From: Malacoraja senta
Taxonomy: Eukaryota
NCBI GenBank assembly: GCA_038087875.1
Contig: CM075988.1
Coordinates: forward strand, 24,368,001 to 24,432,000
Reading direction: 5' to 3'
Length of the DNA stretch: 64,000 bases
Positions 1 to 64,000 of this stretch are shown piece by piece. Under the pieces are notes generated by a model. The model saw nothing but the letters and a program-made list of their open reading frames with translations, was not told the DNA's origin and ran no database searches. The first letter of the stretch is position 1; every line of letters starts with the position of its first letter. The translations under genes and the position numbers were made by a program.

Positions 1-289
1 CATATATGCTTACGTATAGTTGTGAATGTTGTTCATTAAATAACTACAGTACTGATACTCCATATTAAGCGCATTGATTTGCCGTTAAAATGAATTCTGT
101 AATAACGTGTCAACGGCAGCAGTGACAATCGAACACTGCAGTTTTAATATTTCACGTGTTCACAATTTAATTAATCCATCTCTATGTATTAAAACAAATA
201 ATAACATTGGGAATTAAAACACATTTGATTGCATTCCATTATCAAACATAGTCAAAGTTCGCTCTGAAGACATTTCCAACACAATAGGG

Positions 290-1140
290 TCAGGGAGGGG
301 GGTGTGTGTGAATCAGTGCGGGGTGGATAGATGGCGGGGGTGGGGGGAGGGGGGGGTTAGAAGGCAGTCGGTGCAGAATGGATGGATTGAGGCAGGTGAA
401 TTAATATGTGTTAGTTGGAGTAGGTAAAAGTGTGAGGGGAGAGCACCGGGGATGTCAGTGGTGTTGAATGGGGGGGGGTTCAGTACGGGATGGATGGGGG
501 TAGACAAAAGTGCTGGAGAAACTCAGCGGGTGAGGCAGCATTTATGGAGAGAAGGAAATAGGCAACGTTTCGGGTCGAGACCCTTCTTCAGACTGTTCCC
601 CCCATTCTTTTTGAATGGGAGGATCAGTACAGGATGGATGGGGGGGGGAGATCAGCGCAGGATGAATGGGGGGGGGTCAGTACAGTGTGGATCGGAGGGT
701 CTGTGCAGGATGAATGGGAGATCACTACAGGATGACTGAGGGGAAGGGGGGAAGGTGCAGGGTAAATGGAAGGTGGGTCAGTACGGGATGAATGCGTGGA
801 TTAGTACAGGATGGATGGGGGATCAGTACAGGATGGATGGAGGAGAAGAGGAGGATGGATGGGAAAGGGGTAAGTACAGGGTGAGTTGGGGAACCAGTGT
901 AGGATGGATGGGGGGGTGGCAGGAGAATCAGTGCGAGGTGGATAGGGTGATCAGCGCAGGATGAATAGATGGGGGGGGGGGTAGATAGGGAGGGGAGCAC
1001 AGGGGATGTCAGTGAGGACTGAATAGAGGCGGGAATGGGGATCAGTGCGGGATGGAGTGGAGGGGTCCCAGGATAAGGGGGCGGAGGGGGCGTACAAGAG
1101 AGAGAGAGGGAGAGGGGGGGCGAGGTGGGGAGGAAGGAAG
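290..1140 (+). repeat. G-rich degenerate tandem repeat, unit ~GGGATCAGTACAGGATGGATGGGG
   Basis: CAGT(A/G)C(A/G)GGATG(G/A)AT recurs many times between G-runs; PLE fragment inserted at ~500-595. Confidence 0.8.
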
Positions 1141-1459
1141 GTCAGCGCTCCTCGGACAACATCGCCCCGCTGCCTTGGCCGTTGGGAACTCCTCGCCACC
1201 GCCTCCCTCCTCCGCCAGCCAACAGCAAGGTGCGGGGCCGGGCAGTGCAGCTCAGAGATCCTATAACTAAAGGTCTTTGGTGCAGCTGCTTCAGACGAGT
1301 TGGAGCGAATGACGGGCCCCGCACAGCGTCAGCAGCGGCCGCGACAGCGGCTCCACCGCCACCTCCTACCACCCCCCGCCCGCCCTGATAAGGTCCTCTG
1401 CTTGCAAACCCGCTAACAGCAATAACCGCTTTCAAAACAAATCCTCCCGCACGCCGAGG

Positions 1460-1564
1460 CCTCCCCCTCCCTCCCTCCCTCCCTCCCTCCCTCCCTCCCT
1501 CCCTCCCTCCCTCCCTCCCTCCCTCCCTCCCTCCCTCCCTCCCTCCCTCCCTCCCTCCTCCCGA
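1460..1564. repeat. (TCCC)n microsatellite
   Basis: Read directly. Confidence 0.98.
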
Positions 1565-2499
1565 CCTCGGAGTGCGGGAGGGTTTGTTTTTAAAGCGGTT
1601 ATCGCCGTTAGCGGAGTGGCAGGCAGCAGCCCTTATCAGGGCGGGCGGGGGGCGGGAGGAGGAGGAGATGGAGCCGCTATCGCGGCCGCTGCTGCCGCTG
1701 TGCGAAGCCCGTCATTCGCTCCGACCCTTCCTCACCCCGCACCTAGTATCTTTGCCCCGCAATACAGCCGTCATCGCCGACACAAAACATCGCGTTCCTT
1801 TTCTCCAGAGATGCTGCCTGACCCGCGGAGTTACTCCAGTTTTTTGTGTCTATCTTCGGTACAAACCAATATCTGGTTGCCAAGCCGGGCAAAATGACTC
1901 GGTGTTTAGATTGCCCGGCGGCGCTTTGAGTGGTCAGTGGCACCCGGGCAACCTCTAATTTCGAGCCCTGACATTATGCACATTTACATGCATAATGCAT
2001 AGTTGCATAGACGTGCACATAAGTCCAAACTGTCCCCTAAATGCACAAACACGTACAATGTGTGGACATCGTGCACACACCAAATGCATGTCGATGCAAA
2101 CACACCCGCATGCATGCTCTTGCATACATGACATGCACACAAATGTGTGCACACATACATGCACAAACGCACACACACAGACACAAACAAACACATACAC
2201 ACACATGCAGAATGTACAATATTGATGCACACACACAAACACAGGTTCTGAGGAAAGGTCTCTGATCTGAAGCATGAACTCTCCACGAATTCCGCCTGAC
2301 CTGCTGAGTACTCTCAGCAGTTTTTGCTTAAATGCTGGGCTTCTCCAGAGTGGTCTCAGCAGTGGAGTCAATGTTGATCACATCGATGGTCTCTTCTCAC
2401 AGATTGTGGGTGGCAGGATGGGATTTACTTCATGGCTACTGCCCTGGCCCTATCCGACTCTCTCTGCATTATCTGTAACTCTTCACTGAGCCCACAGCT

Positions 2500-2707
2500 A
2501 ACAATGGCCTGTTTCCTTTATCATCTTAACTTTCTTTGCATCTTTCATTTGTTCTACATCTCTCTACATCACCGTCTATATCTCCTGTTTTCCTTGCCCC
2601 CTGACTCTCAGTCTGAAGAAGGGTCTCGACCCGAAACGTTACCCATTACTTCTCTCCAGAGATGCTGCCTGTCCCGTTGAGTTACTCCAGCATTTTGTGT
2701 CTATCTT
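2500..2707 (+). mobile_element. Penelope-like terminal repeat
   Basis: CAGTCTGAAGAAGGGTCTCGACCCGAAACG...GATGCTGCCTGTCCCG...CCAGCATTTTGTGTCTATC. Confidence 0.8.
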
Positions 2708-3482
2708 GAAGCAACTTTGAAGTCAGGAATGTCAGAAATGTACGTCTGCTCAACTTTAAATCCATGCCAAAAGACTTTGTCAAACAGTAGGCATGTTTTT
2801 ATTTGTTGTGGAGACCGTGACCTGAAGGGGGAGCTGTGCCAGTTGTTCACTCTCTGCCTATGTCCAGTATTACAGCCCCAAGATACTCACAAATTACTCA
2901 GTCACTCAAATTTCTCAGGGCTGTCGTCAATCACTAATTACTTTGTTACAGTGTCTGCCATTGATTATTCTGTGACGTTCTCTGTAATTCAATTAATCTC
3001 TCTCTGCCAGGAGTAGGCCATTTAGGACTGAGATGAGGAAAAACTTTTTCACCCGGAGAGTTGTGAATCTGTGGAATTCTCTGCCACAGAAGGCAGTGGA
3101 GGCCAATTCACTGGATGTTTTCAAGAGAGAGTTACTGTCGATAGGGCTAATGGAATGAAGGGATATTGGGAGAGAAGCAGGAACGGGGTACTGATTTTGG
3201 ATGATCAGCCATGATCATATTGAATGGCGGTGCTGGCTCGAAGGGGCGAAAGGCCTACTCCTACACCTATTGTCTACGTTACTCACAAATTAGTGTTGCA
3301 GTCTGTTACTCACAGATCACTCTGGTACAAATCACTCAGTATCAGTTACTGTCACTGGTTACACTTCCACAGTTACTGACCTATTCTAATTATTTGGCAT
3401 TATGGTAACCATCACTCAGTAATTATACATGCAACAATCATAGTAACTCACTAATTATTACCAGATACTTATTGCTAGATAG

Positions 3483-3750
3483 ATAGACAAAAGTGCTGGA
3501 GAAACTCAGCGGGTGCAGCAGCATCTATGGAGCGAAGGAAATAGGCAACGTTTCGGGCCGAAACCCTTCTTCAGACTGATGTAGGGTGGGGTACGGGGGG
3601 ACGGGGAGAAGAAAGCAAAAATGAAGTGGAGGAGCCCGAGGGCTGAGGGAGAGCTGAGAAGGGGAGGAGACAGCAAGGGCTTCCGGAAATTGGAGAATTC
3701 AATGTTTATGCCACTAGGGTGCAGACTGCCCAAGCGGAATATGAGGGAAA
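3483..3750 (-). mobile_element. Penelope-like element 3' end
   Basis: LIFRLGSLHPSGINIEFSNFR plus the same terminal repeat as 19509-19956. Confidence 0.85.
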
Positions 3751-4653
3751 GCTTATTGCTAGACAGTTGTAGGCACAGTCTCTCTAAGTAATTAATGTTC
3801 ATTCAGTATAGAGCATTGAACATTATAGCGGAGGAAAGGTCTTGACCCGAAAAACATCATCCATTCAATAGACAATAGCCAATAGGTGCAGGAGATTCCT
3901 TCCCTCCAGAGATGCTGCCTGTCCTGCTGAGTTATATCAGCATTTTGTCTCTACCTTCGGTTTAAACCTGCATCCACAGTTCCTTCCTACATAGAACATT
4001 ATAGCACAGGAACTGGACCTTCAGCCCAACATGTCAACATTAACCAATTCAAATGATCCCATTTGAATGCACAAAATGTCCCTTTCCCTCCATTTCCTGT
4101 CTCAATGCCTCGTAAATATCTTCTGTTGTATCTGTTTCTACTACCTCCCCTGGCGATACATTCCATGTACCTAGCACACTATGTGTAAAAAATCTGCTTT
4201 TCAGATGTCCTTTAAACTTTCCCACTCTCACCTTAAACCTGTGCCCTCTAGTATTTGACATTGCCACCTTGGGAAAAGGCTGTGACTTATCTGATCATGT
4301 CTCTGCCCCTCATCATCGATACTTCCATCAGGTTACACCTGATCCTCCAACATTCCAAAGAGAACAATCCAAGTTTGTCCAATCCCTCATTGTAGATGCT
4401 TCAATACAGGCAATATACCCTTCTCCAAACCTTCTCCAAAGTCTCCCATTCCTTCCTATAATGTAGTGATCAGAACTGCACAAAACATTCCAAATGGGGC
4501 CTAAGCAAAGTGTTATAGAACTGCAACATGACTTGCCAAGTTTATACTCAATGCTAGAACCATGAAGGCAAGCATGCAATATGCCTTTTTCATCATGTTG
4601 TCTACTTATGTTGCCTCTCTTCGCGAGCTATGGACTTACATCCCAAGATCCCT

Positions 4654-4837
4654 TGTTTAAGAAAGAACTGCAGATGCTGGAAAGATCGAAGGTAGACAAA
4701 AATGCTGGAGAAACTTAGCGGGTGAGGCAGCATCTATGGAGCGAAGGAATAGGTGACGTTTCGGGTCCCGAAACGTCACCTATTCCTTCTCTCCATAGAT
4801 GCTGGCCTCACCCGCTGAGTTTCGCCAGCATTTTGTC
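4654..4837. mobile_element. Palindromic PLE-terminus insertion
   Basis: Inverted arms centred at 4766; TSD TCCCAAGATCCCT at 4641-4653 and 4838-4850. Confidence 0.85.
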
Positions 4838-5343
4838 TCCCAAGATCCCTAAGTACAACAAGTCTTGCCATGAGGTTATGGGAAGAAGGCAGGAGAATAG
4901 GGTTAGGAGGGAGAGATAGATCAGCCACGATTAAATGGCGGAGTAGACTTGGTGGGCCGAATGGCCTAATTCTCTCTTTTCCTTATGACCTTATGACCAT
5001 TTATCGTATGCTTTGCTCTTGCATTTCACCTTCCAAAATACATAATTTAAAGGTCTACTAATTAATCACTGCACTGCATTACCTAGTGCTATAGTGATTA
5101 TATCCGGTACTTACACCATTTTTTTCTCATTAATACTCACAAACTACCGAACATTACAATCATGTGCTGAATAAATTACTAATTATTTGTCATCATTCCT
5201 CAACCTGATTCGGTGTCACATTTATGATCATTCGCCTCTCGCTGCCCCTCACTCATTAGTCAATATTACAGTCAATGTCCCTCAGAGTTTCCTCTGCGTC
5301 AGAGCCTCACAAACTCCATCCTCACAAATGACAAAGCCCTCCA

Positions 5344-5884
5344 AACATAGAAACATAGAAAATAGGTACAGGAGGAGGCCATTCGGCCCTTCGAGCCAGC
5401 ACCGCCATTCATTGTGATCATGGCTGATCGTCCCCCAATCAATAACCCGTGCCTGCCTTCTCCCCATATCCCTTGATTCCACCAGCCCCTAGAGCTCTAT
5501 CTAACTCTCTCTTAAATCCATCCAGTGACTTGGCCTCCACTGCCCTCTGTGGCAGGGAAATTCCACAAATTCACAACTCTCTGGGTGAAAACGTTTTTTT
5601 CTCACCTCAGTCCTAAATGGCCTCCCCTTTATTCTAAGACCGTGGCCTCTGGTTCTGGACTCGCCCAACATTGGGAAATTTTTTCCTGCATCTAGCCTGT
5701 CCAGTCCTTTTATAATTTTATATGTTTCTATAAGATCTCCCCTCATCCTTCTAAACTCCAGTGAATACAAGCGTAGACTTTTCAATCTTTCCTCGTATGA
5801 CAGTCCCGCCATCCTAGGGATCAATCTCGTGAACCTACGCTGCACTGCCTCAATCACAAGGATGTCCTTCCTCAAATTAAGAGA
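5344..5884 (-). mobile_element. CR1 (HER1-like) LINE 3' fragment
   Basis: NLRKDILVIEAVQRRFTRLIP...YSLEFRRMRGDLIETYKIIKG; (TTTCTATG)n tail. Confidence 0.9.
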
Positions 5885-7000
5885 CCACTTCAGCCACCAT
5901 TGCTCCACAACGATTCTGTATTCTTGGTCCGGTGATAAAAGACACACGCTGTTCATGATACACCATGTACTAATAACTTATTCCCCAGTCACTATCACTC
6001 CTAATTGTGTAATGTTACACTCAACGCCCCTTAATAATTGCAAAGTGTCACACCCAAGGTTATTCACTAATTGCTCTGTGATACGCTGATTACCACTCTC
6101 CGGTTACTCAAAGCTATTGAGTCTGCTTCCAATGTCTTAATCCACCAGTGTTCCTAATAACTGTACAATCCACTTCTTTCTGCTCACCACTTATTGTTAC
6201 TATTACATACACCTACTGTATTAAACAGTCTCAGTGTGATAATCCCCATTGGCTGTAATCACTTCGCAGGGACGTGCGGTCAGGGGAGGCAGGGGAGGCA
6301 GAGCCTCACCTGTCATACTCCCAATGAAAATAGCTGTTAAGAAAAGTACAGAAAAATAATAATAAAATAAAATAAATATAAAGATTTTTCCACTGATCTG
6401 TGTTATAAATGTCATTTCTATATGAATCTAATCATTTTTTTTAGTCAAAATCGCCAAATTTTCGCAGCTCCGCTGCAAATACAGGGAGAGATGAGATGTG
6501 AGGCAGCGATGAGCTGAGCCTCCCCTCTGATTGTGCAACCCCTCAGAAACTGAATGGAGTGTGGGCAATAAGCGTGTGCCTGTGTACTATCTCTATGTAT
6601 GTCACAAATGTAATGTGTGTAAACCCCTTCATTACATGTTCTCGCCTTCCATAGTCCAGGTAGCTTATTTCACATATAAATATATTAAATTTAGGCTTGC
6701 TGGTCTCTTCATAAAACTGCAATGAAAAAGCAGCAGGGGAGGCAGCTATCTCGACTGCCTCACAAGGGGTCGTGTCTTGAGCCCAATGGAGGAAGAGCGA
6801 GCGTCAATTACGTAGGCTCACGTATCTCCATCGTGTTCTGTTTTTATTACTAAAGATGGTGCTGCGCTTGTCGCTAATCCTCCCACTACTCCCGAGTCCG
6901 CAAACTGCATTCTAGCATCCCGGTGGATTGTATGGACCACGTCTCAACCCCCTCTCCTTATTTTAGAAAATCACTGCTGCCCACTCAAGCCCTGTTACCC

Positions 7001-7291
7001 TTTAGACTTTAGAGATACAGCGCAGAAATAGGCCCATCGGCCCACCAAGCCTGTGCTGACTAGCGATCACCCTGCTTACCAACACCATCCTGCACACTAG
7101 GGGACAATTTACAGAAGTCAATTAACCTACAAACCAGTACGTCTTTGGAGTGTGGGAGGAAACTGGAGTGCCCGGAGAAAACCCACGCAGTCACAGGGAG
7201 AACGTGCAAACTCTGCACAGACCGCACCCGTAGATCCCGGGTGTCTGGCGCCGTGACGCAGTAACTCTACCGCTGCAACACTGTGCCGCCC
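7001..7291 (-). mobile_element. V-SINE (HE1-like)
   Basis: Reverse complement of the same head, V-domain and tail. Confidence 0.85.
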
Positions 7292-8989
7292 TAAATACCC
7301 ATCGCATGCATATTCCCGGAATCCTCGCATCTTTCTTCTCAACTTACACTCCAATCCCTCCAAAACCAATATATCCCAGAATTGCTCACATACTGCAGGG
7401 ATAAATGTTGTGTTTCCCTCCACAGATGCTGCCTGACCCGCTGAGTTCTTCCAGCAGTTTATATTTTTTTTGCTGGGTATTTTATCGGCCTGTTGCAACA
7501 ACTCGTACCATCTTTTACATTTCTCCGGGAACAAGTGCCAGGATTCCACCAGCCTTTCTGATGCTAATTCCAACTGTTAAATTTAATTCCCATTGTTAAA
7601 GAGAATGATTATTCCAGTTAGTGAGGTAAGGTTAATGGTTCAACAGTTCAACTGAACTGTTCTGTATTTTTGTGTACAATACTGTGTTGTGCTGCAGCAA
7701 GCAAGAATTTCATTGTCCTATCTGGGACACATGACGATAAACTCTCTTGACTTGAGATTGCGCACACTAGGTTCGTACACCCTGGAAACACAGAAGGTCA
7801 ATGATTAATGATTTCAATGTGTTAAGGGAAGTGGGAAGGGACAGGGAGGGAAATCTTTGCACTGGAATGGGGGCAAGCTATGCAAATAGAGCTTGTTGCT
7901 TAACGTTGTACACACATAATGTCCCAGAGTTTGGAGGTTTTTTCCCCACACACAAATGGCTATTAATGCCAGATCATTTAACATCGAAAAGTGAATAATT
8001 ATCGTAGCTGAGTGTTCAAGATTTATGGGCCAGAGATGAGTGTATCGAGTAATGTTACATGCCTGCCCTGGTGCCTCAGAGTGATGGTGCGGGTGGGAGA
8101 GAGCTGATACTGTCGCTCTCTATTGCCCTGTTACAACCCAGCTGCCCATCACTAATTAATTGATGATACAGCTACTGTTACTCAATAGGACAATCAAAAT
8201 ACCACTCACTCATTACGCTGCGTTACACTCACCTTAGCTCTCTGAATTCCGTGTGTGTCACCATATCATGTTCTGGGCCAAAGCTAATTATGGGTGTTAC
8301 CATTAACCTTACCTCACTAACTGCAATAATCATTCTCTTGTTTATTATTTCTCAGTCTGTCTCCCCCCCTCTGTCCTTCCCCTCCCTCTCTCCTATCTTC
8401 TCCTATCTCATCCTTCCCCACTCATTTTGACTCACCCTCCCCTCGTTCTGTCCTTTGAATTTCCTATTTTTTCTAACTGTTTCCCGACTCCTCTGCCATC
8501 ACACAATCTTCCTCGTATTCCTCCTTTCAATGTTTCAATGATATTTTATTTCAATGACTCAAAGCTAATTATTGGGGTGTCACCATTTCTGTACCTCACT
8601 GACTGCAATAGTCATTCTCTTGTTCATCTATTTCTCAGTCTGTCTCCCCCTCTCTGTCCTTCCCCTCCCTATCTCACATCTTCTTTCCCTGCCTCATCCC
8701 TCCACACTCCTTTTCACTCACCCTTCCCCTCTTTCTCTCCTTTGGATCGCCTATATTTGTTCCCATTGTTCCCAACTCTGCTGCCCTCACACCGTCTTTC
8801 TCATATTCCTTCTCTCCTTTTGTAACCAAGAGAAGAGTCAAGAGTGTTTTGTTGTCCTGTGTCCCAGATAGAACAGTGACATCCTTACTTGCTGCAGCAC
8901 AACAGGTTATGTAAACATAGCACACTGCAAACAATATAATAAACAAGAAGAAAAACAAATCTTTATCTCATTTCTCCCACTTTCTCTCT

Positions 8990-9450
8990 ATGTTTAGTTT
9001 AGTTTAGTTTAGAGATACAGTGCGGAAACAGGCCCTTCGGCCCGAGTCCGCACACACCAGCGATCCCCCGCACATTAACACTATCCTACACACACTAGGG
9101 ACAATTTACACTTACACCAAGCCAATTTCAGGGGTTTCAAGAGAGAGTTAGATTTCGCTCTTAGGCCTGAAGGAATCAAGGGATTATGGGGAAAAATCCG
9201 AAACAGAATACTGAATTTGGATGGTCGCTATGATCATATTGAATGGCGGTGTTGGCTCGAAGGGCTGAATGGCCCTCTCCTGCACCTATTTTCTATGTTT
9301 CTATGTTTTTAACCTACATACCTGTACGTCTTTGGAGTGTGGAAGGTAACGATGATCTCGGAGAAAACCCACGCAGGTCACGGGGAGAACGTACAAACTC
9401 CGTACAGATAGCACCCGTAGTCGGGAATGAACCGGGATCGCCAGGTTCAT
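8990..9450 (-). mobile_element. V-SINE split by a CR1 3' end (~9128-9309)
   Basis: SINE sequence breaks at CCAAGCCAATT and resumes at AACCTACATACCTGTACG. Confidence 0.85.
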
Positions 9451-9969
9451 GTAAAGGGTCGTGTAAAGGGTCAAGGGTTTGTGTCATGTTGGTGCAAAGG
9501 GTCTTGGTTACATCTCCTCCCCTCCTGCCTCAGTGCCTGAATGATTGTATCGGACCTGTTTCTCATCTTGCCTGTCCTATGGACCTAGACCTCCCAGGTC
9601 CACCAGATGTTCCTCATCAAGTCACACTGTCACCCCTGGTCTCACAGTAATCACAGCCTGTTGACAGCCTGAATTCCTTGCATCGTAGATACACTACCAG
9701 AGAGAAGCTGAAGTGATAATGAAAGAGTGACTCACCACTCTCACTTTGTGAGGTTTTCAACTCGATTATCTCCTCATAGCACAGAAAATAAAGTGTATTG
9801 GTTTGGTTAATTGGCTTATTCTTGTCACATGTAGCAAGATGCGGTGAAAAACCTTGTTTTGCTTGCTATCCAGGTAACCCAAACACATGATTACAATTAA
9901 ATCACACACAACTACAATGGGTAGTACAAAATGAGAGTGCAGAATATAATGTCATATCTACAGAGAAAG

Positions 9970-10328
9970 TCTTTAGATTTTAGAGATACAGCGCAGAAAC
10001 TGGTCCTTTGCTCCACTGAGTCTGTGCCGGCCAGCGATCCCCGTACATTAACAATATCCCTCGACAATTTACAATTTTACCGGAGCCAATCAACCTACAA
10101 ACCTGAAATGCTGGAGTAACTCAGCGGGACAGGCGGCATCTCTGGAGAGAAGGAACGGGTGACGTTTCGGGTCGAGACCCTTCTTCATTTTGTGTCTACC
10201 TTCGATTTAAACCAGCATCTGCAATTCTAAACTACAAACCTGTATGTCTTTGCACCTGCAGCCAGGATCGAACCCGGGTCTCTGGAGCTGTAGATCAACA
10301 ACTCTGCCTCTGCGCCACCGTGCTGCCC
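9970..10328 (-). mobile_element. V-SINE split by a PLE insertion (10106-10231)
   Basis: CTACAAACCTG duplicated at 10095-10105 and 10232-10242. Confidence 0.85.
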
Positions 10329-10807
10329 AAAGTGTAGATCAAGAAATGCAAGGGCAGCAATAAGGTTGGTTGGGAGATCAAGAATACATCCTTGCCTCTG
10401 TTCAAGAGTTTGATAACAGTGGGATGAGGCTGTTTGGGATTGCATTGGTACAGCACCTATAACACCATCTCAAAGTACTTTATAGTATTGATGTTTAGAA
10501 TTGCAGTTACTGACGTAACAGGATAAAGTTAGCACATTACAAGGATTGATGATGGCCTGAACGCTGAGAGTAAATCTCCCACACATCTTCAAAATAATGT
10601 GGAACACGTTGCATGCACCAACACAACAAACCAGGTCTTGGTTTAAAGGCAAAACCAAAAGACGGTACTACACTTTCTTAAAACGGCCCAGATTTTTATG
10701 ATCATTTAACTGGACTGGGAATGGCACCACCATTTCTTGATTTGGAGGGAGTGCGTTACCTACTAGGACCAGAGGGCACAGCCTCAGAATATAAGGTCAT
10801 ACTTTTA

Positions 10808-11139
10808 AAGCCCTGTCCCACGGTTCGAGTTCATTCCAAGAACTCTCCCGAGTTTGCCCTGATTCGAACTCGGAGATTTACGGTAATGGCCGCTCGTCGG
10901 CACTCGGGGCAATTGTGGACATTTTTCAACATGTTGAAAAATCTTCACGAGTCTTCCCGAGCTTACCTGCCGTTAGCGAGTCTGCCCGAGTACCTGCCAT
11001 TAGCGTTACGAGCCGCTAAGAGACGTCCCCGAGCTCCGATGTACCCGCTACGTTCATTCTCCGTGCTTACCACGAGTTTGATTTTTTTTTTAAACTCGGG
11101 AGAGCTCTTGGATTGAACTCGTACCGTGGGACAGGGCTA
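10808..11139. mobile_element. PIF/Harbinger-type MITE, family A, inserted in a CR1 3' end
   Basis: TIRs of ~45 bp, AGCCCTGTCCCACGG...CCGTGGGACAGGGCT; opposite orientation to the copies at 13390 and 15695. Confidence 0.8.
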
Positions 11140-13389
11140 TTTGAAAGGAGATGAGGAGGATTTTGTTTTAGTCAGAGGGTGGCGAATCTGTGCAATTCAT
11201 TGCCACAGGTGGCTGTAGAGGCCAAGTCATTATGTATGTTTCAAGAGGAGATTGACAGCTTCTTGATTAGTAACGGTGTCAAAGGTGATGGGCAGAAGGC
11301 CACAGAATGAGGTTGAGAGAAAAGGGTAGATCAGCCATGATTGAATGACGGAGTAGACTCGATGGGACAACTGGCCTTATTCTACTCCTATCATTTATGA
11401 ACTATGAACTATGAACTGTGCCACAGATCCCCCAAGGCATTGCATGTCCAGAGAGGTAGAACATCATTTTAAAATATATTAGGGGCCAGAGTCAACCAAT
11501 TAACCAGGAAAACATCTTAATCTAATGCTCACAATGGTCGGAGAGAATCTCTGCTCCATTACCTCCAACCGAGACAATGGGATTTTTATTAGCATGAGAC
11601 AAGCCGACCTTACTCCCAGACACACATTAACAACACAACATTTACAAATGGTTGTATTTAAACTCTTGTCTCTTTCACTCCCTCGTTAGGAATGGCTCTG
11701 TCCATTACTGCAGCTCTCAGAAACTCCAGTTCATGTTCCTACCTGTTTCCTTCAATGGAACTTGATACTTGACCTGACAGAGAAGGATTGAGATCTGGTA
11801 ATTTGTGAAGGTCTCTTAGCAACGTCAGTGGAAGCAAAATAATATCAGTATTTCCAGTGAAAAGAGATTGCAGTAAATGGGAAAAGAACTCTGGGTTGGA
11901 GCAATGTGGACATTTTTTACACCAAGAGTTGTTTGGAACGGGAATGTTTAGTTGAAGAACATATGAAATAGGAATAGAAATAACCTTTGACCTTCAGGCC
12001 TGCTTAGCTATTATTCCGCACTACTATTCCACACTATCTTCAAGTCCCTTCAATATTCAGATACAGGTCCACCACCGATTTTACGGCAACTGGTGTTCCG
12101 GTACCTTCCTTAATCCGGACAAAATTAAACAAGAATCCACCCCCCCTCCCCCCACGGGTGAGGCGGCCGATCCCGACCTCGTCGGCACTTTGCCGGTGTC
12201 TCGGCCCTCCAGCGGCCTAGGCGGTCCGTTCCAGTACCGTTCTACTCCTCACGGAGCCATGACCTCTGTTGATCCAGCAAAACGGATAGTCCTGAACGAC
12301 TCTTGTCCCTTTTAATCTTAATACACCTAAATAAAGTAATCCCTCAGCCTCCTATGCTCCAAAGAAAAAAGTCGCAGTCTATCCAGCCACTCCCTATAAC
12401 TACACCCGCAAACCCAGTTAGCTCGGTGCTGAATGTCTTCTGCACCCTTTCCAACGTAATGATATTTTGTGTAGGAAGGAACGACAGATGCTGGTTTGCA
12501 CCGAAGATAGACACAAAATGCTGGAGTAACTCAGCGGGTCGTGCAGCAAATGTGGAGAGAAGGAACAGGCGATGTTTCGGGTCGAGACCCTTCTTCATGT
12601 TGATATCTTTCCTGTAGCTGAGTGGCTGGAACTGCTGTCAGGAGATCTGCAGTGTGCTTGCTGCAAGACATCTGACAGGAACTCTGACTCTGCAGGAACA
12701 ACAATGTACCACATCCCTCCATACATCCTCACAAGGCGGCTAGCTTCAAAACTGCGGCGCTCCACACAGCATCAGGCTGGTTTCCTTGTCAACAATGACA
12801 CTGATCTTGCAAGTGTGAATTCAACACATTGCAAAAGTGATTCTGACAGGAACTATATATAGTGCGTGCACACTTCTCACTCTCATACGGATAATTATGT
12901 GGTGTGAGAACCTGTACCAGCATGATTGCGAATGGCAATTTATTTTGAGCTGAGTAGTGGTTGAGAAATCTCAATACAACAGCACAGGAGAGAGACAGAT
13001 GGGACATAATTCACTTGGAGGATATTCACTTATTTCATTCTGCAAAGATGAAATTCAATTAAACTGAGAATTTTTCAACCGAAAAATATACTGGGCCGGT
13101 TGTAGCTCTGAAACTCCAGGTAGACTTGCATATGATGATTAGTCCTGGGACCAGTTACCGACAATACCTGGGCCAATCCAGACCATCAATCCGGGATTGG
13201 TCCTATGGTAAATCTTGGCTGTGGATTCTGAGATAGAATCAACCATAAATCCTAGAGGGTCTCGACCCGAAACATCGGCTATTCCTTCGCTCCATAGATG
13301 CTGCCTCACCCGCTGATTTTCTCCATCATTTTTGTCTACCTTCGATCTGTCCAGCATCTGTAGTTCTCTCTTAAACTATATATATGTAA

Positions 13390-13720
13390 TCACCCTGTCC
13401 CACGGTACGAGTTCATTCCAAGAGCTCTCCCGAGTAAAAAAAAAATCAAACTCGTGGTAAGCGCGGAGAATGAACGTAGAATGAACGTTGCGGGTACGTC
13501 AGAGCTCGGGGACGTCTCTTCGCGCTAACGGCAGGTACTCGGGAAGACTCGCTAACGGCAGGCAAGCACGGGAAGACTCGTGAAGATTTTTCAACATGAT
13601 GAAAAATGTCCACGAGAGCCCCGAGTACCGACGAGTGGCCATTACCGTAAATCTCCGAGTTCGAATCAGGGCAAACTCGGGAGAGCTCTTGGAATGAACT
13701 CGTACCGTGGGACAGGGGTT
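13390..13720. mobile_element. PIF/Harbinger-type MITE, family A
   Basis: TIR CCCTGTCCCACGGTACGAGTTCATTCCAAGAGCTCTCCCGAGT; TAA on both flanks. Confidence 0.85.
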
Positions 13721-14885
13721 TAAGTGTGCATTTGTGTTTGAGTGTACGCGTGTATGTGTCTGTGCACATGTGCGTGCAATCGCATGTTGCGGCAGCACAA
13801 AATGCACCATCTGCAGACTAGTTTTCCAAGGCAATGAAAGGTTAGCATTGGTGTGGGAAACAACTAATCAGCCAGCTCCTACAATGAGGTTGGCACAAGC
13901 ACCGTAGGACAAACAGTTTGGGTCGTGGTACATAAAGTAGAGCATGGGTTTCGCTGGACAGACCTGCAACATTACTGCATCTCTCACCACCGACACCACG
14001 CCTGTCCCATTCACGGATGGAGTTTGTTCAATAAACCAGCGGACTAGCCACCAGGGAATAATCCTTGGAGCTGCTGGTGTAAAACTAATTAATTTGCAGT
14101 CATTTGTGTGTTATTCCTGGACAGAATGGAGATCGTTCAGATTTAATTAGGTGATCGCAGCGCGGATAATTTAACCAAGTTGGGAACAAGCAGAGAGAGA
14201 CATGAGCCTCAATCAGATGCTCAGCATCCCCACTCGAAAGGAACAGCGTGCAAATTGCTGCAAGGTCTGTAATCTGCTCCACATGGACTGTATCCTTTGC
14301 CCTTTATGGTCCTGACAGGGCTTGAGGTGATTGAGTGGCTGGGAGCTGAGCTGTGTGTTAGCAGAGGTCAGGGAGTCACTCTGTTCCAAACATCTAAAGC
14401 TTGTCTAAACATGCCGATTATGGGGAAACATTCCTGGCACCAGGTGCCTGCTCGTGACACCGTAAACATGGTGACCGCCCAGCTGAGTGCAGGCAGCGTT
14501 ATTTGTGAGCGAGAGCACTCGAGTCCTCAGAGAGCATTACGTCCATTGAATTATTTATTGCCTGGCACCTCGTGTCCATCTCTCTGTTCGGGCTGGGCCA
14601 GGGCTGCCAGGAGACTGAGCAGATTAGCTCCGGCAGAACCTACATCACCTTCTCACCTCCCCGCTGCCTCATTTACAAACCTGCTGGAGTGAGCACCCTC
14701 AACAGTCGCTATATTCCACCACACGTGCTTACACTGAAGATCCTTCACACCCTGCATGTCTCCGTACATCAGTGTTAACCCTGTGTTCTTCATTGGTGAC
14801 CCTCGGACTATCTTTAAGCAGGAATGTGGAGGAATGTGGAATGTGGAGCCCACAATGGTCCATTGTTGGCTGTGGGGAAGGTGAT

Positions 14886-15290
14886 AATGAGAGGGGATCT
14901 TATTGAAACATATAAGATTGTTAAGGGTTTGGACACGCTAGAGGCAGGAAACATGTTCCCGATGTTGGGGGAGTCCTGAACCAGGGGCCACAGTTTCAGA
15001 ATAAGGGGTAAGCCATTTAGAACAGAGATGAGGAAACACTTTTTCTCACAGAGAGTGGTGAGTCTGTGGAATTCTCTGCCTCAGAAGGCGGTGGAGGCAG
15101 GTTCTCTGGATACTTTCAAGAGAGAGCTAGATAGGGCTCTTAAAGATAGCGGAGTCAGGGGATATGGGGAGAAGGCAGGAACGGGGTACTGATTGGAAAT
15201 GATCAGCCATGATCACATTGAATGGTGGTGCTGGCTCGAAGGGCCGAATGGCCTACTCCTGCACCTATTGTCTATTGTCTATTTTCTATT
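14886..15290 (+). mobile_element. CR1 (HER1-like) LINE 3' fragment
   Basis: MRGDLIETYKIVKGLDTLEAG...; (ATTGTCT)n tail. Confidence 0.9.
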
Positions 15291-15694
15291 GGAACTGCAG
15301 ATGCTGGAAAAATCGAAAGTAGACAAAAAATGCTGGAGAAACTCAGCGGGTGAGGCAGCATCTACGGAGAAAAGGAGTTTTCGGTCGAGACCTGAAATGT
15401 CACCTACTCCTTAGCTCCATAGATGCTGCCTCACCCGCTGAGTTTCTCCAGCATTTTTTGTCTACCTCGGACTATCTTTGATCAGACTTTACTAGCTTTA
15501 CCTTGCACTAAACGTTATTCCCTAATCATGTATAAGTACACTGTAAATGGCTTGATTGTAATCATGTATTGTCTTTCCGCTCACAACAAAAACTTTTCAC
15601 TGTACCTCGGTACACGTGACAATAAACTCAACTCAAACTGAACTCAGACTACTCGAGCTTCGTTTTTGTATATTTAGCATTTTGTATACAGTAA

Positions 15695-16054
15695 TAGCCC
15701 TGTCCCACGGTACGAGTTCATTCCAAGAACTCTCCCGAGTTTTAAAAAAATCAAACTCGTGGTAAGCACGGAGAATGAACGTAGCGGGTACGTCGGAGCT
15801 CGGGGACGTCTCTTAGCGGCTCATAACGCTAACGGCAGGTACTCGGGGAGACTCGCTAACGGCAGGTAAGCACGGGAAGACTCGCTAACGGCAGGTAAGC
15901 ACGGGAAGACTCGCGAAGATTTTTCAACATGTTGAAAAATGTCCACGAGACCCCCCGAGTACCGACGAGCGGCCATTACCGTAAATCTCCGAGTTCGAAT
16001 CAGGGCAAACTCGGGAGAGCTCTTGGAATGAACTCGTACCATGGGACAGGGCTT
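15695..16054. mobile_element. PIF/Harbinger-type MITE, family A
   Basis: Same TIR; TAA TSD at 15692-15694 and 16055-16057; one extra internal 29-bp unit. Confidence 0.85.
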
Positions 16055-16414
16055 TAACTTTCTTAATTCTGTCTTTTTTTGTGGTTAATTTTGCTTCTAT
16101 TTTTATTTACATCTCTTTATCTTTTTCTCTTTCTCCGTGGTTGCCTTGGTGATTTCTGAACTTCCCGCATATTTATCTTTCTATTAGTCCTGCACCCAGC
16201 AGAGTAGATGATTGGAAGCCCAGAAGCAACACCTTCCCATTCCACTCCTCCTTTCCCAAAGTCCAGAGTCCCTAAGTCACGGGAAACATAGATTTTCTTG
16301 GCCTGTCAACTGATTTCCTGTGTCTGCTGCTGAAAGTGTAGCCTTCTCCGCACAGGGGAACCAAATGAAGAATGGGGGGTGTCCCTGACGTAACGCATTG
16401 AGGACTATAAACAG

Positions 16415-16693
16415 TGTTTAGTTTAGTTTACAGGTACAGCGTGGAAACAGGCCCTTCGCCCACCGACCAGCAAACCTCGCACATTAACGCTATCCTACAC
16501 ACACTCGGCATAATTTATACCAAGCCAATTAGCCTACAAACCTGTACGTCTTTGGAGTGTGGGAGGTAACCGAAGATCTCGGAGAAAACCCACGCGGTCA
16601 CGGGGAGAACGTGCAGACTCCCTACAGACAGCACCCGCGGTCGGGATCGAACCCGGGTCTCAAGCAGCAATTCTACCGCTGCGCCACCGTGGC
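16415..16693 (-). mobile_element. V-SINE (HE1-like)
   Basis: Same consensus. Confidence 0.85.
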
Positions 16694-18019
16694 TGAGATT
16701 CTCAGTCAGCCTCGAGGAGCTGAGATCTTCTCCCCAATCTGTACATACAAGCTGTTGTGTGAACGCAAAAGAACCCTTCAAGAGCTGAAATAAAAGCCCC
16801 TGATGTGATGATTCTGCTTCTCAATATCACACACTCGCTTCTCGCCAAAGCCAGCAGACCTGCTGCTTATTTATAATAATTCTCTGGTTTTTGCATTCCT
16901 CACATTTATTTGGCAGCAGCCAAAACCTTGCTCTCTCCAGCCAAGCAGCTAGCCTGCCTGCACCCCAGTGTTCATTAACCCTCTTGTCTGCTGGGTGGGA
17001 GTTGGCAATAATGGAGATGACTGTCACATGGGAGGGGGGAGTGGGGGGGTGTGGAGGGGTGGGAGGGCCGGGGGAATTTTCCAATCTGGTATTTCCCAGC
17101 ATTTAAACAGGGAGCAAATCCTTTTGCCTCACTCCAGCTGTGCGTAACTTGCAGTTGCAGATCTACTTCTGAGGACATGTGTAGGAAGGAACTGCAGATG
17201 CTGGTTTACACCGAAGATAGACACAAAATGCTGCAGTAACTCAGCGGGACAGGCAGCATCTCTGGACAGAAGGAATGCGTGATTTTTCGGGTCGAGAAGG
17301 GTCTCGACCCCGAAACGTCACCCATGCAAATCTGAGCATTAGAAATTAGTTATCATTCTAGACGTGTACTCTGAGGAAGAACTAGACTGTTTCTTTACCC
17401 GTCAATCTCTGGAGAACTGAATGGCAAAAATATTGTGTATGACGGAACTGCTGATTTACACCGGATATAGACACAAAATGCTGGAGTAACTCAGCAGGAC
17501 AGGTAGCATCTCTGTAGAGAAGGAATGGGTGATGTTTTGGGTCGAGACTTCCAGTTACTCCAGCTATTTGTGTTTTGCTTCTGAGGACATCCTGGTTATC
17601 GTTTATATCTTTTGGATCTGGCATCTTGCTCGAAGGCTTTTGTTGTTTGTTGTTCACCGGACCTCGCCGTTGTCAGCAAGCCTGGCTTTGACTGCCCGTC
17701 CCTTCCCACCACTGACTGATTGGCCTTGTTAGGGTCCATCAGAGGACAACTAAGATCCAAGTATATTGGTGGATCTGGATTATTATGTGAGCCAGACTGA
17801 GTAATTTATGCAGATGTCCTTCCCAGAAGGGTATTAGTGAACCAGATGGGTGTTTATGACAATCCGACTGAATCATGATCACCATCGCTGATATTAGCTT
17901 TTCATTCCAAAGTTGATTTAATTACTTGAATTTAAATTCCCCTGCTGCCGTGCTGGGTCTCGAGCTCAGGTCTTCGACTCGCCAGTCTAGGCTATCCAGC
18001 AATGTAATCATTGTCCTAC

Positions 18020-18527
18020 CATTCTTGCTATTGAGGGAGTGCAGCGTAGGTCTACAAGGTTAATTCCCGGGATGGCGGGACTGTCATATGCTGAGAGAAT
18101 GGAGCAGCTGGGCTTGTACACTCTGGAGTTTAGAAGGATAAGAGGATATCTCATTGAAACATATAAGATTGTTAAGGGTTTGGACACGCTAGAGGCAGGA
18201 AACATGTTCCCGATGTTGGGGGAGTCCAGAACCAGGGGCCACAGTTTAAGAATAAGGAGTAGAACGGAGACGAGGAAACACTTTTTCTCACAGAGAGTGG
18301 TGAGTCTGTGGAATTCTCTGCCTCAGAGGATGGTGGAGGCTGGTTCTCTGGATGCTTTCAAGAGAGAGCTAGAGAGGGCTCTTATAAATAGTGTAGTCAG
18401 GGGATTATGGGGAGAAGGCAGGAACGGGGTACTGATTGGGGATGATTAGCCATGATCACATTGAATGGCGGTGCTGGCTCGAAGGGCCGAATGGTCTACT
18501 CCTGCACCTATTGTCTATTGTCTATTG
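18020..18527 (+). mobile_element. CR1 (HER1-like) LINE 3' fragment
   Basis: VQRRSTRLIPGMAGLSYAERMEQLGLYTLEFRRIRGYLIETYKIVKG; (ATTGTCT)n tail. Confidence 0.9.
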
Positions 18528-18837
18528 TCATCTACATTACTGCAGGCCAGGGACAGTTGTGGACATACTGTATAAACCTTCTGCAGACCCAACCATACAC
18601 ATTCCATAATACACCTTCCTTGCCTCGCGCATCGTTCATTTTGATGTAAAACCTCTCCTGCTTTCCATTTTATCATAGACTTTTCTTCCCAACACCCTTT
18701 CCAAACTCTGCACTTGTTTAAATCCTATTGTATAGTTATGATTCGAATGTTGTCTCTCTTTTTTCTCTCCACAGATCTGCTGAGTATTTTCAGCGTTTTC
18801 TGTTCACCTGCTACTCAACCTGACTTCAGAAAAGAAT

Positions 18838-19112
18838 GTGTAGGAAGGAACTGCAGATGCTGGTTTACACCAAAGATAGACACAAAATGGTGGACTAACT
18901 CAGCGGGACAGGCAGTATCTCTGGATAGAAGGAATGGGTGACGTTTGCGGATCGAGACCCATCTTCAGTCTGATCCACAGCCTGAAGAAGGGTCTCGACC
19001 CGAAAAGTCACCGATTCCTTCTATCCAGAGATACTGCCTGTCCTGTTAAGTTACTCCAGCTTTTTGTGTCTATCTTCAGTTTAAACCAGCATCTGCAGTT
19101 CCTTCTTACATA
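18838..19112. mobile_element. Inverted pair of PLE termini
   Basis: TGTGTAGGAAGGAACTGCAG...CTGCAGTTCCTTCTTACA in inverted arrangement. Confidence 0.8.
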
Positions 19113-19508
19113 TTTTAAAGGATATCTTGATTTATTTACAACCTAACACAACACCTCCTTCTGAAGACAACATTAACAGGCGGTGTGTGAGATGGTGACC
19201 TCACCAGTATTGGTGTGCAGTGATGTTAGTGGAAGCATTGTTGGCTGTGGATTTGTTGCCAATGTTGGTGGCAATGTTGAGAGTAAAGCGCCATTGGTAT
19301 TGGCAGCAATAACGTTGGCAATGAGGGCTCTGGTAGTGATCAATGACAATGTTGGCCGTGAAGCTGCTGATAGTGAGGATGTATACAATGTTGTGGTGAT
19401 AAGGTTGGCCGTGAAGGCAATGGTAGTGACGTTGGTGGCAATATTGGCAGCGGTAACACTGGCAGTGAGGGTATAGGTGGTGATGTCAAAGACCAGGTTG
19501 GCAGTTAG

Positions 19509-19956
19509 CGGAGGCTTGGCGATCGTTTCGCCGAACACCTCCGGTCGGTCCGCAATAACCAACCTGACCTCCCGGTGGCTCAGCACTTCAACTCCCCCTC
19601 CCATTCCGTATCTGACCTCTCTGTCCTGGGTCTCCTCCATGGCCACAGCGAGCAACACCGTAAATTGGAGGAAATGCACCTCATATTCCGCTTGGGCAGT
19701 CTACATCCTGGGGGCTTGAACATTGAATTCTCCCAATTCTGCTAGCCCTTGCTGTCCCCTCCCCTTCATCAGCCCTCTGGTTGTCTCCTCCCCTCCCCCA
19801 GCCCTCGGGCTCCTCCTCCGCCTTTTTCCTTTTTTCCTTTCTTCTCCCCACCCCCTATCAGTCTGAAGAAGGGTTTCGGCCCGAAACGTTGCCTATTTCC
19901 TTCGCTCCATAGATGCTGCTGCACCCGCTGAGTTTCTCCAGCATTTTTGTGTACCT
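19509..19956 (+). mobile_element. Penelope-like element 3' end: GIY-YIG endonuclease C-terminus plus terminal repeat
   Basis: 19509-19745 reads RRLGDRFAEHLRSVRNNQPDLPVAQHFNSPSHS...RKLEEMHLIFRLGSLHPGGLNIEFSQFC*; then a pyrimidine tract and CTGAAGAAGGGTTTCGGCCCGAAACG. Confidence 0.9.
19861..19893 (+). ncRNA. Minimal hammerhead-ribozyme-like motif of the PLE terminus (representative copy)
   Basis: CUGAAGA core, extra A, stem II GGGU-UUCG-GCCC, then GAAAC-GUU; other copies (2613, 50607, 63720) have GGGU-CUCG-ACCC; stems I and III are very short. Confidence 0.55.
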
Positions 19957-20021
19957 GGCAGTTATAGTGTTGACAGTGCTGCTGCTGATGGTATTGTCAA
20001 AGTCAATGTAGGAGGTGATGT

Positions 20022-20335
20022 GGGCTGCACAGTGGCGCAGCGGTAGAGTTGCTGCCTCACAGCTCTAGAGACCCGGGTTCAAACTCCACTACGGTGCTGT
20101 CTGTACAGAGTTTGTACGTTCTCGCTGTGACCCTGTGGGCTTTCTCCGGGTGCTCCAGTTTCCTCCCACACTCCAAAGATTTTGAGGTTTGTAGGTTAAT
20201 TGGCTTCGGTAAAATTGTAAATTGTCCCTAGTGTGTGTAGGATAGTGTTAGTGTACAGGATGATCAATGGTTAGCGTGGACTCGGAGGGACAGGGGGGCT
20301 TTTTCCACGCTGTATCTCTAATCTAAACTAAAACT
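20022..20335 (+). mobile_element. tRNA-derived V-SINE (HE1-like)
   Basis: A box GTGGCGCAGCGG, B box GGTTCAAAC, V-domain GAGTTTGTACGTTCTC...TTTCCTCCCACACTCCAAAG, (CTAAA)n tail. Confidence 0.9.
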
Positions 20336-20404
20336 GATGGTGTTTGCTTAGAGGGTGTTGATGGTGATCTCAGTGGCAATGTTGGTAGCGTGTGTACTGG
20401 TAGT

Positions 20405-21980
20405 AGCGATGTTACAATACTTACCTTCAGCGGCGATGCAGTTCTGCCACTGGCCGTGTGCGCGACTTTGGTGCCTTTGGGGGGGGGGGGGGCGGGATTA
20501 AAATGTCGGAGGCGAACTTCCTCAGGCTGTTAAGCTGCTGCAGAATAATCGTTCCGACTTCCGTTCTCGGAAGGGTTTTTTTAAATCGTGGGACAATTTA
20601 ATCACTGGAGTAAAATAAAAAGCTACTTCTAACACACTCAACGTCTATAACGGGACAGATCTCACGTAGGGGACAAAACAAAATGTGTCATTTATTTTAC
20701 ATATAAATTTGCTTCTTAGGATGACTTTAATCAAAATTTCCTTGGCGAAAATGTGATTTTGGCCCCATATGAACTGGCAGTGTTTTTCCTGCCGATATGG
20801 GGTTCAAATTCACCGCAAATGCAACGTTCCAATCGATCGTGTTCCACAAAAACTCACTCGCAAGATGATTAAAATGCCCATTCATTTACGGGAATTAAAC
20901 ATTCAATTCCTTCCATTTGGCCTATAAATTCATGACAATGAGATTTAAAAATCATGTTTTATTGTGAATTCTTGTGTGAATGTTATTTGGACACTTAGGC
21001 TATTTGAAAATGTTAAAGGCCTGTCTCACGAGTCTGCGGTCATTGGCGGCAAAACGGGAAGAATCTGCCGCCATAGACCGCGCACTCGTGAGAACGCACA
21101 ATTCTGGGGCCGTGAGGCGGTGTTCCCAACACCGCACGGTGCTAAAATAAAACCTACACTGTTTAAAACTATATTCTTACCGCACAACCTCCACCAGTGA
21201 TGCACCAGTGTGGCTCGAGCGCCGTGCGTCAAACTTCCACTGCCACAGCCTCCGCCAGTGAGGCACGTGTGCGGCACGGCCGCAGGCACAGCCACCGCTA
21301 CAGCGCCGCGATCAGGACGGCCGCCGCCACAGCCGCCGCTCGTGAGTCACGTGCGGCGGGCCGACGTCATCGCAGTCGGCCCGCCCTTTTTTTAACTTAC
21401 CGCAAGCACGTGGGACCCGCCGTGTTTGAATTACTCGGCCCCCGCGCAGCATCCGTGCGGCGCTCCCGTGGATGGGCTCGGCGATCTCGCCGTTGCCGTG
21501 CGGTCCCCTCTACCGGCGACGCCGCGCTTCACCGCCGATGACCGCAAACAGGTAAGACAGAGGCATTAACCTTTTCTTAAGAAATGGATAGATGTTTAGA
21601 TCTAGTAATTGAATTTTGTAATTAGCTACAATTAGGTAACTATAATTATATGCTTTAATTTCAGGTCATCCAAGTAAGATTGTTTCATATTTGTTTCAGA
21701 ATGCCTCAATCTATAATAACTGAAAATTTCATTCAGTTCTCTTAATATTTAAGAAAGTTATGGGCTTTTGACTGTCCTCGATCACAGCTTTTGAGTTAAG
21801 TCAATGGAAAAGCAATAGGGAACAAGATGCTAATTTCAGAGTATGAAAATGGCCATTACTTTTTTAATACTGAAGATATGAAAGTGAATTAGGTGTCAAA
21901 TTAAACTTCTTTTTATGCTTTGTCTGATGGGATAAATTGCAGACATGATTTTTTAAATCACAAAATGTTGTAACGTTGCT
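20405..21980. mobile_element. Non-autonomous DNA transposon, superfamily uncertain
   Basis: TIR AGCGATGTTACAA / TTGTAACGTTGCT; ACTGGTAGT duplicated at 20396-20404 and 21981-21989. Confidence 0.75.
21016..21565. mobile_element. GC/CpG-rich Harbinger-type MITE nested in another DNA element
   Basis: Imperfect TIRs AAGGCCTGTCTCACGAGTCTGCGGTCATTGGCGG / CCGCCGATGACCGCAAACAGGTAAGACAGAGGCA; TTA(A) on both flanks. Confidence 0.7.
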
Positions 21981-22489
21981 ACTGGTAGTGATGGCAATGA
22001 CAATGTTGTCAGTGTTGGCACAGTATTGGTGTTGAGGTCAATGGCAATGTTGAGTGCAGTGTTGATATTGGTGGTGTTGTAAGACTTGCTACAGCTACAG
22101 TGACACCGATGTTCACAGGTTCTCGGGGCAGAATTTGGCCACTCGGCACATCAGATGTTGATGGTTGCAGTGTTGTGTTGGTAGCAACATTGCCTGTTGT
22201 TGTTCCCGTGGCAGTGTTGGAAGCATCGGTAGAGATTTAACTGGGAGAGAAATGGCGATGCTTGCATTTCTAAAGTACATGTTTAATCTATGAAACATCT
22301 GGCCTTGAAGAAGGTACACGAGCTTCACCGAATTGAAACCAAACAACATTTGCTTGTCCCGTGAAAATTAAAGCTTTAAGAGGTGATCTTGCTGGGATGT
22401 TTCTGACAATTATAGGAATCAAGAGCCTAAATAAAATCCCCTCTTGCACAGGAGTCTGGAACAAAGGGGCATCATTTAAAGAAACAGAG

Positions 22490-23070
22490 AGGTCACAGAG
22501 ATTGGTGAACATTGCCCAGTCCATCACGGGTACAAGCCAATATTATCAAAGGCCTAAACTACCCGAGCCCACGCTCCCATTTCGCTACAACCATCAAGAA
22601 AAAAGTAAGGAGTCTGAAAACGCTGGCCACCAGGGCTTCTTCTGAGTTAGATTTAGCTCTTAGAGCTAACAGAATCAAGATGGGGAGAAAGCAGGAACGG
22701 GTTTTGGATGATCAGGCAAGATCATATTGAATGGCGGTGCTGGCTCGAAGGGCCGAATGGCCTACGCCTGCACATATTTTCCATGTTTCTTCTCAGGAAC
22801 CATCAGGCTCTTGAACCTTGCACAAAACTAACCCCACCCTCAACAACAACGATCTTCTGTGGACTGAGTCTTTGGTTGCACTATGGACCTCAGTTTTGCA
22901 CTATTACGGTTACCTAGTATTACTGCGATCCATTTATTGTCTTATCAATGATTTAATTTATTTATCTGTGTGCTATTGCATTAATAAGTCTATCAAACTG
23001 CAACGCAAGCAAGAATTTCATTGTTCCGTTGCCCCGACACTTGACAATGAAACACTCTTGACTCTTAATT
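22490..23070 (+). mobile_element. Degenerate Rex1/Babar-type 3' end, interrupted by a CR1 tail at ~22643-22790
   Basis: QRLVNIAQSITG...RSLKT; 3' end CAAGAATTTCATTGTT...ACACTCTTGACTCTT shared with ~7670-7755. Confidence 0.55.
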
Positions 23071-23694
23071 GGGGCTAGGTTGATAATAGTCGGTACAGAC
23101 AACACAGAGCTGTGGGAATGGGGACCTCTCCCTCTGTCAGGTTGTGGAAGCTCAGGCCAGAAGACAGTCTCAGAACTGCTCAACTTATTTCCCCAGTATA
23201 TAGGGAAAAAAAGAGTAAATATGTAGATCAACGAATCATCATCTAACTGAATGGAGGAACAGGCTTGACATTCTAAATGATGTCTCTTGCTTTGATTTTC
23301 CCATTCAGTACGCACATTCAAAATATTTATTCCCAGATGCAATTGGTAGGTAACTTAGATTTGATACTGTAATTTTGTTTGACAGATCTTCAATCATAAC
23401 GTAATTTGTTATTTTCATTCAGTTGGTACATTTTCTGACAAACCTTTGGGATGCTTTGCTCTGAACACTCTTGCCATAATCTGGAATTGAGAGGTTCCTT
23501 AACTTTGTTTGAGATGACTAAGGCAGGAACTTATACATAATAAATGCGCTTCAGAGATGTTATGAGCTACACATTCTGCATGTGCTATTGGGCACATAAG
23601 CACGTTGGCTAGAAATGTAGTTGAGTTAAAGGCATTGGCCAAATTAGAACTTATGGACTTCTTGGTTCTGGTCACAAAAGATCATTTGGTGATA

Positions 23695-24004
23695 GTTTAC
23701 TTTAGTTTAGAGATACAACACGGAAACAGGCCCTTCGGACCCCCGAGTCCGCACCGACCAGCGATCCCCACACATTAACACTATCCTACACCCACTAGGG
23801 CCAATTTTAGATTTATATCAAGTCAATTAGCCTACAAACCTGTACGTCTTTGGAGTGCGGGAGGAAACCAAAGATCTCGGCGATAACCCACACAGGTCAC
23901 GGGGAGAACGTACAAATTCTGTACAGACAGCACCCGTAGTCAGGATCGAACCCGGGTCTCTGGTGCTGGAAGGCAGTAGCTCTAGCTGCGCCACCGTGCC
24001 GCCC
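23695..24004 (-). mobile_element. V-SINE (HE1-like), full length
   Basis: Same consensus. Confidence 0.9.
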
Positions 24005-25729
24005 TAACTATATTAGGCAATTGGATGAAAGTTGTTGGGAGTGTGCAAATATTGAAAGGGCATGATCTATAGAATGACTATTATAACTATGTTTTGCTTC
24101 TACAGTGTAGAGCAGGTTGTATGATGAATGCAGATACAGTACATTAGATTCAAAGGATGCAGGCAAATTGAAGCTTCACCTGAAATGACATTTAGGGTCA
24201 CAGGGTGGTGAGAAGGGTGGTGAATCTGTGGAATTCGTTGCCACAGAAGACTGTGGAGGCCCAGCCAGTGGATTTTTTTTAAGGCAGAGATAGATTCTTG
24301 ATGAGTATGGGTATACAGAGGTTATGGGGAGAAAGCAGGAGAATGGGGTTAGGAGGGAGAGTTTGATCAGCCATGATTGAATAGCGGAGTAGACTTGATG
24401 GGCCGAATGGCCTAATTCTAGTCCTATACCATATGACCTTATGACCTTATGAGAAGAGATAAAATGATGAAACTTGCATCACTTCTTATTCCCTGGCCCA
24501 CTGAGTGTTTCCAGCATTTTCTGATTTTATTATCCATCCCTAATTGCTCATGGCCCCAGCAGGCAGTTAAGAGTCAATATATTATAGGTTGGGGTCACAC
24601 AGAGGCCCAGGTCAGGTCAGGGAAGCAAATCTCCTTCCCTGACAGCTATTAGTTACCAACATGTGCATTGTGACTATCCTGTAGTTTCCTACTTACTAGT
24701 TTCAAAAAAACTTCCAGCTTTACTTAAGTGATTGAATTTGAATTCCACAAATGCCATGCTGGGATCTGAACTGATGATTCTGGAGCACTGGTTATAGGCC
24801 AATTACACAGCCCCAACAACACCAAAGCATGGTACTGTAATCCACTGTGCACCTGCACAGGGAGTTATGAAAAATACATCAGTCGCCTCCGTATCAATGG
24901 AAGATATCGTGTTCAGCATGAATATTTATAAAAGCTAGTTAGTTAAAGGGCAAGATATGTACCGAGAATATCTGAAGCCCTCTCTGTAAGGCAGAGTACA
25001 CTGATGTCCAATACCTATTCTTTAGTTTAGTTTTAGTTGAGTTTAGTTTATTGTCATGTGTACCGAGGTAGAGTGAAAAGCTTTTTGTTGCGTGCTATGC
25101 GGTCAGCAGAAAGACAATACGTGATTACAATTGACAGATACATGATAAAGGGTTTAAGAAGGAACTGCAGATGCTGGAAAATCGAGGGTAGACAAAAATG
25201 CTGGAGAAACTCAGCGGGTGAGGCAGCATCTATGGAGAGAGGTAATAGGCAACGTTTCGGACTACCTTACTTTCTCCTCCCCTTCTCAGCTCTCCCTCAG
25301 CCTCTGGCTCCACCTCTTCCTTTCTTCCTCTCCCCCCCCCCCCCCACCACCCTCCCCCCCATCCTCACATCAGTCTGAAGAAGGGTCTTGACCCGAAACT
25401 TTGCCTATTTCCTTCGCCCTATAGATGCTGCCTCACCCGCTGAGTTCCTCCAGCATTTTTGTCTACACGATGAAGGGTATCATGTTTAGTGCAAGATAAA
25501 GTCCAGTAAAGTCTGATTGAAGATAGTCTGAGGGTCTCCATTGAGGCAGATGGTTCCTCAAGACCACTATCCAGTTATTGATAGGATGATACAAAAGAAA
25601 AACTCTGCAGTTGATAGACTCTTGGTTGCCAGTGGAGACAGATGGAGTGTTTAAGAAGGAACTGCAGATGCTGGAAAATCGAAGGTAGACAAAAGTGCTG
25701 GAGAAACTCAGCGGGTGGGGGGATGGGGA

Positions 25730-25972
25730 GAGAGAGCAGTGTTGCGGGGTATTTGAAGAGACCCTGGTGAGAGCCTCATCTATGGTAGGGGAGGGGAACT
25801 CCCGTTCCCTGAAGAATTAGGACATTTCCGATGCCCTGGTGTGGAACACCTCATCCTGGGAGCAGATGCGGCGTAGACGGAGAATTGGGAGTAGGGGATG
25901 GAGTCCTTACAGGAAGCAGGGTGGGAAGAAGTGTAGTCTACATAGCCATGGGAGTCAGTGGGTTTATAGTGG
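25730..25972 (-). mobile_element. Penelope-like element internal fragment (RT thumb/linker region)
   Basis: Minus strand YKPTDSHGYVDYTSSHPASCKDSIPYSQF, frameshift, RLRRICSQDEVFHTRASEMS. Confidence 0.8.
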
Positions 25973-26041
25973 AATGATGGAGTGAGCTATCTCTCATAAT
26001 TATGGCCAGCGCTGAACACCTACAATTATGGGCATTGATAA

Positions 26042-26350
26042 GGATGGCAAGGTGATGCAGTGGTAGAGTTACTGCCTTACAGCGCCACAGACCTGGGTTC
26101 AATACTGACTATGGGTGCTGTCTATACAGAGTTTGTACTTCTCCCTGTGATCACATGGATTTTTCTCCGGGTGCTTTGGATTCCTCCCATAATCCAAAGA
26201 TTTGCAGGTTTGTAGGTTAATTGGCAACAGTAAAAAAATTGTAACTTGTCCCTAGTGTGTAGGGTAGTGCTAGTGTACGGGGTGATCGCTGGTCAGCGCG
26301 GACTCAGTGGACCGAAGGGCCTATTTCCACGCTTTATCTCTGAAGTCTGA
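26042..26350 (+). mobile_element. V-SINE (HE1-like)
   Basis: Same consensus. Confidence 0.85.
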
Positions 26351-26776
26351 AAATTTAATTGAGTCGCTTGACCAGAGTGATTGTCTGCTTCAGAGAATTG
26401 CAATGTCCGGCAGTGATTGGATCCTGAGGAAAGCACCAGCCCTGATCATTGGTCTGCAGGTCTCCAGAGCTGCCAAGAGGTCCAATGTTTGTGCTCAGTT
26501 GCTCACCGGTTCACCTCCAGCAAAGTCACATGACACAACAAGTAACTGCAGATGCTGGTTTATATCAAAGGTAGACACAGAAGGCTGTAGTACGTAACTC
26601 AGCGGGTCAGGCAACATTTCTGGAGAAAATGGATAGGTGACATTTCACGTCTGAAGAAGGGTCCCGACCTGAAACGTCACCTATCCATGTTCTCCAGAGA
26701 TGCTGTCTGACCCATTGAGTTCCTCCAGCACTTTGTATCTATCCACTAAAGAGATGGTGGAGATTCAGCAATTGAT

Positions 26777-27219
26777 ACCTCAAGTCACGGCACCCTTTGT
26801 CACGCAAGCCCAAGAGCTGCTCTGCACAACACCGGCTGACGCTTCTAAGGCCGCCTGGGTCAAGACGAGATGGAGAGACCAGTGGAAGTCAGCGGAACCA
26901 TCTAGGCTACACCAGTACATCAATGACCCCATGGACGTCCCTGGCCAGGACCTGCCCCGAAAGCAGTGGACAACCCTCAACCGCTGAGGACAGGCATCGG
27001 ACGCTATGGAGTAGCGATGAAGAGGTGGGGCCTCGTGGACAGCGAGTGCCTCCTGCGAGTGTGGGGACCCAACACAGACAGTGGAGCACATAGTCACCAG
27101 GTTGCCCCAAACACCGACCACCGAATGGTGAATGAGATCTGATTGACCTGGACGATGACACTTTGGCCTGGCTCGTCTCAACGGAGCTGCAGGTCTAAAA
27201 GACATACGCATCAAGCAGA
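26777..27219 (+). mobile_element. 5'-truncated Vingi/Ingi-group non-LTR retrotransposon, frameshifted C-terminus
   Basis: Frame-corrected LKSRHP...DLPRKQWTTLNR(L)RTGIGRY..MKRWGL..CECGDPTQTVEHIVT.CP (CCHC-type motif); tail CATACGCATCAAGCAGAAG; TSD AGCAATTGAT at 26767-26776 and 27220-27229. Confidence 0.75.
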
Positions 27220-27814
27220 AGCAATTGATGGCCACTGCTCCATCCTCTGGGAGGGTGAGTCCAGGGAAGAGAGCATTGTTCTCTCTGCGAATGATAAGTA
27301 TTATGATCACTGTACATTGCGGGGTCAAGGAAAGAGCCTTCACGTCGGGGCCCTGTTTCCACCAAGCGACAAGACAGACACCATTGTGTGCAGATGTCGG
27401 GAAGTGTGCACAGCTCTGGCTGAACAACTTCTAATCTTGTGTGTGGACTCGATAAGAAGACTGTACATTGAAACTATACACCTGCATTCCTCGGGACGGA
27501 TTGGAAGCAGGAAATGCCGGGGACATTCAGCAGGTCAGTCCGCGTCTGCGGAAAGGGAATGACAGAGTTAATGTTTTAAATCAAAGACCCTTCATTAGAA
27601 CTCTGAATAGGACTTTTGGCCAATTGGTGAGAGAAAGGAACAAGTGCAAGGCTGTCCAGCGATGAGGGAAATTAGAAGCGGCCTACAGTTGCACAAATAG
27701 GAGTTTACTGAAAGGTGCAGTGGTGTGGAGCTATGGGCTGGAGTGGAATTGCAGGATAACACCTTGTAAAGATGTTATTCCCAGACTTGTGTTGGAGATA
27801 TTAATGAAGAACAC

Positions 27815-28233
27815 ACCTTTGGAGTTTAGAAGGATGAGAGGGTATCTCATTGAAACATATAAGATTGTTAAGGGCTTGGACACGCTAGAGGCAGGAAACA
27901 TGTTCCCGATGTTGGGGGAGTCCAGAACCAGGGGCCACAGTTTAAGAATAAGGAGTAAGCCATTTAGAACGGAGACGAGGAAACGCTTTTTCTCACAGAG
28001 AGTGGTGAGTTTGTGGAATTCTCTGCCTCAGAGGGTGGTGGAGGCAGGTTCTCTGGATGCTTTCAAGAGAGAGCTAGATAGGGCTCTTAAAAATAGCGGA
28101 GTCAGGGGATATGGGGAGAAGGCAGGAACGGGGTACTGATTGGGGATGATCAGCCGTGATCACATTGAATGGCGGTGCTGGCTCGAAGGGCCAAATGGCC
28201 TACTCCTGCACCTATTGTCTATTGTCTATTGTC
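27815..28233 (+). mobile_element. CR1 (HER1-like) LINE 3' fragment
   Basis: LEFRRMRGYLIETYK...SQRVVSLWNSLPQ...GYGEKAGTGY*; (ATTGTCT)n tail. Confidence 0.9.
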
Positions 28234-28768
28234 TTTCACAGTGTTGAAAGAGTTGTAGGTGTTGACTGTTTTGCAGTGTTGACTGTTTGAAAGGCTGCCA
28301 GCAAGTGCGAGGCACATATATCTACCTCACGTAAGGGCACCAAGTAAAGTGAATATTGCTGCACCACGGCAGGGAGATGCTGGGACAGGAAACCTTCATG
28401 GTGGAAGCACCTGCGGTGGTCACCATGGGCTGAAAAGGGACATCCTAACGGGAGCAATGCCAAGTCTGACAGAAGTGAAGATGAGGAAGAGATATCCTGG
28501 AGTGATGCCTAGTCTTTGATGAACAGACAGAACTGGTTGCCACTGAAAATATTCACACTGCTAAGAAAAAAAGGTTGTCCCATGAGCTTCCTGTGTACCT
28601 GTCACTTTAATTCTCCAACCCACTTGCACTCTCGTCTCTCTGCCTTCAACCTCCTACATTCCTCCGAATGTGCCCAATCTAATCTCGAGGAACAGCCTCT
28701 CATCTTCTGCCTGCACATATTGCAGCCCTTGGGATTTAATATTGAATTTAACAATGTCAGGTAACCAG

Positions 28769-28911
<143 letters not shown>

Positions 28912-31688
28912 CACATGGACAGCCCAACTCTCTTTGTCACTTCATGTTTTTTTTCTTCTTTTTTCTTCTGTCTGCACTTGCTGGTTGTCATCTCATTGTC
29001 ACCTTTTCATCTTTGCTCTGCACCTTATCACGGACATTCCCTCCATTTCCCACATCCATTCCCCTCTCTGTAAAACACATTGGGGTCAATAAAGAGATAC
29101 AATACAGAAACAGGTGCTTCGGCCCATCGACTCTATGCCAACAGTCTATACCCATTTACACTAATTCTACAATAGTCTCATTTATTACTCTTTCCACGTT
29201 CTTTTCAACCCGCCTCCCTCCCCTCCTGTCCTGTTACTCACCTGGACACCGGGGGCAATTTATGTGGCTAATTAACCTCCTGTCCCTTGTGAATTAGGAT
29301 GTCTGTGGCAGGAGACCGAAATCCTAAGGAAGCCCAAGTAATCACGGAACAAACATGCAAACTCCTCCTCGGTGTGTGACTGAAGTACCACAGACGTTAG
29401 GACTTTTGATCATGGATTGCGAGGCAGGGGATCGGGGAACTCTGCCAAGGTGACAAAGAGCGACAGGTGAGTGTCAGGACAAACTGTCTCTGGCTTATTG
29501 TCGAGGTTTGACACCTGATAATGGAAATTCTGACAATAATTAGGCTGGGAAATTGATATTTGAAATTTGGAGATTGAATGTGAGCCTGCTGTCTCCCGAG
29601 GGAAGGATCTGGCCTCACCGCTGAAATTGCTGCTGCATCTGCTGTCACCCTGTCCTGCAGCAGTCACCTTGTGGAGACTGAAAATCCCTCAAGTTGCTGG
29701 AGAATTTCACAGCCTGGATGGATGCTTGCCGACGATCGAAGGAGCTGCCGGATTCCAGAGATGGGCCCTGTGGCATCCCAGGGCTCTCTCCCCCACTTCC
29801 ACATTGGAGAATTATGGCTAGCCCCTCTTACATTTACAGTTGACCCACTGGACACTGTTGGTGGGTTTCATAGGAATGATCCCAGTGCGGAGTCTGGGGC
29901 TACACTAATGCCTCGGGGAGCAGTTATTAAGACAGAGAGGAGGGTTGACACACACACACCCAAACTCTGACATCGGGGCAAACATTCAGAGTGTCGGACA
30001 CCAGGATATCATAAGGTCATAAGTGATAGGAGCAGAATTAGGCCATTCGGCCCATTTACTCCGCCATTCAATCATGGCTGATCTATCTCTTCCTCCTATC
30101 TAGGTTCTCCTGCCTTCTCCCCATAACCCTCAACGCCCGTACTAATAAAGAATCTATCTATATCTGCCTTAAAAATATCCAAGATTTCCAAAAATACCTT
30201 CAGCCTCTCCAGAAATGGAAGATCATTGCATACAATTCTTTGTTATAACTTTCTTTTTGAATATGACCATAAGAAACACGGCCAAGAGTAGATCCAAGAC
30301 AGACATCCTCTAAGGAAGAGTCTCGACTGGTCTTCATCTTTGGTGTAAACCAGCATCTGCAACTCCTTCCTACACAAGAGAAGATCTTTGAGTTAGATAG
30401 AGCTCTAGGGGCTAGAGGAATCAAGGGATATGGGGAGAAGGTAGGCACGGGTTACTGATTGTGGATGATCAGCCATGATCACAATAAATGGCGGTGCAGG
30501 CTAGAAGGGCCAAATTCCTGCACCTATTTTCTTTGTTTCTATGTTTCTAAGATGATCTGACCCTCCTCATTGCAGCACTCGAAACTCTATCCATCCCCGT
30601 GTTGAATAGACTCCCTGACAGAGAATTCCAAAGGGTCACAATTCCCAGAGTGAAAACCGTTTTTTTTTCCTCATCTCAGTCCGAAATGCCGTCCCGTTCT
30701 CCTGAAGCCGTGATCACAGATTTGGATTCTAATTTTCAATGAATCTTGTATTTTCAAATAGAAGATCTTGTTTTCCTCTCAACTCCAGAGACCGTGAGCC
30801 CCTCTGCTCTGTCTCTTCCTACGTCACCTCACTCATTGCAGGAATCAATTTGGAGAGCCCTTATCCACCACCCAAGGGAAATCTATCCTTGCTAAGGCAA
30901 GTAGATCAAAACTGTGCACAGTATTCCAACACAGGATCTACAGTGGACAATTCTCAGTGCAACCTTGTCCTACTTTTTCAAGATTTGTTGAGAATATTTT
31001 GATTTTAGAAGCAAATTAATAGCCTCTCTTTTCCCCTTCAACTTAAAGTTAATAATTTTATTAGAGAAAAATGCATCCAGCTGAGTTCCCACACTATTCT
31101 CTCTGGGTCAGGATCAATGGGAAATATAATTGATGTTCCGCTGTGTGTGTGTGTAAATTAAAAGAAAAATGTATTTAAAGGTATTCCGTTGAGATAGAAC
31201 AAAGTGCCAAGATCAAACAAAGTATACAGCGATTATAAGACCTAATTAGGGCAAGGAGAAAAATGAAATCAGGTGAGATGAAGAGGGAAGGGTGAATAAA
31301 GACTGACATCATCGACCAGACGGACTGAAGGGCTTCCTCATGTTGATGATGTTGATATTTTATTGTCACATGTACCCAGGTGCAGTGAAACTATTTGTAT
31401 TTGCACACAAAGTACACAAAAGAGACGCCACAAAATTACAAAAAGTACTCTTTTTCAGTACAGTGCATTACTTTCTCTGAAGATGTGTATTTCAGGATCG
31501 CTTCGCCCCAAAGAGATTTAAGGGCAATGGCAGTCGCACTCCCACTCTCTCGCTGAAATGGTGTCGGTTGACTATGTTGAGTTTAGGAAGGAACTGCAGA
31601 TGCTGGAATATCGAAGGTAGACAAAAGTGCTGGAGAAACTCAGCGGGTGCAGCAGCATCTATGGAGCGAAGGAAATATTCCTGCACAT

Positions 31689-31818
31689 TCTTCTTCTTGT
31701 GTATAGCGTGCACAGCCTAAAGTTGTAGGACAACTTGTTCTGTTTGATCTTATTTGATTGTGCAAACCAGGTTGATTGCATTCATCAAAACAGGGCGGAG
31801 GTTGCAATCTCCCACCCC
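31689..31818 (-). mobile_element. Second copy of the ribozyme-headed short retroposon with ~9-nt deletion in P3/L3, inserted in a V-SINE
   Basis: Aligns by eye to 56282-56424 but lacks the CCACGTGTA segment; degenerate TSD CTGCACAT/CCGAACAT. Confidence 0.75.
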
Positions 31819-32659
31819 CCGAACATTAAACACTACACACACACGAGGGACAATTTGTTACATTTATACCAGGCCAATTAACCTACAAACCTGTACGTCT
31901 TTGGAGTGTGGGAGGAAACCGAAGATCTCGGTGAAAACCCACGCTGGTCACGGGAAGATGTACAAACTCCGTACAGACAGCACCCGTAGTCTGGATCGAA
32001 CCCGGGTCTCTGGCGCTGAAAGAGCTGTCAGGCAGGAACTCTACCGTTGTGCCACCGTGGCCCAATTTTGCTTCTATCACTTATGAACTTATGAGGGTTG
32101 ATGATGAGGGTGAGAGAGGGAATAAAGGCATGATTATAGATATCATCCTCTGTTGGTGTTGCTCTATTCTCCTGCTCTCCTTTGTGGCAATAAGCAAGGT
32201 GCCATTGACCAAGTACTCCATTTCTCCTGGTGACTCCGGCGTGATTCCCAAAATAAATGTTCCTTAGGTGTTGATGGATCCATGAAAAAGTGTCGCAGAA
32301 ATTCCCCTGTGCCTTCCAACAGTTCTCTAACTGACCTCCAAAAGTAATTGAAGAGCAGACATGTGAAGCAACTTTAAGCGGCAGGTTGTTCATTCTGAAT
32401 CAGTCGGCCACCATGGGGAGAGGATGATGAGTCAAGTAGCCCCCAGCAAACAGTTGCGCAAACCTCATAGCTGAGTATGGGCAGGCAACTTGCATAGAGA
32501 TCTTTAACAACCACCTGTGCTGCTGTCCTTACCTGGGTTTCAACTCTTGTTCTAAAGATAGGAAGAACTGCATTGATAGGAAGAACATTAATACTGCGCC
32601 TTTCACATCCCTTGCTGTAAACAGGAAGCTTTGTCCTGTGTGGCATGATCCCTCAAACA

Positions 32660-33020
32660 CAAGATTCAAGATTCAAGATTCAAGAGAGTTTATTGTCATG
32701 TGTCCCTGTCAGGACAACAACATTTTTGCTTTCCTTCAGCACAACAGAACATAGTAGGCATTGACTACAGAACAGATCAGTGTGTCCATATACCATTATA
32801 TAAATATATACACACATGGATAAATAACTGATAAAGTGCAAATAACAGATAATGGGCTATTAATGTTCAGAGTTTTGTCCGAGCCAAGTTTAATACCCTG
32901 ATGGCTGTGGGGAAGTGGCTATTCCTGAACCTGGTTGTTGCAGTCTTCAGGCTCCTGTACCTTCTACCTGAAGGTAGCAGGGAGATGGGTGTGTGACCAG
33001 GATGGTGTGGGTCCGTCACC
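32660..33020 (-). mobile_element. Rex1/Babar-type LINE 3' end
   Basis: Minus strand LLPSGRRYRSLKTATTRFRNSHFPTAIRVLN; (TTGAATC)n tail. Confidence 0.75.
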
Positions 33021-33149
33021 ACTCAGATCAATCAACATTTGGTTTTGCTGGTTGTGGGATAAAGTTGTCCAGGAGTGCACTGTTCTTCTGCAAAATAGTG
33101 GTGTGAGGTCTGGGAATGCTGATGAGACTTTGGTTTTACATCGTAACAG

Positions 33150-33420
33150 TGTCATAGAGTTATACTGTGTGGAAACAGGCCTTTCGGCCCAACTTGCCCA
33201 CAACGACCAACATGTCCCACCTACACTAGTCCCACTGGCCTGCATTTGACCCATATCCCTCCAAACCTGTCCTATCCATGTACCTGTCCAAATGTTTCTT
33301 AAACATTGCGATAGTCCCTGCCTCAACTACCTCCTCCAGCAGCTCATTCCGTACACCCCCGCCCTTCGTGTGAAAACGTCACCCCTCAGGTTCCTATTAA
33401 ATCTTTCCCCCCTCAGCTGA
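33150..33420 (-). mobile_element. CR1 LINE 3' fragment whose tail matches the V-SINE tail
   Basis: Minus strand ends TTGGGCCGAAAGGCCTGTTTCCACACAGTATAACTCTATGAC. Confidence 0.8.
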
Positions 33421-33449
33421 ATCCTAATTTCCTAAAGCAGAAATAAAAG

Positions 33450-33725
33450 AGCAGCATAGTGGCGCAGCGGTCAAGTTGCAACCTTACAGCGCCAGAGACC
33501 CGCGTTTAATCCTAACCTCAAGTGCAGTCTGTGTAGAATTTGCACGTTCTCCCTGTGACTGAGTGGGTTTTCAACAGGTGCTCCAGTTTCCTCCACACTC
33601 CAAAGATGTACATGTTTGTAGATTAATTGGCTTCTGTAAATTGTAAATTGTCCCTAGTGTGTAAGTGTAGGGGTGATCGCTGGTTGGCGCGGACTTGAAG
33701 GGCCTGTTTCCACGCTGTATCACTG
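33450..33725 (+). mobile_element. V-SINE (HE1-like)
   Basis: Same consensus. Confidence 0.85.
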
Positions 33726-35156
33726 AAGTCGAAAGAAAATCCCATCTGACAGACAGCACTCCCTACAGTACAGCACTCCATTTGCACTATTCAAGGGTGG
33801 CAGCTGAGATATCCGTGCTCTAAGAATTTGATCCTTGAAGCTTGTGCCTTGGGAAGCATTTGGCACAGATCAAGAAAGCATCTTGCATGAAATGTGGGTA
33901 AAACCCCATTTCAGTTTAAGTCGCCCAACTTGGCCATGGCAGAATCTCTCAGCTTGTGAAGGAGCTGTCAGGAATCACTTCCTGAATCTGAGCTCAAAAA
34001 CCTACAAACAAAAAGAAAATTGAACCCCACCCCCCTTATTAAAGCTGTGGTCTCTTGAGATGACAAATGTGATGGTTGCCATGACAGCAGAAATTCACAG
34101 TAATAATTGACTCTCCATGATCAGGCTCCAAATTAGATGATGGTTCAGAAATGCACACCTCACGCAGTAGCAAAACCCATTTTCAATATTCCTGTGTCTG
34201 TTCCACACCAGAAATAAAAGTCTTGCTGTGTTACATCGCCTGGCCATTAGGACACCATGCTGAATTAAAGGGACTCTGTCTTGTTTTTGTAAAGATTCTG
34301 CCTAGTCTTCTTGCCGCACAGAAGATGCCTGACAAATACTGATCAACTTCTAAACCAGACGGACTGCAGTGTTGTCCCAATGCCAGCATTTCCCCGGGAG
34401 TTCCAGGAATTACAGATTAAAGGCCACCATGGTGAAACAAGCCTCATGGAGAAAATTCTCAGAAGTTCTTTGAACATTTTCAATTGGAAAAATATTGCCA
34501 ACCGAAGGACTTAGTAAAATGGCTGAGTAAAATCGCCGGTTTTGCAATAAGTGGGGGAGGACATGGTGTCCCAAAGGATGAACGGGTCAGAGGGAAAGGC
34601 CGGAGTTTTGAGTTGGTGGAAGGGGGTGGGAGGTAGACCTTGCTGATTGACATTGGCCATTGATCCAGTCAATGCTTCAATCTTGCAATCCTCATCAAAG
34701 GAAGAGTGCCGGAGTAACTCAGCGGGTCAGGCAGCATCTCTGGAGAACATGGATAGGTGACGTTTCGGGTCGAGACCCTTCTTCAGGCTGATTGGGGGTG
34801 GGGTTGAAGAAAGCTGGAAGAGGGGAGAGGCAGGACAAAGCATGGCAGGTAATTGATGGACCCAGGCTAGGAAGGGGTGGCTTTCATCGACAGACCGTGG
34901 GAACAAAGGCGAGAGATAAAAACATAAGGGGTGAGACAGAATTGGAGAGTTGTGAAGCCACAGGGAGGAATGTAACAGGAGGAAGGGGGCACTTTGTGTC
35001 ACTTTGTTCATTAATCAGTATCTGTAGTTCCAGTTTTCAGTTTCTTCCAATACTCACCATTGTTTCTCTATGGCCTTGCCCCAACCTGTTTCAATAACTC
35101 CTAGAACATTTCCAGTAAATCCAGCCATGAGACCCTTCAGACTGCAAGCTATAGCT

Positions 35157-35424
35157 AGACACAAAATGTTGGAGAAACTCAGCGGGACAGGCAGCATCTC
35201 TGGACCCAAGGAATGAGTGACGCTTTGGGTCGAGACCCATCATCAGACCTCTGAAGAATGGTCTCGACCCGAAACATCCAAGAGTCTGAAGGAGGGTCTC
35301 CACCCGACACGTCACCCCTTCCTTCTCTCCAGAGATACTGCTTGTCCCGTTCAGTTACTCCAGCATTTTGTGTCTATCTTCGATTGAAACCAGCATCTGC
35401 AGTTCCTTCCCACACATTTCGTAC
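35157..35424. mobile_element. Inverted PLE-terminus insertion
   Basis: TSD GCAAGCTATAGCT at 35144-35156 and 35425-35437. Confidence 0.8.
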
Positions 35425-36386
35425 GCAAGCTATAGCTGGTAAATGCGCAATCCTCCTGCGTCCACTGCACACGCACCAGTTAGAGCCTGTGGCTTAAAAG
35501 CAGAGAGTGGATGAACCCCCAAACGGGCTTGAGAGTGGACAATGCAGAGCACTTTTTGATGCTCTGGAAATGTTTAAATTAGACAATAGACAATAGGTGC
35601 AGGAGTAGGCCATTTGGCCCTTCGAGCCAGCACCGCCATTCAATGTGATCATGGCTGATCATCCCCAATCAGTACCCCGTTCCTGCCTTCTCCCATAATC
35701 CCCTGACTCCGCTATTTTTTAAGAGCTCTATCTAGCTCTCTCTTGAAAGTATCCAGAGAACCTGCCTCCACCGCCCTCTGAGGCAAAGAATTCCACAGAC
35801 ACTGCAAATTACTGCAGAGTCCTCAGTGATGCAACAGCCATCTTTGCATTTTTTAGCCCTCCAAACAGAATCCTTGACTCTCTGCACCCTGTCATCGATC
35901 ATAGACAATGTTCCATTTGTTTCTTAGCTGAACAAAGGGATTGGTGAACATCACAAACCAAAAGAACTGCAAATAAGAAATTAAAAAGAACGACAGATAA
36001 TTTTCTTCAAATAATGTTTTGCTGAATTTGTTTGATTGATTCAGTAGAAGCATCAACCGCTTGCAACACGCAGGATCAAACCTGGTCACGGGGAACACGG
36101 AGACTGGAGAGAATTTAATGAGAGTTTGATTCCTTATTCAAACCTGGTAAGGTAAGGTGGAGTAACAAAGAGGTACTGAGGGAAGAACAGCAGTCAGATC
36201 AAAGAGATTTATTCAGGGATGCAAATAATTTAACTCTGTCAGAACAATTTATTATGATCAACATCCTAAATAGACGGCAACCCTGCTGCAATAAAAATGT
36301 GGTTTTAAAACTCAGCCTCACAGGGAGATGGATCAGTGGCAATATGGCCTTCCCGCAATGTGAAGGTGAAGATATGGGTTGTTCCG

Positions 36387-36925
36387 TTTAGTTTAGTAAA
36401 GAGATATAACACGGAATCACGCTCTTCAGCGCACGGAGTTCACGTTGACCGGCGATCCTCGTCCGCCAACACCATTCTACACACACTCGGGACAATTTAC
36501 AATTTTTACTGGAACCAATTAACCTACAAACCTGTAGGAAGGAACTGCAGAGATGGTGGTTCAAACCGAAGGTAGACACAAAAACTGGAGTAACTCAGCG
36601 GGTCAGACAGCATCTCCGAAGCATCTCCGGACAAAAGGAATAGGTGACTTTTCAGGTCGAGACCCTCCAGTCTGAAGAAGGGTCTTGACCCGAAACAACA
36701 CCTTTTCCTTCTCTCCAGAGTTGCTGCCTGACCTGCTGTTACTCCAGCCTCTATCTATCTAACCTACAAACCTGCATGGATTTGGGAGGAAACCGGAGCA
36801 CCTGGAGAAAAACCACTTGGTCACGGGGAGAACATACAAACTCCGCTCAGACAGCACCCGTAGTCAGGACCAAACTGTGTCCCTGGTGCGGTGAGGCAGC
36901 AACTCTACCACTACGTCACCATGCT
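36387..36925 (-). mobile_element. V-SINE split by a PLE insertion (36535-36759)
   Basis: TAACCTACAAACCTG duplicated at 36520-36534 and 36760-36774. Confidence 0.85.
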
Positions 36926-37604
36926 GGTTGCATTGGGTGCCTTTTCTTGCGGTACAAATTCATTTGCTTCCAGTACTGGGTGCATTAGTATGCGTTTCTC
37001 ATGGATGGCAGCATGGCTGACACAATAACAAAAAGGGTGCAAAAATCAAGGCAGGAGGGGGAACGGGGAGTGGGGGGTCCAGTTGCGATCCAGTTGTCTC
37101 ATCTGCACCGCAGCGGTAAATTTTGCATTCATGAACCCCACTGAGTCTCAGGAAAGGTGTCCACATTGGAAGAGGTCACCTGCTCCAACCTCAATGCCAA
37201 TGACCAAGTCAAAGGGCTGCATCCCCAAGTGAGGGAAGGGTCCGTGGCACAACTACAAGAGGGCAGAGACAGCGTATGACACAGGGGCAGGTTGTTAATG
37301 CAAGTGATAACAGGCAGATTACAGACAGTTCAAAAGGAAAGATAAAAAGGAAATAAGGAAGGTACAGAGCATGAGAAATGATTGGCAGCAAACCTAAAAG
37401 GGAATCCAAAAATATTCTGAAGGCATGGAAACACAAAAAGGGTTTAAAGATCAGAGCTGGGGATGATTAGAGACTGTAAAGGAGATATATGCTTGGAGGC
37501 ACGAGGAAGGAGCATCTTGATTAAAAGGCTTTCTACAGCTTTCTACTAGTCCCACCTGCCTGAGTTTGGCCCATTTCGCTCTAACCCTGTCCTATTCATG
37601 TGTC

Positions 37605-37922
37605 TTTAGACTTTACTTTAGACTTTAGAGATACAGTGCGGAAACAGGCCCTTCGACCCACCGAGTCTGGTCCCACCGGTGATCACCCCATACACTAACA
37701 CTATCCTACACACAAGGGACAATTCACAACTTTACTTTAGCCAATTAACCTACAAACCTGTACGTCTTTGGAGTGTGGGAGGAAACCGGTGCACCTGGAG
37801 AAAACCCACATGGTTACAGGGAGAACGTACAAACTCCGTACAGACAGCACCCATAGTCAGGATCGAACCCGGGTCTCTGGCGCTGTAAGGCAGCAGCTCT
37901 ACTGCTACTCCACTGTGCGACC
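37605..37922 (-). mobile_element. V-SINE (HE1-like)
   Basis: Same consensus. Confidence 0.9.
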
Positions 37923-38232
37923 CTTGTACATGTCAAATGTTTCTTAAACTTTGCGATGGTACCTGCTTCAAATGCCTCAAACGACCTTCCAAGATCGGCA
38001 ATGTGCCAGTTACACGCCTAATGGTACACGGCCCCTTTTACTGCCAATCCCATTCATATTTCAGTTCCTATGAGTGCAGCCTAAGCAGTAAACTGACTGG
38101 TCGGTTTAATTTTGGTGGCAGAGACTGTTCTAGAAACAATAAAGAACCAAACAAGTAGTCACTTGGGCTAATGTGGACTGATTAGTTGTCACGTGTACTG
38201 GGGTACAGTGAAAAGCTTTTGTTGCGTGCTAA

Positions 38233-38492
38233 AGGGCATGTCCCACTTTCACGACCTAATTCACGACCTCTGCCGAGTTTGCCCTTGACTCATACTCGCA
38301 GCATGGTCGTCACGAGGTCGTAGGAGGTTGTAGGAGGTCGGAGGTAGGTCGTAGGTAGGTCGTAGCAGGCCGTGATGCAAGTCTTAGGTGCTCGTGGCAT
38401 CAAGTAGGTCGGGGCGTTTTTTCACAGCATGATGAAAAATGTCCACGAGTAAAAAAGGTCGTGGATTAGGTTGTGAAAGTGGGACAGGGCCT
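38233..38492. mobile_element. Harbinger-type MITE, family B
   Basis: TIR AGGGCATGTCCCACTTTCACGACCTAAT / ATTAGGTTGTGAAAGTGGGACAGGGCCT; TAA TSD. Confidence 0.8.
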
Positions 38493-39199
38493 TAACCAGT
38501 CGGCAGAAAGACAAAACATGATTACAATCGAGCCGTTTGCAGTGTTTCGAGAGATTTAAGAGTATGGAGCGATTGTAATATATGTTTGTGGATCTACTTT
38601 GGTAGCCAGCACGCAAATAGTCGTCCTGGTTGGGCCCCATCTTGGGAGCTAGATTATAGGAAATCAGTATAATAATGTCTCATGAACTTGAAAGAGTTTC
38701 TTAGGAAGGAAGAGGGAAGCAAATAATATCTGAAGCACATGGATCTGGGCAGGTGTTTGATCAAGCCTCCTTGCAGGCTGGTCATAAACTGCAGAGGCGA
38801 GGTTAAAGAAAAAGAACTGAATAACAGAAGGCAAAGAGGTGTGAAAGGTTGTTTTTAGGATTGGAAAGAAAGGTTAGCGCATTCTGCAGAGTATGGTATT
38901 CTGCAGAAGTCAGTAAATGGACCACCGTTTCAAAAAAATAACTGACAAGGTGAAGGCGTTGTTAGCTGTGATGATAATTGTGATGTAGCTGGGCTAAAGT
39001 AATCGGTGAGTCCGTGGTGAGGAATTTTAATGGTGAGAAACGTGGTGTTCAATTTAAGATAAGAGGCAATATAAACTTGAGGGTTTCTTAGAAACATGGG
39101 CACAAGAATGGAGATATCTTGGAGTGTATGTGCATTGGTTATTGAAATTGACTAGCAGGTTAAGTAAGGGGTTTAACAGATGCAAAGGATCCTGGTGTT

Positions 39200-39710
39200 T
39201 ATATGTTCATAAGTGATAGGAATAGAATTAGGCCATTCGGCCCATCAAGTCTACTCCACCATTCAATCATGGCTGATCTATCTCTCCCTCCTAACCCTGC
39301 CTTCTCCCTAAAACCTCTGACACCTGTACTAACCAAGAATCTATCTGTGTCTACCTTAAAAATATCCAATGACTTGGCCTCCACAGCCTTCTGTGGCAAA
39401 GAGTTCCACAGATTCACCACCCTCTGACTAAAGACATTTCTCCTCATCTCCTCCCTGAAAGAATGTCTGAGGGTATGACCTCTATTCCTAGACTTTCCCA
39501 CCAGTGGAAAAATCCTCTCCACATCCACTCTATCCAAGCCTTTCACTATTCTGCATGTTTCAATGAGGTCCCTCCTCATTCTACTAAACTCCAGCGAGTA
39601 CAGGCCCCAGTGCTGAGAAAGGCTCATCATAGGTTAACCTACTCATTCCTGGGATCATTCTTGTAAACCTCCTCTGGACGCTCTCCACAGCCAACACATC
39701 CTTCCAAAGT
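39200..39710 (-). mobile_element. CR1 LINE 3' fragment
   Basis: GLYSLEFSRMRRDLIETCRIVKGLDRVDVERIFPLVG...SQRVVNLWNSLPQ. Confidence 0.9.
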
Positions 39711-41371
39711 GCGTTGTTTTATTGAAACTGACAAGGCAGGTTGAGCAAGGGGTTTTAACAGACTCACAGGATCCTGGAGTTTATATTTAGGAGAACAGAA
39801 TACAAAAGCAAGAGAGTCATGGTGAATCCAGGTGGGATAATGGGCCTTTATGGCAAAGATAAGCCTCGATATTGTTAACAACATTGGAAATGGCGGCTAA
39901 AACATGGTGACTCTTGTGTCCGGTCTCAGTATAATCTAGCATTCTTGGATTCTTGTACTTCAGTATGATTGATTATGTATAGTAAGATTATTTACTGAAC
40001 TGCATGCAAAAAGGAATGTCACTGTACCGAGGCACACGTGACAATAAAGGACCATTGTATCTCTATAGAACTCTATTTGGCCACATCTGGAGTATTGCAT
40101 CCTGTCAGGAAGGATGTAAAGATGTGCAGGTTTTCTAGGTTAAGTGGCTTCTGTAAATTGTCCCTATTCCATAGGATAGAACTAATGTACGGGGTGGTCA
40201 TTGGTTGGCACGGACTCGGTGGGCCGAAGGGACTGTTTCCACGCTGTATCTCTCAATTAAATGAAACTAAACTAAGCTCAATGAACTGAGCAGGGAGCAT
40301 AAAGTTGGCACAATGCCAATTTCTTGTGAAGATTTGAAGCACCTTGTCATGTTTACGGTATTGAAGGTATTGTTGTGTTTGCATTGCAAGCAATGAGCGA
40401 GCGCTGGTTATTTGTGCATCCCATGTCCATACTCAGCAACCACCGGGCTTGTCAAGCATCATGCGTGTGCAATTTGATCGATTCATTCATTTTAATTAAA
40501 GTTACAAATATTCTGGGCTTGCACATGTTAAACACATTATCCTCTAGAGATGAAAGGAGTTCATTTCAAGTTACTGATGATTAATTGATGAGTAGGTATT
40601 AAGAAGTTCAGAACTGCAAGTTGAATCAAGCCGTACAATGAGACATGATTTACAAGTGTTTTATATGAATCAAGAGTTTTTACCTTGTGGAATATTTGTC
40701 ACTTTTATGGCAAGATATATTTTCATAGTTTATTGTACCTTTGACATGCGCCTTCATTGTTTATAGATCTGATATCAAAGGAATATTTTTTGTGAGAAAG
40801 AGTCCCTTTCTACACCACTTAGATCTGAAATGGCATAGTGAATAAGGAGGTTGGATCCTGTGAATCAATACTGAAATCTTCTCTGGAAAGGTAATCAAGG
40901 TGATGTTTCTGGCTCAGTAATCTCAGACAGTGGCCAATGATCTCAGCAGCATGAGAATTGAAATTACATCCTGGGCCACTGGAGAATCTGGATGCGGCTT
41001 TGAAAAAAAGCCAATAATAAAAGACGGCATCAAACAACAGTGAAAGCGCTTGGATTGTGATAGAGTGACGTCTGCTCAGGAAGGGAACCTGTTGACCTTA
41101 CCCTGTCCAGTATCATATGATTGTGATCTATTCTCAGTCGAAATGGATGTATCAAAAAGCAACAGACAACTCAGCTGTAGTGCTGGAAACCCATTCTAAA
41201 GCGCAGGTCTAAACTGTTCTCTTAGTTACAACATGAAAGTTTCCCAGTAACGTGCAAACAGTCCCGGTACATATTGGCCATGAGAAAAAAAAGCAGGAAA
41301 AATATGCTTTCAGCAGCTGTCATTCAGGTAACTCTTGCATGTATTCAAGAGAGAGTTGGATATAGCTCTTA

Positions 41372-41592
41372 AGGGCCTGTTCCACGGGCGTCATTTGCGG
41401 GTCACGCAGGTGGCGCGCGAAGGTTTTGTGAATCCTAAAATCCTGGGGCGCCTCGCGCGACCGAGCGTTACTGCCTACGCCACCACGCCTCACCATGCGC
41501 CATGCAGCGTAATGCATGCCATGCTCGCATCACGTGCATTAAATGATGTCGCTTAAATGACGCGCAAATGACGGCCAACTGGGACAGGCCCT
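41372..41592. mobile_element. Harbinger-type MITE inserted in a CR1 3' end
   Basis: AGGGCCTGTTCCA...TGGGACAGGCCCT; TTA TSD; removal restores the CR1 sequence GCTCTTAGGG. Confidence 0.85.
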
Positions 41593-43209
41593 TTAGGGTT
41601 AACTGAATCAAGGAATATGGGGAGAAAGCAGGAACGGGATACTGATTCTGGATGATCAGCCATGATCATATTGAATTGCGGTGCTGGCTCAAAGGGCTGA
41701 ATGGCCTACTCCTGCACCTATTGTCTATGTTTCAATGTTTTGATGATGAATTAAATAACAAAGATGACAATGGTGCAAGGCAAAATAGGGTGCTGGAAAT
41801 ATGAAATAAAAATAGAAAGTGATGGAAAGTGATGCTAAAGCATGTTACTCCTACCGTAGAGACTGGCAGCACATGTTGGGTTGCCATAATAAGAATGGTG
41901 TGGTAGTAGGTGGAGCTTGTAATAATAAAGCACCACATTGGTTAGTAAGTAAAGTAACCAATCTGCATTGTCCCTTTGAGTTACTCCGGCATTTTGTGTC
42001 TATCCGGTGTAATCCAGCATCTGCAGTTCCTTCCTACACATTCCTATTGGAGAAACTCAATGGGTCAGGCAGCATTTGGAAATGGACAGATTGACAATTT
42101 TGGGTGCTGAATTGAAAAATCTGAAGAAGGGTGTCAACTTAAAGCGTCCATTTCCCTGCACTGATGCTGCCTGACCTGCTGAGTTTGGAATTCTGGTGGA
42201 ATTCTAGTGTGTGGAATTCTCTGCCTCAGAGGGCGGTGGAGGCAGGTTCTCTGGATGCTTTCAAGAGAGAGCTGGATAGGGCTCTTAAAGAGAGTGGAGT
42301 CAGGGGATATGGGGAGAAGGCAGGAACGGGGTACTGATTGGGGATGATCAGCCATGATCACATTGAATGGCGGTGCTGGCTCGAAGGGCCGAATGGCCTA
42401 CTCCTGTACCTATTGTCTATTGTCTATATTGTCTATTGAGTTCCTCCAGCAGTATGTTTTGGATCGCATTACCTTTCTGACTGCAGCCCCGAATATCGTC
42501 TTGCAACTCTTTAAAGCCCAAAAACCTGCCAGTCGCTCAACAAGGACATTTTCCACTTAGAAAGAGTAATGGCTATAGTTGTTTCTTTCTTTTTTGTGTC
42601 AGTCGTTGATATTTAATCATAGTGATTAGGCGCTCAACGGCCAAATTCTCAATCCTTCATTGTCTGGAGATGTTCTTGTTTTTAATGCATCCAATCATGC
42701 ACTCTGTCAAAGTCTGCCATCGTTTCTGTTCAAAACAACTTGCAGCAGCACTGAGAATCGTGGAAACACACTGCTGATCTGGCAGCATCCGTGGCAAGAG
42801 AAACTTAATGATTCAGTTTGGTGATCGATTGTCAGAATTAGGGAAGTGAGAAAATGAGTTAGACACAAAATGCTGGAGTAACTCAGCGGGACAGGCAGCA
42901 TCTCTGGATAGAAGGAATGGGTGACGTTTCGGGTCGAGACCCTTCTTCTTCAATAGACAATAGGTGCAGGAGTAGGCCATTCGGCCCTTTGAGCCAGCAC
43001 CGCCATTCAATGTGATCATGGCTGATCATCCACAATCAGTACCCCCGTTCCTGCCTTCTCCCCATATCCCTTGACTCCGCTATCTTTAAGAGCTCCACCT
43101 AACTCGATAGAGCTCTTGGAGATTTACATATTCTGTTGTGCTGCTTTCATTGTTCTATCTGGGACAATAAAACACTCTTGATACTCTCCTAACACTCTAA
43201 CCTTATTGA

Positions 43210-43825
43210 TTTCTCTAACAGTGGTATGAATATGATTTCTCTAACTTCATGTAGCCCCGGCATTCCCTCTCTCTCCATCCCTCCCCCACCCAGATCGCAC
43301 TAGCTTCTTCTTTTTCACCCAACAAACAGCTAGCAATGGCCTGTTTCCTTTATCATCGTTACTTTTTTGCATATCTTTCATTCATTGTTCTTTATCTCTC
43401 CACATCACTATCTATATCTCTCATTTCCCTTATCCCTAACAAATCTGAAGAAGGGTCTCGACCCCATTCCTAATCCAACCTTTCTGTCCTGGGCCTCCTC
43501 CATGGCCAGAGTGAGGACCACTGTAAATTGGAGGAGCAGCTTGGGCAGTCTGCACCCCAGCGGTATGAACATTGCCTTCTCTAATTTCAGGTAGTCCCTA
43601 CTTTCTCCTCCCCTTCTCAGCTCTCCCTCAGCCCACTGTCTCCGCCTCTTCCTTTCTTCTTCCCGCCCCCACCCCCCCCACCCACCCTCACATCAGTCTG
43701 AAGAAGAGTCCCGACCCGAAACGTTACCTATTTCCTTCGCTCCATAGATGCTGCCTCACCCGCTGAGTTTCTCCAGCATTTTTGTCTACCTTCGATTTTC
43801 CAGCATCTGCAGTTCCTTCTTACAC
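43210..43825 (+). mobile_element. Two tandem Penelope-like 3' ends
   Basis: Two GIY-YIG-end/terminal-repeat units (GGTATGAA(T/C)AT...TTCTCTAA), each followed by CTGAAGAAG(G/A)GTC. Confidence 0.75.
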
Positions 43826-43979
43826 GGTTTTCTCTTTTTCCTGGTTCTGAGGAAGGACTTTGACTTGACAAGCGTGCACTGCTTTGCTTTTCACAAGTTT
43901 CTTGCTGACGGTTTGGACGAGGTTGGAGACTGCGGGGAGGATGTGCAAGACACTTATAGTGCCACAGCTTAAGAGACGA

Positions 43980-44370
43980 CTATTTAACTGGGGAAGATAA
44001 TGGAAATCTTAGTCATCAGGGAATGCATTGTCTGGGAAACAGACAGTATTGTCTGCGACACAAAGATATATTGCGTGCCTGGTGCCAAGGTTAAACACAT
44101 CTTTTCTGTGCTGGAGACCGATTTGGAGTGGGAGGGGAAAGTTGCAGTTATCATGGTCCATGTACTCGCGAATAACTTGGTAGGACTAGCAAGGAGGTTT
44201 AACTGAGAGATGATGAGCAGCTGAGGGTAAAATTAAAAAAGAGAGCTACAAGAGTTATTCCATATCATTAGCTGAGCAATATTCATACTGGCTGATGGTA
44301 AATTAGATGAGAGAAGCAAATGTGCATCTCAAAGGCTGGTGTGGGTGAAATGAGGCATCTGAACAGGGGA
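43980..44370 (+). mobile_element. Old CR1 LINE ORF1 remnant (SGNH esterase-like)
   Basis: CVPGAKVKHI..LETDLEWEGKVAVIMVHV resembles CR1 ORF1 esterase CLPGARV...VVVHVGTND. Confidence 0.65.
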
Positions 44371-44385
44371 AAGAGAGAGCTGATC

Positions 44386-44703
44386 TTTAGACTTTAGAGA
44401 GATACTGTGATACAAAGAAACGGAGAGATACAGCCGTGGAAACAGGCCCTTCGGCCCATCGAGTCCGTGCCGACCAGCGATCACCCCGTCCATACTAGGG
44501 ACAATTTACAATTTTTTCAAAGCCAATTAGTCTACAAGTTTGTATGTCTTTCGAGTGTGGCAGGAAACCGGAGCACCCGTAGAAAACCCCATGCAGCCAG
44601 AGGGAGAATGTACAAACTCTGTACAGACAGCACTCCTAGTCAGGATCGAACTTGGGTCCCTGACGCTGTAAGGCAGCAACTCTACCACTGCACCACTATG
44701 CTG
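44386..44703 (-). mobile_element. V-SINE (HE1-like)
   Basis: Same consensus. Confidence 0.85.
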
Positions 44704-44865
44704 GGATGGGCTTGGTTTGAACCATGCTGGAGCTAGGGTCCAGGCGAATTGTGTAACAAGATATTATAATCACGGCTTTTAACTAATTAGAAGGAGGGAG
44801 TACTTTACTGGGAAGTTTAATAAATCAAACATAGTGAGAGAGCAGTGGGGTAAGGTAGTGAAGGG

Positions 44866-46352
44866 CAGGGCCGGCCTTAAGCCGATTGCACCAATTGCTC
44901 CCAAATGGGCCCCGTGCCTATGGGGGCCCCGCACTAGAGTAATCTACTCTTGGCTCGGGTATATCTACCCCGGGTGGAGGGGGAACAAAGGGGTAGACTG
45001 GGAAGGGGGTGTGAGGGTAGAATGGAGAAGGGGGAGAGGGGGAATGGGTCGTTCCCATACGGTCCCGGGGCAGCGCTCCTGCCCCTCCAGTCACCGTGCT
45101 TCACGCACACAGCCCCAGCTCCACCCCTCTCTCTCTCTCCCCGGGGGAACGCGGTGAACAACACAGGAAGGGCCGGGCCAGAGGTTGGAGCAACGTTTAC
45201 AAACCTCGGCCTCAGTTCACACCCGTCCGCCTGGACCCCGGCATCCGCTCCCACCGCCGGCTCTCTCCCTCCCTTCTCTCCTTCCCTTCCCTCCCTCCCT
45301 TCCTTTCCCTTCTTCCCTCCCTCCCTCTCTCCTTCCCTCCCTCCTTCCTCTCTCTCTTTTCCCTTCTCTCCTTCCCTCCCACACACACATCACGCACAGA
45401 CAACCAACACACACACATAACGCACAGACAATTAACACACACACAGCTAACACACACACACAACTTAGTTAGGATGGGGTAGAAGTCCAAAGGGTAGGAT
45501 GAGGCTGAAGCCCAAAATCTAATGCCTGGACTGGTTTTTCACCAATGGTTATTGGTTTTCCAGGATCTATTTAATTAAATTACTTTTTGTTTTCATTTCA
45601 CAGTCACTAAAACAAGTGATATTGTAACTATGTACTTTTCAGAGGCGATCTACACATTTTGTTTGTTATTTGTAGGCTTACATGTATGCAATTTTATATT
45701 AAAATGTAGCTTAATCTATTTGGTCATACCGCACATCTTGAGGAAATGCGATTCCGCCTAATAGATAAATTTGACCAATTCACAACGAGTTGGTCTCCAT
45801 TTGTCGTCTTTTTGGAAACATATGGTGCAACACAATTGTAAAAGTTAACTCGTGACTGGGCGAGGGATGGTCAAGATTACAAATAAGATCTCCTTACTTC
45901 TTTTTTTCTTTCTCTTTCTTTTTCTTCTTTTATTTTCTTTTTTCTATTTTCTATTTCTTAACTTTCTTCTTTCACTATTTTCCTTTTTCACACACTACAT
46001 ATCTCACATTTTTCTATTTTTCATTATCTAACTTCTTTTTCTTTTTCTCCTTTATTATAAAAATAAGAAGCTGTACATAATATGCGTTATGAAAATATGA
46101 TTGTATACAATTGTACTTACTTCTAATAAAAAAATAAAAAATAAAAAATAAAAAATAAAGATCTATTTGGTCCATTAACTCACAGGCACTGTTTAAGCGC
46201 ACATTTTGATTACTTTCCATTCTACCATAGAGATATAAAGTCTATAATAGACTTTATTTATATTTCTATGATTCTACAGACCTTGGCTGGGAACCTGGGG
46301 CTCACCAAAATTGTTCCCAATTGGGCCACGCACCTCCTAAGGCCGGCCCTTG
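44866..46352. mobile_element. hAT-type non-autonomous DNA transposon
   Basis: TIR CAGGGCCGGCCTTA / TAAGGCCGGCCCTTG; 8-bp TSD GTGAAGGG at 44858-44865 and 46353-46360. Confidence 0.88.
45726..46160 (+). mobile_element. 5'-truncated L1-clade LINE nested in the hAT element
   Basis: TAHLEEMRFRLIDKFDQFTTSWSPFVVFLETYGATQL* resembles the fish-type L1 ORF2 end; T-rich 3' UTR, AATAAA and A-rich tail; TSD ATCTATTTGGTC at 45714-45725 and 46161-46172. Confidence 0.8.
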
Positions 46353-46364
46353 GTGAAGGGTCTG

Positions 46365-46663
46365 TAGACTTTAGACTTTAGAGATACCATGTGGAAACAG
46401 GCCCTTTGGACCCCCCGAGTCTGTGCCAACCAACGATCTACACATACACCAGCACTATCCTACACACTAGGGACAATTTAGAATTTTACCAAAGCCAATT
46501 AGTCTACAGACCTGCACGTCTTTGGAGCTTGGGAGGAAACTGGAGCACCCGGAGAAAACCCATGCGGTCACGGGGAGAGCGTGCAAACTCCTGACAGACA
46601 GCACACCCGTCGTCAGGATCGAACCTGGGTCTCTGGCGCTGTGAGGCAGCAATTCTACCGTGC
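46365..46663 (-). mobile_element. V-SINE (HE1-like)
   Basis: Same consensus. Confidence 0.85.
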
Positions 46664-46729
46664 AGTGAAAATCAAAAACGGCACGGAAAGGGGCAGAAAA
46701 TAGAAGCAAGAGTGCAGCAGAAACTAGAG

Positions 46730-47230
46730 TCAGAGTAAGTAAAGATTTAAATAGCTGAAGGCTCTTTATCTGAATGCGAGCAGCTCTTGAAACAAAATAG
46801 ATGAGCTGACGGCACAAATAGAAATAAATGAATTTAATTTACTAGCTGTTACAGAGACATGTTTACAGGGTGAGCTAGACCGGGAACTCAATATTCCAGG
46901 TTATTTGATGTTCCAAGAGAATAGGGCGAAGGAAAGAGGTGACTAGGAAGATATCATCGCGGTGGTGAGCAGCGATATAGACAGAGTGAATCGTGAATCA
47001 ATTTGGGTGGGAATAAGGACGAGCAATGGAAAGACAAGAGTGGGACTGATTTATTAGCCTTTGAAAGTACTGCCTCGCAACAAGAGAAAGCATGAATGGG
47101 GAAATATAGAAGGATTGTAAAAAGGGAACTGCACTTAAAATGGATGATTTTAATCTGACTATTGATTGAACTAATCAAATTAGGAAGAGTACTGTGGCAG
47201 ACGCATTCATGAAGTATATCCAGGATGGCA
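46730..47230 (+). mobile_element. Old CR1 LINE ORF2 remnant, APE endonuclease N-terminus
   Basis: LKALYLNASSS*NKIDELTAQIEINEFNLLAVTETCL...LNIPGY. Confidence 0.7.
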
Positions 47231-47231
47231 G

Positions 47232-47680
47232 GTGTGGTCACATTTGGAGCATTGCATTCACTTTCGGTCACCTTGCTCTTGGAAGGATGTTGTTAAGCTG
47301 GAAAGAGTGTGGAGAAGATTGTTGAGTATGTTGCCAGGGCTTGAGGGTCTGAGCTATAGGGGAAGGTTGGGCAGGCCGGGACTTTATTTCTTTGAGCGTA
47401 GGAGGATAAGGGGTGATTTTATAGAGGTGTACAAGATCATGATGGATATAGATATGATGAAAGCACAGTCTTGTACCCAGAGTAGGGGAGTCAATAACCA
47501 AAGGACATAGGTTTAAGGCGAGTGGGGAAAGATTTAATAGGAATCTGAAGGGCAATTTTCTCACACAGAGGTTGATAGGTATATGGAACGAGATGCCAGA
47601 GGGAGTAGTTTGGGCAGGTACGATAACAACATTTAAAAGACATTTGGACAGGTTCATGGATAGGAAAGGTTTAGAAGGAT
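47232..47680 (+). mobile_element. CR1 LINE 3' fragment
   Basis: HLEHCIHF.SP...KDVVKLERV.RR...MLPGLEGLSYRGRL..LYFFERRRIRGDFIEVYKIM. Confidence 0.85.
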
Positions 47681-47681
47681 C

Positions 47682-47960
47682 GGGCGGTCACGGTGGCGCA
47701 GCGGTAGAGTTGCTGCCTTACAGCGAATGCAGCCCTGGAGACCCAGGTTCGATCCAGCCTTTGGGTGCTGTCTGTACGGAGTTTGTACGTTCTCCCTGTG
47801 ACCTGCGTGGGTCTCCTCAGAGATCTTCAGTTTCCTCCCACACTCCAAAGATGTACAGGTTTGTAGGTTAATTGGCTTGGTAAATGTAAAAATTGTCCCT
47901 AGTCGGATAGTGTTAATGTGCGGGGATCACTGGGGGCCTGTTTCCGCGCTGTATCTCGAA
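47682..47960 (+). mobile_element. V-SINE (HE1-like)
   Basis: GGGCGGTCACGGTGGCGCAGCGGTAGAG head, GGTTCGATCC B box. Confidence 0.9.
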
Positions 47961-47964
47961 AAAA

Positions 47965-48690
47965 GTGCCATATAAAAAGCTGGTATTACAGTAAGGATGT
48001 TAGTGTGGATTAATGACTGGATACTGCAGGGAAGACAGGAAGTTTAAATAAGTGGGTGCCCTTCAGACTGGAAAAGTGTAATGAATGGTGTGCCCCAAGG
48101 ATTAGTCATTGTTCCTCAAATATCTATAATCTATATAAAGAAGTTGGAGAAAGGACCAGAGTGTAAGGTATCCAGATTTGCTGATGACACAAAAACTGGA
48201 CCCTGTAACAGGATATAGATATTTTCAGAGACTGCCACAAACTTGGCAAGTGGATTTTAGGTGGAATTGCGTGAGTCATACAATTCAGTAAGATGAATCA
48301 AAAAGGAAATTATTATTTACATGAGGTGGAGTACAAAGGGATCAAGATGTTTGTGTCAAGACACGAAACACAAAGTCAGCGAGTGGGCGCCGCAAGTCTT
48401 GAAGTGGGCAAATGGTAAACGGCCATTAATTCCCAGCAGTTGACATTTTAAAACAGAGAGAAGCTGCCACAGAGTGTGTTAGTAAAACGGCAACTGGAAT
48501 ACAGTCTGCGGCTGCCCCCATTTATTTACGAAAGGATTTAATTAGTTTGGAGGCAGTGCAGAAGGGATTCGTGAGGCTAATTCCCGCGGATGGGAGAGTC
48601 CTATCATGAACAGCTAAACATATAGGCCCAGTATTCTTTGGAGTTCATTGAAATAATGGGTAATCCTATTGAAACATTTCAGATCCCGAG
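47965..48690 (+). mobile_element. Old CR1 LINE ORF2 remnant, RT region
   Basis: GGTGTGCCCCAAGGA (GVPQG), TTTGCTGATGACACAAAA (FADDTK), then LEAVQKGFVRLIP. Confidence 0.75.
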
Positions 48691-49011
48691 GGTACAACAA
48701 CAGCAGTGGAGGACACCACGGCTACGCTTGGCCAGGCCGACCCTGCAACTCCGCCAGGACAACACACCTTCATGGTCAGGTCAAGAACCTTGTACTTGTA
48801 ACAACTGAGACTTGAACATGGCATCAAAATGGCGAGTCTGTATACAGTGTCTACTATACACTTGTACTGTATCTGAGATGCTTATCTACGATGTATCTTA
48901 GTGCTTTTTTGTACAGGCATACGTACTGGACTATATTCAAAAATGAATTTCACTGTACCTCGGTACACGCGAAAAATAAAGTCCCAATGACAATAGCAAT
49001 ACCTATCTTCA

Positions 49012-49331
49012 CAACGGTCATGGTGGCACAGCGGTAGAGTTGCTGCCTTACAGCAAATGCAGCGCCGGAGACCCGGGTGCGATCCCGACTACGGGTGATG
49101 TCTGTACGGAGTTTGTACGTTCCCCCTGCGTGGGTTTTCTCCGAGATCTTCGGTTTCCTCCCACACTCCAAAGACGTACAGATTTACTGGTCAATTGGCT
49201 TGGTAAATGTAAAAAAATTGTCCCTGGTGTGTGTAGGATAGTGTTAATGTGCGGGGATCGCTGGTCGACGCGGACCCGGTGGGCCGAAGGGCCTGTTTTT
49301 GCGCTGTATCTCTAAACAAAACTAAACTAAA
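49012..49331 (+). mobile_element. V-SINE (HE1-like)
   Basis: Same consensus. Confidence 0.9.
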
Positions 49332-50770
49332 CTCCCAATGCTCGATACCAAGGAGTTTTCCATCATTGGCCAGGGTCAGATTAATGAGCATAACATTTAC
49401 TCAGTATGTTTTTGTAAGAAAATCTACATTGTAATCTGATGCACAGCTGCTCGGTAAATAGTCAGCAACCAGCGTAAAATTAAAATGTTATAATTTGACT
49501 TGGATAATGATGACAAAGCAGTGTTTTGCTTGTTTATTCTCCTTGTGTATATGGCGGTTGAATAGTCCAGCTGCTGTTGCCTAATCAACCTGTTGCTGTG
49601 TTTTAGGCCATTACTTCTGATGACCCTACCTTCCAAAGTGCTGAGGCTTCCCACTTCAATTATTAATTTCCTCTGAGATTTTCACAAGGGCATTTTTCCG
49701 GGAGATTTCTTGCGATTAACAATTGGATGGAGGTTCATTGTGCAGGAGCAGATGCCGCCTCTGTTTGGTTTCAATATTTTTACAGCCAACTAACTATCCA
49801 TTCAGTATTTGAATTTCACGTTGAAAGCTTTTGTCGGGATTTTTTAAAAGACGGGATTATAGCCCTGTCTGGTTGTGGTAAGAGTGGCGATGATAACTAA
49901 ACCCAGGGGGTGTAGTAGGAAGGAACTGCAGATGCTGGTTCACACCGAAGATAGACACAGAATGCCGGAATAAAATGCTTGAAATATGGCTTATGGTCTT
50001 TTACATCTACTTGGGCCTCAGCTCAAAGTCTCAACTGAAAGACAACTCCTTGTGTCCTCGAAAACAACTGCACGAGTTTATGTTTAGTGCTGCAATCATT
50101 GGAGCAGACCTGGGACCACGACATTCTGATCTGAACTGAAAGCTACACATGACGTTATGAAAATTAGCTATAGTAGCTTGGCAGAAAAGCAGAGTTCCAG
50201 CAGTCTGAGCCAACATTGATCTAGCCAACAGCAGGGATGGATAAACATTCTCTGCCTCCTTGTCACCTTCCCCTCAGCTTATTAAAAATAGACACAAAAT
50301 GCTGGAGTAACTCAGAGGGACTGGTAGCATCTCTGGAGAGAAGGAATGGGTGACGTTTCAGGTCAAGACCCTTATTCACAGTCAGAAGAAGGGTCTCGAC
50401 CCGAAACATCACCTATTCCTTCGCTCCATAGATGCTGCCTCACCCGCTGAGTTTCTCCAGCATTTTTATCTACCTTCGATTTTTCCAGCATCTGCAGTTC
50501 CTTCTTAAACATTATTCTACATCTCCTTATCATCATCTGCTTTGATCTGTCATTTTCACACCTTACCCTTCCGTATCTATAGACTCCCTCTCCCCTGACT
50601 CTCAGTCTGAAGAAGGGTCTCGACCCAAAATGTCACCCATTCCTTCTCTCCAGAGATGCTGCCTGTCCCGCTGAGTTACTCCAGCATTTTGTGTCTATTT
50701 CAACAGATCAGACAGCATCAGTGGAGAGAGAAACAGTTAATAGGAGATTATTAGATTCTAGATCAGTATG

Positions 50771-50950
50771 GACAAAATTGCTGGAGAAACTCAGCGGGTG
50801 CGGCAGCTTCTATGGAGCGAAGGAAATAGGCCACGTTTCGGCCCGAAACGTGGCCTATTTCCTTCGCTCCATAGAAGCTGCCGCACCCGCTGAGTTTCTC
50901 CAGCAATTTTGTCTACCTTCGATTCTCCAGCATCTGCAGTTCCTTCTTGA
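50771..50950. mobile_element. PLE-terminus insertion containing a perfect 143-bp palindrome
   Basis: 50771-50841 is the exact reverse complement of 50843-50913. Confidence 0.9.
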
Positions 50951-51709
50951 ACAAAACTCTAGATCAGAATGGGTTATGGGGCGAAGGCAGGAGAATGGGG
51001 TTGAGAGTGAAAGATCGATCAGCCATGATTGAATGGTGGGGTAGACTTGATGGTCTGAATGGCCTAATTCTGCTCCTAGAACCTATGAACTTAACATTTC
51101 ACGACTGGTCTCTTCATCAGGAAGGCTCTGATATTGTAGCCTGGCTGTCTCCTTGCTACTGAAAGAATTTAGCATCACCTGAGGTCCACACACAATCTGT
51201 TCTGTGCAGTCGTGAGTGAGGAGGCTGCACTCTTCGAGATGTTATCTTTCAAATGGAAGATTAAACTGAGTTTTCCTGTGGTTTTTATTGACATATCGAG
51301 CCCAGAAAACATTGAATTAAAACCAGACTCTATTTACCTTTGGCCGGGGAGAAACAAAACCTTTTGTTTTTACAATCTCTGAGGAACAATCACTTCTCTA
51401 TGTAGCTGATTAATTACTTTGAAGTGTAACGACTATGGTGGTGGGGTTATGCAGTGAGATAGTGAGAGGATACAAACATAGAGAGTTGTGAATCTGTCGA
51501 ATTCTCTGCCACAGAAGGCAGTGGAGACCAATCACTGGATGTATTCAAGAGAGAGTTAGAGATTTAGCTCTTAGGGCTAACGGAATCAAGGGATATAGAG
51601 AAGAAGCAGGAACGGGGTACTGATTTTAGATGATCAGCCATGACCATATTGAATGGCGGTGCTGGCTCGAAGGCCCGAATGGCCTATTCCTGCACTTATT
51701 TCAATATCA

Positions 51710-52000
51710 ATCAATCAATCAGTTTTATTCGTCTCTTGCACATAAAGTGCAAGTGAAATTAATTTGCCAGCAGCGGTACAATGAAAAAGAACACACAAAA
51801 ACACAATAAAAATTTAACATAAACATCCAGCACAGCATTCATCACTGTGGTGGAAGGCACAAAATTTGGCCAGTCCTCCTCCATTTTCCCCCGTGGTCGG
51901 GACCTCAACCCTCCGCAGCCGCTGCTGCGGGCGTCCAGATGAGTAGACAAGGTAAAGTCCAGGTAAGTCCAGAATCGGTGCCTCCCCACCGGAGACACCG
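51710..52000 (-). mobile_element. Unclassified interspersed repeat with a (TTGA)n tail; related copy at ~62880-63410
   Basis: Both copies share ATAAAAATTTAACATAAACATCC...CATTC(A/G)TCACTGTG(G/A)TGGAAGGCA. Confidence 0.55.
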
Positions 52001-53857
52001 GAGATTGATTATCTGTTAAATAATCAAAGTTTATCCAGAATATAGACACAAAATGTTGGACCCTTCTGAAGATAGACAAAAATGCTGGAGAAACTCAGCG
52101 GGTGAGGCAGCATCTATGGAGTGAAGGAATAGGTGACGTTTCGGGTCGAGACCCTTCTTCAGACTGATGTGGTGGTGGTGGGGGAGGGGGGGGTGGGTAG
52201 AAGAAAGGAAGAGGTGGAGACAGTGGGCTGTGGGAGAGCTGGGAAGGGGAGGGGAAGGATGGAGAAAGCAAGGACGACCTGAAATTGGAAATCCTTTTCT
52301 CCAGCGATGCTGCTTGTCCCGCTGAGTTACTCCAGCTTTTTGTGTCTATCTTCGGTTTAAACCAGCATCTGCAGTTCCTTCCAATACATTTAGGGACCTT
52401 ATTTGCTGTAGATTCAGATGGAACTAATAATTCGTTGCATGATGGCACTAACTGGCGGCTCTCCGAGGTTACAAGGATGCAAGTGTTGAAGACTTGCTGG
52501 AGATCGACGGCAGAATCCAATGGGGGCAGAAACGAGTTAATGCACATTTGATGAGGGTTTTCCCTGTCTGTTGCTGATTTAGGTAGTGTAATTCTACACG
52601 CGGAGTCTTTGTAAATGAGCACTTTGAGAATGAAAATGATCATTGTGTCATTCATAAATCTGGAAAGCAGAATGTTAATGACCTATGATAATTTTCAATC
52701 CAATTTTTATCGTTCCTGCAGGGTCGTTCCTATTACAGTCGGATTCAGAGAGCAACAACTGGCAAAGGGAAGGTGGGAATGAGATGAGCAGCTGGGAGAC
52801 TTGCATGTAGATGGTACATGTGGATGCGAAGGGGGCAGTGCCCCCAGCTGAGAAATTGACTTCTGCAATCGAAGCAACATTTTCTCTTCATTAATTCCAT
52901 CTAAATGCAGCCAAACTAAGGTCCCAACATACTTCCCTGATACAGCCTCACATGTACACATATATAAAGCACTCACACTAACATACCAATACACGTATGC
53001 AGAAGCACATGAGCGTATTCACATCCATCTATACACATACAACAAGATGTACTTAAGATGCAAACAGATATGCACACAGACACATAAGCAGACATAGAGG
53101 TAGAAACACAAGTAGGGATAGAAGAAGCAGAAATAGCGAATAGACCATTTGGCTATTCAATAAGATCATTGCTGATTTTTATTACCTCATTCCCTGCACT
53201 AATCCTACATTCAGGTCCCAAACTGGTTTTCCGGCACCCTTGGTTCCAGAGCATTGCTGGATTATCCATTTTGCCGGACCAACAGAGGTCAAGGCCTGGC
53301 GGGAGCCGAGATACAAAGTCGGCCTCGGATGTTGGCTATGGGAACGGATCTGCCAGCTCCGGCCAGGCCGGTGTTTCACAGACCCGGCCACAAGGGGCAA
53401 ATTCGACCCGATGATGGGCCGTGGAAGTGACCATGAGGTCGGGATCGGTCGCCTCATCCGGCCTAGGTACTGCATTTTTGCAACAAACATGGGGGGAGCC
53501 GAGACACCAGTCCACAAAGTCGGCCTCGGAAGTTGGCTATGGGAGCGGATTGGCTCTTTCTGGTTCAAGGCTTTTCTAACGGGTAGAACTGTTCAGTTCG
53601 GGTTTCACCTTCATAATAATTTTGCACTTTTTCTCCAGTACAACTATATGCTTTGTAAAATATACAAACCAGAACAGAACTCCAAGTGTGGTCTAACCAT
53701 GCCTCCCTGTGACAGTGAAGTAACTAATAGATAACACGTTACAGATAACTCTGCTTAAATCCTAGTTGAGAACAGCTTTTATAAAAATATTTTTGGAATT
53801 CATATCTGGATACTTTTAAGGTATGTTGCTCGGATTCCTAGAATGTTAGTACACTTA

Positions 53858-54277
53858 TGGGCCTGTCCCACTTAGGCGACTCTTTCGACGACTTCCAGGG
53901 ATTAGTATTTAATGGCATTCACCTACGACACCTGGCGACAACCTACGACAGCACCTACGACAATCTACTGTGTTTAAGAAGGAACTGCAGATGCTGGAAA
54001 ATCGAAGGTAGACAAAAGTGCTGGAGAAACTCAGCGGGTGCAGCAGCATCTATGGAGCGAAGGAAATAGGCAACGTTTCGGGCCGAAACGTTGCCTATTT
54101 CCTTCACTCCATAGATGCTGGTGCACCCGCTGAGTTTCTCCAGCACTTTTGTCTACCTGCGACAACCTACGACAGCTAAAATTGTCGCTACTGTCGCCAA
54201 AAAATGTTCAACATGTTGAAAACTTTGCGGCAGTTGCCTGTAGTCGCCCAAAAAATCGCCAAAGTGGAACAAGTCCT
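53858..54277. mobile_element. Harbinger-type MITE interrupted by a PLE palindrome
   Basis: GGGCCTGTCCCACTTAGGCGA...TCGCCAAAGTGGAACAAGTCC; CTACGACA internal repeats. Confidence 0.7.
53971..54158. mobile_element. Palindromic PLE-terminus insertion nested in a Harbinger-type MITE
   Basis: Arms 54006-54080 and 54082-54158 with two mismatches. Confidence 0.85.
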
Positions 54278-54691
54278 TGGGAAGCAGTATGAAAATATTC
54301 TTATTGAGGGTCAAAGAGTCAGAGGCAAGGAATGAGGACCAGCCTGTAATATAGTTGAGCAATAGAAGAAATGGAAATGGAAGGGCTGATATCTGTTACC
54401 TAACTTCCAAGATTAAACTGCTGCCTTGAAATTGCTTTCCTTCAACCATTGATTTAGGGATTAACAATTGTGATGTCAATACTGGAGGCTTATCAATGAA
54501 TTTCCTATTGATTAGCTGGCTGGTTCATATCCAGCTAATACTGGATTATGTAAGATGGAGTAAACAGTGGATGATGGGCACATACATTACAGCTGGTGTC
54601 AGATCGTGCGCTGACGATACATGGCGCCGGGTTAGGAGCAGTTTCCCCTGAGTTGCGAGTTTGGGGAACTGGTCTGAAGGAAGGAGTCCCT

Positions 54692-55050
54692 CATAGAAAC
54701 ATAGAAACATAGAAAATAGGTGCAGGAGGAGGCCATTCGGCCCTTCGAGCCAGCACCGCCATTCATTGTGATCATGGCTGATCGTCCCCTATCAATAACC
54801 CGTGCCTGCCTTCTCCCCCATATCCCTTGACTCCACTAGCCCCTAGAGCTCTATCTAACTCTCTCTTAAATCCATCCAGTGATTTGGCCTCCGCTGCCCT
54901 CTGTGGCAGGGAATTCCACAAATTGACAACTCTCTGGGTGAAAACGTTTTTCTCACCTCAGTCTTAAATGGCCTCCCCTTTATTCTAAAACTGTGGCCCC
55001 TGGTTCTGGACTCGCCCGACATTGGGAACATTGGGAACATTTTTCCTGCA
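54692..55050 (-). mobile_element. CR1 (HER1-like) LINE 3' fragment
   Basis: Near-identical by eye to 5344-5690; (TTTCTATG)n tail. Confidence 0.9.
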
Positions 55051-56281
55051 AATTTCCTGCATTTTTCCTGCAAATCCTGCAGATGTTCCCTCAAAGGCAA
55101 GACGGGGAAAGCAGAATGAATGAACTAGGCTTTTCCCCAGGCATTATCCAACTATATGACCAGCTGCAGGTTAAGGTGCTGGTCCACCTTAACCTGATCA
55201 GCGTTGTCCACTGAGATAGATAGATTCTTGATTAGTACGGGTGTCAGAGGATATGGGGAGAAGGCGGGAGAATGGGGTTAGGAGGGAGAGATAGATCAGC
55301 CGTGATTGAATGGCGGAGTAAACCTGATGGGCCGAATGGCCTAACTCTACTCCTATCACATTTATGATCTTATGATGATCAAAGGGGACAAAGATCAAGG
55401 AGAATGTAGAATGGATCATTGTTAGATGAGGGGACTTGGAAGGTCAGCTGCTGAGGACTGAGGCACCGCCATTCCTCCGCTCATCACTTGCTTTATCATT
55501 ACGAAAGAACTGCAGATGCTGGTTTGAACCAAAGGTAGACACAAAATGCTGGAGTAACTCAGCGGGTCAGGCAGCATCTCTGGAGAGAAGGAATGGATGA
55601 AGTTTCTGGTCGAGACCCTTCTTCAGACTGAAGAAACATCACCCATTCCATCTGTTCAGAGATGCTGCCTGTCCCAGAGTTACTCCAGCATTTTGTGTCT
55701 AACTTGTTTTTTATCAATGCTGATATTTAACTGCCACAGGGTGGATGGGGGGATGTTACAAACTGATGCCTGGCCATTTGTGAAGAGGTGAAATTTGCAT
55801 GGTGATACTGAGATTTACAGCAATGACAAGCTGAACGAGACTTGAATCCTCGCTGAGCTCAAAGATCCGACTTCCCATGATTTACCATTTGAACCATGTT
55901 CGGGGTGTTTAATATTCAACGCTCGAAATGGCAAACATGTCCACACATCTCCTCCTCCTCGCAAAAGATAGACCTGTGAATGTCCGGGTTAATTTAGCTC
56001 AAGCTGTCCTTTGGTATTCTTTCATCTGTGCAAAACAAGCTGTTCCCTCCAGCCGCCTGTCACTGGCAGTTTATGCTGTCTGTTGCCCAGCTGTATATTA
56101 ACCATGGTCTTGCTGCCCTGGCGACTAATGATATCAAAGCAAAAACAGCTTGCTCTTGCTCATGATACCCCCTCTTCCATCTTCCTTTCTTCTGCTCTGT
56201 CTCCTGTTTCTTTATAAAGCTTGCTGGTCCCCCTAACTCAAACCCAATGGCTCAATCATCTTGGGATCACTCTGCCCATAG

Positions 56282-56424
56282 TTCTTCTTATTCTTGCGTA
56301 TGGCGTGCACAGCCTAAAGTTGGAGGACAACTTGTTCGGTTTGATCTTATTTGAGTGTGCACGCCAGGTTGATTGCATTAGTCGAAACAGGGCAGACCAC
56401 GTGTAGGTTGCAATCTCCCACCCC
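56282..56424 (-). mobile_element. Short non-autonomous retroposon with HDV-like ribozyme head and Vingi-type tail
   Basis: Minus strand GGGGTGGGAGATTGCAACC...GTGCACGCCATACGCAAGAATAAGAAGAA; flanked by direct repeat CCCATAG (56275-56281, 56425-56431); second copy at 31689-31818. Confidence 0.8.
56371..56424 (-). ncRNA. Predicted HDV-like self-cleaving ribozyme, minimal, P4 essentially absent
   Basis: Manual fold: P1 GGGGUGG/CUGCCCU with G1-U wobble, P2 GAUUGCA/UGCAAUC, P3 ACC/GGU, L3 UACACGU, P1.1 AC/GU, J4/2 CUAA holding the candidate catalytic C. Confidence 0.75.
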
Positions 56425-56639
56425 CCCATAGATAGGTGAATGTGATGCATGTCAAATCTATTCTAATCGCATTTGCCTGTGGCAAAGGGTGGGAGAAATT
56501 TAAAGTGACGTCTATCAACTCTCTCAAGTGCTGTCACATTCTGATGTTAACCTTATCTCTGAGGAGGATATTAGCCGGAAGGATCCTATCACATATATGG
56601 AGGGAGGCCAATGTCCCATAATGTCATCTTGCTGAAAGT

Positions 56640-57125
56640 CAGAGTTGGGTTAGGGCTGCAAAATTGCCGCAAGGAGATGTGTTGAGTTCATTGTTGTTTG
56701 TCCTCGATGTCAACAATTTGGATGACAATATGGTTAACATGGCTATTAAATATGCAGATTACACCAAAATTGGGGGTATGGTGGTGAATGTGGAGGGCTA
56801 TCTAAGTTTACAAAAGGATCTGAATTAACCAGGGAAGTGGAGCAAGGAATGGCAAATGGAATTGAACTCTGACAATTTAACTCTGAGGTTGTGCATTTTG
56901 CTAAGTTAAACTAGGGTAGGACTAACGCAGTAAGTGGTCGTGCCATGGAAGGTGTTGTAGAGCAGAGAGACCAAGGGAAGCAGGAACATAGTTCCCCGAA
57001 AGTGGTGATATAGGTAGACAGAGTGGCGAAGGAGGCATTTGGCACGCTTGCCTTCATTGGTAAGGATATAAAATACAGAGCTTTGGACATCATGATACCA
57101 GCGTACAAGATGTGGGTGAGGTCAC
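56640..57125 (+). mobile_element. Degenerate CR1 RT fragment
   Basis: VNNLDDNMVNMAIKYADYTKIGG (degenerate FADDTKIGG), LQKDL, WQMELN. Confidence 0.7.
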
Positions 57126-57925
57126 AAAATGTCTGCACAAAACGCCCTCAATAACAATCAGTACTGGAGCACCTCAACTTCAGCGGTTATGCTGCGGACT
57201 ATCTCTTTACACAAAGGGTAACAAAATGGTAACAGAAATATGGAATTTTGTGTCCTCAAAGTACAGTTGATTCATTGAGAAAATACAGTTGATTCATTGA
57301 GAAAGTGCTGTTGATTCATTGAGAAATCCAGAGATTGATATTCTTGTTGTTTAAGTAAATACAACAAAATGCAACCAATGTGTTTAGATGCAGTTAAGGC
57401 ATAGATCCGCCATGGTCTAATTGAAAGATGGATAATGCTCATGAAGATGAACGGCCTCCTTGCGATGCAACGCTCCCATCGCGTGGACAAGTCACCCTCA
57501 ATATGTAGCTGCTTCTGGGCTGTGTTTGGCACAGCCTAGCCTTGCTGTTCTCGTGTTGGCACGATCATATGTCACGGCCTCACATTAAGATCATGTCTTG
57601 GAGCAATGACCTTCTGTCTCTGCACCTGGAATCAAAGTCAGTCGAGACAGACACCAAATACGTCTATATCTGAAGGGAGCCAACGTGTTTGTGTCAATGT
57701 TAATTATCAGGGGACCTGCTCCAGCATTGTGATGAATGGAAAATGAAGAGCAGATGTCTTCATTCCAATTATTAATTGGAACACTTGAGCTCGTCATGTA
57801 AATATTTCAGCTTTGTTTAATATCAGTTTTAGCGAGTTTTAGCGGGTGTTTTAATCAAAAATGTCTTGTTCTGTTTGTGAAAAGGTTTATCATTAATTTA
57901 TGAACAAACACATTGATTATTCTGT

Positions 57926-58144
57926 GTAGGAAGAAACTGCAGATGCAGGTTTAAACCAAAGATAGGCACAAAAAGCTGGAGTAACTCAGGACAGGCAGCG
58001 TCGCTGGAGAGAAGGAATGGGTGACGTTTCGGGTCGAGACCCTTCTTCACACCTGAAGGAAGGTCTCGACCCGAAACGTCACCCATTCCTTCTCTCCAGA
58101 GATGCTGCCTGTCCTGCTGAGATACTCCAGCATTTTGTGTCTAT
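57926..58144. mobile_element. Inverted PLE-terminus insertion
   Basis: TSD CATTGATTATTCTGT at 57911-57925 and 58145-58159. Confidence 0.85.
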
Positions 58145-60607
58145 CATTGATTATTCTGTTCTTTCTATAATCTTGACTCGTTCACAATGAGACTTTCAGT
58201 GTAAATCTTTCTTGTGCTCGGTTGAGTATAATCCTCGCTTGAATTCCCACAAGTTACTGTTTGTTTACATGTAAAACCAAATGAGGATGGATGGGCTGAT
58301 CAGGAAAGATTACGGTGCCAGGTTTAATCCAAATCCCTCTATTCTACAGCAGTCATTATACAAACTGCCTCCTCTACAATTAATAGGAATTGAGGAGTGT
58401 CCTTTGCAATGTTTTCAGCGGATTTGGTTTTGTGTAATATGCATACTGACAATGCACATGCAACTCAGATCTTCAGTTCTCCTTGGAGTCCGCAATAATA
58501 TTTCCATCGAACGTTAATATTAAATCTGACTCACAAAATACCTGCAGCCCAACCAGGTCCACTTTGCCCAGTTTATCCTCACCCGTGCTCTGTTCCACAA
58601 TTCAGTCTTTTTTTTTTTTTAATTACACTCTGATCCCCAAAAAATACAGTGAGCACTTCACAAATATCGCCACATTTGGAAACACCTGGCTAATCAGAGT
58701 CCGGTGCTGGTGTGTTGGATGGGAGATTGGCGAGATAGCCGGTGTAGTGGAATACCTGGAGCACCAAAGGATACCATCAGGTCACTTTGCCTGGGAATCA
58801 CCTATGATGTAAAGAATGTCGTTGTATTTAAAGTGTCATAATGGCAGCCTTTGGACTTAGTTTGACTTTAGCTTAAAATTTGAATTTATGTGACACCTTT
58901 CATAATCAAGAGATTCTGAAATTGTTCACAACCCAATTAAAGTACATTAATTAACAATAGACAGAGCAGCCAAAGACATTCAGGTTAATTGGCTTGGTAT
59001 AAATGAAACTATTGTTCCTAGTGTGTGTAGGGTAGTGTTAATGTGCAGGGATTGCTGGTCTGTGTGGACATGATGGGCCGAAGGGTATGTTTCCACACTG
59101 TATGATTCTCTATGAAACTATGGGGGAGATGGGGTGTAATTTGGCAAGAGCTATGAGTTGCATCAACGCAGCACTCCAGGGATCGGTGCGGGCCCCAGAT
59201 CTGTAACTATGATCCTGGTCGAGGAAGTGATCCATTACAAATGTGCTACTGTGGTGAAAGGGGACAGACGCCATGTTCACTGGTGAAGTTGCCAAGAAAT
59301 ACACCTATCAATAGACAGTACCATGGTAGACTCAGCGGGTCGGTTAGCATCCCTGGAGATCATGAATAGGCAATGTTTCTGTTTCTGAAGAAGGATCTCG
59401 AAACGAAACGGCCTGACCCACTCCAGCACATTGCATCTCTTTTTGTAAACCTGCATCAGCTGTTCTTGTGACTACTGTGACAGAATAGCTTGTCTACAAA
59501 TTCATGAGATGATGTGTGATAGTGCTTAAAATCATGATATTGTGCTCTTGCATTCATGCCTGAATTGGACTGAATTTTCACAAGCACCCTGGTGAAAATC
59601 CGCATTCACACACTGCACAGAAGATTGGGCAGAATTTCTTCTCCTCCACCGAATGTGTTCAAGAGAGAGTTAGATATAGCTTTTAGGGCTAACGGAATCA
59701 AGTGATATGAGGAGAAAGCAGGAACGGGCTACTGATTCTGGATGATCAGCCATGATCATATTGAATGACGGGGCTGGCTCAAAGGGCCGAATGGCCTACA
59801 ACTGCATCTATTATCTATGTTTCGGTGTTTCTATGATTGCAAACTATTTGAGTAGTACAACGAGGAAGGCCATGCAAAGCGTGACTGGCCATTGATCTCC
59901 CAGTCAGATATTTGTGCTTCCATGCCAGAGGAGGTGATTGAAGCAGAAACCAGCAAGGGTGACGATAGATGACAATGAGTGGACATAGCCCGTCACCCTG
60001 CTTCATTACGGCCAGGAGTGGAGCCACGGTGCAAGCCCGGGAACTCTGCAAATAGGAAGAGACAGTGCCAGTGTTGCAGCTGTGACTATCCTGTGTTATC
60101 AGATGGAGCTGACAACTTGAATTACATCACCCTTCCCAGTCGTACTCATGGCTGTTGATGACCTTGAGATAGAACTGATGATGCAGGAAAGCTCTTAGTG
60201 GCATTTCAAAACAGATCAGAGCTTCTCGTGCTAACAGAGATATTTTCAGACTCCGTCTTTGGAATTAAAGAGCAAAAAAGCAAAACGCCGGAGGAACTCA
60301 GTGAGCCAGACAGCACCCGTGAGGGAAATACACAGACATTGTTTCGGGTTGGGACCCTTCTTCAGACTGATGGAGGAAAGGGGAAATGGGTGGTGGAGAG
60401 AGGTGAGGAGAAGGGATTGTAAAGTATCATGTCATTCATTGTATATTTTCCCCTTACGTTTCACCTCCCAAAATGCAACACCTCACATTTGCTCAGATTA
60501 AACTCCATCTGCAATTTCTCTGCCCATTTCTGTTGCTGACCGACATCCACTGTTTTCTTTGACAGCCTTCCACGACCCCAACGATCTTGGTGTTATCTGC
60601 AAACTTA

Positions 60608-61110
60608 AGGGGCTGTCACACTCTGGTGATCTAATCCGCGAGTTCTGGCGAGTTCGCCCTCGACTCATACTCGCAGCATGGTCGACACGAGGTCGTAGGA
60701 GGTCTTTGTAACGCTCCTTCATGCTCGAGAGTAGTCCCCGTGTACTCGAGGCCTCAGCTAGGTCGATGCGTATTTTTCAACATGTTGAAAAATGCCCGCG
60801 AATAAAAAATGTTCGCCATGGAAAAAATCTATACTTTTTTTACTCGTAGGTTTAGTCGTAGTAGGTCGTAGTAGGTCGGCATGTTAGTCGTAGGTAATCG
60901 AGGGTAGTCGAAAGTAGTCGTAGATAGTCTTCATCATAGTCAAAGGGAGGTCGAAGGAGATTGAAGGAGGTCGTTTTCACTCTCCACTATTCGGTGTCCA
61001 ACTTTCCCGAAGTTAGTCGTAGCTAGTCGAAGCTCGTCTTCAACATAGTTGAAGGAGGTCGAAGGAGGTCGAAGGAGGTCTTCAACATGACATTTTTTCA
61101 AACTCTCCTA
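60608..61110. mobile_element. Harbinger-type non-autonomous element, family B-related, right end not found
   Basis: TTA then AGGGGCTGTCACACT; shares GACTCATACTCGCAGCATGGTCG with 38233-38492; many GTCGTAG/GGTCGAAG repeats. Confidence 0.65.
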
Positions 61111-61153
61111 CAACTAACCAGCCCGTCTATGTTACATCCAAGTCATTTATATA

Positions 61154-62761
61154 CAGTGGCTTGCAAAAGTATTCATACCCCTTGAACTTTTCCACATTTT
61201 GTCACGTTACAACCACAAACGTAAATGTATTTTATTGGGATTTTATGTGATAGACCAACACAAAGTGGCGCATAATTGTGAAGTGGAAGGAAAATGATAC
61301 ATGGTTTTCAAATTGTTTTACTAATAAAAAACTGAAAAGTGTCTCAGTGCAAAAGTATTCAGCCCCCTTTACTCTGATACCCCTAAATAAAATCCAGTGC
61401 AACCAATTGCCTTCAGAAGTCACCTAATTAGTAAATAGAGTGCACTTGTGTGTAATCTAATCTCAGTATAAATACAGCTGTTCTGTGAAGGCCTCAGAGG
61501 TTTGTTAGAGAACATTAGTGAACAAACAGCATCATGAAGCCCAAGGAACACACCAGACAGGTCAGGGATAAAGTTGTGGAGAAGTTTAAAGCAGGGTTAG
61601 GTTATAAACAAATATCCCAAGCTTTGAACATCTCACGGAGCACTGTTCAATCCATCATCTGAAAATGGAAAAAGTATGGCACAACTTTAACCCTACCAAG
61701 TCATGGCCGTCCACCTAAACTAACAGGCCGGGCAAGGAGAGCATTGATCAGAGAAGCAGCCATGGTAACTCTGGAGGAGCTGCAGAGATCCACAGCTCAG
61801 GTGGGAGAATCTGTCCACAGGACAACTATTAGTCGTGCACTCCACAAATCGGGCCTTTATGGAAGAGTGGCAAGAAGAAAGCCATTGTTGAAAAAAAGCC
61901 ATAAGAAGTCCCGTTTGCAGTTTGCCACAAGCCATGTGGGGGACACAGCAAACATGTGGAGGAAGGTGCTCTGGTCAGATGAGACCAAAATTGAAGTTTT
62001 TGGCCTAAATGCAAAACGCTATGTGTGGCGGAAACCTAACTCTGCACATCACCCTGAACACACCATCCCCACTGTGAAACATGGTGGTGGCAGCATCATG
62101 CTGTGGGGATGCTTTTCTTCAGCAGGTACAGGGAAGCTGGTCAGAGTTGATGGGAAGATGGATGGAGCCAAATACAGGGCAATCTTGGAAGAAAACCTGT
62201 TAGAGTCTGCAAAAGACTTGAGACTGGGACGGAGGTTCACCTTCCAGCAGGACAACGACCCTAAACATACAGCCAGAGCTACAATGGAATGGTTTAGATC
62301 AAAGCATATTCATGTGTTAGAATGGCCCAGTCAAAGTCCAGACCTAAATCCAATTGAGAATCTCTGGCAAGACTTGACAATTGCTGTTCACAGACGCTCT
62401 CCATCCAATCTGACTGAGCTTGAGCTATTTTGCAAAGAAGAATGGGCAAAAATTTCAGTCTCTGGATGTGCAAAGCTGGTAGAGACATACCCCAAAAGAC
62501 TTGCAGCTGTAATTGCAGCGAAAGGTGGTTCTACAAAGTATTGACTCAGGGGGCCTGAATACTTTTGCACGCGACACTTTTCAGTTTTTTATTTGTAAAA
62601 AAATTTGAAATCCATGTATCATTTTCCTTCCACTTCACAATTATGCACCACTTTGTGTTGGTCTATCACATAAAATCCCAATAAAATACATTTACGTTTG
62701 TGGTTGTAACGTGACAAAATGTGGAAAAGTTCAAGGGGTATGAATACTTTGCAAGCCGCTG
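61154..62761 (+). mobile_element. Full-length Tc1/mariner DNA transposon, IR/DR type, Passport-like
   Basis: TIRs of ~213 bp (CAGTGGCTTGCAAAAGTATTCATACCCC...GGGGTATGAATACTTTGCAAGCCGCTG); TA at both flanks (61152-61153, 62762-62763); motif TGCAAAAGTATTCA at the outer and inner ends of the left TIR; 1.6 kb long; contains a transposase frame. Confidence 0.97.
61534..62544 (+). pseudogene. Tc1 DD34E transposase with one premature stop
   Basis: ATG at 61534 (MKPKEHTRQVRDKVVEKFKAGLGYKQIS...) is in frame with track ORF 61744-62544; TGA at 61660-61662 (codon 43); motifs GRPPK, ARRKPLL, WSDETK, FQQDNDPKH, SPDLNPIENLW, with 34 residues between the second D and the E. Confidence 0.95.
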
Positions 62762-62790
62762 TATATATCTATATCTATCTATATACTGTA

Positions 62791-62828
<38 letters not shown>

Positions 62829-62833
62829 TATAG
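62762..62833. repeat. (TA)n / TATC microsatellite
   Basis: Read directly; abuts the Tc1 right end. Confidence 0.95.
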
Positions 62834-63717
62834 ATTGTAATTGATTTTATTAGCTAAGTATGAAAACAAAACAAGTATGTAATCATATGAGCAATTTGAT
62901 TTGCCACAGTCATACCAAAACAGCAACAAAACACGCAACCACATAAAAATTTAACATAAACATCCCCCACAGTGGCCCCTCCACATTCGTCACTGTGATG
63001 GAAGGCAATAGAGTCTTATCTTCTTTCCTCCTTTTTCTCCCCCGGTCGAAGGAGTCGAACCATCCGCAGTCGGGGCGATTGAAGCTCCCGTGAGCAGGGC
63101 GGTTGAAGCTCCTGCGGCTAACCAGGGACCACGAGCTCCACGATGTTAAAGTCCGCAGGCTCCTGCGGTTGGAGCTCCCAAGGTCGATCCCCAGCAAGAG
63201 GCCGCCAGCTCCACGATGTTAGGCCGCAGTGCGGAAGGAGATACGATACGGAAAAAGTCGCATCTCTGTCGAGGAGAGAGATTTTTTTAAAGTTTCCCCC
63301 CACCCCCTCCTCCACCCCCCCCCCCCAATACAAAACTAAAGATATACTAAAACATTTAACTACAGACTAAAATACAACAAAGAGAGAAAGGGATGAAACA
63401 GACTGTTGGCGAGATAGAGATATTGTGATATATATATATAGATATTGTGATATACGGCAGAGGTTCCAGCACAGATTCCTGTGGAATTCCACTGGTCACA
63501 GAACTCCAGCCTAAATATTGTCCTTTCCACCACGATAGTCAGCCTTCATTAAATGAGGGAGGTCTGAATCCATTCGACCATGTCACTTAATCCTGTGCAA
63601 CTTTATGTTCTGGATCAGTGTACCATGGGGGACTTTCTCCATGTAAAAAACATCCACAGCCCTACCCTCATCGGATCAAGTTAGTGAGACACAACCTGAC
63701 GCATACAAAGCCATAGA

Positions 63718-63845
63718 ATCTGAAGAAGGGTCTCGACCCGAAACGTCACCCAAGTCAGAAGAAGGGTCTCGACCCGAAACGTCACCCATTCCTTCTCTCC
63801 AGAGATGCTGCCTGTCCCGCTGAGTTACTCCAGCATTTTGTGTCA
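63718..63845 (+). mobile_element. PLE terminus with tandemly duplicated hammerhead-like motif
   Basis: GAAGAAGGGTCTCGACCCGAAACGTCACCCA occurs twice, 36 nt apart. Confidence 0.8.
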
Positions 63846-64000
63846 GCATTCAAAGCACTAACCCATTCTCATTCAATGGGAGTAAATCCTATCCCAAAGA
63901 ATCCTCTCCAATAGCTTCCCAACCACAGACAGGAGGCTCACCGGCCTATAATTCCCTGGATTCCCTCTACTTCCCTTCTTGCACAATAGTGCAACATTAA

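What the first reader, a model, noticed from the sequence alone, without database searches (positions are those of the whole stretch)
56282..56424. 143-bp retroposon that starts exactly with a compact HDV-like ribozyme
Seen: on the minus strand the first base inside the CCCATAG duplication begins GGGGUGG-GA-GAUUGCA-ACC-UACACGU-GGU-CUGCCCU-GU-UUCGA-CUAA-UGCAAUC. This gives a 7-bp P1 with a G-U first pair, a perfect 7-bp P2, a 3-bp P3, a 7-nt L3, a possible P1.1 (AC/GU) and a CNRA-type J4/2, with P4 reduced to a few bases. The rest is a 10-bp stem (GGCGUGCACA/UGUGCACGCC) and a CAUACGC(AAG)n-like tail. There are no Pol III boxes and no ORF. Known: HDV-like ribozymes form the 5' ends of R2 and Ingi/L1Tc-group elements and their short derivatives. 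Inference: a promoter-less element that cuts its 5' end out of host transcripts and is copied by Vingi RT. I cannot tell whether this family has been described.
Basis: partly seen in the sequence, partly recalled or inferred. Interest (0 to 1): 0.85.

Follow-up and report, generated by a model that had tools for sequence, protein, structure and literature searches.

The report
Ribozyme-headed short retroposon, CPEB3-type core
This is one copy of a 143-base mobile element, present in thousands of copies, whose first 54 bases fit a stripped-down self-cutting RNA (an HDV-like ribozyme) with the same core as the mammalian CPEB3 ribozyme, which probably trims the element's own 5' end.

Summary
Window 56282-56424 (minus strand) is a 143-nt ORF-less retroposon with a 7-bp target duplication and an (AAG)n-like tail. 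At least 2,514 copies carry an intact 28-nt head. Copies begin at the same G whatever lies upstream.

The first 54 nt fit an HDV-like double pseudoknot without P4. My descriptor found only this site in the window and none in 26 Mb of shuffles. In a 66-nt Rfam scan the only ribozyme hits were HDV-like models, in exactly this register, but weak (11-14 bits). Family L3 (UUCACGU), P1.1 (C-G plus U/U) and J4/2 (CGAA) equal the mammalian CPEB3 ribozyme core.

The Rfam CPEB3 model finds 39 matches above its gathering score in this genome. They sit at the 5' ends of other retroelements, including a 3.1-kb single-ORF LINE with an (AAG)n tail and a second P4-less short retroposon. Across five families 11 of 19 pairs covary.

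Best reading: read-through transcripts cut themselves at G1 and a LINE of this group copies the RNA. Cleavage is not shown. No LINE shares this element's own sequence. "Vingi" is plausible but unproven. A new variant of a known kind, with a lead on the origin of the CPEB3 ribozyme.

The parts
56425..56431 (-). Upstream copy of the target-site duplication (CTATGGG on the minus strand)
   Evidence: other copies have other duplications of 7-13 bp
56371..56424 (-). 54-nt head: P4-less HDV-like (CPEB3-type) ribozyme candidate. Predicted cut lies 5' of G1 (56424)
   Evidence: descriptor hit unique in the window, 0 in 26.4 Mb of shuffles; RF02682 over the whole model at exactly these coordinates, 12.6 bits, E 1.4; covariation with sister families
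56418..56424 (-). P1 5' strand (nt 1-7, GGGGUGG)
   Evidence: pairs with nt 30-36; 3 of 7 P1 pairs show compensatory changes across families
56409..56415 (-). P2 5' strand (nt 10-16, GAUUGCA)
   Evidence: pairs with nt 48-54; 6 of 7 pairs compensatory across families
56396..56408 (-). P3 (ACC/GGU) enclosing L3 (nt 20-26; UACACGU here, UUCACGU in the family)
   Evidence: family L3 is identical to the Rfam CPEB3 consensus L3
56389..56395 (-). P1 3' strand (nt 30-36, CUGCCCU; CCGCCCU in the family)
56387..56388 (-). P1.1 partner (G37 U38). C22-G37 is invariant in 15 of 15 aligned ribozymes
56382..56386 (-). 5-nt linker (UUCGA) in place of P4
   Evidence: the same UUYCA-type linker stands in the second P4-less family E
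56378..56381 (-). J4/2: CUAA here, CGAA in 49 of 61 copies. C44 is the candidate catalytic cytosine
   Evidence: aligned to the J4/2 of RF02682 and RF00622
56371..56377 (-). P2 3' strand (nt 48-54, UGCAAUC)
56301..56366 (-). Body: an 11-bp stem (nt 59-69 with nt 114-124) enclosing about 44 nt
   Evidence: z -3.25. About 30 copies lack the 5' arm through one recurrent 18-nt deletion
56282..56300 (-). 3' end UACGC(AAG)n-like tail (AAGAAUAAGAAGAA here)
   Evidence: The end motif ACGCAAGAAG is shared with family F; LINE A ends ACGAAAAGAAGAAG
56275..56281 (-). Downstream copy of the target-site duplication
31688..31818 (-). Second, older copy of the same family in the window, with L3 and part of P3/P1 deleted

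Best explanation
The stretch is an old, fixed copy of a 143-nt non-autonomous non-LTR retroposon (here 'family S').

Its RNA has three modules:
1. A 54-nt head that folds as a P4-less HDV-like double pseudoknot with a CPEB3-type core.
2. A stem-loop body.
3. An ACGC(AAG)n 3' end.

Proposed mechanism:
1. A source copy is transcribed as part of a longer host or read-through transcript (inferred).
2. The head cleaves 5' of G1. C44 in J4/2 acts as the general acid and the U20/G25 pocket holds Mg2+. This leaves an RNA that begins exactly at G1 (inferred from the fold, not assayed).
3. The RNA is copied into new sites by target-primed reverse transcription. The enzyme comes from a compact single-ORF APE+RT LINE of the same genome that carries the same kind of head and an (AAG)n tail (inferred). 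The result is a (AAG)n tail and a 7-13-bp duplication (shown).

Shown here: the retroposon anatomy, the copy number, the exact common 5' end, the fit to the fold, covariation of the fold among sister families, and the existence of the LINE.
For: **Anatomy and family**
- One search gives the element and its duplication.
- 1,398 first-look candidates. All 40 scored copies span position 1 to 140-143.
- 2,514 exact matches to the first 28 nt, against 0 for the reversed control.
- 30 of 30 copies start at G1 with unrelated flanks and their own TSDs.
- of 30 loci found through the tail only, the match starts at position 1 in 25, at 2 in 3 and at 12-13 in 2.
- in each of four runs, 115-246 contigs break into unlike sequence exactly at 56424.

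**Fold**
- the descriptor is unique in the window and absent from 26.4 Mb of shuffles.
- of 4,227 Rfam families the only ribozyme hits on the 66-nt stretch are RF02682 and RF00622. RF02682 covers its whole model at the exact coordinates (12.6 and 14.4 bits). RF00622 scores 11 bits. L3 UUCACGU, CCCUGU and CGAAU are identical to the CPEB3 consensus.
- PMC4836649 (passages read) describes the CPEB3 core as U20, C22, A23 and G25, a P1.1 of one G-C plus one U-U pair, and a 4-nt J4/2 beginning with the catalytic C. This matches family S position for position up to nt 38.
- U20 is kept in 60 of 61 copies, C22 in 59, G37 in 58, C44 in 58 and A46 in 61.

**Relatives in the same genome**
- 39 of 60 RF00622 matches reach the gathering score; the best is 64.2 bits.
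- the 51 fetched matches fall into families A-E plus one other. They sit at element 5' ends with differing flanks.
-, on 15 ribozymes of families S, A, B, D and E: 90.8% of cells are paired, against 40-51% when the partner is slid. 11 of 19 pairs change on both sides. The covariation score is 0.574 against 0.187 +/- 0.025, reached by 0 of 500 shuffles.

**LINE A**
- ribozyme head, a 940-aa APE+RT frame, an (AAG)n tail, an 11-bp TSD, about 3.1 kb.
- 7 exact heads and 213 3' ends.

**Relatives elsewhere**
- metagenome contigs that encode relatives of the LINE A protein also carry HDV-like heads. L140 scores 43.3 bits with RF00622. L158 and L143 score about 40 bits with RF02682.

**P4-less forms**
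- P4-less HDV-like ribozymes cleave in vitro (PMC10879173, passages, citing Riccitelli 2014, which I did not read).
Against: - No cleavage assay exists, and no RNA data were available (one search listed no RNA run).
- The S head reaches only 11-14 bits with E about 0.6-1.4 in a 66-nt search. It is invisible at Rfam gathering thresholds.
- A CPEB3-type core without P4 has, to my knowledge, never been assayed.
- My descriptor was written after I had seen the site.
- The rows of the covariation alignment were picked from copies that had already passed a pairing filter. This inflates 'cells paired', though not the between-family compensatory changes.
- Within family S, head and body have decayed alike: 2.4% against 3.3% at non-CpG sites. 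The copies themselves therefore show no constraint, as expected for dead copies.
- Five exhaustive pattern searches found no LINE that shares the S ribozyme sequence, body or tail-proximal sequence.
- This particular copy carries three G-U pairs in P1 and is old. One contig of run X3 bridges flank and element.
Confidence: 0.8

Rival explanations
1. The head acts mainly as an internal promoter on the DNA, for Pol II or Pol III, and sets the 5' end by starting transcription at G1. The ribozyme fold is then a secondary or vestigial feature. A dual promoter-plus-ribozyme head, as described for Pr77/L1TcRz of L1Tc and NARTc, is the mild form of this rival.
For: - An exact common 5' end is also what an internal promoter gives.
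- PMC3383444 (abstract in the listing) describes the same 77 nt of L1Tc/NARTc as both promoter and HDV-like ribozyme.
- The linker holds a TTCGA that faintly recalls a B box (read from the sequence).
Against: - There is no tRNA, 5S, 7SL or snRNA similarity.
- A DNA promoter does not explain compensatory base-pair changes in 11 of 19 pairs across families while L3, P1.1 and J4/2 stay fixed.
- The helices differ almost completely in sequence between families S, A, D and E, yet each element starts at the same structural position.
Confidence: 0.1
2. The head is a dead relic. Loss of P4 inactivated a LINE-derived ribozyme, and family S spread for other reasons. Its 5' end would then be set by where the reverse transcriptase stops or by a single master locus.
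For: - The S head scores far below the Rfam thresholds.
- No activity data exist.
- P4 stabilises many HDV-like ribozymes (general knowledge, recalled).
Against: - Two independent P4-less families, S and E, with different helices but the same 5-nt linker type, were both amplified.
- All core positions are intact in the family consensus.
- P4-less HDV-like ribozymes are active in vitro (PMC10879173, passages).
- P1, P2 and P3 of S differ from the others by compensated changes, so the fold was kept after the lineages split.
Confidence: 0.07
3. The resemblance is chance: an ordinary repeat whose first 54 nt happen to fit an HDV-like drawing.
For: - The nested MFE of the head is unremarkable: z = +0.61, and 145 of 200 shuffles fold as well. 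That program cannot score pseudoknots.
- Rfam E-values near 1.
Against: - 0 descriptor hits in 26.4 Mb of shuffles.
- The fit starts at the exact first base of the element.
- The core is identical to CPEB3.
- Sister families score 36-64 bits with the curated CPEB3 model.
- Covariation.
Confidence: 0.01

Closest known systems
NARTc / L1Tc of Trypanosoma cruzi (L1TcRz in the Pr77 hallmark), Ingi clade
   Same: A short ORF-less derivative and its LINE both begin with an HDV-like ribozyme that frees the 5' end from a co-transcript. The ribozyme stays on the mobile RNA (abstracts of PMC3185411, PMC3383444 and PMC4035085 in the listing).
   Different: NARTc is an internal-deletion copy of L1Tc and shares its 5' and 3' sequence. 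Family S shares only the type of module and the (AAG)n end with the LINE found here. The S head has no P4, is 54 nt rather than 77, and sits in an animal-type genome of 1.9 Gb. I recall poly(A) rather than (AAG)n tails for L1Tc/NARTc.
R2 SIDEs (short internally deleted elements; Eickbush and Eickbush 2012, PMC3414825, abstract only)
   Same: A non-autonomous element made of a 5' self-cleaving HDV-like ribozyme plus the 3' end needed for target-primed reverse transcription.
   Different: SIDEs insert site-specifically in 28S rDNA and rely on rRNA co-transcription. Family S is dispersed, with at least 2,514 copies on all large contigs and ordinary variable TSDs.
Mammalian CPEB3 ribozyme (Rfam RF00622)
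   Same: The segment lengths from nt 1 to 38 are the same. L3 is UUCACGU. P1.1 is C22-G37 plus a U/U pair. J4/2 is CGAA (PMC4836649 passages). Sister families in this genome pass the curated model at 36-64 bits.
   Different: By my recollection CPEB3 is a single-copy intronic element with a P4 hairpin. S is a multicopy retroposon head without P4, with different P1, P2 and P3 sequences, and scores only 11 bits.
Minimal HDV-like ribozymes (drz-Mtgn, theta ribozymes of gut phages)
   Same: They lack the P4 domain, are of similar size and are active in vitro (PMC10879173 and its preprint, passages).
   Different: Those come from phages and metagenomes and process tRNA 3' trailers. According to the passages read, their eukaryotic occurrence was left open. 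S is a eukaryotic retroposon head with a CPEB3-type core.
Bipartite non-autonomous LINEs and SINE bodies derived from Vingi and RTE (Kojima 2018, PMC5786205, passages)
   Same: Short elements that keep the extreme 5' end and the 3' end of a compact single-ORF LINE. The LINE found here is about 3.1 kb, close to the 3,128 bp listed there for Vingi-2_Gav.
   Different: [quoted passage not shown] The clade of the LINE here is not established, and S is not a simple deletion derivative of it.

Membership tests
HDV-like (delta-type) self-cleaving ribozymes | Nested double pseudoknot: P1 and P2 crossing, P3 inside P1, P1.1 between L3 and the base after P1 | tested here: met
   All helices are present in the window copy. 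Across 15 ribozymes, 90.8% of cells are paired and 11 of 19 pairs are compensatory. C22-G37 holds in 15 of 15.
HDV-like (delta-type) self-cleaving ribozymes | Cleavage site directly 5' of a G1 that forms a G-U wobble closing P1 | tested here: met
   G1 with U36 in the sequence. G1 is kept in 56 of 61 copies and U36 in 57 of 61. The element starts at G1. The cut itself is not shown.
HDV-like (delta-type) self-cleaving ribozymes | Catalytic cytosine at the start of a C-N-R-A J4/2 directly before the 3' strand of P2; U...G pocket in L3 | tested here: met
   CUAA in the window, CGAA in 49 of 61 copies. C44 in 58 of 61, A46 in 61 of 61, U20 in 60 of 61, G25 in 53 of 61. The catalytic role cannot be tested here.
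HDV-like (delta-type) self-cleaving ribozymes | P4 hairpin | tested here: not met
   Five nt (UUCGA) stand in its place. P4 is not required for the class: minimal drz lack it (PMC10879173 passages).
HDV-like (delta-type) self-cleaving ribozymes | Mg2+-dependent self-scission giving 2',3'-cyclic phosphate and 5'-OH ends | not testable with these tools
CPEB3 ribozyme family (Rfam RF00622) | Covariance-model score at or above the gathering score of 35 bits | tested here: not met
   A consensus-like S copy scores 11 bits, and the window copy has no RF00622 hit at E <= 10. Sister families A-E score 36-64 bits. S is therefore a divergent relative, not a model-level member.
CPEB3 ribozyme family (Rfam RF00622) | Core identity: L3 UUCACGU, P1.1 G-C plus U-U, J4/2 CGAA | tested here: met
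   alignment; PMC4836649 passages; for family frequencies. The window copy itself deviates at nt 21 and 45.
Non-autonomous LINE-dependent retroposon (bipartite non-autonomous LINE, SIDE or NARTc type) | No ORF, target-site duplications, LINE-type 3' tail, many dispersed copies | tested here: met
Non-autonomous LINE-dependent retroposon (bipartite non-autonomous LINE, SIDE or NARTc type) | 5' and 3' parts identical or near-identical to those of an autonomous LINE in the same genome | tested here: not met
   Five exhaustive exclusion-pattern searches gave 9, 11, 38, 21 and 108 hits. Those fetched and aligned (aligned) are nearly all S copies with indels or insertions. The 129 hits were judged from the printed matches only; most read as S copies with deletions, and about 7 chance hits are expected. 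Only the kind of head and the (AAG)n end are shared with LINE A. Each filter would let an unrelated downstream or upstream sequence pass with only about 18-56% probability, so a low-copy parent could have been missed.
Classical SINE (Pol III head from tRNA, 5S, 7SL or snRNA) | Head derived from a small RNA gene with internal promoter boxes | tested here: not met
   ARAGORN found none. Rfam at E <= 10 over 701 nt gave no such family.
Vingi clade (for the presumed partner LINE A) | Compact single ORF with APE endonuclease and RT, and no RNase H | tested here: met
   A 940-aa frame with Exo_endo_phos_2 and RVT_1 only, in an element of about 3.1 kb. The description of Vingi is taken from PMC13708176 passages. 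RTE elements share this architecture.
Vingi clade (for the presumed partner LINE A) | Placement with reference Vingi RTs in a phylogeny | not tested
   No reference LINE sequences were at hand. Named homologues at 49-55% identity come from lancelet, sea urchins, insects, fishes and Anolis. This is only suggestive.

The most novel reading that the evidence does not exclude
The mammalian CPEB3 ribozyme is a domesticated 5' head of this retroelement lineage.

- This genome holds dispersed multicopy elements (family C: L087, L089, L101, L106, L108) whose heads match the curated mammalian CPEB3 model at 43-51 bits.
- They share its P1 (GGGGGCC) and nearly the same P2.
- They share the P4 stem CAGAUUCU...GAAUCUG.
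- Relatives of the associated LINE protein in unrelated metagenome contigs carry the same kind of head.

The single intronic CPEB3 ribozyme would then be a fossil insertion of such an element. Family S would be a P4-less offshoot of the same ribozyme stock. By extension the whole compact APE+RT LINE clade (Vingi-like) would use HDV-like heads, a clade for which the papers I could search report none.
Probability: 0.5. Interest if true: 0.85.

Novelty: new variant of a known kind. Interest (0 to 1): 0.8.

Why it matters
HDV-like ribozymes at the 5' ends of non-LTR retrotransposons and their short derivatives have been known since 2010-2012. The principle is therefore not new. Three things are new here.

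1. **A P4-less head on a successful eukaryotic retroposon.** The minimal form serves as the head of an element with thousands of copies. The passages I read from the theta-ribozyme papers say that the origin of minimal HDV-like ribozymes was still to be determined.
2. **The core is that of the mammalian CPEB3 ribozyme.** The curated CPEB3 model lights up dozens of retroelement 5' ends in this genome. This makes the origin of CPEB3 directly testable, along with the old idea that links CPEB3 and HDV.
3. **A whole set of elements built on one plan.** One LINE and at least three short ORF-less families (S, E, F) combine a ribozyme head with an (AAG)n tail. If the LINE is a Vingi, this fills a gap noted by Kojima (2018): Vingi makes bipartite non-autonomous derivatives but had no known ribozyme.

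Compact LINEs of this kind are also being developed as gene-writing tools that need their 5' UTRs (PMC13708176 passages).

Tried and rejected
- **Rfam at gathering thresholds on the whole window:** 0 matches. A 701-nt E-value scan gave only three chance-level miRNA/snoRNA matches. The models need P4, and a small search space, to see this head.
- **Nested-fold energy of the head:** z = +0.61. This says nothing about a pseudoknot.
- **RNA evidence:** no RNA holder was listed. The four runs laid are DNA-like contigs and cannot show RNA ends.
- **Variant frequencies from summed contig depth:** set aside. They disagree with the 61 aligned genomic copies at position 45 and do not list position 21.
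- **Partner LINE by shared sequence:**
  - Ribozyme 3' end plus a foreign downstream sequence.
  - Foreign upstream sequence plus the S body.
  - Foreign upstream sequence plus the tail.
  - The fetched hits are nearly all S copies with deletions or with other repeats inserted. The hits were not fetched and were read from the printed matches; most look like S copies with deletions.
- **The youngest LINE by intact frames (L081):** an L1-like element with two ORFs and an A-rich end, so not the partner.
- **ORFs of the window:** 16 of the 18 frames of 150 aa or more were scanned. Only a Tc1/mariner transposase was found and no RT. tblastn of the LINE A protein against the window gave nothing.
- **The first 400 nt downstream of the family B, C and D heads:** no LINE A-like coding sequence. 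Whether these families are LINEs remains unknown.
- **Earlier notes of this scan:** nothing for this genome or sequence. The four notes returned by words did not bear on this finding.
- **Papers not held:** Ruminski 2011 and Kojima 2011. Riccitelli 2014 was not looked up. What I say about these three is second-hand or recalled.
- **Literature search:** it returned nothing relevant.
Full report
**1. What is there**

On the minus strand the window reads CTATGGG, then a 143-nt element, then CTATGGG again.
- The first repeat lies at 56431-56425.
- The element runs from 56424 (GGGGTGGGAGATTGCAACC...) to 56282 (...CATACGCAAGAATAAGAAGAA).
- The second repeat lies at 56281-56275.

The element has no ORF. 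It has no tRNA-like part. It matches no small-RNA family even at E <= 10. Its 3' two-thirds fold into an 11-bp stem, with z = -3.25 and 0 of 200 shuffles as good.

**2. It is a member of a large retroposon family**

The window lies in a 1.94-Gb genome.
- A whole-element search gave 1,398 first-look candidates. All 40 scored copies cover position 1 to 140-143 at 94-100% identity.
- An exhaustive pattern count finds 2,514 exact copies of the first 28 nt of the family sequence, against 0 for the reversed control.
- In 30 of 30 fetched copies the element begins at the same G. The upstream flanks are unrelated, the tail is (AAG)n, and each copy has its own 7-13-bp duplication.
- Those 30 were found with the whole element, so I also looked at 30 loci found through the tail alone. 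There the match starts at position 1 in 25, at position 2 in 3 and at 12-13 in 2.
- Contigs of four public DNA-like runs (coded organisms A-D) give 7,264-10,209 pieces on the element per run. In each run 115-246 contigs run into unlike sequence exactly at 56424. The consensus of those loose ends agrees only 0.33-0.36, which means the flanks are random.
- One contig of run X3 bridges the flank and 66 nt of the element (56150-56347). The insertion is therefore also present at this site in organism B. In the other runs contigs reach only 14-30 nt into the element, below the tool's criterion for bridging.
- 61 aligned copies differ from their consensus by about 4%.
- A second, older copy with L3 deleted lies at 31688-31818.

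**3. The head fits an HDV-like ribozyme, specifically the CPEB3 core**

Numbering from the first G:

| Segment | Positions | Sequence or note |
|---|---|---|
| P1 | 1-7 with 30-36 | G1-U36 first pair |
| J1/2 | 8-9 | |
| P2 | 10-16 with 48-54 | |
| P3 | 17-19 with 27-29 | |
| L3 | 20-26 | |
| P1.1 | 22-37 (and 21-38) | |
| Linker | 39-43 | in place of P4 |
| J4/2 | 44-47 | |

Tests of the fit:
- A generic descriptor hits only this site in both strands of the window and nothing in 206 dinucleotide shuffles, 26.4 Mb.
  - It asks for a 7-bp P1 with a G-U first pair, J1/2 of 0-5 nt, P2 of 6-8 bp and a 3-bp P3.
  - It asks for an L3 of 7-8 nt reading U.C..G, and a G after P1.
  - It asks for 3-80 nt, then CNRA, then the 3' strand of P2.
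  - I wrote it after seeing the site, so the zero is an upper bound on chance rather than an unbiased P value.
- Rfam sees nothing at its gathering scores.
- When only 66 nt are searched, the single hit for the window copy is the HDV ribozyme of F. prausnitzii (RF02682). It covers the whole model at exactly 56424..56371, with 12.6 bits and E 1.4.
- A consensus-like copy (L015) gives RF02682 at 14.4 bits and the mammalian CPEB3 ribozyme (RF00622) at 11 bits. It also gives one unrelated hit that only reflects the P2 helix.
- These scores are not significant alone. The alignment is telling all the same: L3 UUCACGU, the following CCCUGU and the J4/2 CGAAU are identical to the CPEB3 consensus.
- The NMR paper on CPEB3 (PMC4836649, passages read) gives U20, C22, A23 and G25. 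[quoted passage not shown] This is the family S consensus position for position up to nt 38.
- The window copy departs at two places: A21, which makes an A-U second P1.1 pair, and U45. Both are minority states (2 of 61 and 7 of 61), and both are allowed by the fold.

**4. Sister elements in the same genome carry the same head, and the helices covary**

Searching the genome with the curated CPEB3 model gave 60 matches. Of these, 39 reach or exceed the gathering score of 35 bits, and the best scores 64.2 bits, E 2.7e-14. I fetched 51 of them. By eye they sort as follows:

| Family | Copies | Notes |
|---|---|---|
| A | 12 | Head with P4, then an ORF |
| B | 5 | Head with a long P4, J4/2 CUAA |
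| C | 5 | L3 UUCUCGU; P1, P2 and P4 almost as in mammalian CPEB3 |
| D | 6 | Head with P4 |
| E | 22 | No P4; a short ORF-less retroposon ending in GGAYTCGATAAGAAG, with its own TSDs in the two copies read to their ends (L090 about 175 nt, L092 about 150 nt) |
| Other | 1 | |

In each family the sequence upstream of the first G differs between copies.

A further family F appeared with RF02682, at 32-37 bits, below that model's gathering score.
- It is ORF-less and measures about 190-205 nt in the three copies read.
- Its P3 is ACC/GGU, as in S.
- It has a P4.
- It has the same end motif ACGCAAGAAG as S.
- Two of the three copies show TSDs.

An alignment of 15 heads from families S, A, B, D and E is gap-free except at P4. 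On it the drawn structure gives:
- 90.8% of cells paired, against 40-51% when the partner is slid by 1-3 columns.
- 11 of 19 pairs with changes on both sides: P2 6 of 7, P1 3 of 7, P3 2 of 3.
- A covariation score of 0.574, against 0.187 +/- 0.025 in shuffles (0 of 500 reach it).
- L3, C22-G37 and C44/A46/A47 fixed.

Caveat: the rows were chosen from copies that had passed a pairing filter. This raises the percentage paired but does not create the between-family compensatory changes.

**5. A LINE with the same head and tail type**

Family A is a LINE. One complete copy (L083 plus the adjacent L093) has these parts:
- The ribozyme at its first bases.
- An ATG about 40 nt later.
- A 940-aa frame with Exo_endo_phos_2 and RVT_1 and no RNase H.
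- One in-frame TGA, followed by 88 more codons that include a Cys/His knuckle.
- The 3' end ...CAAAGACACGAAAAGAAGAAGAAG.
- An 11-bp duplication (ACAGAACAAAA).
- A total length of about 3.1 kb.

The genome holds 7 exact 28-nt heads and 213 3' ends with at most 2 mismatches. Head and tail lie about 3.1 kb apart at four or more loci. This is the usual picture of a young, mostly 5'-truncated LINE.

Its protein has 488 relatives at E <= 1e-10, of 900-1,000 aa, many on contigs of 3.0-3.3 kb. The named ones come from lancelet, sea urchins, insects, fishes and Anolis, at 49-55% identity. This fits the Vingi description, 'compact, single ORF, APE, no RNase H' (PMC13708176, passages), and the 3,128 bp listed for Vingi-2_Gav (PMC5786205). 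It fits RTE nearly as well, and I could not run a phylogeny.

Against a simple parent-offspring link, five exhaustive searches for a LINE sharing the S head, body or tail-proximal sequence returned 9, 11, 38, 21 and 108 hits.
- The 58 hits were fetched and aligned. They are nearly all S copies with deletions or inserted repeats.
- The 129 hits were not fetched. I read them from the printed matches, and most look like S copies with deletions.

What S shares with LINE A, E and F:
- The kind of head.
- The (AAG)n end with a preceding CG-containing motif.
- The size of the duplication.
- A T as the last base before the element. This holds in 1,409 of 2,514 S copies (56%), in 16 of 20 parsed E copies and in 4 of 8 A copies.

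**6. Relatives elsewhere**

Of 80 metagenome loci that encode relatives of the LINE A protein, I scanned 20 that include the 5' region.
- L140, a 3,101-nt contig with 54% protein identity, has an RF00622 match of 43.3 bits at nt 5-84.
- L141 and L137 score about 31 bits.
- L158 and L143, more distant at 38% and 49% identity, have RF02682 matches of about 40 bits upstream of the ORF.

The other 15 gave no ribozyme hit at E <= 0.01. Several of those contigs may lack the 5' end. The head is therefore a feature of this LINE group in more than one organism.

**7. How it most likely works**

A source copy is transcribed within a longer RNA. The head folds and cuts 5' of G1. The RNA, now starting at G1, is recognised through its 3' end by the RT of a LINE A-type element and is copied by target-primed reverse transcription.

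The exact common 5' end, the conserved core and the covarying helices are shown. Read-through transcription, cleavage and the identity of the RT are inferred.

A promoter role for the same 54 nt, as in Pr77 of L1Tc (abstract of PMC3383444), cannot be excluded. It does not explain the covariation.

**8. Comparison with what is known**

The closest known systems are NARTc/L1Tc and the R2 SIDEs (a ribozyme head on a short derivative), minimal P4-less HDV-like ribozymes (phage and metagenome), the CPEB3 ribozyme (same core) and Vingi/RTE bipartite non-autonomous LINEs.

What the searchable library shows:
- 'Vingi' with 'ribozyme' returns 3 papers, none of which links the two.
- 'CPEB3 ribozyme' with 'retrotransposon' and 'origin' returns 19 papers. 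Judged from their titles and abstract starts, none reports CPEB3-type ribozymes in retroelements.
- 'CPEB3-like' with 'ribozyme' returns 1 unrelated paper.
- 'HDV-like', 'ribozyme' and 'shark' returns 2 unrelated papers.

Repbase, Dfam, subscription journals and patents could not be searched, so prior description is not excluded.

**9. Verdict**

It is a new variant of a known kind. The wider result may be the more valuable part: a family of retroelements whose heads are close homologues of the mammalian CPEB3 ribozyme.

Noticed in passing
genome-wide; e.g. L004, L010, L013, L015 (copies of family S); L090, L092 (family E): The base just before the element, which is the last base of the target duplication, is T in 1,409 of 2,514 S copies (56%) and in 16 of 20 parsed E copies. 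This is either a junction or target preference of the enzyme, or pairing with one untemplated A on the cDNA end.
   Followed up: partly
L087, L089, L101, L106, L108 (family C): Dispersed, older repeat copies whose heads match the mammalian CPEB3 model at 43-51 bits. The P1 and the P4 stem are the same and P2 is nearly the same. Their shared downstream sequence (CCACACACTG..ATTCATC) shows no LINE A-like coding in the first 400 nt of the two copies tested (L087, L089).
   Followed up: partly
about 30 places listed (e.g. G000:C1:31737620, C2:59635429): The same 18-nt deletion (GCAATC joined to AAATAAGATC) recurs in about 30 S copies and removes the 5' arm of the body stem. It is either a transposing subfamily, which would make the stem dispensable, or repeated slippage between short repeats.
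   Followed up: no
L214, L215, L216 (family F): A third ORF-less ribozyme-headed retroposon, about 190-205 nt in the three copies read. It has P4, the P3 ACC/GGU as in S, and the identical end motif ACGCAAGAAG. It may be the closest relative of S on the 3' side.
   Followed up: partly
window 61663-62544 (+): A 293-aa open frame with HTH_Tnp_Tc3_2 and DDE_3 domains: a Tc1/mariner transposase that looks largely intact.
   Followed up: no
L081 (G000:C4692:226000-234500): An L1-like element with ORF1 of 341 aa, ORF2 of 1,269 aa and an A-rich end. One search lists several genomic copies with an uninterrupted 1,271-aa frame, so this LINE looks recently active.
   Followed up: partly
L038, L075; flanks of L006, L023, L025, L215: A very common repeat ending in ...GATCAGCCATGATCA..TGAATGGCGGTGCTGGCTCGAAGGGCCGAATGGCCTACTCCTGCACCTAT lies next to or inside several S and F copies. 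The S elements often sit within it.
   Followed up: no
L099 (G000:C8:937575-937738): A LINE A 5' end with partial tandem repeats of the P2-P3-L3 segment ahead of a complete ribozyme.
   Followed up: no
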